A DNA stretch of 64,000 bases from Mobula hypostoma (taxonomy: Eukaryota), in contig NC_086097.1 in assembly GCF_963921235.1 (NCBI RefSeq), positions 110,920,001 to 110,984,000 on the forward strand, given 5' to 3'. The position numbers and the translations under genes were made by a program. Every line of letters begins with the position of its first letter. The first letter of the stretch is position 1. The notes under the pieces were generated by a model. It had not been told where the DNA came from. It worked only from the letters and a program-made list of their open reading frames with translations, and ran no database searches. Shown here one piece after another: positions 1 through 64,000 of this stretch.

Positions 1-265
1 GGTTCAATTCCTGCCACTGACTGGAAGAAGTATGTATGTTCTCCCCATGGCTGCCCGTGTTTCCTCCAAATGCTCTGGTTTTGTGGTATATTGCAAAAGA
101 TGCACAGGTTAGGATTAGTAAGTTGTGGGCATACTATATTGGTGCCAGAAACACGCTTTCACTTCTGTGCCGTCCCCAGAACATCCTTGGATTGTGTTGG
201 TTGTGGACACAAACAATGCATTTCACTCCATGTTTTGATGTAAAGTACGTGACCATTAAAACTTA
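1..265 (+). mobile_element. tRNA-derived SINE with V-domain-like body (5' truncated by window)
   Basis: B-box GGTTCAATTCC, body tgttctccccatggctgcccgtgtttcctcc, LINE-like 3' tail. Confidence 0.55.
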
Positions 266-352
266 AATATTTAAATATCCCTTTAAATATTTCAGTGTCT
301 TCTTGAACTTTAGCTTTGAAATAAGTAAGTAAACATTGAAATAATGTCTCAC

Positions 353-382
353 CTTCAATTCTGTTACTGTGTGAAGATGTCC
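353..382 (-). CDS. GOLGA4: Candidate GOLGA4 micro-exon (30 nt, phase 0/0): GHLHTVTELK
   Basis: T-rich tract ...ttttttttaatgttgattcatgcAG, strong AG|GTGAGA donor, in frame; sits where human has VTIMELQ. Confidence 0.6.
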
Positions 383-589
383 CTGCATGAATCAACATTA
401 AAAAAAATACTTCAAAATACACATTATTGTTTTCTGTTACAACTAAGTTACACCTTCATAAACAGAATCCATAGTTTACGATAGTCTTTATCAAAACCGT
501 CTGCTAACAGTACAGAATAGTTCCCAGAACCCATACAATAAAAAAACATTTATGGAACCCTAAAAGATATGTTGGGTTTTTTTGTTCAG

Positions 590-920
590 GTGGCTACGTC
601 CCCAGAGCCTGATGGGATTTACTCAGGTTGCTAGGAGATGCAAAAGATAACATTGTTGGGGCCTTAATCAAGATCTTTGTGTCCTCTCTAGCCACAGCCG
701 AAGTCCCAGAGGACTGGCAAGTGGTTGATGTTGTTCCATTGTTCAAAAAGGGAAATAGGGAGAATTGTAGAAAATATAGATCAGTGAGTTGCAAGTCAAT
801 GGTACAAGTCATTGTTACTAGACAGGATGTTTGGGATAGGATTTATAAATATTTTGAAAAGCATGGCCTGATTAGGGATAGTTAGCCTAGTTTTGCACAG
901 GACAAGTTATTTCTTTCTAA
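590..920 (+). mobile_element. CR1/HER1-type LINE fragment
   Basis: ORF2 remnant VPEDWQVVDVVPLFKKGNRENC..YR. Confidence 0.7.
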
Positions 921-984
921 CTTGATGGTGACCCATGTGAAGACACAGAGGAATGGATGTGTCTATCATCATCTTCTTCTTTTA

Positions 985-1340
985 ACTACTTCTACTACTT
1001 CCACTACTACGTCACCTCAGGCCAAGGGGGCCGTCTTCGGGCACGATGACGGACTCCCCACTTCTCCCTCTCCCTCATCAGTGTGTTCAGTTCATCTATA
1101 TTAGCCGTGCCGCTGTCTTGGGAGGGCGCCCAGGGTTCATCCTCCCATGCTTAGGCTCCCATATGATGACAAGGCTGGCAAGTAGCTCGGGGTGGCGAAG
1201 ACAGTGCCCTGCTAGTTGCAGTCTTCTCGCTTTGATTTTAGTGGCGAGCGTCGGTAGGTCGTCATAGAGCTTGACATTCGTCATGTGCTGTTGCCAACTC
1301 ACGTCAAGAGCCATCCGGAGCATGCCCAGTTCTGCATGGT
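985..1340 (-). mobile_element. RTE-clade LINE 3' fragment with (AGT)n-like tail
   Basis: ORF ...RRLQLAGHCLRHPE...WEPKHGRMNPGRP typical of RTE C-terminus, followed by short-repeat tail. Confidence 0.65.
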
Positions 1341-2520
1341 GTCTATATCTATACCTTCCATAAAACCAGCAACCTTTGTGTCATCTACACACTTACTAAC
1401 CCTCCCCACCACTTCCTCATGCGTCATGTATGTAAATCACAAAAGAACAGAGGGTCCCAGATTGCACCCCTGTGGAGCATCATGGATCTCCAGGCAGAAG
1501 ACACTCCATCTACAACCACTGTCTGCCTTCTGTGGGCAAGACAATTCCAAATTCATGTAGCCAAGTTTCATTTGATTCCATGCCCCCTGACATTCTGAAT
1601 GAGCCTACAATGGGGAACCTATCCAAGTGTCTTACTAAAAATCTATGTATAGCTCATTCACTGCTTGACCTTCATCAATATATCTTGTCAATTCCTCGAA
1701 AAGGTCAATTAGGCTCATGAGGCATGACTTATCTCTCACAAACCCATGATGAATATCCCTAATCAGACTATGCTAACAATTTCATATTCAGAAGTAAGTG
1801 ATTTTAAGAGACTCCTGGATAGGTACAAGGAGCTTAGAAAAATAGAGGGCTATGGGTAACCTTAGGTAATTTCTAAGGTAAGGACATGTTCCGCACAGCT
1901 TTGTGGGCTGAAGGGCCTGTAAGGTGTTGCAGGTTTTCTGCTTCTATTTGACAGATCAAATTATGGCTTGGCATCCACCTCACTAGGGCCCCAGTTCCTG
2001 AGTCCCCTCTTGACTTGCCAGACGCCCGGTTCTAGTGCTCTTTCTCTACTTGCTAAGCCATAGTTCCTTTTAACTACACCTGGTTTTGTTCTTCCCAGGC
2101 TCCCCTGAAACTTGCAAGGTCCTTGTTTCCTAGACTCTTCATTCACTTAATTGGAGCATGACAATACCTTAAAAAACTGAACTAGCAGTGTATTGCTGAA
2201 ATATGCTGGTTCAACACTACTAAAGCACCTAACATGCTGAATTAATAGAATTTTACTGCAATGGAATACAAAATCACCAATAAATGATATTTTATGAAAA
2301 CAAAGGCAAATCACTTTTTAAAAAAATAAACCTATGCACTTTAAAATCACTCTTGGTCTTGTATTATCATTTTACGCTCAATTTCTGGTGGTTAATCTTC
2401 TAATATGGCACAAACTGACTGAAACAACAAAGTTCAGAGTTACCAATATCACAACAATAGTTCTGAGCTATGTGCACCATTCAGGTACTGAGCAGCACTC
2501 ATGCATAATTAACATATTAC

Positions 2521-2628
2521 CTCTTCAGTATTCCAATTTCCCTCTTTACACAGCTTATGTTTGGCTTGTAACTCTTCCAGTTGCAATTGTAGATCATTCA
2601 CCTTCACTGTCATTTCTTCTTCCCGGGT
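2521..2628 (-). CDS. GOLGA4: GOLGA4 coding exon (108 nt, phase 0/0): TREEEMTVKVNDLQLQLEELQAKHKLCKEGNWNTEE
   Basis: cttttaaAG acceptor, GTAATA donor; matches recalled human AREEEMTAKVRDLQTQLEELQ. Confidence 0.92.
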
Positions 2629-4939
2629 CTTTAAAAGTATGAAAATTATTGTTAAATCACTAATGTATTTATCATAGCCATGGAGAAATAAATGAGGAGG
2701 AACACACTGAGAATGATATCAACACCAGATTTCAGAATACATCAACCATGCAGGTGTTGAATTTGTTCTCATGTCAACTGAAAAGAAAATTGAGCATTTC
2801 GAACAGCTTTCCCCTGGTTTCATGAAAAACATAAAATGATTCCAGTTCTATTAATGAATGCCATGCTATGATTTTGTCATGTTAAAACAAGACCCCAATA
2901 TATACCGAGCCCTTGTTGTTTGCTGTTTTATTACGAATGAATCAAAATACTCGTAAGAGAGCTGGTAAAATGAGTGTGTTCCTTCACAGCTCTATCATGT
3001 GGTGCATCCTGTTTATGAGAATGTAAAGGAGGAGGTGCCTGTTCAATGCATTAGTTAAGGGATGTGCCACTTCAATGTTGAGGAAGAATATCCTGGATGG
3101 CTCCTCAAACAACGAGTTGTCTATTAGTACAGACACTGGTCTTCATTAGGTGGAGTACTAAATACAGAGCAGCGAGTTAAGCTCCAATTTAAAAGAAACA
3201 TTGGCCAAGCTTCAGCTGGAATACTGCAACCAATTCTGTTCAAAGTACAAGAACGACAGAACAGCACTGGAGAGGACACAGAGGAGACTCACCAGTACAT
3301 GTCTGGAATGAAGAATTTCAGTTATAAAGAGACAACGAGGTTAGGTTTATTTTCCCTGGAGCAGAGGCGGCAAAGAGGGACATGAATGAAGCAAATACAA
3401 ATATAAGGAGTGCAACAGAGTACCTGTAGGAAACTGTAGGATCAGACAGATAAAATGAGAGGTGACAGACTCAGGTTAAAGGATAAAAGATTTAGAGGAG
3501 ATCCGACAGGTCCTTTCTCACCTAACACACTGCCAAAGGGATTGGTGAAAGCAGAATTGTTGACAGCATTGAAGTGGTGCCTAGACAAATAGCTGAATCG
3601 CCTTGGCATTAAAAACAATAGGCCAAGTGCTAGAAAGTGGGATTAATTAACAGTGAGGTGTGGAGGACCAATTGACCCATTTCCATGTTCTTTAACTCTA
3701 TGAAAAAGGGTGTCATTGTTTTGTTGGGAGTTTATGACAGACCTTCTAACAGTGAGGGTGAGTGCGGTGGGAGTCTTACGGGGGAGAGGGAGGGGAAGGT
3801 ACAAGAGAGTGAGAGAAGTTAAAATAGTGCTTATAATAACAGAGGATTTTAATTTTAGAAATACTAATTGGACTACCTTAGTGTAAAAGGCCCAGAGGAA
3901 GTTGAATGTTTTTGGTATATCCAGGAGATCTTTTGGACACAATGTACAAAGACCAACAAAAGAAGAATTGTTGGGCCTTATCTTAGAGAAATTTTAGTTG
4001 GTCAAATGGAGGGAATGTCAGATACCATGAATACATATTACAAAGTGATTATGGAAAATGATAGGGATGGACAAAGAATAAAGGTCTTAAACAGGGCGGG
4101 GGGGGGCATGGAAGACCAATTTCACTAAAGAAAGACAGGATCTGACAAACGTAGATTGCCACATCTATTTGTAAGTATCTACATCTGCACAGTGGGAAGC
4201 ATTCATTTCACACTTGAAGAGTTCAGGGCTATTATGATCCTGGAAGGGTGAAAGCCAAGGAATGTTGTGAGGCAACAAGGTGCGGATAAAAAGAAAAACA
4301 TTTGACAGGTATAGAGGACTAAAGGTGGGGGAGGCCCATCAAGAGTATAAAAAAACACAAGGAGTTTAGAAAGGAAATTAGGAAGGCAAAATGTATCTTA
4401 AAATAATCACCATCTGACAGGATTAATAATAAAGGATCTGAAGGTGTTTTATAATATATTAGGGGAATTAATAAATAAACAAAGGAGACATTAGGGACAA
4501 CAGAGATGATTGGTATATTGAGCTGGAAGGTGCAGGTGAGGTCCAAAATGTATATGTTTCCATTGGTACTTAAACATTGTAGTTGAAGGATTAGTACATT
4601 TGTAGTGAAAGGTAAAATTCTAGTAAAAGTCTCCAAAAACTAAGAGGAGCTTGATGCACCAGTGGGATTAAAGATGGCTATGTCATCCAAGAAGCAATGG
4701 CAAGAGGTCACAAATGAGATATATAAAATTACAAGTGGTATAAATACAGTACACTGCAGAAAACTTCTCCCCATATTAAGGGTACTGTAAATAGTAAATA
4801 GAGAACATAGGTTTAGGTTAAGAGGCAAGAGATTTAGAGGGAATCTGATGAGTAGCTTTCTCACCCAGAGTACAGTGAGTAGTGGATTACATTGCTTGAG
4901 AGAAGAGACACAGAGAGGCTGACAGCAATGAACATGCAT

Positions 4940-5435
4940 ATTGGTGAGGCCTAATTTGGACTATTGTGAGCAGTCTTGGTCACTTAACTACAGGAAAGAT
5001 GTAAATAATGCTGAAAGAGTACAGAGAAAATTTACAAGAATGTTACCAGGTCGGCAATGCCTAAGTCACAAGGAAAGATTGAATAGGTTCAGACTTTATT
5101 CCTTGGAACACAGAAGACTGAGACGAGACTTGAGGTTGGGTGAGACTATAACCAGAGGTTATGGGTTAAGGGTGAAAGATGAAAAGTTTAAGGGGAACAT
5201 GAGGGGTAACTTCTTCACTTAGAGGGTCGTGAGAGTGCGAATGAGCTTCCAGTTTAGGTGATGCATGCAAGCTCGATTTCAACTTTTAAGAGAAGTTTGT
5301 ATAGGTACATGGATGGTAGCCATATGGAGGCCTATGGTCCTGGTGCAGGTCGATGGGAGTAGGCACTTTAAATTGTTCAACACAGACTAGATGGACCGAA
5401 GAGTCTGCTTCTGTGCTGTACATCTCTATGACTAA
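4940..5435 (+). mobile_element. CR1/HER1-type LINE 3' fragment
   Basis: VRPNLDYCEQSWS..ERVQRKFTRMLPG..LYSLEHRRLR; 3' UTR ending ctgtgctgta. Confidence 0.8.
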
Positions 5436-7066
5436 GTATCTAGATGAGATGTAGGCCAAGTGCTGTAAGTTAGTGAGCCCAATGGGCTGCTTTCATGTTG
5501 TATCACTAGATAACATTCAGCTTGGTATTTGTTCAATGAATTTTAACAGCAAGCCCACTACAGAAAAAAAATAATAGAATAGAATTTTAAAAAGCTCAAT
5601 ATTAAATGACATTAAATCCAAATGTATATGACAATAATATTATTGATGGAATTAATTTATTTTGATGAGGCACTATTAAACAGACAGATCTTTGCCAGAG
5701 GATGGACAATCAAGAACCAAGTTTTAAAGTCCATGGCTAGAATGCTTCATGAAAAAGCAGAACACAGAGATAAAGCACAGCTGTTATATGTGAGCATAGC
5801 TGTTACGTGTGAACACAGCCTCATAGCTCTGTGTGGGACAGATCAGGGGTCTTAGTAACTAAATTAAGTTTTTCTGAGGAGAACAAAAGTGATTGATAAA
5901 AATAGAGCAGTAGGTGTTGTCTACATGGATATTAGTGTTTGACAAAAACATTATGGTAGGATCATCCAAAAGATTACATGCATGTGATACATGGTGATAC
6001 GGCAGAAAGAATGCAGAATTGGCTTGTCCATGCAACTCAGAGGGTAGTAGTCAATAGCTCTTATTCTGGTTGGAGGTTAATAGTCAATGGCTCTTATTTT
6101 AGCCAGAAGGAAGGAGAGAATTCTAAGGAATAGGATTCATGCAAATTTGAAAAGGCACAGCAGTTTTGAAACACTCAGCATGACTTTACACAGGGCAGAT
6201 CATGTCTTAAATGTCCTATAATTACCTGGATTACCCCCATTTCTCATCTCAAACAAATGTAAAACATTTGCCACTCCCAAGTCCACCAGGACCTCATCTG
6301 TTGCAACTGAGGACAGAAAGATCTTTGCCAAAGCCCCAGAAATTGCTTCACTGACTTCTTTCAATATTCTGAGATATATGCCACCAGGCCCTGGTAAATT
6401 GTCCCGTGATTAGGCTGGGGGGGGGGGGCGGTGTAAATCAGTGATTACTGGTCCATGCCGTGCAAAGAGCCAGAAGGGCCACAGTATATTGCTAAATAAA
6501 ATAAAAATGCATGTCCCAATCTGTTTTCGTTATCCTCCAAATCTTGTTCTACAGTAAGTACTGCCTCAAAGCACTCATTTAGCTCTCAGCTGTAAATCCA
6601 AGCACAAATTCCCTCTCCTTCATTAACCCCTTTTTCTTACCATGAGTATAAAATGCTGTGGGATCGTGTTGATCCTGCACACCAAGATCATTTCCTGCCC
6701 GATGTGGCCTTCCTAATTGCCTGCTTGAATGCTTTTCTACTATCTTTATGGTCCACAAGGGCCCAGCCTGACTTTAGCTTTCTAAACCTTAAATATGCTT
6801 CCTTTTCCTTCCTGACTAAATTTAGGACATCCATGGTCATCCAAGGTACCCTTAGCTTGCCATCCTTGTCCCTACCTCATACCAGAACATGCTGATCCTG
6901 AGCTCTGATCAGCTGGACTTTCAAAAACACCTACATTTCAGACATGGGCTTGTTCAACAGCAGCTGCGCCCAATCACACCCCTCAACTTGTTTTATCCTG
7001 TTGTAATTTGCCTTCACTCAATTTAATAACTTCCCACAGGATCCAAATTCTATCCTTACTCATAAG

Positions 7067-7373
7067 CAGTGGTCCCCAAACTCCAGGCCATGGACCAATA
7101 CATTAAAGCGAAGAAGGCAGTGGTGCAGCAGTAGTCGGAACGCACCCAGCACTTCTTTAAGAAAAAAAGCCGAAATAAACAAGCTAATTAATTAGGTGCC
7201 GCCCGGCATGTAGATGTCAGCCCAGATCAGAGGCCGGGCGGCACCTAATTAATTAGCTTGTTTATTTCCACTTTTCTTCTTAAAGGTGTGCTGGGTGCGT
7301 TCCGACTACCGCTGCACCACTGCATTCTTCGCGGCAATGTATCTGTCTGCGGCCCAGAGGTTGGGGACCACTG
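7067..7373. mobile_element. Palindromic hAT (Charlie-type) MITE
   Basis: Termini CAGTGGTCCCCAA...TTGGGGACCACTG, about 140-bp inverted arms, degenerate 8-bp TSD ctcataag/gtcataaa. Confidence 0.85.
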
Positions 7374-8431
7374 GTCATAAAGATCTTAAAGCCAAGACCT
7401 GTGGTCACTATTCTCAGAATATTTACACATTGTCAAGGCCTTCACTTGCCCTGGCTCATATCCCAAAATTGGGTCCAATGTGCTCTCCCCTAGTTGGATT
7501 CTCCACAAATTGTTTCAAGAACCCATCTCAGATTAGTGATGTTACATGTGGACATGTCTGTTAGTGGTGTGTGTGTGTGTGTGTATATATATAGATAGCC
7601 CGCATCTAAAGTATTCAATCTATTAATCACTCCAATATAATGTAGGGAGGTTGCGGAAAAGGTTTACCAGAATGCTCCCTGGACTAGAGGGCAGGTGATG
7701 GACAATCTAGGGTTGTTTCCTTTGGAGTGGTAGAGATTGAGGAGAGACCTGCTTGCTATAAAACTGATAAAAATTATGAGGAGCATAGCTAGAGAGCAGT
7801 GCATTTTCCAAGGGGCAAAATGTCTAATACCAGAGAGCGCACATTTAAGGTGAGACAGGAAAAGTTCAAATTAGATGCGTGGCTAGGTTTTTAAAGAAAA
7901 AGAAAGTGGTGGTGCCTGTAATGCACTGATATGCTTGGTAGTAGAGACAGATATGATAGAGGTATACAAGCCACTCTTAAATAACCACATGAATATACAG
8001 AGAATGGAGGTAAAGAACCATGTGCAGGCAGAAAGAATTAGTGCAACTAAGCATTTTTAGCTTAAATAGCTTGGCACATCATTGTGGGCTGAATGGCCTT
8101 TCATATGCTGTACTGTTCTAAATTCTATATTATTCAGAAAGCCAGGAGATGGAGAAAGGAGCTTCACAAAGATCTGTATGGGATGACAACCATTACCACA
8201 TATAATTATTAAATCAAAAAGTAAATTTAAATTTGCAGCAACATGTGCATGCAGAGATGCCGTATGATAGATCGTTAATATTGAAGGAATTGCAATAAAT
8301 TGTAAGACAACATTAATATGAATAAACATGAAAATAAGTTTGATTTATATGTTGGTAAAATCACATGGAATATTACTTCAAAATACACACAGCCGCCACT
8401 TATTAAGTATAGCTGCTCATTAATACAAATA

Positions 8432-9171
8432 CAGTGGATTATGGTTAATTGGGACACAGTACCTTTTAGCCCAATTAAGCCACTGCTCCAATTAGCTAAA
8501 GTTTTATGGAAATAATATAAAAGGTATAAAAAGACAAACTGAATAGCAAATTATGTATTTAAATGAAATACGGAACAAATTACTAATACTATACTAACAG
8601 TACTACAAAACTGTATTAGTTTCTAATAGTAATCAATGGAGGATTTCATCCAGATTGCACTATAAACAAAATCAGCACAGACTCCGAGTGAAGATAATGG
8701 ACTACCTTCAAATAATGCTATCGGCAACTGCATCCAGCAAACCCTCATTTTAACTGTAACAGTCAAGGTGATTCTTCATAGTCCCTAACTTGAAGTAGTG
8801 AGTGAAATTGTTTCATTTTCACTCCTGGCCATTTCAGGCATCTCCAAGATTAAATACTTGAAACTACAGTGAATTGTCTTGCTGCTTATTCCTCACCAAT
8901 TATTACTGACAAAAGTCACTGCTTTTTGAACACAAACGTATGCAACTGATGCTATTTAAAACTGTTCCTTCTAAGCACGGTGTATCATCTAACGGCCACA
9001 TGACTGAAGCTAGTTAGTAGCTGTTCAGCAAAAGTCTCCTGCCTCAATTAAGCGCAGCATAATGTCCCAAATAAATGAAGGGAATCCTGGAAATTTTCTC
9101 AATTATTTTTTGTGCTTTAAGAGTCGTCCCAAAAAGTGGCTGCCCTGATGAACTGATGACCCAATCCACTG
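8432..9171. mobile_element. Tigger/pogo-like non-autonomous DNA transposon
   Basis: TA|CAGTGGATT...AATCCACTG termini; repeated ttaattgggac/gtcccaa subterminal motifs. Confidence 0.55.
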
Positions 9172-11328
9172 GACAGCAAATATTTTCAAAAGGGTTGCTT
9201 CCTCAGAATTTTTTCTTTGGGATTATGATAGACCGCTTGAAGCTGGACACAAATATAATTTTAGACTACTTATAGCACGTTTGAATTGGAGAAACAAGAA
9301 ATTAACTTTTATTACATATAATGCGCTTCATTGCATTAACACTGCTGATGCTTTGCAATAGTTCAACTAAGCTAAAAATGTTTTTTTGATAATTTTCTTT
9401 TCTACTTAGTGTCCAAGGCTTCTGGCTTAAGTGTCCAACAATAAACAGCCAGCACTGATGGATTCTAATTGCCCTGATACCATTTCTCCACAACTGCAAC
9501 GCCCTGGTGAAACCTTTCGCCATGCTTATCACTGACAGCAACAAGATTTGCAGGGAAGAAATCTAAAAGGGAATGCAGAAAATGAATCTTTAGTAATATG
9601 TTGTATTTAATGGTTTTGCATGCTTGAAGCATGTTCTCAACCAACTGCACATAGTTTGATGCTCTGTAAGTTGCCAAGAAAATTTTCAGCAGCATCCTTA
9701 AATGCCTTCCATGTGATTTTCTCCAGTCCCACTAGAAGATTTTTGAATTGTCTGTCATTGATGACCTGTTCAATTTGTGGACCAACAGAAGTGCCTTCCT
9801 TAACTTTGGCATCAGTTATTCTGGGAAACATCTTTCTCAAATATCAAAATCCATCACCTTCCTTATTCATCGCTTTCACAAAATTTTTCGTAAACCCCAG
9901 CTTTATAAGAAAAGGAGGCAAAATATCTTTGCTGGGTCTACAAGTGGCTTATGTGCCACACTTTTCTGCCCTGGAATTAACTGCTTATGGAGTGGCTAAT
10001 CCTTTTTAATGTACTGAGATTCTTTAGCACAGCTGTCCAATCTACAAATGAAACAACAGCATTTAGTGTATCTGAGCTGCATTCATAGTGGCAGTGCTAT
10101 TTCAGATCACTATAGATGTTCCGGTTGTAGTTGCTGTGCTATATGTGTTTCAAAAAATTCCAAATTTCAGTAGTTTTCTTTCATGTATACTGCTGTTGTG
10201 TAGCAGCACAGCTTGCAGGCTTAATACTGAAGAATCAATAAAAAGACACCATTGTTGTGGGTCAACTGGTAAACCAAAGCAGTCAAAAGCCCATTAACGC
10301 AGTGGAAAAACAGATGTGCCTGGTGACAGCAGATTCCATCCTTGCAGCCTTGAACCTAGTAATTTTGCTTTTGCCTTTGACAAACCTAAGTCTCTGACAA
10401 GGTCATTCTATTCAGGTCAGAGTTATCAGATGAGACTCACTCGACATAAATGGTTCAAAATCTGTATCAGTATCGTTTTCCATTCCTGGCTCGTACACCA
10501 TGACATCTTTGTCTGCCTCCTCTAGATGCCATGTTTCTGGTGGCTTTGGTACGGGAAGACTATCGTCATATGGTAAGGCTCTCATGGCTAAAGAGAGATT
10601 GGAGCATTCAATGAATTTCTTGTTTTAACAGAGAAACCAGATACACAGGTCAGACAGAAGTAGTAGTCTGTCACATGACCCTTCTACTCTCGCCATATCA
10701 TCTGGACAGCGACAGGCAGTGACTTTCGAGTATGTCTGAGGCAAGCTCTATGATTGACAACACATGTTGCGCAACAAATGCGAGGAGTGCAGGCTTTGCC
10801 TTGGTCTCTAATTTTACACCCAAAGTAGAGCTCCATCTTTGAGATCTAAGCACATACTCGCCACAGATATAAAAGAAAGTATCGCAGTTGTTGCAACATT
10901 AGAGAGACATTTTGCTATCGCAAATACTCCTGAAAATACAATTACTTTATTATAATGTGTACACACAATATGATATGAGATTAAGACCATGTGCATCAAC
11001 CTGATCACACAACAGTACATGTAAAGACGATGCATAGAACTGTATGTGGGCACAATGTTTTTATAGCCATTCTCAATCCTGTCCTGCCATGCAGCATCGG
11101 CCCTGCCTAAACATGCCCAGGCATACCTGGACAAGATAGAAAACTTCTCAGCTTACATTGTGGGCAACATTTTAATTGACTTGAATTATGAATTGAAATA
11201 ACAAATGTAGACGATTTCAGAAAAAAATGGTGTCGGATTGGGAAATTTCATGGTGATTTTCATGATCAGCAGCCCAAAATCCATAAGATAGACCCGTATT
11301 CAGGAGGCAAAACCTCTGCTGTCCAGTC
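9167..11328 (-). mobile_element. Chapaev3-like (CMC) DNA transposon, decayed transposase
   Basis: TIRs CACTGGACAGCA / TGCTGTCCAGTC; remnants KEGTSVGPQI, NFLGN, LKIHFLHSLLDFFPANL.AVSDKHGERFHQ, plus Cys-rich N-terminus (YICGEY, RICCATC, IWRE..HVTDYYFC). Confidence 0.75.
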
Positions 11329-11331
11329 TAA

Positions 11332-11828
11332 TTCAATCAATCATGTGGCAGCAACACATTGCATAAAAGCATGCAGACATGATCACGTGGTTCAGTTGTA
11401 TCTCAGACCAAACATCAAAATGGGGAAGAAATGTGATCTAAGTGTCTTTGACAGTGGAATGATTGTTGGTGCAGGACAGGGTGGTTTCAGATCTCAGAAA
11501 CTGCTGATCTCCTAGGACTTTCACACACAACATTTCTCGATTTTACAGAGAATGGTGCGAAAAACAAAAAAAAATCCAGTGAGCGGCAATTCTGTGGGAA
11601 AAAACACCTTGTTAATGAGAAAGGTCAGAGGAGAAAGGCCAGAATGGTTCAAGCTGACAGGAAAGCGTCAATAACTCAAATAAGCACACGTTATGACATT
11701 GCTGAATGTGCAAAACGTCAAACCTTGAAGTGGATGGGCAACAGCAGCAGAAAAGCACAGACCATACATAAATACACTCAGTGGCTACTTTACTAAGTTG
11801 CTCTCTTGTACCTAATAAACTGGCCACA
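11332..11828 (+). mobile_element. Tc1-like non-autonomous element fragment
   Basis: Encodes MGKKCDLSVFDSGMIVGA paired-like Tc1 N-terminus; same family as 19788-20341. Confidence 0.75.
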
Positions 11829-12317
11829 AAAGAAAGACACTCATAGTTATCATAACGAGATTAACATACTGTAATAGATCACCTTTTTTCATGTATAAAA
11901 ATAGACAGAGCCATTGTTTATAACTTAAAGAGATTGAGATATTTTCCAGCTTGTGGGAAGAGCAAAACATCAATATAACAGACACCAAACAAAAGACAAA
12001 CTCTAGTTGTTTTTTTAAAGTGATCAGGATGTGGAACTCTTTCTCAGTGTGTGTGAGGTGAAAAGGACAGATAAGTGCAATTTTGATAAATGTACATGGG
12101 AAAAACAAGACAGGTATCTGATGAATTTAGATAAAAGTAAGGAGGATGAAAGCAGCACAAATATGAATATGTTTGGACTGGGCTGAATGGCTCACTTTAC
12201 AAGAGTCTGTGGTTTTGAAATTTCCCATGTTTTTTTTAATGAAAATCAGTACAGAATAACCTTTGTATTTAAAGACGGTAATACAGAATAAACAAAAAAT
12301 CCTTTAGGATTACATAC

Positions 12318-12448
12318 TTGTAAAATTTCTTCATATCTTTTTACTGTCCTTTGTAGATAATCATCCTTGTCAGCGATCTTTCGATAGAGCTGGTTTATGT
12401 CCTCCTTGTGAGTTTCCAGGAGTTCAGCCTCAACTTCCTGGGCTTTGC
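12318..12448 (-). CDS. GOLGA4: GOLGA4 coding exon (131 nt, phase 1/0): (S)KAQEVEAELLETHKEDINQLYRKIADKDDYLQRTVKRYEEILQ
   Basis: tattctAG acceptor, GTATGT donor; matches recalled human KAQEVEAELLESHQEETNQLLKKIAEKDDDLKRTAKRYEEIL. Confidence 0.95.
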
Positions 12449-12633
12449 CTAGAATATTGAAAATTTAACTCTAATTATGGCATTCACTAAAAATAATTTC
12501 TTCAAAAGCAGGTAGTCCTCCACCTATCCACAGGCACTTGGAGAGTACAGCTGGTGATACAAAAGCACCATCTCACTGATGGATTTTTCATTTTGTCTAC
12601 TTTTTATCTTGAACCAAAGATTCTTTCTAATAT

Positions 12634-12853
12634 CCACAAAATGCTGGTGGAAGGCAGCAGGCCAGGCAGCATCTATTGGAAGAGGTACAGTTGACGTTTC
12701 AGGCCGAGACCTTTCGTCAGTCCTGACGAAGGGTCTCGGTCTGAAACGTTGACTGTACCTCTTCCAATAGATGCTGCCTGGCCTGCTGCATTCTACCAGC
12801 ATTTTGTGTGTGTTGCTTGAATTTCCAGCATCTGCAGAATTCCTCATGTTTGC
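12634..12853. mobile_element. Mini Penelope-like element: two inverted pLTR segments, 14-bp TSD
   Basis: 86-bp inverted arms 12635-12720 / 12723-12808; flanking direct repeat ATTCTTTCTAATAT at 12620-12633 and 12854-12867; same sequence as PLE termini at 14400-14499 and 48798-48895. Confidence 0.85.
12718..12755 (+). ncRNA. Minimal type I hammerhead ribozyme motif (PLE-type)
   Basis: CAGTC-CTGACGA-AGGGTCTCGGTCT-GAAA-CG-TT^GACTG: stem I CAGTC/GACTG, core CUGANGA and GAAA, palindromic ACGU stem III. Confidence 0.7.
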
Positions 12854-13892
12854 ATTCTTTCTAATATGTTGTTGGAAATCATTCCGTTAGCCATGAACTC
12901 AAGCAGTTAATTTTCAGACTTAATGCACATACTAATTAAATAATCCTCCACAACAAATTAATGTGAACATTTCACATATGCATCTTGTCAAATTTCAAAG
13001 AACTTATAGAATTTAAATGCAATAATCAAACTTAGAGAATCTTCATATGGTTTTAATATCATTCAAGATGAAAACAGAAACAGAAACCAATGGAGTAAAT
13101 GGCAACCTCTGGTAATTATGAATATTATACTCCTGAGCCATTTCACTATTTAGAACACAGTGCTCCATTTACCGTATTATGATTCATAGCAATTTCTTCT
13201 GCGCACTGATATAACTGCACCTCCTCTAAGAAATCACAAAGTATAACCACAATATACCTTCATATATTTGTATTTATATGAAGTGTAACAGTATACAAGA
13301 CCAATATGTGAAACAAAGTATGCGGCAATTGAGATAATGCAGCTATGTATGTCACTTCTCTGATAATAACACTCAGAACAGATTGTGTGCAAGATCTTCA
13401 ACTCTAGACTTCATTCTCTATGTACAATCAATCCAACTCTCATGTTGCCAAGTTTAGGTCTTTTGGAATGGATTACATGAGAAGGTCATCAAACTGGACA
13501 TTAACTCTGCCTCTTTGCCCACAGTTGATCCCCAACCTTTCAACATTTGCAGCAATTTAGAGTTATAATCATAGAAAAGTACAGCACACAGAAAAAGGCC
13601 CTTCAGCCCATCTAGTAGATGCCAAGCTATTAATCTACCTAGTCCCATTGACCTGCACGCGGACTATATAGGCTTCCACACTACTCCCATCCAGGTACCT
13701 ATCCAAACTTCTCTTAGATGTTGAAATCAAACCTGCCTTCACCATTTCTGTTCACACCTTGTTCCACACTCATCACCCTCTGAGTGAGGTTCCCCCTCAT
13801 GTTCCCCTCAAGCATTTCACTTTTCACCCTTAACCCATGACGAGCTCGAGTTTCATCCAATTTCAGTGGGAAAAGCTTGCTTGCATTTACCT

Positions 13893-14499
13893 ATGTTCTG
13901 TCCGCCGGAGAAAGCAGGATCTCCCAGTGGCCACAAATTTTAATTCCACGTCCCATTCCCATTCTGATATGTCTATCCATGGCCTCCTGTACTGTCAAGA
14001 TGAAGCCACACTCAAGTTGGAGGAACACCACCTTATATTTCATTTGGGTAGCCTCCAACCTGATGGCATGAACATTGACTTAGCTAACTTCCGTTATTGC
14101 CCCTCCTCCCGTTCTCACCCCATGCCTTATTCATTTATTTTTTACTTTTTCCTTTTTCTCTCTCTCTCTCTCTCTCACAATTACTCCTTGCCTGCTCTCC
14201 ATCTTCCTTTGGCACTCCCCTCCCCCTTTCTTTCTCCCTAGGCCTCCCATCCCATGATCCTATCCCTTATCCAGCCTTGTATTCCTTTTGCCAATCAACT
14301 TTCCAGCTCCTAGCTCTATCCCTCCCCCTCCTGTCTTCTCCTATCATTTCAGATCTCCCCCTTCCCCTCCCATTTTCAAATCTCTTACTATCTCTTCTTT
14401 CAGTTAGTCCTGACAAATGGTCTCGGCCTGAAACGTCGACTGTGCTTCTTCCTGTGGATGCTGCCTGGCCTGCTGTGATCCACCAGCATTTTGCGTGTG
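13893..14499 (+). mobile_element. Penelope-like element 3' fragment inserted in a CR1-type LINE
   Basis: C-terminal remnant PVATNFNSTSHSHSDMSIHGLLYC..KLEEHHLIFHLGSLQPDGMNID; pLTR with mutated hammerhead (CTGACAA) at 14405-14442; 12-bp TSD TTGCATTTACCT. Confidence 0.85.
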
Positions 14500-14764
14500 T
14501 TGCATTTACCTTATCTGTACCCCTCATAATTTTGTGTATCTTCATCACATCTTCCTTCATTCTCCTATATTCCAGAGTATAAAGTCCTAATCTATTCAAA
14601 CTTTTTCAAGACCTCAGGTCCTCAAGTCCTGACCTTTCAATCTCATTGACATCTTTCCTATTGACATTTTTCAATGTAACATCCCAACTCCTGTATCCAA
14701 TACTTTCATTTACGAAGGACAATGTGTCAAAAGCTTTTTTTTACGTCCCTATCTACTTATGATA

Positions 14765-15625
14765 GAAACATAGAAAACCTGCAGCACAATACAGGCCCTT
14801 CGGCCCACAAAGCTGTGCCGAACATGTCCCTAACTTAGAACCACCTAGGCTTTATCCATATCCCTCTATTTTTCTAAGCTCCATGTAGCCATCCAGGAGT
14901 CTCTTAAAAGACCCTATCGTTTCCACCTCCTCCGCTGCTGCCGGCACACACCACTCTCTTAAAACTCACCCTGACATCTCCTCTGTACCTACTTCCAAGC
15001 ACCTTAAAACTATGCCCTCTCATGCTAGCCATTTCAGCCCTGGGGAAAAGCCACTGACTATCCACACAATCAATGCCTCTCATTATCTTGTACAACTTTA
15101 TCAGGTCACCTCTCATCCTTCGTCACTCCAAGGAGAAAAGGCCGAGTTCACTCAACCTATTCTCATAAGGCATGCTCCCCAATTCAGGCAACATCCTTGT
15201 ATAACTCCTCTGCACATTTTCCATGATTTCCACATCTTTCCTGTAGAGAGGCGACCAGAATTGAGCACAGTACTCCAAGTGGAGTCTGACCAGGGTCCTA
15301 TATAGCTGCAACATTATCTCTCGGTTCTTAAACTCATTCCCACGATTGATGAAGGCCAATGCACCGTATGCCTTCTTAACCACAGAGTTAACCTGTGTAG
15401 CAGCTTTGAGTGTCCTATGGACTCGGATCCCAAGACCCCTCTGATCCTCTACACTGCCCAGAGTCTTACCATTAATACTGTATTCTGCCATCATATTTGA
15501 CCTACCAAAATGAACCACCTCACACTTATCTGGGTTGAACTCCATCTGCCACTTCTCAGCCCAGTTTTGCATCCTATCAATGTCCCATTGTAACCTCTGA
15601 CAGCCCTCCACACTATCCACAACAT
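14765..15625 (-). mobile_element. CR1/HER1-type LINE 3' part (relatively young subfamily)
   Basis: RT C-terminus LQWDIDRMQNWAEKWQMEFNPDKC...LVRLHLEYCAQFWSP; tail ttctatgtttcta. Confidence 0.9.
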
Positions 15626-15634
15626 GATGCCATA

Positions 15635-15665
15635 TGTGTGTGTGTGTGTGTGTGTGTGAGAGAGT

Positions 15666-15709
<44 letters not shown>

Positions 15710-15724
15710 CACACACACACACAG
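15635..15724. repeat. Compound microsatellite (TG)n(AG)n(AC)n
   Basis: Directly visible. Confidence 0.9.
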
Positions 15725-16344
15725 AGTGGGGGGGGGGGTATGTGGTCGACAGCCCACCCTGCATTTCTAATGACCAGCACTGTTTATCGTCCTTCCGTTA
15801 AAATACGTTAATTCCGTTGGATTATGGTGGGAAGTTCCGGTTCATTTATTGCCACATTTTAGGTTTGGTAATACAGTTATTCACTTGAGTACTCGTGGGT
15901 CACCCTGGCTGTAACCGGGGTGTGTGACGGTCACCTCCCCTGTCTTCATTAGACTAGTTGGGTTCTCTTTGTGGATTATGGGCCCGGTCTGTTTTGGTGT
16001 GTATCACATTAAAAACTGTTGCTGAGTTAAACAGTTTCCTTGTCTGTCATTATGGACCAAATGCCTGCCACTATATTTTTCTCTCTCTCTCTCTTATTGA
16101 AATATATATACATTTCTTAATGTAGTTGATTTTTAATGTATTGGAGCCACAAAACAACATGTCTTGACATATTAAAGCTGATTCTGATTTTATTCAGAAT
16201 AATTCAAGACAGCGTAGGTCAAAACTAAGACAGGAAAGTTTTAAAAGGGATCCTTGGGTAATTTTTTGCACAAAGAGAAGTAAATGAAATGAGCTATCAG
16301 AAGGAGTGTTGGATGTGTATATAATTACAACATTTAAGACCAGA

Positions 16345-17510
16345 AGACATAGTAGCAGAAGCAGGCCATTTGACCCATCGAGCCTGCTCCGCCATTCAAT
16401 CATGGGCTGATCCAATTCTTCCAGTCATCCCCATTCCTCTGCTTTCAACCCATAATCCACTGACGCCCTGGCTAATCAAGAACCTATCTATCTCTGCCTT
16501 AAATACACCCAATGACTTGGCCTCCACAGCCGCTCGTGGCAATAAATTCCACAGATTTACCACCCTCTGACTAAAGAAATTTCTTCACATCTCAGTTCTA
16601 AAAGGATGTCCTTCAATCCTGAAGTCGTGCCCTCTTGTCCTACAATCCCCTACCATGAGAAATAACTGCCATATCTAATCTGTTCAGGCCTTTTAACATT
16701 CGGAATGTTTCTATGAGATCCCCCTCATTCTCCTGAACTCCAGGGAACAGAGCCCAAGAGCTGCCAGAAGGTCCTCACATGGCAATCCTTTCATACCTGG
16801 AATCATTGTCATGAAACTTCTCTGAACCCTCTCCAATGTCAGTATATCCTTTCTAAAATAAGGAGCCCAAAACTTCACACAATACTCCAAGTGTGGTCTC
16901 AAGAATGCCTTATAGAGCCTCAACATCACATCCCTGCTCTTATATTCTATATTTCTAGAAATAAATGCCATCATTGCATTCGCCTTCTTCACAACTGATA
17001 CAACCCAGAGGTTAACCTTTATTGTATCTTGCACAAGGACTCCCAAGACCCTTTGTTTCTCTGGATTTTGAATTCTCTCCCTATCTAAGTAATAGTCTGC
17101 CCCTTTATTTCTTCCACCAAAGTGTATGACTATACACTTTCCAACATTGCATTTCATTTGCCACTTCTTTGCCTATTCCCCTAAACTATCTAAGTCTCTC
17201 TTCAGGCTCTGTTTCCCCAACTACCCGCTCCTCCACCTATCTTTGTATCATCGGCAAATTTAGCCACAAATCCATTAATACTGTAGTCCAAATCATTGAC
17301 ACACATCGTAAAAAGCAGCGGTCCCAACACCAACCCCTGTGGAACTCCACTGGTAACCAGCAGCCAGCCAGAATAGGATCCCTTTATTCCCACTCCCTGT
17401 TTTCTGCTGACCAGCCAATGCTCCACCCACACTGGTAACTTCCCTGTAATTCCATGGGCTCTCATCTTGCTAAGCAGCCTCATGTGCAGCACCTTGTCAA
17501 AGGTTTTCTT
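16345..17510 (-). mobile_element. CR1/HER1-type LINE fragment
   Basis: SGVPQGLVLGPLLF, KFADDTKIGG, RPHLEYCVKFWAPY. Confidence 0.9.
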
Positions 17511-17852
17511 TAATAGAAATTTAGACAGGACAGGAAAGGTTTAAAGAGATATGGGCAAAATGTGGAGCAATGGGACTAGCTCAAATAGACAGGGACAGAA
17601 TGGATGAGTTGGGCCAAAGGGACTGTTTCATAATAGATAACAATGACTATTACATTGCTCCTTCCATTCTTTTTTAAATGCAAGTAGAGTATGTAGCCAA
17701 CTTCCAGAAAGCTTAGTATGAAGTTTGAAAATCCTATTTAAATGAATAAATATCATATTCCTTCAGTGAATTAATTCCATTATCAAAGGTCTTTTGATGA
17801 AAGACCAATGAAAATTTCATTCAATAAGTACCAAAGCACAACTTTGACTTAC

Positions 17853-17974
17853 TTATGGCCTCTTTGACTGATATATCAAGCTCCTGCTCTTTCTGTGCTA
17901 ATTGTGTGTTAAATTCTCGCATTAACTGTTTGAGAGTTGAGTTGTGTTTCAGCTGCAAATCCTCCAATTCGAGC
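17853..17974 (-). CDS. GOLGA4: GOLGA4 coding exon (122 nt, phase 2/1): LELEDLQLKHNSTLKQLMREFNTQLAQKEQELDISVKEAI
   Basis: ttttctcttccAG acceptor, GTAAGT donor, phase matches giant exon; near-identical to recalled human EDLELKHNSTLKQLMREFNTQLAQKEQELE. Confidence 0.95.
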
Positions 17975-18268
17975 CTGGAAGAGAAAACATTATTTGGCGG
18001 AAAAATTAGCTTGGTTAAACTTTTTGCTCAGTTCTAAATAAGATGATTGCATTATTTTTTTATTAACGGAAGTACAATAAGCAAATAAAACCATTACTAT
18101 TGAATGTGAAGTACTTATGTATAGAGTTTGAGCTGCAAGAGAGAACATTATTTGGTGGAAAAATTAGCTTGGTTCAAAATAAAATGATTGCATTACCTTT
18201 TCATTAACGGAAGTACAATAAGCAAATAAAACCATTACTATTGTATGTGAAGTATTTATGTAATAGAG
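17971..18268. repeat. Tandem duplication (about 140-160 bp units) of the intron 3' end / splice acceptor
   Basis: gagcctggaagagaaaacattatttggcggaaaaattagcttggtt...gtacttatgt repeated as gagctgcaagagagaacattatttggtggaaaaattagcttggtt...gtatttatgt. Confidence 0.9.
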
Positions 18269-19324
18269 TCTTATAGCATGGAAACAGGCTCAACAGTCCA
18301 CCAAGTTAGTGGTAACTATCAAGCAACTATTTACCTCTCTGCATATCAACCAAATCCCCCGACTCACCCACCACTGGGGCAAATTACAGCACCCAACTAA
18401 TAGAGTATTCTTCCAGGCTGGACCTTATCGAAGCCCTTGCTAAAGTCCACATCCATGACATCCACTGACTTTCCTGGTAATTTGCTCAAAAAAGGCTGGT
18501 TACACATGATCTACCATGCATAAAGCCATGTTCACTATCACTATATCAGCTCCTGTCTATGCAAATACTTACATACAAGGTCCTTTAGAATAGCTTCCAA
18601 TAACTTACCCAACATTGATGGTAGGCTCACCAACCTATAACTTCCCAGTTTATTCTTACAACCCTTCTTAAACAGAACAACATTAACTATCCTCCAATCC
18701 CCCAGCATCTCACCCGTGATTCAGAACTTCTTAAACACATTTGCTTGGATCACTGGATTCTGTCTGTCTCCCTTTGAAATGCAGACCCAAAAAATCCAAT
18801 GAAGGTCGCCTCCATCTGGTTCAGCGCAAATGTGTAGATGACCACTTTGATCAGCAAGAGGATGAATTTTGTTCCTTGCAATCCTTTTGCTATATATATC
18901 TGCAGAAGCCCTTGGGATTCTCCTTCACCCTGTCTGTTAGAGCAGCCTCACGGTTTTTTTTTTCAGCCCTCCTGACTTCCTGAAATGTCCTTTTGCATTT
19001 CTTATACTCAAGTACCTCATTTGTTCCTTGTTGCTTAAACTGCTATGTACCTCTTCTTCTTAACCAGAGCTTCAATAGCTCTGTTATCCTTGCCTTTTAT
19101 TCTGACAGGAATATACAAACACTGTATTCTAAAATTTTCACTTTGAAGGCCCTCCACTTAAAAAGCACACCTTTATCAGAAGGCAACTTGTCTAAATCCA
19201 CACTTGCCAGATCCTTTCTGATATCATCAAAATTGGCCTTTCTCCATTTTCAAGTCTCAGCCTAAGAACCAGACCTCAGGTTATGCAGATAATTCTGTAA
19301 GTTATCTTGAAAACAACAGACATA

Positions 19325-19783
19325 TAGACCATAAGACAAAGGAGCAGAAGTAGGTCATTCGGCCCATCGAGTCTGCTCCGCCATTTTATCATGAGCTGAT
19401 CCATTTTATCCTACTTAGTTCCACTGCCCCGCCTTCTCACCATAACCTTTGATGCCCTGGCTACTCAGATACCTATCAATCTCTGCCTTAAATACACCCA
19501 ATGACTTGGCCTCCACTGCTGCCCGTGGCAACAAATTCCATAGATTCACCACCCTCTGACTAAAAATTTTTTTTCGCATTTCTGTTCTGAAAGGGCGCCC
19601 TTCAATCCTGAAGTCATGCCCTCTCGTACTAGACTCCCCCATCATGGGAAACAACTTTGCCACATCCACTCTGTCCATACCTTTTAACATTCGAAATGTT
19701 TCTATGAGGTCTCCCCTCATTCTTCTAAACTCCAAGGAATACAGTCCAAGAGTGGACAAACGTTCCTCATATGTTAACCCTCT
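19325..19783 (-). mobile_element. CR1/HER1-type LINE 3' end
   Basis: YEERLSTLGLYSLEFRRMRGDLIETFR..FSQRVVNLWN. Confidence 0.9.
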
Positions 19784-19787
19784 GTTA

Positions 19788-20341
19788 TACTCAGTGTCCA
19801 CTTTATGAGGCACCCTAAAAAAGCCCTGCGAGTGTATGTTCATGGTCTTCTGCTTTTGTAGCCCATCCATGTCAGGGATTGAGATGTGTGTTCAGAGTTG
19901 CCCTTCTGCACACCACTGTTATTACATGTGGTTATTTGAGTTACTGTCATCTTCCTGTCAGCTTGAACCAGACTGGCCATTCTCCTCCGACCTCTCTCAT
20001 TAACAAGGTGTTTTCGCCCATAGAACTCTTGCACACTGGATCTTTTTTGTTTGTTTTTCACACCATTCTCTGTTTACTCTATAGATTGCTGTGTGTGAAA
20101 ATCCCTGAAGATCAGCTGTTTCCAAGATACTCAAACCATCCCATCTGGCACCAACAATCATTCCACAGCCAAAGGCACTTACATCACATTACTTCCTCAT
20201 TCTGATGTTTGGTGTGAAAAACAACTGAGCCTCTTGACCATGTCTGATTGCTCTTATGCAATGAGTTGCTGCCACACGATTGGCTGATCAGATATTTGTA
20301 TTAACGAGGTGTACAGGTGGACCTAAAGTAGCCATTGAGTT
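19788..20341 (-). mobile_element. Tc1-like non-autonomous element
   Basis: Imperfect TIRs actcagtgtccacttta / taaagtagccattgagt; remnant GRKHLVNERGRRRMASLVQADRKMTVTQITT. Confidence 0.75.
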
Positions 20342-22004
20342 TATGTCAATTCAACATCAAAAGCACCATGATAAGAACTGAACCTGGGTCACTGGAGCTG
20401 TGAGATACTAGCTCTGTGACCTAGATGACTATGCCATCCCTAATTAGATGACACCACCAGAATACATGTGTTCGCACCTGCAGATAAGTAACATGCAGTA
20501 GAATATTGCTTCCAGGGTAGATTGTATGGAAGTTGCAGTAAGGCAAGGGTTAAAGACCGAGTCCAGGCAAGGGTAGTTTCAGCAGTTGTAGTCAACCCAG
20601 ACCTTTGAAGTGAGACTGTCAGATGCACCTCCTGCTTACTACAGACAAGATTGGCGACCATGATTGCAGTAGAGTGTAATCAACCTGGACAAGTGGGGCC
20701 TCCAAAAAAGACCTTTTCTAGAAAGGTCTTCCTTGAACACAGATTCCCTTTATATATTAAAGGGTGCCAAAGACAGACATGGTAAGAATAATGGAAGATT
20801 GTGAAACACACCCAACAACTAAGGGACAATTGTTTTAATAACTTTAAAGTAGATTCCTTAATCAACTTGTAGTTTTAATTGACTTTTAATACCTTCATTG
20901 TGAATGGCAATTGATCTTGCAAGTAAGAAATTCAAACATACGCAGTTTACCAGATGGTTAATATCCATAGCTGATAAGCAAATTCTGTATAAAAATTAGC
21001 AATGTTCTGTCCTGGCTTCAGAACAGTGTGGTGACAGGGGTCATGATTTCTCCTTGTGCAAGTAAAATAACGCATGTTTGAGTCAGAAGTGTGTGTGTGT
21101 TCTGGGTCTGGTTATCTTATTTCACTTTATTACCAGCAGAAACAATTGCATTCAGCCAACAGCAGGTCTTCGAATTTTTTCGAATCCATTTTTGCCTTCA
21201 CCTCCAAACAATAATATTTTCCAAATAATGCTAACCACCTGAATATAGATTAATATGATTGACACTTAATGTGCCTGTAACTAAAATGGCTATTAGAGAA
21301 GGACATGGTCCTCCATAAAACCAAGACACAGTTGGTGCATTTAAGAATGGGTAACAGTTATCATGGGCCATTTTAACTAGCACATAAATTGGGCAAATCA
21401 AGTTGGTCAAGGAAGTCTTGTTTTGTGTTGATCTTCACAATACAGGCCATGTCTAACATACCAAAGGGATGTGTTATGGAGGACCTCGATACAATCATTA
21501 TCAGTAACAAGGAAGCGTTGAGCAAACAAGTGAGCCTAAACAAGTCCCCCAGTCCTGATGGAATGTATCCCAGGGCACTGAAAGAGATGGCATAAGTTGT
21601 AGAATAATTACAAAACTCAGGGCAGGTCCCAGTGGATTGGAAGGAAGTCAATACCACACAACAGTTTAAGAAAGGATATTGGCTGAAGGCAACTATATGC
21701 CAATTAACTTAACATCTGTAGTCCGGAAAATGCTTGAATCTATTAAGAAATAAACAGTAGGACATCTGGATTGAACTGGTTCCATCAGACAGGTGCAGCA
21801 TGGATTCAGCAACGCAAGGTCCTGTTTGACAAACTTTCTGGGGTTGCTTTGAGGATGTAACAAGCATAGTTGATAGAGGGGAACAGGTGGTGGCTCAATT
21901 TCCAGAAAGCATTTGATAAGGTGCTGCATAAAAGACTTATACATAAGAATGCATGGAGTTTGGGGTAATTTATTGGCATGGATAGAGAATTTCTGAACCA
22001 AGTT

Positions 22005-23300
22005 GAGCTGAGCCTCTGGCGATGATCTTTGCATCATCAATGGGGATGGGAGAGGTTCCAGAGGATTGGAGGTTTGTGGACGTTGATCCCTTATTTAAGA
22101 AAGTGAGTAGAGATAACCCAGGAAATTACAGTCTTACTTCAGTAGTTGGTAAGTTGATGGAGAAGATCCTGAGAGGCAGGATTTATGAACATTTGGAGAG
22201 GCATAATATGACTAGGAATAGTCAGCATGGCTTTGTCAAAGTCAGGTCATGCCTTACAAGCCTGATTAAATTTCTTCAGGATGTGACTAAACATATTGAT
22301 GAAGGTACAGCAGTAGATGTAGTGTATATGGATTTCAGCAAAGCATTTGGCAAGGTACCCCATGCAAGGCTTATTGAGAAGGTAAGGAGGCATAGGATCC
22401 AAGGGGACATTGCTTTGTGGATCCAGAACTGACTCGCCCACAGAAGGTAAAGAGTGGTTGTAGATGGGTCATATTCTGCATGGAGATTGGTGACCAGTGG
22501 TGTGCCTCAGGGATCTGTTCTGGAACCCCTACTCTTCATGATTTTTATAAATCACCTGGATGAGGAAGTGGAGGGATGGCTTAGTAAATTTGCTGATGAC
22601 GCAAAGGTTGGGGTTGTTGTGGATAGTGTGGAGGGCTGTCAGAGGTTATAGCAGGACATTGATAGGATGCAAAACTGGGCTGAGAAGTGGCAGATGGAGT
22701 TCAACCCAGATAAATGTGAAGTGGTTCATTTTGGTAGGTCAAATATGATGGCAGAATATAGTATTAATGGTAAGACTCTGGGCAATGTGGAAGATCAGAG
22801 GGATCTTTGGGTCCGAGTCCACAGGACACTCAAACGCAGCTTGACTCTGTGGTTAAGAAGGCGTACAGTGCATTGGCCTGCATCAACTGTGGGATTGAGT
22901 TTAGGAGCACAGAGGTAATGTTGCAACTATACAGGACACTGGTCAGACCCCACTTGGAGTACTGTGCTCTGGAGGCATTGATTGTGTGGATAGTCAGAGG
23001 CTTTTTCCCAGGGCTGAAATGGCTAGTGTGAGAGGGCACCGTTTTAAGGTGCTTGGAAGTAGGTACAGAGGAGATGTCAGGGACAAGTATTTTTACACAG
23101 AGAGTGGTGAGTGTGTGCAATGGGCTGCTGGTGATGGTGGTGAGGCGGATAGGGTCTTTTAAGAGACTCCTGCAATGGTACATGGAGCTTAGAAAAATAG
23201 AGGGTAACCCTAGGTTATTTCTAAGGTAAGGACATGTTCGGCACAGCTCTGTGGGCCGAAGGGCCTGTATTGTGCTGTAGGTTTTCTAAGTTCTATGTTT
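22005..23300 (+). mobile_element. CR1/HER1-type LINE (RT domain and 3' end)
   Basis: QHGFVK.RSCLTSL, VDVVYMDFSKAFGKVPH, GVPQGSVL, KFADDAKV; tail ttctaagttctatgtt. Confidence 0.92.
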
Positions 23301-25938
23301 TAAGTTGGAATGAATGGCTGTTGCTCTGGTTGGCAACCAGTGGTAAGCTGGGGTCAGTGCTAGGCCTGCAACTGCTCGTAAATGCATTAATGATTTGGAA
23401 AATGGGTCTGACTGCAGCATTTTCAAGTTTACAGCTTGGTTGAGTGGGGCTGAGGCACTTAATTTCATGCTGTATAAATCCATGACTTTATGATTTGTAT
23501 ATGCCATATAGTGCCATCACAATATGGGTACACCAATGTTTTTTGTCCCTTGCTGTTTCTTAACTCAATCCATACTGATACTTGTAGTAACTTTCAGAGC
23601 TATGAGTTTATCCCTTTCCGCTGTCTAATATCAAGGCTATCCTGCCTCTTTTTCCATTATGTTCACATCTTCTAAATTAAAATAACCTGGAAGACAAATT
23701 CATAGAACTGTACTGTTCAGAAATCCATCAGCCCACCTTTGCTGACGGTTTTGCCCATACACAATCACACCATTTGCCCACGCAAAGGCCATTCCTTTCT
23801 ATACCTTGCCTATTTATGTGCCTGTCCCAATGTCTCTTAAATGTAGTGACTGTATCTGACTCCACTGGCTCCAATCAATCACTTTGTATAAATCAATACT
23901 TACCCTCTAGATCCCCTTAAAAACACATTCCTCTTACCTTAACTTTGTTATTTTTTTATACTTCAATGTTGGGGGAAAACATGGTGATTATCCACCCTCT
24001 CTTTTATAATTACATAAGTTACCCCTCAGCCTTCTTTGCCCCAGGGAAAACAGTGGGCACATCTAAACCCTCCCCATAACTAGTGTCCTCCATTCTGGCA
24101 ACATCCCAGTTAAATACCAACCTTCATTGCTTTGCAACCACATCTCTTCAATAGCAGTTAGGTGGGACCCATGCGTTCATTTGTGCCATTAGATCTTTTA
24201 CCTTGATGCAAGTGCTAAATACAATTACTAAAGAGTTTTCAAGTCTATGGTATTTCCAGTTGTGATGTACAGCTGTGAGAACTGGACTATTAGTAAGGCT
24301 GAATACAAAAGAATCGACACCTTTGAACTTGGATGCTGGAGTAAAGTGTTAAGAGTTCGTTCAACAGCAAGAAGATCCAACAAGTCAATACTTGAAAAAA
24401 TACAGCTAGTCTGCTCACAAGGAAGCTTCATTATCAGGCAAAAGCTCAAATATTTTGGCCGGAGGGGGGGGCGCTGTGGAGCCATGAGCAAGTAGGATGC
24501 AGCCCCCTGTAGCTCCGGCAGATTTGATATTAAAACTTCATTTACACAAAGTTAATTTGAGGTTTCAGGTGGCAAATGAAGGGGAGGTGCTCCTCAATAC
24601 ATACCAGAAGGAGAAAGAGTGAAGGAGTGCGCTACAAAATGCCAAGAAGAGGAACGGCTAAGGCAGAGACAAACGAAGAAATAGGCCCAATTGACGCCTC
24701 GGAGCTGACGTGTGAGGGCCACGTGGAGCCACGTGCACAGAGTATGGACAACAATGCGGTATTGGTGGCCATAGAGTCGCTACATGCAGAGCTAACTACA
24801 ATGAAGTCAGACATCTGTAAGAAAATTGAAGAAAAAGTTGCAGAGGTAGTGGTCGCTTTGAGTGTAAAATTGCTTCGTTGAAAGCAGAAAATGACACTGC
24901 GATTACCGCACAGAAAGCCCAGTTGAATACACAAGATCAAACTATGAAAGAGATAGCAGAGTCAGCTAACGGAGCTTCAGACATAGTTGTGGAGCTGGAA
25001 AGCAAGGTGAAACGACTTGGTGGGCAAGCTGAACAACTTTCTGAAAAGTGCCTGGATTTAGAGGGACGTTTGAAAGGACAGAATCTGAGAATTGCAGGCC
25101 TACGAGAGGGGAAGGAAAATGGGCAGGAAACAAGAGATTTCATAGCACAGATGCCAAAAGATGCTCTAAAGCTGGAAGAAGCTCTGGTGATAGACTGAGT
25201 ACATAGAGCACTCCGGAAGTGCCCGGGGGACGACAAGCCGCCGTGACACCTGATTGTGAGGATCCATTATTGACATGTACTTGAAGATATAATGCAGAAG
25301 GCGATATGTACCAAGAATCTACAATATCAAGGACAAAGGATTCAGATCTTCAGAGACCTTCCATCCACAGTGGCCAAAGGACGTGCGGCTTTCACACTGG
25401 TCAGGAGGTTGCTGCAGGACAGACCTCCCGGAGTCAAGTTTGGCCTCCTCTATCCTGCGAAGCTACGAGTGACTATTAATGGCACCGAGGCAGTGTTTAC
25501 AGATCCAGAAGCTCGCCAGTATGCCGAATCTCATTTGGGAAATGCTGAGAAGTGACTGTGCACAGTGAGAAGAAACCCCTTACAGAATGAAGATGCCCCA
25601 AGTAAAACTCCGTGGTAGGAAATTATGAACGTTTCGAATATTAATGAGGCACTGCCTCTAATCCCTGTAGAAAACAGGACTCTGAGTTATATTTGGATTG
25701 TGCCATGTCGGATTAAGGCCCTATGTGGGCAGATAGTAGTAAGAGTTGGTCTAAACTGGTGTTGTATGTAGAGTATGTTGTTAATGGTGCTAGAGTAAGT
25801 TATAGCTTTGAGAATCACACTTACTTTAACCTCCCAATAATCTCTGTTTGCTAGTTTTTCTCAGTTTTTTCACTCCAATGCCAGATTTGGCTTTGTGACC
25901 ATCTATATAACTGGGAAGCTACTGAATTGGTTTACAAG

Positions 25939-26095
25939 CAACACACATCAAAGTTGCTGGTGAACGCAGCAGGCCAGACAGCATCTCTAGGAAGAGGTAC
26001 AGTCGACGTTTCAGGCCAAGACCCTTCGTCAGGACTAACTGAAGGAAGAGTTAGTAAGAGATTTGAAAGTTGGAGGGGGAGGGGGGAGATCCAAA
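25939..26095 (-). mobile_element. Penelope-like pLTR fragment nested in the L1
   Basis: Same sequence as PLE terminus at 48798-48960. Confidence 0.8.
26000..26037 (-). ncRNA. Minimal type I hammerhead ribozyme motif with intact core
   Basis: Minus strand TAGTC-CTGACGA-AGGGTCTTGGCCT-GAAA-CG-TC^GACTG; GUC cleavage triplet, stems I and II pair. Confidence 0.75.
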
Positions 26096-27557
26096 CATAT
26101 TCCTCAAAGTTTCCAATGAAATCTAGGGGTGTGGCAATAATAATTCACAGAAACGTTCCATTTCATCACCTAACAACAATAGCAGACAAGGATGGGAGAT
26201 ATGTTACAGTTACTGGTTTATGTTATGGTTATGGTTATTGGAATGGGAGACAAATTTATAACTTGGATTAAGCTACTGTACAGTAACCCTAGTGCTAAAA
26301 TACTAACTAATCAGACCCTCTCGGAACCACTCAGTTTGCACAGGGGCACAAGACAGGGCTGTGCATTAAGTCCCTTATTGTTTGCGTTGGCCCTGGAACC
26401 ACTGGCGGAGACTATACGTTCTCACTCCAGAATTTACGGGTACAATACAGAATATACTATCAACAAAATTTCCCTTTATGTGGACGAAACCATATATTAC
26501 TATTCCAGTTTTGCTGGAAATAGTCAATTTATTTGGCACTTTCTCAGGGTATAAGATTAATTGGGGGAAAAGTGAATTGTTCCCAGTCCGAGTAGAACAA
26601 CAGGAGGGGCTTAAACAATTTCCATTCAAAATAACCCTTGTGAAGTTTACTTACCTTGGAATTGTAATAACCAAAAAGTATAGTTCTCTACCTGAAGCAA
26701 ATTTTATCCCTCTAATTGAAAAGATAAGAAAGAAAATAGAATTTTGGAAGACACTCCCAATTTCTTTAGTGGGTAGAGAAAATGCAGTCAAGATGATCTT
26801 TCTTCGCCAACTGCTCTATCTATTTCAGAACCTGCCCCTCTATCTTATCAAAACCTTTTTTAAAGGATTAGATTTGATAACTCTACCTTTTATATGGAAT
26901 TATAAAGCCCATCAAATTAGGAAAGAACATCTCTGCAAGAATAAGACGAGCAGGGGGCTGGCACTACCCAACTTTATTTTTTATTACTGGGCTGCGAACG
27001 TTAGCCATATAGCACACTGGATAGATGATACAGTTGTACTTCCCAGATGGTTGGAGATGGAGCGTGAGGATTGCCTGCCATATTCCATAGGGGCAATCAT
27101 CATGTCCCCTATTTGGTTAAATAAAGCCTGTTATAGAGGCAATCCCATTATCTACAGCACCATACAGATGTGGAAACAAAAGGGGAAGCATTTGAAACTC
27201 AGAACATTATCTTTTCTTGTACCTATATCAGCGAACCTCCCTTTTATCCCCTCATGTATAGATGGAGCCTTTGATGCATGGCGAGAATTAGGGATACGCA
27301 GCATTGGAGACTTATACATACAAGGGATTTTTGCGTCATTTCGGCAGCTCCAGCACAAATTTGGATTGCAAAAGAGTCACTTTTTCAGCTATCTCCAGCT
27401 AAGACACTATATAAGATCACATCTTTCTGGTTTTGAGACGGCAGAACCTGATTAATTAGATAATCATTTAAGATCATGTTTAGGGACAGAACACATCATC
27501 GCCTATCTGTATGATGCCATACTAAAGAAGTGTCATACAACAATGGATAATATTGAA

Positions 27558-27876
27558 GTGTGGGCACGTGGCCAAGTGGTTAAGGCATTGGACAAGCGAC
27601 CTGAAGGTCGTGAGTTCAAGCCCCAGCCGAGGCAACGTGTGTTGTGTTCTTGAGCAAGGCACTTAATCACACATTGCTCTGCGACAACACTGGTGCCAAG
27701 CTGTATGGGTCCTAATGCCCTTCCCTTGGACAACATTGGTGTCGTGGAAAGGGGAGACTTGTAGCATGGGCAACTGCTTGTCTTCCATACAACCTTGCCC
27801 AGGCCTGCGCCCTGGAGAGTGAAGACTTTCCAGGCGCAGATCCATGGTCTCGCAAGACTAACGGATGCCTTTACTT
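27558..27876 (+). mobile_element. tRNA-derived SINE nested in L1 ORF2
   Basis: A-box TGGCCAAGTGG, B-box GTTCAAGCCC, CORE-like ttgagcaaggcacttaatc, flanking taatatt repeats. Confidence 0.85.
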
Positions 27877-29699
27877 TAATATTAAAAAAGAGTGGGAAAA
27901 GGAGTTGGGTACAGAGACAGAGGAGGTTATATGGAATGAGGCTTTGGAGTAGGTTAACTCCTGTTCCATCAATGCCAGGCACTGTTTATTACAATTTAAA
28001 ATCTTACATAGACCACATTACTCAAAAGTAAGGATTCATAAAATATTCCCAGAGGTGTCCCCAATGTGCGAGAAATGCAAGTCCTCAGAGGCAAATTTGT
28101 TACATAGTTATGCTTTATGTCCTAGGATACAAGAGTACTGGAAGCAAATATTTGAGGTCTTATTGAAGGTACTAAAGGTTCAGATAATAAAGAACCCCAT
28201 TTTAATAATTATTGGAACTTCTGCGAGGTCAGATAAATTCCAGGCCACCCAGCAACAACTCCTGACCTATGGCATACTTAATGGAAAGAAACTCGTACTG
28301 ATTTTCTGGAAAAAGGAGGAAACTCTATCACTCAGACAATGGCTGGCTGCATTAATGGATACTCTGCATCTAGAGAAGATAAGATACGTTATCAAGGACA
28401 GACTCAAGGAATTTGAAAAAATCTGGCAACCATTTCTGTTGTATCTAAACGAGACCGACAGCTGAACTAAGTGTGGGGGGGGGGGCGGTAGGATCTAAAC
28501 AGCACATACGGGAGGGGTGAGGGGAGGGGAGGGCTGGGAAGGGGAAAGGAGATGGGGTGGTAGGGTTTCCTTTGTTTTTTGCTTGTTTACTATACATACA
28601 TTCATATTACTTTCATTATGTTGTTATAAGAAAGAAAAGAAGCATTGTACTTTAGGACATTGTCAGTTGTGGTTAAGCTGATGTTGCTTCACAATAAAAA
28701 CATTTGAAAATAATCAAATATTTTGGCCACATCATGAGAAGAGAGGATTCCTTGGAGAAGACTCTCATGTTAGGTAAAACAGAAGGTAAAAGAAGGAGAG
28801 GACAATAGAGGCTACGATGGATAGATAATGCTACTCAGACAATGCGTATGACCTTGGGGAATCACAGAGAGGCAGTTTCCAACAAGAAGCCTTGGTGTAC
28901 AGGAGTCTATGAGGCCACGAAGGGTCAGACTTGATTTAATAAATGAACAAAGAGTCTTCAACGTTGTCTTTTTTTGTGAAAGATTTTCTCTTTTTTGACT
29001 CTGAACTTTTTTTTAAATGTTCATGTACTGTCCCTTCCTCATTACAGTCTGGTTATCAATACTCATTTTGCTACCTGTCATCTGTCAAAAGCTTATCTTT
29101 TCTTTTTAATTTTTTAAACTCTCTTCATCAAAACCTTCCCACTAACTATTTTGGTGGAAGTTGTAACTGCAGCCCAATTAACGATTTTCTAATCCCAGCC
29201 AGATTCATGATTTTAGGAGCAGCTCCTTCCTTCACCAGTACTGGTGTCAGTGCCCTTGAATTGTTACTATTTTCCCCACCAGGATCTTTGGACCATGCAA
29301 TGATCAAACCTGCTGGAGAACTCACTGAAAAGCAGCATCTGTAGGGGAAAGGAATAGCCTATACTTGGGTTGAAAACCTGCATTAGAAACATGCATACAA
29401 TTCTACCACCTTATTTAGTTTATGTACAGTCCATGGCTTGCAGAGATTCCAAATTTTGTTGTTCTATTTTTTAATCTGGACTTGCTGCAGATAAATTGTT
29501 TAATTACTCAACAGTTCAGGAATCTCATCCTGAAAAGAGCTGAAATATTTGGTCTCAATGTTTACTGCCCAACAATTCTTAGCTAATTCATTTGGGAAAG
29601 CACATCTTGCTCAGTGAAGGTTGGCACTTATAAGATACAATTTTGGGAAGGTGCTCAGATTTATTTCAAAATTGTTGCTGATTTAATTAAACATGAAAG

Positions 29700-30370
29700 C
29701 AGAGTTTCAAGTTTCTAGCAGTGATCATCAATAGCCAAACCCATGTAGATGTCATGGTCAAGAAAGCTTGCCAACACCTCCACTTCCTTGGAGGCTAAAA
29801 AAAAGTTGGCATGACCCTATCGACCTTAGTCATTTTTAATCAATGCACCATAGAAAGCACCTGTCTTGATGCACTACAGCTTGGTATGGTAACTGTGCTG
29901 CTGGTAACTAAGAAAGTGGACATAGTCCAACACAACATGCAAACCACACTCCCCTCTGTGGATTCTGTCTATATTTCTTGCTGCTTCAGTAAAGCAGCCA
30001 GCATAATCAAAAACCACACCTATTCCAAACATTCCATCTTCTTCCCTCTCCCATCAAACAAAGCCTGAAAAGACTGAAAGCACAGACCATCAGGCTCAAG
30101 GACAGCTTCCTCCTTGTTGTCACAAGACTACTGAATGGTTTCCCAGTACAATAAGACGGACACCTGACTTCACAATCTAACTCATTATGGTATTGCACCT
30201 TTATCGTTATTGTCACTGCACTGCCACAGTAGCTGTTGCACTTTATTCTGCATTCTGTTACTATTTTACCTTGCACTACCTCAACATACTGTGTCATTTT
30301 TTTTATGAACAGTGTGCAAGATGATCTTTTCACTGCACTTCAGTACATGAGATAATAATAAATTTCCAAT
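29700..30370 (+). mobile_element. Rex1/Babar-type LINE 3' fragment
   Basis: Homologous to 30780-31760 (gcaccatagaaagc...accatcaggctcaaggacagcttc). Confidence 0.65.
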
Positions 30371-30779
30371 TTCCAAGGGAAACCAGGACAGCAGGTCAAT
30401 TATGGGTTTTGTTAACAAACTTTGAAGAAAATTTGAAGACCATTAACAATACAATATAGGTTGCAAGGACTTGATCTTCAGCTTTCCAAGGAGCACAGCT
30501 TAAGTACATGCACTTTAGACGGTAATACAATTTGGGCTAAAATGTAATATAGTACTGTATCAGACAGTGGCCAGTGAAAGATATGGAAACTATGGCCAGG
30601 GAATGAAATTTGTTGGGAGACCATAAGAGATAGGAGCAGAATTAGACTACCTGGCCCATCAAATCTGCTTCCTCATTCCGTCGTAGCTGACTTATTATCC
30701 CCCTCAACCCCCGACTCCTGCCTTCTCCCCATAACCTTTGACACCCTTACTACTTTATACTTTATAGTCGCCAAAGAAT

Positions 30780-31760
30780 TGATACTAGAATGTACAATCA
30801 TCACAGCGATATTTGATTCTGAGCTTCCTGCTCCCTGGATTACAAATTGATAGCAAATATTAAAAATTTAAATTATAAATCATAAATAGAAAATAGAAAA
30901 ATGGAAAGTAAGGTCGTGCAAAAAAACCAAGAGCCAGGTCCGGATATTTGGAGGGTACGGCCCAGATCCGGGTCAGGATCCGCTCAGCAGTCTTATCACA
31001 GTTGGAAAGAAGCTCTTCCCAAACCTAGCTGTACGAGTCTTCAAGCTCCTGAGCCTTCTCCCGGAGGGAAGAGGGATGAAAAGTGTGTTGGCTGGGTGGG
31101 TCATGTCCTTGATTATCCTGGGAGCACTGTTCCAACAGCGTGCGGTGTAAAGTGAGTCCAAGGACGGAAGATTGGTTTGTTTGATGTGCTGCACCGTGTT
31201 CACGATCTTCTGCAGCTTCTTCATGTCTTGGACAGGACAACTTCCATATCAGGTTGTGATGCACCGTAGAAGAATGCTTTCTACGGTGCATCTATAAAAA
31301 TTAGTGAGGGTTTTAGGGGACAGGCCAAATTTCTCTGGTTTTCTCAGGAAATAATGGCGCTGGTGGGCCTTCTTGGCAGTGGACTCTGCTTGGTTGGTCC
31401 AAGTCAGGTCATTTGTGATATTGACCCCGAGGAACTTAAAGCTTTTGACCTGTTCCACTTGCGCACCACCGACGTAAATGGGGTCGTGTGGTCCGCTACT
31501 CCTGCTGAACCAATTCCTTTGTCTTGCTGACGTCGAGGGATAGGTTATTGTCTTTGCACCATGCCACCAGGTTCTTAATTTCCTCTCTGTACTCAAACTC
31601 ATCATTACCCGAGATACAGCCTACATCAGCAAACTTATATATTGAGTTCGATGGAAACTTGGCTACACAATCATGGGTGTACAGTGAGTACAACAGGGGG
31701 CTCAGTACACAGCCTTGTGGGGCACCGGTGCTCAGAGTGATTGTAGACGAGAGCTTGTTA
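30780..31760 (-). mobile_element. Rex1/Babar-type LINE fragment
   Basis: [58 protein letters not shown]. Confidence 0.85.
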
Positions 31761-33701
31761 CTAATTTAGAGCCCATCGACCTCTGCTTTAAACACAGCCA
31801 TTGACCTGGCCTCCAAAGCCGAGGCAACTATTTCCACAGACTGACTAAAGAAAATCCTCCTCATATCTTGTTCTAAAGTGATGTCCATCTATTCTGAGGC
31901 TGTGCCTTCTGGTCCAAGACTGCTCCACTATAGGAACCATACTCTCCACTCTATCTGGGTCTTTCAACATTTGACAGGTTTTCATTGAGATTCCCGCTCA
32001 TTCTCCTAAGCTCCAGTGAGTACAAGCCCAGAGCCATCAAATACTCCTCATACCCGGGATCATTCTTGATAACCTCCTCTGAGTCTTCTCCAATGCTAGA
32101 ACATCCATTCTAAGATAAGGGGCCACATTCTGAGTGCAATCTGATCAATGCCTTGTAATGCTGAAGTTTTATATCCTTGCTTTTATATTCTAGTCCTCTT
32201 GAAAAGAACGCCAATATTGCATTTGCTATCCTTAACATCGACTCAGCCAGCAAGTTAACCTTTAGGGAATCCTGCATGAGGTCTCCTAAGTCCCTTTGCA
32301 CCTATATTTTCAGAAATCTCTCCGATTAGAAAATAGTCCATACTTCTATTCCTTCTACCAAAGTGCACGATCATACAGTTCTGTAAACTATATTCCATCT
32401 GCCATTTCTTTGCCCATCCTTCCAACCTGTACAAGTCTTTCTGCAACCTCTCTTCTTCCTCAGAATTACCTGCCCCTCCATCTGTTTTCATATCACCCAC
32501 AAACTTGGCCATAAAGTCAATTCCATCATCCAAATCATTGACATATGACGTAAGAAAGAAGCGGTTTCAATATTGACTACTGCAGAACACCACTTGTCGC
32601 TGGCAACCAACCAGAAAGGGGCTTCTTTATTCCCACACTTACCTCCTGTCAGTCAGTTATTCATGCTAGTATCTTTCCCATGTAAACATGGTCTCTAATT
32701 TTGTTTAGCAGACTCATGTGCGGCACCTTGTAGGAAGCCTTCTAAAATTTTAAGTTAGCAACGTCCACTGACTCTCCTTTGTTTTATTTATCTATTCATA
32801 CAGGGTGGAATAAGTCCTTTTGGTTCTTCAAGTCAAGCCACCCCAGCAACCCCTGACACATTGATTACCGCTAACCTAATCATGAAAAATTTACAATGAC
32901 CAATTAACCTACCTGGCATGCCTTTGGACTGTGTGAGAAAACCAGTGGACCATGAGAAAACCCACTGAACTCCAGGGTGTAACAGCGTCGCAATAACCGC
33001 TATGCTATGGTAGTGCTTTGCCTGTTTTTCCTCAAAGAGGCCCACAGAATTGTCAGATAAGATCTCCCTTTAAGGAAAACATGCAGATTTTGACCTATTT
33101 TATCAAGTGCCTCCAAAAACCCCAAAACCGCATTCTTAATAATAGACTCCAACATCTTCCCAACCACTGAAGTCAGGCTATCTGGCTTATCATTTTCTGT
33201 TTTTTGCTCCTTCCTTCTTGAAGAGACATTTGCAACTTTCCAGTCCTCTGGAGCCATTCCAGAATCTACTTATTCTTGAAAGATTGTGCCTCCACAATCT
33301 CTTCAGGTACTATTTTCAGAACCCTGGAGTGCAGTTCAACTGGTCCAGGTGACTTACCTATCTTCAGACCTTTCAGCTTCCCAAGGACCTTCTCCTTACT
33401 AATAGTGACTATGTTCACTTCTGCCCCCTGACATTCTTGAATTTCTGGTATAATACTGGTATCCTCCACAGTAAAGACCAACGTATAATACTTAGTAAGT
33501 TTCTCTGCCATTTCTTTGTCCCCCATTACCAACTCTCCAATATTATTTTCTAATGGTCCAATATCCACTCTCACCTCTTTTAATCTTTATATATCTGGAA
33601 AGACTTTTGTTATCCCCTTTTATAGTATTGGCTAGCTTACCTTTATATTTCATCTTTCTTCTTTTTATTGATTTTTTAATTGCTTTCTGTTGGTTTTTAA
33701 A

Positions 33702-33935
33702 GGGGAGGGGGGGAACGTCGACTCAGACCATGAGAGGCCTGCGTCGGGCATTTTCATACCTTACAAGGCGCAGATTGGAAGTCTGTGTGGGGCGCTACTC
33801 CTCGCACAGACTAGAGCAATGTGTGATTAAGTGCCTTGCTCAAGGGCACAAATACGCTGCCACAGCTGAGGCTCGAACTAGCGACCTTGAGATAACTAGA
33901 CGAACGCCTTAACCACTTGGCCACGTGCCCAACAC
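33702..33935 (-). mobile_element. tRNA-derived SINE (same head as 27558, different tail)
   Basis: Minus strand gggcacgtggccaagtggttaaggcg...GTTCGAGCC...cttgagcaaggcacttaatcacacattgctct. Confidence 0.85.
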
Positions 33936-34074
33936 AAATTTTTTAAAAATCTTCCCAATCCTCTAGCTTCCCACTAATTTTTGCAATATTGTATACCCTC
34001 TCTTTTGTTTTTATATGTTTTTGACTTCTCTTGTTAGCCACAGATGCCTCATCCTTCCCTATGAATACTACTAG

Positions 34075-34728
34075 TGTGACGGGGTCCTGAGTTACCCCTG
34101 TGAACTGTGCTTTGGAAAAGAGAGAGAGGGGGAGTTATTTAACACCGACAACTTGTTTTTAAAAGAGAGAGAGAGATGAAGATGCTCACAGGTTGTTTAT
34201 ACTTTCTTCAAGGACATCGCCTGCTTGCATTTCTTACACAGAGAGACGAAGGAGGAGTTATTTGAATGACAGTTGATACTCAGTACAGTGAGATAAATAG
34301 GAGGTCAGATGTTATAGACCTCAGGCACATGTTTTGGACACTGAATGAGCTTTGTCGTGCCCGCAGAAAAAGTGGGTTTTTGGAGGATCGATCAGGCAGA
34401 TCGATCAGTTGCTCTGGCAGTGAAAGGGAAAGGGGTTGACTGGTGGGGAGTTGTCCATGTGTCCACCCTTGCCTGGGTGATAACTCCACCACAGAAAACT
34501 GGTCCCCTTTGTTGTGGTCACAGTCGGTGACTTTTAAAGGATTTCAGAGGACAAGAAGAAGATCGACAGCACCAGCTGACCTGAAGACTCAAATCTCTCC
34601 CTCTCTCTCTCTCCATTACTACTCAATACCACAAACTGAACTGAACTGAACTTTACTCATCATTGTAAGACTGTATCTTTTTACCCCTAGACTTCAAGAA
34701 GCTTAATTTTCACATATATTTCCATACT
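34075..34728. mobile_element. LTR-like fragment (truncated)
   Basis: Starts TGTGACG like the solo LTR terminus at 53945; interrupts a CR1; no second terminus or TSD seen. Confidence 0.45.
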
Positions 34729-35934
34729 TTGGGACATATCTATCCTGCAACTTCCGAATTACTCCCGAAACTGCAGCTAATGGTGTTCTGCCATCATCCC
34801 TGCTAGTCTTCCTTTCCAATCAACATTGCCCAGTTCCTCTCTCATGCCTCTGTAATTCCTTTTACTCCACTGTAATACTGATACATCTGACTTTAGCTTC
34901 TCCTCAATTTGCAGGGAGAATTCTATCATGTTATGATCACTGACTGCTAAGGGTTCCTTTATGTTAAGCTCACTAATCAAATCTGGTTCATAACACACAT
35001 CCAGTCCAGAGTTGCCTTTACCCTAATGGGCTTAAGCACAAGCTGCTCTAGAAAGCCAAGAATGAGGGCCAAGCACGGCTGTTTTAGTCTTCTCAATGTT
35101 GAGTTAACAAATAATTTGACAATTTAGAGACAGGTGAAGGGTTAATATGGTTTAGTCTACCAGGTCAAAGATTGCTACTCTACTGGATGTAGAAGAGGAT
35201 CATCTTTTGTCACAATTACATAGGATGCTGTTTATAAGCACAGAAGATTCTGCAGATGCTGGAAATCCAGAGCAATACATACAAAATGTTATAGAAACTT
35301 CATCAGGCCAGGCAGCATCAATGGAGAGGAATAAACAGTCAATGTTTTGGGTTGGGACTCTTCATCATGTTGTTAGCAGTCTTATTTGGAACTGTGGAGG
35401 GGCGGAAGCCAGAATAGATAAAATTAAGAAAGGAGTCTAGTGCAAGGTGAAAGAATTAACCAGGAAAGGAAAACTGGTGATGGGCTAACAGCCTGAAAAG
35501 GGAGAAGATTTAGTTTTCTGGTTGCATGAGAGCAGACTTGAAAGAGCAGGCAGATTAGCTAAGGATAATATGTTATCTAGAGATTAGGTAGTTGATGTCA
35601 ACCACCATCAACTAACAGAATTTAAGAAGGGAACTTGGAGGTCAGTAGTTAAATGGGAATGAGGTGTGTGGAGCAAGAGGTGTTATCACTTGGATCTACA
35701 TAATTTGCAGAGGGCCCAAACAAAAACAATCCATGTTTCAAATGCTTTTTTAGGAAATATTTCAAAATGAGCTTGGTGAAAAAAGTGAAGCTGCAGATGG
35801 TTTCAAATTAAGAAACTAAAGGGTCCATGAGGTTTCTGTATTTACTGTTGCTGTGGAGTATAGGAGAGAAGTTTATCATGATAATCTGCAGGAGACAAGT
35901 GAAACCAGTACAGTGTTCAGAGTTCAGAATAATG

Positions 35935-36606
35935 CTGGAAGATTTAGCCACCTTTCCGGATATAAACTTAATTTACATAAGAGCGAACTCTTTCCAATAA
36001 ACAGAGAAGCACAAATAGTAGAATTTCATAACCTCCCTTTTAAAGTAGTAAATAATCAATTTACTTACCTTGGCATTACAGTAACAAGGAATTATAAGCA
36101 TCTTTTTGCAGAAAATTTCACTAATTTTTTAAACCATACAAAACAGAGTCTAGTACAGTGGTCACCCGTCTGTGTCTCTGATAGGTCGAATTAATGTTGT
36201 TAAAATGTACGTCCTTCCTAAATTTTTATACTTATTTCAACCTTTACCAATTTTTATTTCTAAAGTTTTTTTATGACTCGTTAGATTCTATTATTTCGTC
36301 CTATCTATGGAAGCGCAAATGACCCAGACTAAATAAAGCTCAACTTCAAAAACCTGAAAGGGCAGGTGGTATGGCCTTGCCCAATTTTTGTTTATATTAC
36401 TGTGCAGCCAACATACATTGTCTTATCTTTTGGTCTTACTTTTATAATCAGTCTTACTGCCAAATATGGGTGGCAATGGAGTTGAACTCTTGTAAGAATC
36501 TCTCCATTCCCACACTTCCTTGCCATCTGCCTAAATCAATTGTTAATCCTGTCATCAGACACACACTGAGAATATGGGCTCAGTTCAGAAAATATAATGG
36601 TCTTCA

Positions 36607-36648
<42 letters not shown>

Positions 36649-37933
36649 CTATTCTACATAATCATCTTTTTCAGCCTTCTATGCAGGATTTCACATTTCA
36701 AGACTGGCACAGAAAGGGCATTAGGTGCTTTGAAGATCTTTTCATAGACAATCACTTTACAACTTTTGAACATCTGTCTGTAAAGCTCAACCTACCCAAC
36801 ATTCATTTCTTCAGATATCTCCAAATTAGACATTTTATCAACCCTTTAATACCAAACTTTCCTGAGGTACCTAATAATAATGTCGTGGACTTGTTTCTTC
36901 GTATGAACCCACTGGGTAAAGGTTTAATATCCACTATTCAAGATATGTTAACGATTTTGAGGCGAGCCCCTTTTGACAAAATTAAAACTGCCTGGGAGCA
37001 TGATTTAAATTTTTCTCTGTCCGATGAGGTTTGGGATTCAATTCTCAAGTCAGTTAATTCAACCCCTTTATGTGCTCGCCAGTGCCTTTTACAGTTCAAG
37101 GTTGTACACAGGGCTCATATGTCTAAAACTAAATTATCGCAGCTCTATCCTGATATCAGTCCCTGTTGCGACAAGTGTAAAGAGGGTGAGGCTTCCCTTA
37201 TTCATATGTACTGGGTTTGTCCTAGCTTGGAGAAATTCTGGAGAGATGTCTCTTTAACTTTATCCCATATCCTTAATTGCTATTTGGAACCTAACCCTCT
37301 GATTGCTCTTTCTGGCACCTTGGGAGAAGCTGACACCCATCTGAGTCCGGCTAAACGTCGTACATTGTCTTTAGCCTCTCTTTTAGCCAGACGTGCAGTC
37401 TTTCTTAAGTGGAGAGATGTTGCCCCACCCACTCATGCTCAATGGCTCAGAGACATTATGTCCTGCTTAGACCTTGAAAAGATTCATTATTCGCTTCTTA
37501 ATTTGTACATAAAGTTCCAAAAGGTGTGGGGTCCTTTTCTTGAATATTTTCATAATTTCCATTTAGATTAAGGGTTTATCCCTCTTTTTTTCCTTTTGCA
37601 TTTAAATACCTTATTTCCAGCTTCGTTCGGTTTGATGTGTAAATATATTATAGTATTATAGAAGGTAGGCAATATACCTTCCTTTTTATAAATACAGCTC
37701 AGTGGTGATAAAAATTCTGATTAACTTTTCTATATATCGTAAGGCTGGCTTGGAGTCGGGTAGTGAGAGGGTGGGGTGGTAACTAACTTTATGCAATTCT
37801 GCTATGGGTGCTTTTCCTGAACTGTATGAACTGTACATTTGATATGCGTGTTTTGCACTGTATAAACCTTTTTTTTTCTTTTTTTTTTGTTATTGCATTG
37901 TAGAAACTTACAAAAAAAATTAATAAAAAAAAT
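35935..37933 (+). mobile_element. L1-clade LINE 3' portion with A-rich tail
   Basis: SGYKLNLHKSELFP, GGMALPNF..YY.AANI, CDKCKEGEASLIHMYWVC zinc knuckle; tail aaaaaaaattaataaaaaaaa. Confidence 0.9.
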
Positions 37934-38000
37934 AGTGTTGGAAGAGTGAGTGATCTGGCAAATTCATTCTAAATATTCATGTTACAAAGTACACACTTAC

Positions 38001-41000
38001 TTGGAGGTTTTTTCAGCTTCGTCATTTATTTCCTTTCTAATTATTTCTATTTCAGCTTCATGTTCTTTCCGCAAGACACGTAGATCTTTCTGTAGTCTAG
38101 TGTGTTCTTTACGCAACTTCTGTTTTTCATTTTCTGCCTCTTCCAGTTTGCGACCCATTTCAGTTTGCTGTGCTCGCAAGTCATCCAACACCTTAAGTAG
38201 CTCCAAGTCAGATTTTGACTTCTCTTCAGAACCTTCCTCAAAGATCTTAAGCAGAGAATTTTTTTCCTGCAACTGCTCTTGCAGAGTCTTTATCTCTTTT
38301 CTATAGCCCTCAATTAAAGAAGTTCCCTCTAATCTTGCCTTATCCCCATTGTCCTCCTTTAAGGTGAGACCATCTTCCAATTCTATCATATGTTTTTCAG
38401 TAACTTCCTTCCCCGTTTCTAACTCTGCAATTCTCTTTTCCATCTCAATTATCTGTTTATCTTTTATGCTCAACTGTAGCATTAAATTATTTAATTTATC
38501 AGTTTTCTCTTGTTGTTTCTCAGACAATGAGTCATACATATGTTTCTGCTGTTCAATTTCTGGCTGAAGCTGTTCTGTTTTCATCCCCCCCTCCACTTCA
38601 ACAATTTCTAAATGCTCTTGAATATTCACATGAGACTTAGTGACTTCTTCAGAGTCATCAGTTTTAACACTGACTTCTTCATATTTTTGCATCATCTCAT
38701 TACGTGCTGATAACTCTGTCTGCAGAGCCGTTATTTTTTCCTCATAGCTTGCTCTCAATACTTTCAGAGAGTTCTCCTTCTCAAGTTGCATTTCTTTTTT
38801 CACTTCATCAACCAACTTTTGCTTTCCTTCTTTTTCTGAAACTACTGTAGCTTCTAAAGTTTTCACTTTTTCTTCCAAGACCCCATTTGTTGCATCTTGC
38901 ATCTCTGCTTTTTGTTTCAAGTCTCTTAACTGTTCATCCATGCATTTTTCTTTCTCTTCCATTTGGTTTATTAACTGTTTCCTGATTTTTGCAATTTTCT
39001 GCTCTGCCTTTTTCTTAAATTCAGCTATTTTGGCAGCACTCTCTGTTTTCAGCTTAGTTTCTAAATCCCTCAATTCCTCATCCTTCTTATTTTTAAGATC
39101 CAATTTGGATTGCTCCCATTCAGTCTGTTTTCCTGAAAACTCAACCCTCAGTGACTGTATCTCTTTCTCAAATCTTTCATTTTTTTCTTTAGCATCCTTG
39201 AACTTGACACACTGTTCAGAAGCTCCAGCCTGAGCCTGCTCCAGCTGTTGCCTCATCTCCTGCAATTCCATTTCCTTCTGTTGCAATTGCTTGGTGACTT
39301 CTGCGATTTCAGATTGCTGAGACTTCATAGCAATATCTTCTTCCATTTCGATTATTCTAGATTTAGTTACTTGCAACTGAGCCTTCAGATCATCAACTAA
39401 TTTCTCTTTTTCATTTTCTGCATGTTCCATTTCAATATTAAGATTTTCTAAATTGTTAGACAGTTTCTCTATCTCTGCTGTCAATGATAACAATTTACCA
39501 TCCTTCTCTTCATTCTCTTTAACAGACATCTCAAATTTTAACTCAAGCTCTTTCATTTTGTTGTTATGCTGTGCAAATTTAGATTCTGTCTTTTTCTTCC
39601 ATTCTGTTAACTTGTTCTTATATTGATCTACCTGGCCAAGAGCTGATATTTTTTCTTGAGAAATAGCTTCAACTCTTTCAGACAGTTGACTTATTTGATC
39701 CAGCAGCTTCTGCTGTTCCACTTCATGTTGTTTGTTAAGCAAGGACAGAGCTTCTTCTTTATTTGCAAGACAAACACTATGCTCAAGCTGCAACTTTAAA
39801 TTCTGTACATCTTTCTCTAAACTTAAGATGATTGATTCTTTTTTCTTCAGCTGTTCAGTGATCGATATACAAGTATTTGCATTTTCTGCCAGTTCTGTTT
39901 TATAGTGCTCAATTATTGCCTCCTTCTCTTCTAAAACCTGATTACTGAACTTGCTATCTTGTTGGAGTGTGTCACACTCTGCATTGATGCTTTGCAATTC
40001 AGACTGCAACTCCTGAAAGTTTTGCTCTTTATTTTGCAGTTGTTGTGTGATATGCTGCACTGAATTATTTAATAAGACATTTTGATTTACTAACTCTTGA
40101 ATACGGGTTTCTAAATCATCATTTTGGCAGATCTTTCTCTCAAGTGCCTTCTTTACCTTCTCAATTTGATTTTGGTAAACTGTAATCCGCTCATTTAAGT
40201 TGCTGATCTTATCAAAACAGAACAAAGAGAACTTATCGGTTTGTAGGTCTATTTTCCCACCTGTTTCATTGAAACAGTTTATTAATTGCTTGATTTGGTT
40301 CCCAAATTCATTCTGAAGTTCAACAGAATTTTCTTGAAGTGCTTTTTCATGTTCCTTACAACGCAGGTTTTCTAACAGCTGCAGTTTATCCTCTGCTTCT
40401 TTCAACAAGCAGTTTTGCTCATGAATCTTCCTCTGGCTTTGTTCATGTGTTTTTTTAAGCTCACTTAATGCATTTTCTAGCTCCGTTCTTTCCCGTAAAT
40501 TCTGGCTGGTATTCTCTTCAAGGGTCTCTAATTTAGTTTTAAGGATTATTTCACTTTCTATCAAAGCAGAGACCTGAGAAGATGCTTCTTTAAGCTCCCC
40601 TTGGAGCTGTTGCATTTTATTTCCTGTTGAAGCAATCTCTTCTGTAAGCTCTTCTACTTTCCTGGATAGTTTATCCTTATCATCATTGGAGGCTTTTAGA
40701 CAAAGTTTCATTTCTGTAAATTCTTGCTCCTTTTCCTGAAGCTCAACCTCATGCTTTTCTTTTAGTTCTTCCATATGCCGATCCAGTCTATTCACCCAAC
40801 TCTCATTCAGCTCTGCAACCTCTTTTTTGTGAATTTCATTTAGACTCTCCAGTTGTTGTTTCTGACTGGATTCCAGCTGGGCCACAGTTTCACTGATTCC
40901 TGTGGAACTTGATTGTGCCATTTCCACCATCTTTGCATTGAACATCTGTTCCTTTTCAATCAATTCTTCCTGCTTCTCCTTTAGCTCTGCTTTCAGTTTT

Positions 41001-42223
41001 ATTTCCAGTTCAGAAAGTTGCAACTTGAACTTTTCTTGCATTCCTTTTCTACTTTCCTTCATTTTTCCCAATTTTGTTTCAAGTGTTCTAATTTTTTCCC
41101 CGTATTCCTCATGAAGTAAAGCAACTTGGTGCTCATGCTGTTTATGTTCATCTGCCCGTTGCTGACTGACCTCTTCCGCTTGTTGTTTTTCATTACTGAG
41201 TGCCTGATTGAGTGCCCTTTGCTTTTCTTCTGAACTTTCCTGCATCTGTACAATGTCTAATCCCAGCTGAGTAATTCTACTTTCATATTGCTCGGTTAAG
41301 GAAGCTATTTTTTGTATCAATTCATGGTTCTTTTCTTCAAAGCTCCTGAATTCCTGTGCCTGCAATTTGTAGTTATCTAAATTAGCAGTAACCTCATTAA
41401 GTCTGATTTGATATGACAATTCTTTCTCTTCTAACTGTTTGTTAAGATTCAACTTCTCAGTCTCCATGTTCCTCAACAAGTTCTGTATCTCTGTTAATTG
41501 TGCTTCATACCGTTGACGCTGGTCACCTAGCTCACAAGTCATCCTTTCTTTTGCAGTTTCCTGCTCACACTTTTGGGCTTGACTGACAATTTCAAGTTCT
41601 CTTTGAATTTTTTCAAGCTCTGTTGTCAATTGTTCTTTGTCTGTTTGTAGCTCTTGTATATTTTTGTCTTTTTCCTCAAGAAGATGGTGGAGGCTGTTTA
41701 ATTTTTCTGTAAAATTTTTCTCAACTACACATATGGATTGTTCACCATCTTTTCTTGTAGCTTCAATCTTATCATTATAGTCTATTTCTTTTTGTTTTAG
41801 TTGCTTCTCCAAGTCTTCCTCAACTGAAGATAATTTATTTTCCAACTCCTGCCGTCCTTTAAGTATTTCTGTCATCTCAGTTGAGAGCATCTCCAATTCA
41901 GTTTGTTTCAAATCAAGTTTCTCCAGTGTCCTTTGGTTCATTTCCTCAATGTGTGCATGGAATTGGGTTTCCTTCTCCTTCAATTGTACTTCCAGTTCTC
42001 CACATTTTTCTTCGAGCTCCACCACTTTAGCCTGCTCCTGATGCAATTTTTCCAACCATATTTGTTCCTCTTCCTGACTTTTACTTTTCAGTGAAATCTG
42101 CTGTTTTTCCATTAAAGCTTCCATTTCTTCTTTGTACTTGGCCTTCTCTGCCTCAAGCTCTTCTGATTTCATTTCACTGTTTTGTGACTTTTGTACAAGT
42201 AAACTTTCCAATTCCAATATTCT
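38001..42223 (-). CDS. GOLGA4: GOLGA4 giant coiled-coil exon (4223 nt, phase 0/2), RILELES...AEKTS(K)
   Basis: Covers most of the 1429-aa ORF; polypyrimidine ...ccccctcccAG acceptor, GTAAGT donor; golgin-245 motifs FHAHIEEMNQRTLEKLDLKQTELE, FNAKMVEMAQ, ESAAKIAEFKKKAEQKIAKIRKQL, RLQKDLRVLRKEH. Confidence 0.95.
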
Positions 42224-42648
42224 CTGGGAGGGGGGAAAAAAAAGAAAAATCCTTTGAACTTCACATACCTGCTTGTGTTGTGCCAATAATTAATCAGTAA
42301 GTCATTAACAAATGTTTGGTCATTGAATGATGCAAAATTGATGCAAGTCAGCAGTCAACTAAACTGCACTTAAAAAAGTCTTTTTAAATAAACTTCAAAT
42401 TTCCAAATACTTCCAACTACTACTACTAATTTAAAATACACTTGATACTCAACAAAAAATAGATATCCAAAGATAATAATAACCCCGATTTTAAGTAGTA
42501 AAGGCCTTCACATCACATCAAGCTGCCCACAGAGATTCAATGGAGATCTGACAATAGGGAAGCTGTTCGAGTAAGCAGACTGAAGAATATCACAATTCAG
42601 GAAGTAAAATGTAAATATAAATTTCAACTATTTTAAAGGAATAAACAT

Positions 42649-42685
42649 TGGTCCTGAAGAAGGCTCTCGGCCCGAAATGTCGACT
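42649..42685 (+). ncRNA. Degenerate PLE-type hammerhead motif
   Basis: GGTC-CTGAAGA-AGGCTCTCGGCCC-GAAA-TG-TC-GACT; stem III palindrome lost. Confidence 0.45.
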
Positions 42686-43449
42686 CTCGACATTGATGCC
42701 ATTGATGCCACCTGACCTGTTGAGATCCTCCAGCATTTTGTGTGGGTAACATTAATTAATAAACAAGAGTTCAGAAGAAAGAATGCAACTGTACAGAACA
42801 TGTATGAAACAGTAAATTTCTGCTTGGGGGTCTGGACAATGGGAATGAAGAAGTAAAGGGCAGATCTTACACCTTAAGCTTCTAGTATATTCCTTGCTGA
42901 CGCTATGAAGTTGCATCCTCCCAACTATGCCTGTGTACTGGCTTCGACTAGGCATTGACCTACCTATGTGCTTGCTGAGCCACATTAGTTTCCAATTATA
43001 CAACACCTCTATTTTTGAATTCCGCTCCTTGTTTTCACAGTCCTTATCTCTATCATTTCATAGAGTCATAGAACACTTCAGCACAGAAACAGGTATTTCA
43101 GCCCATCTAGTCTGTGCTGAGCCATTAATCTGTCTACTCCCATCAACCAGCACCCAGAACACAACCCTCCATACCCCTCTCATCCATGTACATATCCAAA
43201 TTTCTCTTAAAAGTTGAAATCCACCCAGCATCTACCAATTGCGCTGACAGCTCATGCCATACTCTCACCACACTCTGAGTGAAGAAGTTCCCCCTTATGT
43301 TCCCCTTAAATATTTCACTTTCCACCCTTAACCCACGCCCTCTAGTTGTAGTCTCACCCAACCTCAGTGAAAAAAGCCTGTTTGCACTTACACTGCCTAT
43401 ACCCCTTATAATTATCTAGACATCTATCAAATCTCCCCTGAAATCTCCC

Positions 43450-44362
43450 CTCAAATTTGCAGATGACACAAAGCTGGGTGGCAATGTGAAATATGAGGAG
43501 GATGTTATGAGAATGCAGGGTGACTTGGACAGGTTGGGTGAGTGGGCAGATGCATGGCAGATGCAGTTTAATGTGGATATATGTGAGGTTATCCACTTTG
43601 GTGGCAAGAACAGGAAGGCAGATTACTATCTGAATGGTGTCAAGTTAGGAAAAGAGGAAGTACAATGAGATCTAGGTGTCCAATCTTCATCAGTAACTAA
43701 AAGTAAGCATGCAGGTACAGCAGGCAGCGAAGAAAGCTAATGGCATGCTGGCCTTCATAACAAGGGGAATTGAGTATAGGAGCAAAGAGGTCCTTTGCAG
43801 TTGTACAGGGCCCTGGTGAGACCACACCTGGAATATTGTGTAGTGTTTTGGTCTCCAAATTTGAGGAAGGACATTCTAGCTATCGAGGGAGTGCAGCGTA
43901 GGTTCACAAGGTTAATTCCCAGGATGGCAGGACTGTCATATGTCAAAAGATTGGAGTGACTGGGCTTGTATACTTTGGAATTTAGAAGGGGATCTGATTG
44001 AAACATATAAGATTATTAAGGGACTGAACACGCTAGAGGCAGGAAACACGTCCCCGATGTTGGGGGAGTCCAGAACCAGAGTCCACAGTTTAGGAATAAG
44101 GGGTAGGCGATTTAGAACGGAGTTGAGGAAAAACTTCTTCACACAGAGGGTTGTGGTTCTGTGGAATGCTCTGCCTCAGAAGGCAGTGGAGGCCAATTCT
44201 CTGGATTCTTTCAAAAGTAGTTAGACAGAGCTCTTAAAGATAGCGGAGTGAAGGGATATGGGGAGACGGCAGGAAAAGGGTACTAATTGTGGATGATCAG
44301 CCATGATCACAGTGAATGGTGGTGCTGGCTCGAAGGGCTGAATGGCCTACTCCTGCACCTAT
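43450..44362 (+). mobile_element. CR1/HER1-type LINE 3' part
   Basis: KFADDTKLGG, LGEWADAWQMQFN, FFTQRVVVLWNALP. Confidence 0.9.
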
Positions 44363-44414
44363 ACTTGCACTGACAGAATGCAACTGCAAACTTAAAATTT
44401 GGCTTATCAAAGTC

Positions 44415-45885
44415 AGATTTATTATCACCGGCATGTGACGTGAAATTTGGTAACTTAGCAGCAGGAGTTCAATCAATACATAATATAGAAGTAAAAAAAA
44501 TAAGTAAATCAATTACAGTATACGTATATTGACTAGATTTAAAAATCATGCAAAAAAACAGAAATACTGTATATTAAAAAAAGTGAGATAGTGTCCAAAG
44601 TTTCAATGTTCATTTAGGAATTGGATGGCAGAGGGGAAGAAGCTGTTTCGGAATCGCTGAGTGTGTACCCTCAGGCTTCTGTACTTCCTACCTGATGGTA
44701 ACAGTGAGAAAAGGGCATGCCCTGGGTGCTGGTGGTCCTTAATGGATGCTGCCTTTCTGAGACGCCGCTCCCTGAAGATGTCCTAGGTACCTTGTAGGCT
44801 AGTACCTAAGATGGAGCTGACTAGATTTACAACCCCCTGCTTCCTTCAGTCCTGTGCAGTAGCCCCGCTATACCAGACAGTGATGCAGCCTGTCAGAATG
44901 CTCTCCACGGTAGATCTATTGAAGTTTTTGAGTGTATTTTTGACATGTCAAATCTCTTCAAACTCCTAATGAAGTACAGCTGCTGTCTTGCCTACTTTAT
45001 AACTACATCGATATGTTGGGACCAGGTTAGACCCTCAGAGATCTTGACACCCAGGAACTTGAAACTGCTCTCTCTCTCTCTCCACTTTTGATCCCTCTAT
45101 GAGGATTGGTATGTGTTCCTTCCTCTTACCCTTCCTGAAGTCCACAATCAGTTCTTTTGTCTTACTGACGTTGAGTCCCAGGTTGTTGCTGCGGCACCAC
45201 TCCACTAGTTGGCATATCTCAACTCTTGTACGCCCTCTCGTCACCACCTGAGATTCTACCAACAATGGCTGTACATCAGTAAATTTACAGATGGTATTTG
45301 AGCTATACCTAGCCACACAGTCATGCGTATACAGAGAGTAGAGCAGTGGTCTAAGCACAAACCCCTGAGATGCACCAGTGTTGATCGTCAGCAAGGAGGA
45401 TATGTTATCACCAATCCGCACAGATTGTGGTCTTCTGGTTAGGAAGTCGAGAATCCAATTGCAGAGGGAGATACAGAAGCCCAGGTTCTGCAACTTCTCA
45501 ATCAGGATTGTGGGAATGATGGTATTAAATATTGAGCTACGGTTGATGAACAGCATCCTGATGTAGGTATTTGTGTTGTCCAGTTGGTCTAAAGCCATGT
45601 GGAGAGCCATTGGGATTGCACCTGCCGTTGACCTATTGTGGCGATAGGCAAATTGCAATGGGTCCAGGTCCTTGCTGAGGCAGGAGCTCAGTCTAGACAT
45701 GATCACTCTACCAAAGCATTTCATCACTGTAGAGTGAGTGCTACCAGGCGATAGTCATTAAGGCAGCTCACATTATTCTTATTAGGCACTGGTATAACTG
45801 TTGCCCTTTTGAAGTGGGAACTTCCACTCATAGCAGTGAGAGTTGAAAACGTCCTTGCATACTCCCGCTAGTTGGTTGGCATACA
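44415..45885 (-). mobile_element. Rex1/Babar-type LINE fragment (RT)
   Basis: [55 protein letters not shown]. Confidence 0.9.
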
Positions 45886-47062
45886 GACACTGTTCAAATG
45901 TAATCATGATTTAATTTGCTATTGAATACCTAGTTAAACCTGAGCAATTAAAGATCAAATATTATATCACAGTAAATGCCAAGAAATATACAGTAGGTCA
46001 GGTAGTGTTTTTGGAGAGAAAAAGAATCGATTAATATCAGCAATATATTCAGATCCTCAACAGAACTGAAGTTTTACCATACACTTCCACAATAATTTCA
46101 AATATACTTCATTTTACCCTGCATCCTTTTGTTAAACTAGTTCATCTGTCTCTGTATAACATCTCCAAGCACAAGACTTTATCACAGGTACCTCATGGAG
46201 CCCTTTTCACATCTTATCAGGCAGAAGATACAAAAGTCTGAAAGCACACACCAAGCTCAAGGATAGCTACTACCTTGCTGTTATAAGATGATTGAATGAT
46301 TTCTTAGTACGGTAAGATGGACTCTTGACCTCCCAATCTACCTAATTGGGACATTACACATTACTCTCTACCTGCACTGTACTTCCTCTCCACAGTAATA
46401 CTTTAGTCTGCATTGTTATTATTTTACTTTGTACTACCTCAATATATTGTTGTAATTAACTGATCTAACTGGATGATATGAAAGACAAGATTTTCACTTT
46501 ATCTCCGTACATGTGACTTCAAGATAAATTCCAAGAAATTACCTGTAAAATGGGGATGATACCAGAATATAGACACAGCAAAAAGGTAATTTTTGAAAAT
46601 ATTTTCTAAGTTTTTCACAATGACTAGCTGCAATCTGTGAACTATACTGCCATGAAAAATTACAGAACTGTTTAGTGCAATGATCTTTTTCAGTGCAATG
46701 ATATTGATCTTTTATCAGCATTAACACAAGCCAGTTACTTCAAGTTCCCTTTCTCTGATATTTACTCTACTCTGAGAAATTGAAATATAACAGTGTGTTG
46801 TCCAGCTCTGTAACAACATCACTTTATAACTGGTATTAAGTTAACCTCTAAAGGCAAACCACACTCACAGTATTTAAATATTTAGCATCCCCATCAGGAA
46901 ATCTGTAATTGGAAATTTTTTATCTTTGTACAATTTTTTTTCTGCACAACACCTCATTATTGCAATGGTTCATAAAATCACACCATACAAATTTGAAAAT
47001 ACCTTATTATACTGTAGTTTAATTTAAAATAACAAGGTTAAAGCCACATAAACGTATCTTAC

Positions 47063-47218
47063 TGTTTTGCAGGTTTCCAATTCTCCTTGTAGTTCCTGCA
47101 TTTGCTTTGCAGCTTGTGTCCGAATAGCCTCTCTTTGCAATTCTTGCTCTTCCAATGCCAACAAGGCTTGCTGTTCTTTCTCTTGTTGCTGTTCTCTGTA
47201 CTCAGCATGACATTTATC
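47063..47218 (-). CDS. GOLGA4: GOLGA4 coding exon (156 nt, phase 0/0): DKCHAEYREQQQEKEQQALLALEEQELQREAIRTQAAKQMQELQGELETCKT
   Basis: ttttgacAG acceptor, GTAAGA donor; resembles recalled human EKSQSEYLKISQEKEQQESLALEELELQKKAI...ETYRT. Confidence 0.9.
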
Positions 47219-48117
47219 CTGTCAAAATTATTTTCTACACATTAACAAGTGATGAATCTCACTCCAAAGATAATAGCATTGAAAAGTTTAAGTTATTAAT
47301 GATTGAAATTACTTAAGCATTGCCAGTATGTGATTTTTTTCCCCTTCTTTTATCAACCGTATTTTTGGAAGGTATGAATGGAATTTAAAACTGATGAGTG
47401 AGGTAACACATTTATTGGGGGCAAACAAGGCAAAGAAATAAATGAGAAATGACAAGTTACACACGCAAAATGCTGGAGGAACTCAGCAAGTCAGGCAACA
47501 ACAAAACAGGGGAATTAACAGTTGATGTTTTGGGCTGAGATCTTCGTCAAGAGTGCCTTTTGCTCAACATTTCCAGCAACTGCAGATACTGTCTGATCCA
47601 AAAAGTTCCTCCAGCATCTTGTATTCTACACTGGAGATTTGCCTTTATTACTTGAGGTGTGGAATACAAGAGGCAGGAGGTCAGGCTGAAATCAGACCAT
47701 AACACAGGAGCAGAATAAGGCCATTTGGCCTATCAAGTCTGCTACACCATTCCATCATGGCTGATTTATTATTCCTCTCAACTGCATTCTCCTGCCTTCT
47801 CCCCTTAACTTTTGACACGCTGACTAATCAAGAATCTATCAACTTCTGCTTTAAATATACCCAATGACTTGGCCTCCACAGTTGATTGTGGCAATGAATT
47901 CCACAGATTCACTACCCTCCAGCTGAAGAAATTCCTCATCTTTGTTCTAAATGAATATCCCTCTATTCTGTGTGTGCATTTTGTTCCCAGACACCCCCAC
48001 TACAGTAAACACATCTACTTTCTATGCCTTTCAATATTTTTGGTAGGTTTGAATGAGATCCCTCCCATTCTTCTAAACTCCAGTGAGCACAGGCCCACAG
48101 TCAAACACTCCTTATAT

Positions 48118-48604
48118 CTTCTTCTGCCTTTCACTAGTGAGCATAGGCCATCAACAACCTCTTTCCAGATCAACCTGTTTTGTACATATCTCTCCAGCTG
48201 TGACCATGTCATTCCCACTCTCCTGGCATCGGTTAACACTTCTCTCCTCTAATTTATTGTTCTGAAATTCTTTTGCCATTTGTAGGGTTTTCCCAACTTC
48301 ATACATGGTCCTCACATTCCAGATGCCGATTCTGGAGGTCTTCTTGGTTGACAGTAGGTTTTTCGGTGAAGGAGCTTCCTTTCAGCTTTCACTTCTCCAC
48401 ATCATCCAGCTCTCCAAAAGAGACCCTACCTCTCCCAAGTCTGGCTGGCTTGATTTTGATGCTGCTGATGTTTCTGTAGCAATAATTATTTTTACAGGAT
48501 AGGGCTGCTAACCCTATGCCCAACCCTCCTTCGTTGCCTTTTATGACGTGCGTGGCAGGGTACAGCAGTTCTATTCTTTTAAAGGACCCGGAAACCACAT
48601 GGGT
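48118..48604 (-). mobile_element. Short internally deleted RTE-type retroelement with 11-bp TSD
   Basis: TSD ACTCCTTATAT (48107-48117, 48605-48615); 3' end TWSQLERYVQNRLIWKEVVDGLCS with (AGA)n tail; 5' gagggttgggcatagggttagcagccc typical of RTE leaders. Confidence 0.7.
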
Positions 48605-48797
48605 ACTCCTTATATGTTAACCCTATAATTCCATGAATCATTCTTGTGAATCTCCTCTGGATCCTCTCCAATTCAAGCAAATTCTCTCTTAGATAAAGGG
48701 CTAACAACTTCTCACAATACTTCAAGTACAGTCTGAACCAATGCCTCAGCATACCGCCCTTGTTTTTATATAATAGTCCTCTCGAAATGAATGCTAG

Positions 48798-50522
48798 CAA
48801 CACACAGAAAATGCTGGAGGAACTCAGCAGGCCAGGCAGCATCTATGGAAAAAAGTACAGTCGACATTTTGGGCCAAGACCCTTCGACAGGACTGGAAAA
48901 AAAAGATGGGAGTAGATATAAAAGGTGGGGGAGGAGAGAAAGAAACACAAGGTAATAGGTGAAACCTGGAGTGGGAGGGATGAAGTAAAGAGCTGGGAAG
49001 TTGATTGGTGAAAGAGATACATGGCTGGAGAAGGGGGAGTCCGAAAGGACAGAACAGAAGGCCACGGAAGAAAGAAAAGGGGATGGGGAACGGTGAAGTA
49101 TGGAGGGTCCATCATCGGAAGTTTGAAAAATCAATGTTCATGCCATCAGGTTGCAGGTTACCCAGACAGAATATAAGGTGTTGTTTCTCCAACCTGAGCG
49201 TGGCCTCATCACAACAGTAGAGATAGTCAAGGACTGACATATCAGAATGGGAATGGGAAGTGGAATTAAAATGGGTGGCCACTGGGAGAGATTCTGCTTT
49301 TTCTGGTGGATGGAGCATAGGTGCTTGGCGAAATGATCTCCTATTCTACATCGGGTCTCATTGATAAACAGAAGGCCACACCAGGAGCACCAGATACAGT
49401 ACATGATCCCAGTATGCTCACAGGTGAACTGTTGTCTCACTTGGAAGGACTGTTTGGAGCCCTGAATGGTAGCGAGGGAGGTGGTGTAGGGGCAGATGTA
49501 GCACTTGCTCTGCTTGTAAGGATAAGTGCCAGGAGGGAGGTCAGTGGGAAGGGATGAATGGACAAGGGAGTCATGTGGAAAGCAGAAAGTGGGAGAGAGG
49601 GAAAGATGTGCATTGGGATTGCATTGGAAATGGCTGAAGTTCCAGAGAATTATTTGCTGGACATGGAGGCTGGTGGGGTGGTAGGTGAGGACAAGAAGAA
49701 CCCTATCCCAGGTAGGGTAGTGGGAGGATGGGGTGAGAGCAGACATGCATGAAATGGAAGAGATGCACTTGAGGGCAGTGTTGATGGTGGAGGAAGGGAA
49801 GTCCCTTTCTTTGAAAAAGCAGGACATATCCTTTGTTCTAGAATGAAAAGCCTCATCCTGAGAGCAGATGCAGCACCGACGCAGCAATTGAAAGAAGGGA
49901 GATGCATTTTTACAAGTAACAGGGTGGGAAGAGGTATAGTGCAGGTACCTGTGAGAGTCCATGAGTTTATAATAGACATCAGTAGATAAGCTATCTCCTG
50001 AGATACAGACAGTGAGATTAAGAAAGGGGAGGGAAAGCTGTCTGAAATGGACCATGTAAATATGAGGGCAGGGTGGAAGTTGGAGGCAAAGTTGATGAAG
50101 TTGACAAGTTCAGCATGGGTGCAGGAAACAGCACCAATGCAGTCGTCGATGTAGTGTATGAAAAGTGGGGAACGGACAGCAGTGTAGGCTTGGAACAGAC
50201 TGTTCCACGTAGCCGACAAAAAGGCAGGCATAGCTGGGACCCATGACTATACCTTTGGTTTGAAAGAAGTGGAAGGAGCCAAAGGAGAAATTATTAAGAA
50301 TGAGGGCAAGTTCCGCAAGATGGAGGAGAGTGGTGGTGGAGGGAACTGGTTGGGTCTGGTGTCCAGAAAGAAACAGAGAGTTTGTACATATGGACTGGAC
50401 ATCCAAAGTAAAAACAATGGAGATGATGGAACTTGAAAACATTGAAAAGATCCAGAGTGTGTGAAGTGTCACAGGGGTAGGTAGGAAGGGACAGAACTAG
50501 AGGGATAAGACAGAGTCAAGAT
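48798..50522 (-). mobile_element. Penelope-like element (RT plus GIY-YIG endonuclease remnants, 3' pLTR)
   Basis: LNNFSF..FFQTKG..MGPSYACLF, YIDDCIG, LPFLNL, YLHYTSSHP, GIMYCIWCSWCGLLFINETRCRIGDHFAKHL; pLTR hammerhead mutated (CTGTCGA..AAAA). Confidence 0.9.
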
Positions 50523-52449
50523 AACCTTTATGGAATCTCAAGACCCTTTGTGCCTCTGATTTTTTAATTTTCTCCTCATTTAGAAAAAAGTCTACATCTT
50601 TACTTCTTCTACCAAAACGCAAGACCATATACTTCCCTACAGTGTTCTATCTGCCATGTCTTTGCCCATTCTCCCAAAATGTCTTAGACCTTCTGTAGAC
50701 TCCCTGCTTCCTCAACACTACCTGCTCCACCAACTACTTTCGTATTGTCCACAAATTTGCCACAAAACCAACAATTCTTTCATCCAAATTACTGACATGT
50801 AACGTGAAAATAAATGATTCCGACACCGATCCATGTGGAACACCAGCAGTCAGCAGCAGCCAACCAGAAAAGGCCCCTTATATTCCCACTGTTTGCCTCT
50901 TGCCAGTCAGCCAATCTTCTATCCATGCTAGTATCGTTCTGGTAAAACAATGTGCTCTTAACTTGTTAAACAGCCTCATGTGCAGCATCTTGTCAACGGG
51001 CCTGCTGGAAATGCAAGTTGACAACATTAACTAACTCACCTTTGTCAATCCTGTCTAGTATTTCTTAAAAGAATACCAACACATTTGTCAGGCAAGATTT
51101 CCCCTTAAGGAAACCATGCTGATTACAGCCTGCTTTATCATGCGCCTCTAAGTCCCCTGAAACCACATTATTAATAAAAGACTCAAACATCTTCCCAACC
51201 ACTGAAGTCAGGCTAACTAGCCTATAATCTCCTTTCTTCGGCCTCCCTCCCTGCTTAAAGAGTGGAGTGACATTCACAATTTTCCAGTCCTCAGAAACCA
51301 TTCCAGAATCTAGTGATTCTGGAAGGATTATTACTAATGCCTCCATAATCTCTTCAGCTACCTGCTTCAGAACCCTGGGGTGCAGTCCATATGGTCCAGG
51401 TGACGTATCTACCTTCAGACTGTTCAGCTTCCCAAGTACCTTCTTCTTGGTAATAGTAACGAAACTTCTACCCCATGGCACTCTCGCATTTCTGGCATAC
51501 TACAACTGTCTTCTGCAGTGAAGATTGATGCAAAATACTTATTCAGTTCTTCTGCCATTTCTTTGTCCTCCATTACAATCTTTTCAGCATCATTTTCCTG
51601 CGGTCTCATATCCACTCTCCTCGCCCTTTTACTCATTACATATCTGAAAAAACTTTTTGTATTCTCTTTTATATTATTGCCTAGCTTACCTTGATATTGC
51701 ATCTTTTCTCCCTTTATGGCTTTTTAAAGTTGCCTTCTATTGGTTTTTAAAGTCTTCCTAATCTTCTAACCTTCCACTAATTTTTGCTATAATATTAATG
51801 AATCTGACTTTTCACTTCTCTCCCACAAACTGCAGGGTAAATTCTATCATATTATGATCACCACCTCCTTAGGGTTCCTTTACCTTAAGTTCTATAAACG
51901 AATCTCATTCATTACACAACACCCAATTCAAACTTACCTTTTTCCTAGTGGGGCAACCACAAGCTGCTCTAAAAAGCCATCTTGTCGGCATTCTACAAAT
52001 TCTCTCTTGGGATCCAGCACCAACCTAATTTCCCCAACCTACCTGCATATTGAAGCCCCACATGACTATTGTAACATTGCCCTTTTTACATGCCTATTCT
52101 ATCTCCTGTTGTAATTTGTATCCCACATCCTGGCTACTGTTCAGAGGCCTGTATACAACTTCCATTAAGGACTTTTTACTCTTGCAGTTTCATAACTCTA
52201 CCCATAACTACTCTACATTTTCTAATCATATGTCACCTCTTTCTAAGGATTTGACATCATTATTTTTTTTTAAATCCATAGACCCACCCCAGCTTCTCTG
52301 CCCACCTGCCTGTCCTTTCAATACAATGTGTATCCTTGGATGGTAACCAACTACGATCTTCTTTCAGCCATGACTTAATGATGCCTACAATATCATAACT
52401 GCACTGCAAAATCATATACCTTATTCCATATACTGTGTACATTGAAATT

Positions 52450-52988
52450 GGGGTGTTTGGGGTGTCAGGGAGGGGTAGCACCTCTGGTGGGGGGACATGT
52501 CACGTCCTTTTCAAGGCAGTTAGTCCACCTTTGGTCCCCATCTGGCACTCAGCTCTCACCTGTGGCTCCCCATAGCTGTTTGCATGTGACAGCGGCCACA
52601 CCCCGAGCAACAGCTTTGACAAACTGGCTAAACCAGGTGAGGGTAGCTGATGGGTCTCAAACCCTCTGTGATACAGGGTGTTGTCTATCCCAGCATGTGA
52701 AGACAGACTCCGGCAGATTAAGCGGACCAGACCAATGGAAGGACCAACGGTCAAGGCGGCGGTCTCTGCAAGCGTCGTGGAACGTGTAGAGCAGGAAAAG
52801 ACACAGAAGATGTCCTGGTCATCCACTGCACCTAGTCCCATCTCCAGCCGTCTCGACTCTGTCTTGCCACTGGATCCAGATGGGAATTGGGAAGAGAGAG
52901 TGAGGCTCCCTCACTTAAGTCCAAATCACGCACTAGTCTCGATATCGTTGAAGTCGAGGTCCTCATCAACATCGACGATGGACGAAGA
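52450..52988 (+). mobile_element. Unclassified GC-rich non-autonomous retroposon (possibly RTE-derived)
   Basis: Discrete insertion in a CR1 flanked by acattgaaat/acattcaaat; no credible ORF. Confidence 0.4.
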
Positions 52989-53082
52989 CACATTCAAATA
53001 TAACACTTTCAGTCCTGAATGCATCCCGGATTAACTTGCATTAACCATAAGTTTGGCCACAGCAAGAACCTTTATAGCCTGG

Positions 53083-53945
53083 TGTTACGTACCCCGTAAC
53101 TGGGTTGCCAAACCAGCAGAAATGGATCACTCAGTTGGAGTCTGGAGTACTAGAACTAAGAAAGTTTTATTAAAGAAACAAGCAACACAGTAATCGAAAG
53201 GATAATAAATGCAACAGTTCAGCGATGATAAACACACATGTGCACAGAATTAAGATAACAGCATCAATCAAGCTCTATCGTTGTCTAGGGGTAAATGACC
53301 AAATTTCAAAGTGACTCAAAGTTCAGTCCAGTTTAGTAGTTCAGTTCGCAGTAATCGTTGCCATGGCGATGGACAACGTGGGGGAAGAGAGAGAGGGAAC
53401 AGGAACAACTGATCATTCAGACACGGCTTCACTCACAGACCGGCGAGATGGCTCACAAACAGCTTTTGGGCGGGTCCTTGGTGATGTCACCTGAGGTCAC
53501 CGACTGTGACCCCTCCTCCAGATGCGGTCGATCCTCTGCAGTGAACCCGGCACCCAGGCAAGGGCGGACACACACCAGGTTCCTGCTGATCGTACCTTTC
53601 CACCCTGGCCGTTGTCTGGTACTTCCCACCGACTTGTGAGAAGCGTACCGCTTCCAGGGTCTCGTTACCTCGGGTGGCGTGTGTGTCTTGCCTTAGCGAA
53701 CCGGTCCCTTTTTATCCCCCTGCTGGGGTATCGCCTGTCCATCACTTCAAACAGTTCAAGGTTCAAAGGGGGGAGCCGCTCCAGACAGCTCTCTCTCCCC
53801 CGTCCCTTCATTACACATCTCCAGACGCTGCTCCATTGTTCCTTATCTCTCCTTCCCCTGAGGGCAGGTGGCAGACCACTTGCTGATGTCACTGATGCTA
53901 ACCTAGGCCAGCAAACATCTTAATTTTATGTGTATTCTCGTCACA
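53083..53945 (-). mobile_element. Solo LTR (863 bp)
   Basis: TGTTACG...CGTCACA termini, 4-bp TSD CTGG; minus-strand ATAAAAA (53709-53715) and AATAAA (53166-53171). Confidence 0.85.
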
Positions 53946-55239
53946 CTGGTCACTAAACTTCATTAAGGATATGATAGCACTAAAAAGGCTCAGAGACTAG
54001 CTGCAAGAAAATTGCCAAGGCTGAAGAATTATTTATGAAAGGAGGGACCACCTCAGATGGGAGTCTTTTGTTTTGGAGTGATGGACAATAAGATTTAATT
54101 CAAGAGGGATAAACCTACAAGGCTTACACAAAATAAACCTATCCACCTTAACAGAGAGAAGTGACAAAAGCACACAAATTGAAGTTAACTGGTAAAATGA
54201 CTAAAGTGGTGTGGGAAAAATATATTTCATTGAGAGAAAAGAAATTATATTTAAAGAATACCTGAATGAAAACTTGAAGCATAATGGTTCAGAAGCCATA
54301 TGCAGGACAACCTGAAGTCGATTTTGTCTGCCAAGTGTACAGTGGGTCAAATAGTCTCTCTGTGATTTTTTATTAACTTTAAGGTTCTACGCACACAATT
54401 CAAAATTATTTGCCATGTGAACATTGATACATGCACTGAAATGTACCGTTTGCATAGGCAACCAACACATCTGACATTGTTCTTGGGCAGCCTGCAAGTA
54501 TCGCCATACATTCCAGGGCCAATATACCCACACTGTTCAGCAGAACAACACAAAACACAACAAGCAAGAGAACAACAATGGCAAAAGCAAGTCCCATTCC
54601 TCTCTCCCACCCACATACACCGTCCTTTAACCCCAGGACAGGCCTCCAGCTGACACTGAGTCGGGCCTGCAGACACCAAGCTTCAACCTCTGCAGCAGAT
54701 TCACAGAGATTCACATACTCGGCTCCTGCCAACAACCTCAAGCTCTGGACTTCTGATCCAACCCTCAGCATCAACACCAGGACACACCAATCACCAACAC
54801 TAGGCCTTGAACTCTGGACTCATTGATGACAGAATTCTGAACACTATTTCACGCTTTGAACTCAGGTCTCACCCAGGGGTTCCACAGAACCTATTCCTGT
54901 TGCCCGCACAGAACTCCAACTGTGGAACACATGAAAAACACCCACTGGGGTGGGGGAGGCCTCATTTCCTCTGCCAGTGTGTCATCTGACCACGAGTCTC
55001 CCACGTCCACATCACTGGTCTTCAAATGCAAAGCAGAGACATAAGACTCCACTCTGAGCTCAAATTCCACCACATTCCTGTTCCCTATCCCCAAATCCTA
55101 ATCTGATCCTAACTCTCCACTGTCCACAAAGCCATCCTTATGAACTTAGAAAGTGATTAAAAATTAAATGAAAAAACAACTAAAATGAAGCTGCGACTGA
55201 ATGGAGGAAGTAGCTCGGCACCAGCTTGGATGTCACTTC

Positions 55240-56100
55240 TGACTGCATGGACAAATTATGTTCCAACACCATCTCCAAGTATACAGATGATACCCATGGT
55301 AATCGGCCATATCTCAAATAACAATGAGTCAAAATACAGGAAGGAGATAGAGAACCTTGTGCATGATGTCATCACAACAACCTTTCCCTCCATGTTAGCA
55401 AAAGAGCTGGTCATTGACTTCAGGAATGGAGCCAGTACACAATCTCCTATTTACATCAATTAAGAGGTATGAAAGTTTCAATTCCCAACTACTGAACATC
55501 AACAACAACCTGTCCTGGTCCAACGACATGACCCGCTGGGCCAAGAAAACTCACCAGCGCCTCTACTTCCTCAGGAGTCAAGAAATTTGGCACGCTCCTT
55601 TGACCCTCAAGGATTTTCATTGATGCACCATAGAAAGCATCTTATCTGAATGCATTCTGTCCTTGACTGCAAGAAACTGCAGACAGTTGTAGACACAGCT
55701 CATCACATCATAGAAACTATCTTTCTGGATTATCTACACTTCTCCCTGCTTCAGTAAAGGAGAACTAAAATCAAAGACCCCACCCAACCTTGACATTCTC
55801 TCTTCTCCCTCTTCCTATCAGGCAAAAGATGTACCACAAGTTCGAGGATAGTTTCTGTCCTACTTTTAAAATGGTTCTCAAGTACGATACTCTTTACCTC
55901 ACAATTTATCTTATGACATTATGCTTTATTGTCTAACTGCACTGCATGTTTTCTGTAACTAACACTTTATTTGGCACTCTTATTGTTTTACCTTTTACTT
56001 TCCCCAATGCATTGTATTAATGAATTGGTCTGTATGAACGGTATACAAGACCTGGTATTTTTTGCGTACCTCGGTATATGTAACAATAGTACAGCCATTT
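55240..56100 (+). mobile_element. Rex1/Babar-type LINE fragment
   Basis: KELVIDFR, AKKTHQRLYFLR remnants. Confidence 0.7.
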
Positions 56101-56216
56101 ACCAATTCAAATCTCATCTCAGAGTTTGTTGTTCATTTCACAAAATGCTCTTTAACATCTGGAAACGATGGGTCTAGTTAGTATGTATTAAAAAGCTCAG
56201 GTTACATGGTACATAC

Positions 56217-56348
56217 CAGAGCTGTTTTCAGCTGTTCCTGAAATTCTTGCCTGGAAGCCAGAAGTTGCTGCTCAAACTCTCTCTCTTTGCAGGCCAATGC
56301 TTCCATATGATTTTTCTCCAACTCTCCAATATGATCTTCAGAAGATTT
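56217..56348 (-). CDS. GOLGA4: GOLGA4 coding exon (132 nt, phase 0/0): KSSEDHIGELEKNHMEALACKEREFEQQLLASRQEFQEQLKTAL
   Basis: ttcttgttatAG acceptor and GTATGT donor; peptide resembles recalled human golgin-245 KSSEEQIAKLQKLHEKELARKEQE...EFQEQMKVAL. Confidence 0.9.
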
Positions 56349-57938
56349 CTATAACAAGAAGAAAATTTAGGCCATAAACTTCTTACTTTGTAAACCAACT
56401 AAAAGGAAATTAGTTGCTCATATTAACAAGATCCTCTTCTCTAAGCCTTTGTCAGTAGTGACTCTAGATTGTATACAGTCTACATGCTCAATGTCCTATT
56501 TATAAAGAAGTATTAAAAGCTATACAGAGCTTGAACTGCTTCACAAACATTTTTATTCTTGTTATCCAGTTTGGAACCCAACTTTTAACTCCTTTCTTCC
56601 TGAGTAATTCAACATCTGAATCACAGATACTGTACATCACCATTTCCCCCCCCCCCCATTGATTTTAAGAGTACCATTTCTTATCTATTGTACAAAATAG
56701 ATTGTGGCATAGTTTTCCACATGGACTTATCCCTCTTCACATCTGAACTTTTTGAACAGTCCAATGTGATCTTTGCTACCCTGCATACTCTTTTCTTGGC
56801 CTTGTCAAGTCCATTATCAGAGTCATCCAAAAATTCAGACAGCAAAACAGATTTTGTAGTGAGTCGTGAACACATGGCTCAAAACAGACTTAGCCATTTA
56901 TCGTCACATCATACTTACTTCACTTCAAATTTATCTTTAATCCATAGAGAAAAATGAGCAATACACTTTCTGCTATCATATCTACATCATACATTGTGCA
57001 ATGCATATTTAGTTAGTCTTCAATATTTGGTTAGCATTTTGCTGTTATTGCGCTTTGAATTGTAGTTCTATAGATTCAGATAATGTTCACATGTAGTCCC
57101 TTATCTAGATAAATGTTTTTTTTAAACTGAAACCCTGTGAAGGATTTACATGCCATTACTTTCTACAAGGTGAAACCTAACAGCATAAATGAATGTGTTT
57201 CTTCACTCCCAATAAGCTCAATGCCTTTTATGCATCCCTTCAAAGGACAATATGCCAGTCTAGATCTGCACAGCATCTGGCAGCCCTATGGTCTGTCTCA
57301 GAGACTTCAAATAGATCCTGCCTAGTCGCACCCCGCCCCCCAAAAAAAAATCACTGCTCTGGCTTTGGAACCCAACCGGTACACCTGTCCTGTCCGTTTC
57401 CACCACTATCTTAGAAATAAGAGCTCTGTTCACTCAAGCCAAAGTGCTTCCAGACTGCCACTTCAGTCACTTGGCTTACCTCATTCCCTAAAAGAAAGAA
57501 CAATATTGCACCCTCCTGAGTAAGGCCCTTTATATATTGACTGAGAAAACTTTCCTCGACAGATTGCACATTTTCTACCCATCCAGGCCCTTAACACTCT
57601 GAATAGTCCAGTCAATAATGGGGAACTTGAAATCTTCCACTAATACAACCTCCTTATAATTACAACTATGAGCAGTTTCTCTACACACCTGCTCAAGTTC
57701 CTGCTAACAACCAGGGGTTCAATAATATAGTTCCGCTAGAATAGCCCTGCCCTTTTTGTTTCTAAGTACTACCCATATGGCCTCAATGGATGATCTCCCA
57801 AGAATGTCATTTCTTTCTTTGCCTTTGTGCACTCCTTTATCAAAAAGACAACACCCACTCCTCACTCAATATACCAGTCATGCCAGTAGCATCTTTAACC
57901 TGTCATACCGAGTTCCTAGTTGTGCCCTTCTCTTAGGG

Positions 57939-59069
57939 CAGCGGTCCTCAACCACCGGGCCGCGGACTGGTACCGCTGCAAAGCATGCGCTACCGGGCCG
58001 CGAGGAAACGATATGATTTGGCGATAGGAGTCAGCTGCACCTTTCCTCATTCCTTGTCATGTCCACTGTTGAGCTTGAACACATGCAAGGTCATTACCCG
58101 TGTGTCATCCATGTCAGCGCGGGAAGGAGATCAACTCCTCAAGCTTGCAAATGACGGCGGGCTGAAAAGTATGTTTGACCTAACATCTTTGCCAGCATTC
58201 TGGGTCAAAGTCAAGGCTAAATATCCTGAGATAGCCAGGAAAGCACTGAAAACGTTGCTTCCATTTCCAACATATCTCTGCAAGGAATGTAACGAAAACT
58301 AAATTGCGGAATAGACTGGACACAAGGCACCCCCTTCGAGTATCGTTGTCTCCCATCACCCCTCGATAGGACCGTCTTGTTGCAGGGAAACAAGCCCAGG
58401 ACTCCCACTGATTCAGTGATATTGGTGTGTTGCAATGATTTTATATGTTCATATGGGGAAAATATGTGCTGTGTGTTTAATATCCAAATGTTACTTAAAA
58501 TTTATGATGCTATTGACTTATATAACCATATAACAATTACAGCAGGGAAACAGGCGATCTCTGTCCTTCTAGTCCGTGCCCAACGCTACTCTCACCTAGT
58601 CCCACCCACCTGCACTCAGCCCATAACCCTCCATTCCTTTCGTGTCCATATAGCTATCCAATTTTTCTTTAAATGATAATATCGAACCTGCCTCTACCAC
58701 TACTCTGGAAGTTCATTCAACACTTACTTCAAGCTCCCCTGATAATTGACTTATCACTATATTCATGCGAGGAAAATATGTGTTGTGTGTTTAATATTAA
58801 ATTCGTTAGATAAACCCTTTAGAAACGAAATTGAGCATATTAGCCACTTATCAATTATATTCCGGTTGTGATATCGGCACGTACATGCTTGCGCAAATCA
58901 CGCATGCGCACTGGTACCCGCGCAAGGCTTCATGGTCATTGTAGTCTCTTGGGGTAAACAACGTATTTGAGTGCTACTCTTGTGTGTTGGCAACCCTACC
59001 CAACCCCCACCCCCCGCCCCGCCACCCCGGTCGGCCGGTCCGCAGTGCAAAAAAGGTTGGGGACCCCTG
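57939..59069 (+). mobile_element. Non-autonomous hAT (Charlie/Buster-type) element
   Basis: TIRs CAGCGGTCCTCAACC / GGTTGGGGACCCCTG; dimerisation-domain remnant SLPAFWVKVKAKYPEIARKALKTLLPFPTYLC; degenerate TSD tcttaggg/tttcaggg. Confidence 0.85.
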
Positions 59070-59259
59070 TTTCAGGGGTATGACAGAAGTATATAAGTAT
59101 CAGGGTCAAGACACCATCAGAATGGAAGATCATTATGGTGGACATCCCATATATCCCAGGTTAATGAAAGAGGAGAATGCTGGAAACTTGACAAAAATCT
59201 TTGTAAGATCCCAGTGGAATGGAGATTAGCCACTGTTCCTTTGTCCAATAAAAGGAAAA

Positions 59260-59817
59260 AGAAACATAGAAAACCAACAGCACAATACAGGCCCTTCGGC
59301 CCACAAAGCTGTGTTGAACATGTTCTTACCTTAGAAATTATCCAGGGTTACCCATAGCCCGCCATTTTTCTAAGCTATCCAAGGGTCTCTTAAAACACTC
59401 TATTGTATCCGCCACCGCTGCCGGCAGCCCATTCCAAGCACTCACCACTCTCTGCATAAAAAACTTATCCTGACATCTACTAGACAGGTATACGGAGAAA
59501 TTTAAGGTGGGGGATTATATGGGAGGCAGGGTTTAAGGGTCGGCACAACATTGTGGGCCGAAGGGCCTGTACTGTGCTATACGGTTCTATGTTTTATCTC
59601 CTCTCTACCTACTTCTAAGCACCTTAAAACTGTGCCCTCTTGTGCTAGCTATTTCAGCCCTGGGAAAAAGCCTCTGACTATCCACACGATCAATGCCTCT
59701 CATTATCTTATACACCTCTATCAGGTCACCTCTCATCCTCCGTCGTTCCAAAGAAAAAAGGCCGAATTCACTCAACCTATTCTCATTAGGGATACTCCCC
59801 AATCCAGGCATCATCAA

Positions 59818-59852
<35 letters not shown>

Positions 59853-60290
59853 GGTGGCATGCCCAGATTGAGCTTTGGCTGCAATGGCCCACACACTCCT
59901 GTTTCCGGTCAAGTGGATCAATTCATTGGTATTCATTTCCACAATCCAGGCAACATCCTTGTAAATCTCTTCTGCACCCTTTCTATGGTTACCACATCCT
60001 TCCTGTAGTGAGGCGACCAGAAATGAGCACAGTACTCCAAGTGGGGTCTGACCAAGGTCCTATATAGCTGCAACATTACTTCTTGGTTCCTAAGCTCAAT
60101 TCCACAATTGATGAAGGCCAATGCACCGTATACCTTCTCAACCACAGAGTCAACCTGCGCAGCAGCTTTGAGCGTCCTATGGACTTGGACCCCAAGATCC
60201 CTCTGATCCTCCACACTGCCAAGAGTCTTACTATAATACTGTATTCTGCCATCATATTTGGCCAACCAAAATGAACCACCTCACACTTAT
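59260..60290 (-). mobile_element. CR1/HER1-type LINE 3' part with two nested short insertions
   Basis: LVRPHLEYCAHFWSPHY; nested + strand CR1 tail at about 59482-59595; nested (CAT)n-tailed insert 59811-59941 with TSD CAATCCAGGCA. Confidence 0.88.
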
Positions 60291-60667
60291 TTAGGGATAT
60301 AGAGCTAATCCATACAATTATTAGTTAGTGGGCCACACCAACGGCAAGGAAGCTAGCGGAGAGGATTCTTAGGGATAGGATTTACGAACACTTACGCGGA
60401 CAGGTCCCCACACAAATATGCTCAGGTCCGAGTGGCAAATGTGCCCCCAGTGAACAGAGATGGATGTTCACTTATTCTTCCGCTGCTTTCAGAGGAAATT
60501 TCCAACTTCATTCCTATTGGCTTTGTAATAAACTGCATTCCATCTGGTCCTATTTTATGGCAATAACATTTTTTCTTGTGAGAAATGTGTTTTGTCCTAC
60601 TCCAAAATTGTGGCACCTTTCCTGATAAAATCTACAAAAAAAATTGCTGGTGGTTTATATTGTAGAG

Positions 60668-62931
60668 TAGGGGTCGCCAATCCATCGATCACAATCGACC
60701 GGTCGATCTTTGAGACTTTCCCAGTAGATCCCGAAGAAAAATCAAAAATAAATACACAAATACTGTTGTAATGTGAGCATTATAAAAGTAAGTAATACTA
60801 ATTAGCATAATGGTAATATAGCAATATTTTCACTAAAAAGCTGATTGTAAAGAGAGATTGTTTCCGGGTTGCAGGGGTTTAGCTCCGTTCTTTCTGCCCA
60901 GTGCGCATGGGTGTAGTTCCCCCGCCATGCACCACGTTTTCAGCGTAGCCTGTGCTGCATCAAAGTGACCAATCAGATTAGATAAGAGTACTGACTGTCG
61001 CAAACATCAATATACGGCAGTGGTCCCCAACCTCCGGGCCGCGAAGCATGCAGTGGTGCAGCGGTAGTCCGGATGCACACAGCACATCTTTAAGAAAAAA
61101 AGCTGAAATAAACAAGCTAATTAATTAGGTGCCGCCCGGCGCGTAAATGTCGGCCCAGATCAGAGGCGATGCAATCGGATCTCTCGTGATATCCTGATAG
61201 CATAGTGGAGGCTCCACGCAAGAAGGCGAAAACATACAAATTCCATCCAGAATAGGAAGAGGAATTTCGATTTACCTTGGTGAAAGACAAGTGTGTATGT
61301 ATGTTGTGCCACCAAATACAAGCACTAACTAAAAGAGGGAATCTGGAGCAGCACCGCAACACCAACCACCAGGAATTTAAAGATATCTACCCCTAAAAGA
61401 GCGCAATTCGTGCCTGGAAAGTTGAGCTGAAATCGGGGTTGAAGGCCAAGCAATCGTTTTCCACAAAACATGCTGCTCAAAATAAGGCTGCTATTGAAGC
61501 ATTATTTCATGTAAGTCACCTTTTGGTTGAACACAAGAAGCCTTTTACAGATGGCAATTTATTCAAGGAAGCAATGGTCATTACCGCAGAGACTGTTCTT
61601 AATGACTTTAAAAACAAAAACGGCATCACAACTGCAATACATAATATACTGCTTGGCCCTGCAACAGTGACAAGGAGAGTAGAGTCACCGTCAGAGGACG
61701 TGAATATTTTTCACTACAGTTCGATGAATTCCTGGATGTAATGCAAACAGCTCAGCTTGTTGTATTTGTCAGAATGGCTTTCCAGGATTTTACAACAAAG
61801 GAAGACTTCCCCACTCTTTCGCAATTAAAGGAAAGAACGAGAGGTGAGGATATTTACAATGAGTTTTTAAAAAATGCCCGTGAAAATGACATCCCCATTC
61901 ATAAACTGGTGGCAATTACTACTGATGGGGCCGAACAATGCGCAGTGTGCGCGTTGGTTTTATACCACTAAAAGTCAGTGCCTACTTCAGGTCAACTTAG
62001 CTATGTGAAATTGCATTTTCACAGATGAAAATTATTAAATCTAAGTACAGGAGCTGACTTACTGACAGACACCTCACTGGGGTTGCCAACTTTCTCACTC
62101 CCAAATAAGGGACAAAAGTAGCAGTCAAATCCTGGGACATTTGTGTTTATCCCGAGAAAGACTACCATGACCATGAAGTCTTGCATGGGCACCTGTGTGT
62201 GCATGTGCGTACGTGCCGATTTTTTTTACCCCACGAATCAATTTTGGCTTAATCTTCATTATTTCTACTTTATATAGGCTGTGTATTTATCATCTCATTC
62301 CTGCTTTTACTATATGTTAGTGTTATTTTAGGTTTTATGTGTTATTTGGTATGATTTGGTAGGTTTTTTTTGGGTCTGGGAATGCCACAATTTTTTCCAT
62401 ATAAATTAATGGTAATTGCTTCTTCAGCATAAAGCATTTCGGCATGAAAGGTTTCATAGGAACACTCCACCTTAGTGGGGGGGGAATACGGGACAGTTGT
62501 CAACCCTACACCTCATAGACTGTCTCAGACTGGCTGTCTGTAGTTATGAGCCAAATTTCAGGGAACTGGGAGGAAGTATTCAGCCCCAGTCATCACACTG
62601 AGTGCAACAGTCAATTTTTATTCATTTATTTTTCGTGTTGAAATAAAATTAAATAATGAAACTTAGAATTAAAGGTGTGAAGTATCGTAATATTCTTAAA
62701 GACAGCTATGGCCTGTTTGATATGCTAGTTACAGTATTTTCTTGTTTGAATTAATTTGGAAGTTTCACAAAAGTATTTTGTGTAATTCAAATACAATTCC
62801 CCCAAGTAAAAGGCCTCAAATTGGAAGTACTATCTGAGCTGTTTTTTCTCTAAACGATTTAGTAGGTAGATCTTGCCTTTCCCTGAGGTCAAGGTAGGGG
62901 ATCTTGGGCTTAAAAAGGTTGGTGACTACTA
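60668..62931 (+). mobile_element. hAT transposon with truncated SPIN/GTF2IRD2-like transposase
   Basis: Perfect 8-bp TSD TTGTAGAG; imperfect TIRs TAGGGGTCGCCAA/TTGGTGACTACTA; remnants CVCMLC..NLEQH, KKPFTDG..FKEAM, TAQLVVFVR, RTRGEDIY, LVAITTDGA. Confidence 0.88.
62078..62508. mobile_element. hAT (Blackjack-like) MITE nested in the hAT element
   Basis: TIRs TGGGGTTGCCAAC / GTTGTCAACCCTA; TSD cacctcac/cacctcat; gggaca subterminal motifs. Confidence 0.75.
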
Positions 62932-63869
62932 TTGTAGAGAAACATGTTAGCTTCAATGCTGATTATTTGAGTTTACTTTTGATACTACGAGTTTGCTGAT
63001 AAATGGAGGAAGCCCACATTTTCGTGCTTGTTTGGCCTTCTGCAGCTATGCAGATTCTCTGAAACAGCTCTTGTGTAAAATCCTTGGTATTCTTACAAGA
63101 AGCTACAAAAGCCAGTGAAACATACAGGCTGATCCAAAAACCTTCTGTGACAATAGCCACTTGTAGTTGCACCTTGAAAATACCAGACAACCCAATCTGT
63201 CTAGAAATGCACAGGAATCACAAGAACTTACAAGTCATATCAGTGCAATGATGTCAGCAGCAAGAGCAGTTAATTCCTCTCAGCATCAATAATGAAACAT
63301 GCAATATCTACAGTGAGAATTGGATGGAAGTGATTTGAGTGGTTTCGAGAAATTTATGGCAATGCACCAAATTCATTGGTGCCATCAGACTTGATAAGTC
63401 CAAATGTACAGTGCCCAAAATAACATGAAACATATTAGCCTTTTTACTCATCTTCAAATAATCACTTTTGAGAAAGAGAACTGAAGTGGTCTGATTGCAC
63501 AAATTGACAATTATTGGCATTTTGTTACTCTGCTGTTTTCCTTCAAACATGAGATCAGGTACCGTTTGTGTGGAGATGGCATGAACTACGTGGGTTTCCC
63601 CTCACTTCCTGAAGACATAGCAGTTGGTAAATTGGTTAAATAACCATTGTAAATTGTTCCTACTCAAGTGGTAAAATCTGAGAAGAATGAGGAGATTTTT
63701 AAAAAAGGACCAATGTAGGATTAGCTTAAGTGACTGGTTAAAAGCACAAGTCCCCATGTTTATGTTTTATCTGTTTACATAGAACAGCACTTTACAGACC
63801 ACTCTTCCCAAAATGTGCTGACCTTAATCCAATTTATATAAAGATCCTTCTCCAGTGTGTCATCTAGAT

Positions 63870-64000
63870 CAGGGGTCCCCAACCTTTTTTGCAAAACGGA
63901 CCGGTTTGTTATTCGCAATATTCTTGCGGACCTGCCAACCCGGGGGGGGGGGGGGGGGAGGCTTGCCAACGGACAAGAGTAGCAATCAACTACGTTGTGT
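63870..64000. mobile_element. hAT (Charlie-type) element end, truncated by window
   Basis: atctagat|CAGGGGTCCCCAACCTTTTTTGC; homologous to the right end of 57939-59069. Confidence 0.8.

Follow-up and report, generated by a model that had tools for sequence, protein, structure and literature searches.

The hammerhead motif at 26000-26037 is, very probably, a passenger: it is the 3' tip of an abundant Penelope-like element (PLE) lying in an intron of GOLGA4, where it is likely to do no meaningful cutting of the pre-mRNA. The window analyzed is a 64,000-nucleotide stretch of the Mobula hypostoma genome (NC_086097.1, 110,920,001 to 110,984,000), and positions are counted from its first letter. 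The copy is probably inactive because hammerheads of this family decay neutrally, sense copies have not been lost from the gene, possible partners are distant, the core is predicted to be buried, and the published relatives are weak. Cleavage of GOLGA4 pre-mRNA by this copy is unlikely.

On re-reading, the minus strand from 26037 to 26000 was identical to the letters reported in an earlier note on this DNA: UAGUC CUGACGA AGGGUCUUGGCCU GAAA CG UC GACUG. That note described a complete core, a GUC cleavage triplet, stems I and II, and a stem III reduced to the self-complementary ACGU. The core (CUGANGA...GAAA with an NUH triplet) was intact at every nucleotide by sequence and descriptor, GUC occupied 26007-26005 with the predicted cut between 26005 and 26004 of the minus strand, stem I had 5 bp, and ACGU was present at 26009-26006 as the palindromic stem III of PLE minimal type I hammerheads. 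The parts of the motif are as follows.

26000..26037, minus strand: minimal type I hammerhead motif (sequence, descriptor match and pair probabilities)
26037-26033 with 26004-26000, minus strand: stem I, 5 bp, one of them U·G
26032-26026, minus strand: core CUGACGA (sequence)
26025, minus strand: extra unpaired A between A9 and stem II (sequence and pair probabilities)
26024-26021 with 26016-26013, minus strand: stem II, with loop CUUG
26012-26009, minus strand: GAAA (sequence)
26009-26006, minus strand: palindrome ACGU (A15.1-C-G-U16.1), at the stem III positions

Stem II was present as reported, but not in the AGG/CCU register with its A-U pair, which had a pair probability of 0.02 compared to 0.88-0.97 for the register of the family (an extra A followed by GGGU-(CUUG)-GCCU, 4 bp). 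In the folding model, stem II most likely pairs in this family register, with the extra A and a G10.1·U11.1 wobble. The A at 26025 is the unpaired nucleotide between A9 and stem II that characterizes such motifs. Their closing pair G10.1-C11.1, highly conserved without being absolute, is replaced by G·U in the GOLGA4-intron motif. A closing-pair change of this kind would be expected to lower the cleavage rate.

A family-blind structural descriptor of the minimal type I hammerhead, a check of the kind proposed in the earlier note, matched the motif. Across 614 kb of genomic sequence it recovered 20 complete examples, all from one family, and it recovered none in any of 3 shuffles. The 34-nt motif pattern had 48,915 exact matches in the genome (one per 71 kb across 3.48 Gb), and its reversed control had 0. 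Within the window, the loose core pattern alone did not exceed the chance expectation (13 matches vs 8.1 +/- 3.0), an Rfam search of the window gave no gathering-level match, and the folding energy of the motif was unremarkable (z -1.38). Despite these weak signals, the descriptor result confirms that the hammerhead motif is real.

The copy had been described as the only fully pairable one sense to GOLGA4. This was correct for the window (2 descriptor matches, 1 of them sense) but not for the gene, in which the descriptor found 10 structurally complete sense copies and 3 antisense copies over the 256-kb coding span. The motif is thus not singular, being 1 of 10 intact sense copies in GOLGA4 and belonging to a family with tens of thousands of exact matches. 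When 1.01 Mb were searched with a profile, 127 copies that cover the hammerhead were identified, young and old together; the 600 kb taken at arbitrary places contributed 59. The GOLGA4 coding span held 41 such copies.

The G·U closing pair is a subfamily trait. It was found in 84 of the first 100 exact matches, and position 11.1 in 47 young copies was U in 30, C in 14 and G in 3, with C at 11.1 in 105 of 107 metagenome matches representing other families. CpG decay was considered as the source of U11.1 and rejected, since other CpG sites decay at approximately 10% and U stands at 64-84%. Neither the core nor stem I varied among the ray subfamilies, the differences falling in N7, loop II, position 11.1 and the flank. 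We also observed that the dominant young subfamily fixed U11.1, yet amplified most; this fits relaxed selection on ribozyme efficiency.

The earlier note had looked to a family consensus for conservation of the core and covariation of the stems. Across families, stem I covaried around the same core, but no compensatory stem I change was seen within the ray subfamilies, where stem I is invariant. A metagenome pattern with stem I left free gave 107 matches, of which 79, belonging to 6 sequence types, had three Watson-Crick pairs. The pattern fixed both the A+GGG register and the length of the spacer (7 nt), and so missed ray-type motifs and does not address the register. When all 21 metagenome types, which are non-independent, were considered, stem I was 0.63 paired compared to 0.36 when shuffled, and 0 of 2000 shuffles reached the observed value. 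Variants with U10.4-A11.4 (563 matches), which may be plain G-to-A changes, were left out of the covariation. Because other families show six fully paired versions of stem I, which is short and has 5 bp in the GOLGA4-intron copy, the architecture is under selection in the parent elements. In the metagenome contigs (L318-L419), which are presumably animal host DNA, there are several minimal-hammerhead families unrelated to one another that share the core but differ in stem I.

The host gene was identified by a protein search, in which a 1430-aa frame at 37997-42289 was 98% identical to golgin A4 of Mobula birostris. Generic coiled coils returned by the ESM Atlas for the giant exon were uninformative, and Pfam gave nothing informative on 8 ORFs of the window. 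Mapping of the golgin A4 protein on the genome placed the GOLGA4 coding span at 256 kb on the minus strand, with two exons flanking the motif.

38000..42223, minus strand: GOLGA4 giant coding exon, amino acids 634-2041 of P0001
17848..17973, minus strand: next GOLGA4 coding exon, amino acids 2042-2083 of P0001

The motif is sense to GOLGA4 and inside the 20-kb intron 17974-37999, approximately 12 kb after the giant exon and approximately 8 kb before the next. The protein match and mapping therefore agree with the placement first proposed, on the sense strand of the intron after the giant exon. In all four RNA-like runs, whose RNA nature is the tool's guess, a contig of 4.8-7.3 kb departed from the genome exactly at the exon end at 38000 and ran 723-1198 letters past it, as spliced GOLGA4 mRNA would behave. 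Family sequence was plentiful in the RNA-like runs, which are assembled contigs and in which cut ends are invisible. One further feature of the intron lies beside the motif.

26035..26056, minus strand: UACUAAC branch-point-like word followed by a pyrimidine tract and two AG, adjoining the hammerhead on its 5' side (sequence)

This stretch could serve as a cryptic splice acceptor on the sense strand, and its UACUAAC word is subfamily-specific. In the Penelope element of Drosophila virilis, an intron has its end at this same place, immediately 5' of stem I (PMC4209133). A joint from the giant exon to this acceptor (26035-26041) was absent among the 15 listed of 31 joints, which is no evidence either way.

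The proposed PLE origin of the hammerhead was borne out by the sequence in which it lies.

25935..26091, minus strand: 157-nt tip of a PLE pseudo-LTR (pLTR), 5'-truncated, ending 70 nt past the cut site in the first of two 3'-end clusters
25937..25958, minus strand: predicted hairpin at the element 3' end (fold and 3'-end cluster)
24529..28465, plus strand: decayed LINE hosting the insertion (related genome copies; no Pfam match)

The 157-nt insert was 96-97% identical over its whole length to the pLTR of long copies encoding a reverse transcriptase (RT) and a GIY-YIG endonuclease (L062-L064), and 92-97% identical to the corresponding region in copies arranged in tandem (L304, L306, L317); its best 40 genome matches were 96-100% identical. 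These results confirm the motif as the hammerhead of the pLTR in an endonuclease-bearing (EN+) PLE. In L062, an RT is followed by a C-terminal GIY-YIG domain in one ORF (RVT_1 at E 0.005, GIY-YIG at E 0.0004, neither match reaching its curated cut-off). The long copies examined were all broken. The protein motifs GVIY/YIGET and DKG were also found. Between RT and endonuclease, the linker CKRNKCYTC has the form CX2-5CxxC, which PMC8557442 defines for Neptune, shared with Nematis; on sequence, the linker points to one of these two groups. Tandem copies, in 3 of 15 loci displayed whole, ran from the endonuclease end to the pLTR with the hammerhead, the tail and the ORF start. They are rare (34 exact junction matches in the genome), and this arrangement, from which the pLTR is recognized, is accompanied by the inverted 5'-truncated arms and the 30-40 nt tail of EN+ PLEs.

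The 3' ends of 63 young copies in a 1.01-Mb sample fell mostly at +62..+74 (26 copies) or +92..+110 (31 copies) from the cut, the upper cluster being bounded by the reference sequence used. The clusters are approximately 35 nt apart, and the GOLGA4-intron copy ends at +70. PLEs carry a tail of 30-40 nt (PMC8557442), and two internal reverse-transcription start points define the tail of an anole element (PMC11167929); the two-cluster 3' ends match such a tail. By analogy, the hairpin at 25937..25958 is likely the counterpart of an AC-rich stem-loop at which reverse transcription of the anole element begins.

Between the equivalents of 25932 and 26091, 19 of 20 related LINE copies with both flanks had 409-440 bp, and approximately 425 bp of the host LINE is missing at the insertion. 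This LINE is presumably L1-like, judging from its motifs. The 5' junction has a 5-nt microhomology, CCAAA, at 26091-26095. No target-site duplication was found at the insert flanks, and a duplication was ruled out, as the insert replaces LINE sequence. The LINE sequence may have been lost with the insertion or after it. A contig with 427 other letters at the site (run-X10) was considered as an orthologous longer insert, and fits an uninterrupted paralogous copy of the LINE. Another copy of the same LINE family (L029, 1421-1500) has an independent PLE insertion approximately 47 nt from the position in the window, by chance or mild target preference. At 26216-26238, a second internal deletion in the host LINE joins endonuclease to RT, with a short (GGTTAT)n filler.

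Taken together, we infer that target-primed reverse transcription starting approximately 70 nt 3' of the cut site gave rise to the copy. The template RNA would have had an uncut hammerhead, because the copy spans the cut site, and the copy would have been shortened at or after insertion, along with the loss of LINE sequence. In the parent element, judging from published relatives, the motif may work as a dimer or with an element protein on tandem transcripts. A lone intronic motif would lack both the dimer partner and the protein.

Once inserted, the catalytic positions decay neutrally, at the rate of the flank. In the 47 young copies, the non-CpG substitutions came to 7/423 for the core, 19/656 for the stems and 46/2458 for the flank (Fisher p 0.30 when core and stems are pooled against the flank), and substitutions at CpG sites came to 13/141, 15/141 and 10/94, respectively. 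The core was intact in 34/47 young copies and 15/75 older copies. The GOLGA4-intron copy, which differs from the young subfamily majority at 2 positions, is intact because it is young. Within the GOLGA4 span, 10/12 young sense copies and 5/9 young antisense copies had an intact core. Sense copies were not depleted (22 compared to 19 antisense), in a test that covers one gene and is blind to mild bias.

These counts bear on co-option of the copy as a regulatory ribozyme tuning GOLGA4 output, for which CPEB3 and the conserved intronic hammerheads of amniotes are models. The sense strand, intact core and intronic position would suit such a role, as would the excess of intact sense over antisense copies in GOLGA4 (10 to 3), which is not significant. 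However, the copy is young and close to its subfamily majority, its intactness is normal at that age, its core positions belong to a family in which core decay equals the flank rate, it is without canonical stem III or loop contacts, and it has no partner within 50 kb. We regard co-option as extremely improbable. To reach another intact copy in sense orientation, one must go 50.8 kb downstream or 101.7 kb upstream; the window holds two other relatives.

12642..12819, no single strand: head-to-head inverted pair of tips of the same element; sense arm with intact core and broken stem I 5' strand
48790..50500, minus strand: older sense copy from a related subfamily; its hammerhead is mutated and its RT/endonuclease remnants are broken

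The sense arm of the inverted pair (at 12728, 13 kb further on) is a poor partner because the 5' strand of its stem I is broken.

Folding was predicted with a nearest-neighbor model, which ignores tertiary contacts, Mg2+ and protein, and in the monomer the core GACG paired with CGUC, the stretch containing the cleavage triplet (P 0.98-1.0). In an 81-nt context (20 nt more), stem I had a P of 0.02 or less and was lost to an upstream hairpin. The predicted fold would therefore bury the core. Among published relatives, minimal PLE hammerheads showed no cleavage as monomers and low cleavage as dimers (Cervera and De la Pena 2014, PMC4209133), and a review describes very low rates for such relatives even as dimers (PMC6765202). 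Cleavage by the hammerhead of the anole element PAc needs the element protein and is dispensable for insertion, and RNA-seq ends at its cut site were not found (PMC11167929).

The copy could instead cleave GOLGA4 transcripts during their synthesis, slowly, either in trans with another RNA that bears a hammerhead or helped by the element protein. This would be without consequence, because the flanking exons are 8 kb and 12 kb away from the cut and splicing would proceed. Intronic cuts can be tolerated through exon tethering. The intact core and stems are compatible with low-rate cutting, and trans partners may exist, as matching copies number in the tens of thousands and the RNA-like runs are rich in family sequence. 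Protein-assisted cleavage of the anole PLE hammerhead (PMC11167929) and the small surplus of copies that begin at the cut site also speak for it. However, a trans pair would have only the 5-bp stem I and the 4-nt palindrome, G10.1·U11.1 replaces the conserved G-C, the core is sequestered in the predicted fold, and the long element copies that could supply protein are, as far as examined, broken. We consider low-rate cutting improbable, and a passenger motif remains our preferred reading.

The copies themselves offer a fossil record of cleavage. No copy started exactly at the cut site among the 63 young copies of the 1.01-Mb sample (0/63), and one started at -2. Genome-wide, 552 starts were found at the cut site compared to 161 at +3 and 206 at -3. 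Among the first 40, 20 and 20 listed of these (cut, +3 and -3, respectively), inverted arms accounted for 31, 14 and 13, and small deletions for 3, 3 and 3; starts classed as clean by script numbered 6/40, 3/20 and 4/20, and 2 of the 6 at the cut site abut other parts of the element. Since 31 of the first 40 were inverted arms and 3 were small deletions, the pile-up at the cut site was rejected as fossil proof of cleavage. On manual reading, approximately two-thirds of the inverted arms at the cut site were joined through GAC microhomology. We estimate that clean cut-site starts are on the order of a hundred compared to at least 48,915 site-spanning copies, and a weak 2- to 3-fold excess at the cut site is possible. 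So few starts show that cut RNA was seldom inserted; the absence of cutting does not follow. Separately, 5' ends and inversion joints clustered at the 5' edge of the hammerhead and not at the cut (13/63 at -33 to -25), as seen in the 63-copy sample, in the pair at 12642-12819 of the window and in L001. The quasi-palindrome GTC-CT-GAC may anneal two opposite-strand cDNAs and so produce head-to-head pairs.

On a broader scale, tens of thousands of intact sense intronic hammerheads could clip host pre-mRNAs throughout the devil-ray genome whenever the element is expressed, in trans or with Penelope protein, GOLGA4 contributing at most 10 sites. The G·U of the dominant subfamily would then be a damping of cost. 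If true, host pre-mRNA cleavage would make retrotransposon load costly in a new way, and it would add a level to the RNA processing that takes place during transcription. We hold such clipping to be very improbable.

A minimal hammerhead in the pLTR of an EN+ PLE is an already described kind, and the GOLGA4-intron copy is an ordinary member that by itself adds nothing special. No paper on chondrichthyan PLE hammerheads as such was among the literature matches listed, and supplements may list shark or ray motifs. The minimal hammerheads of metazoan PLEs, as described in PMC4209133, resemble the ray motif in being type I with a 5-bp stem I, an unpaired nucleotide between A9 and 10.1 and a palindromic stem III, in their pLTR location, and in occurring mostly as scattered single truncated copies with some close inverted pairs. 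In contrast to that description, the dominant ray subfamily has G10.1·U11.1 in place of the highly conserved G-C, stem II has only 4 bp, and the ray has approximately 49,000 exact copies of one motif compared to approximately 4,000 minimal hammerheads in coelacanth and approximately 9,000 in Xenopus.

The green anole element PAc, which belongs to Poseidon (Frangieh et al. 2024, PMC11167929), likewise has its hammerhead at the pLTR-ORF junction, a tail defined by two reverse-transcription starts, and uncut RNA as the main template. The two elements differ in the CX2-5CxxC linker of Neptune and Nematis, present in the ray element and absent from Poseidon (PMC8557442), and in the first in-frame ATG, which in the broken ray copies seems to lie approximately 140 nt past the cut but is in stem II of PAc.

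Non-LTR retrozymes (Li et al. 2026, bioRxiv 10.64898/2026.07.22.740005) share the ribozyme type and PLE origin of the ray motif. They are tandem arrays, whereas the GOLGA4-intron copy is a lone monomer: active retrozymes have at least 2 consecutive tandem units with complete hammerheads, and the intron has a single 157-nt copy between LINE flanks. Elsewhere in the ray genome, L310 (1372-1765, minus strand; G000:C5:196.24 Mb) holds tandem 359-nt units with two intact hammerheads in cis, a retrozyme-like array whose units consist of a pLTR end and an ORF start and which would be the natural substrate for testing dimer cleavage; L315 has a similar spacing of 240 nt. The L310 unit is near the 363-bp mean reported for one chondrichthyan in the same preprint. 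Overall, the described class is extended to a devil-ray family that has an unusually high copy number and a weakened closing pair. With young copies in the tens of thousands, the family lends itself to tests of orientation and to end mapping, which makes it useful for learning if the hammerheads of PLEs cut in vivo at all.
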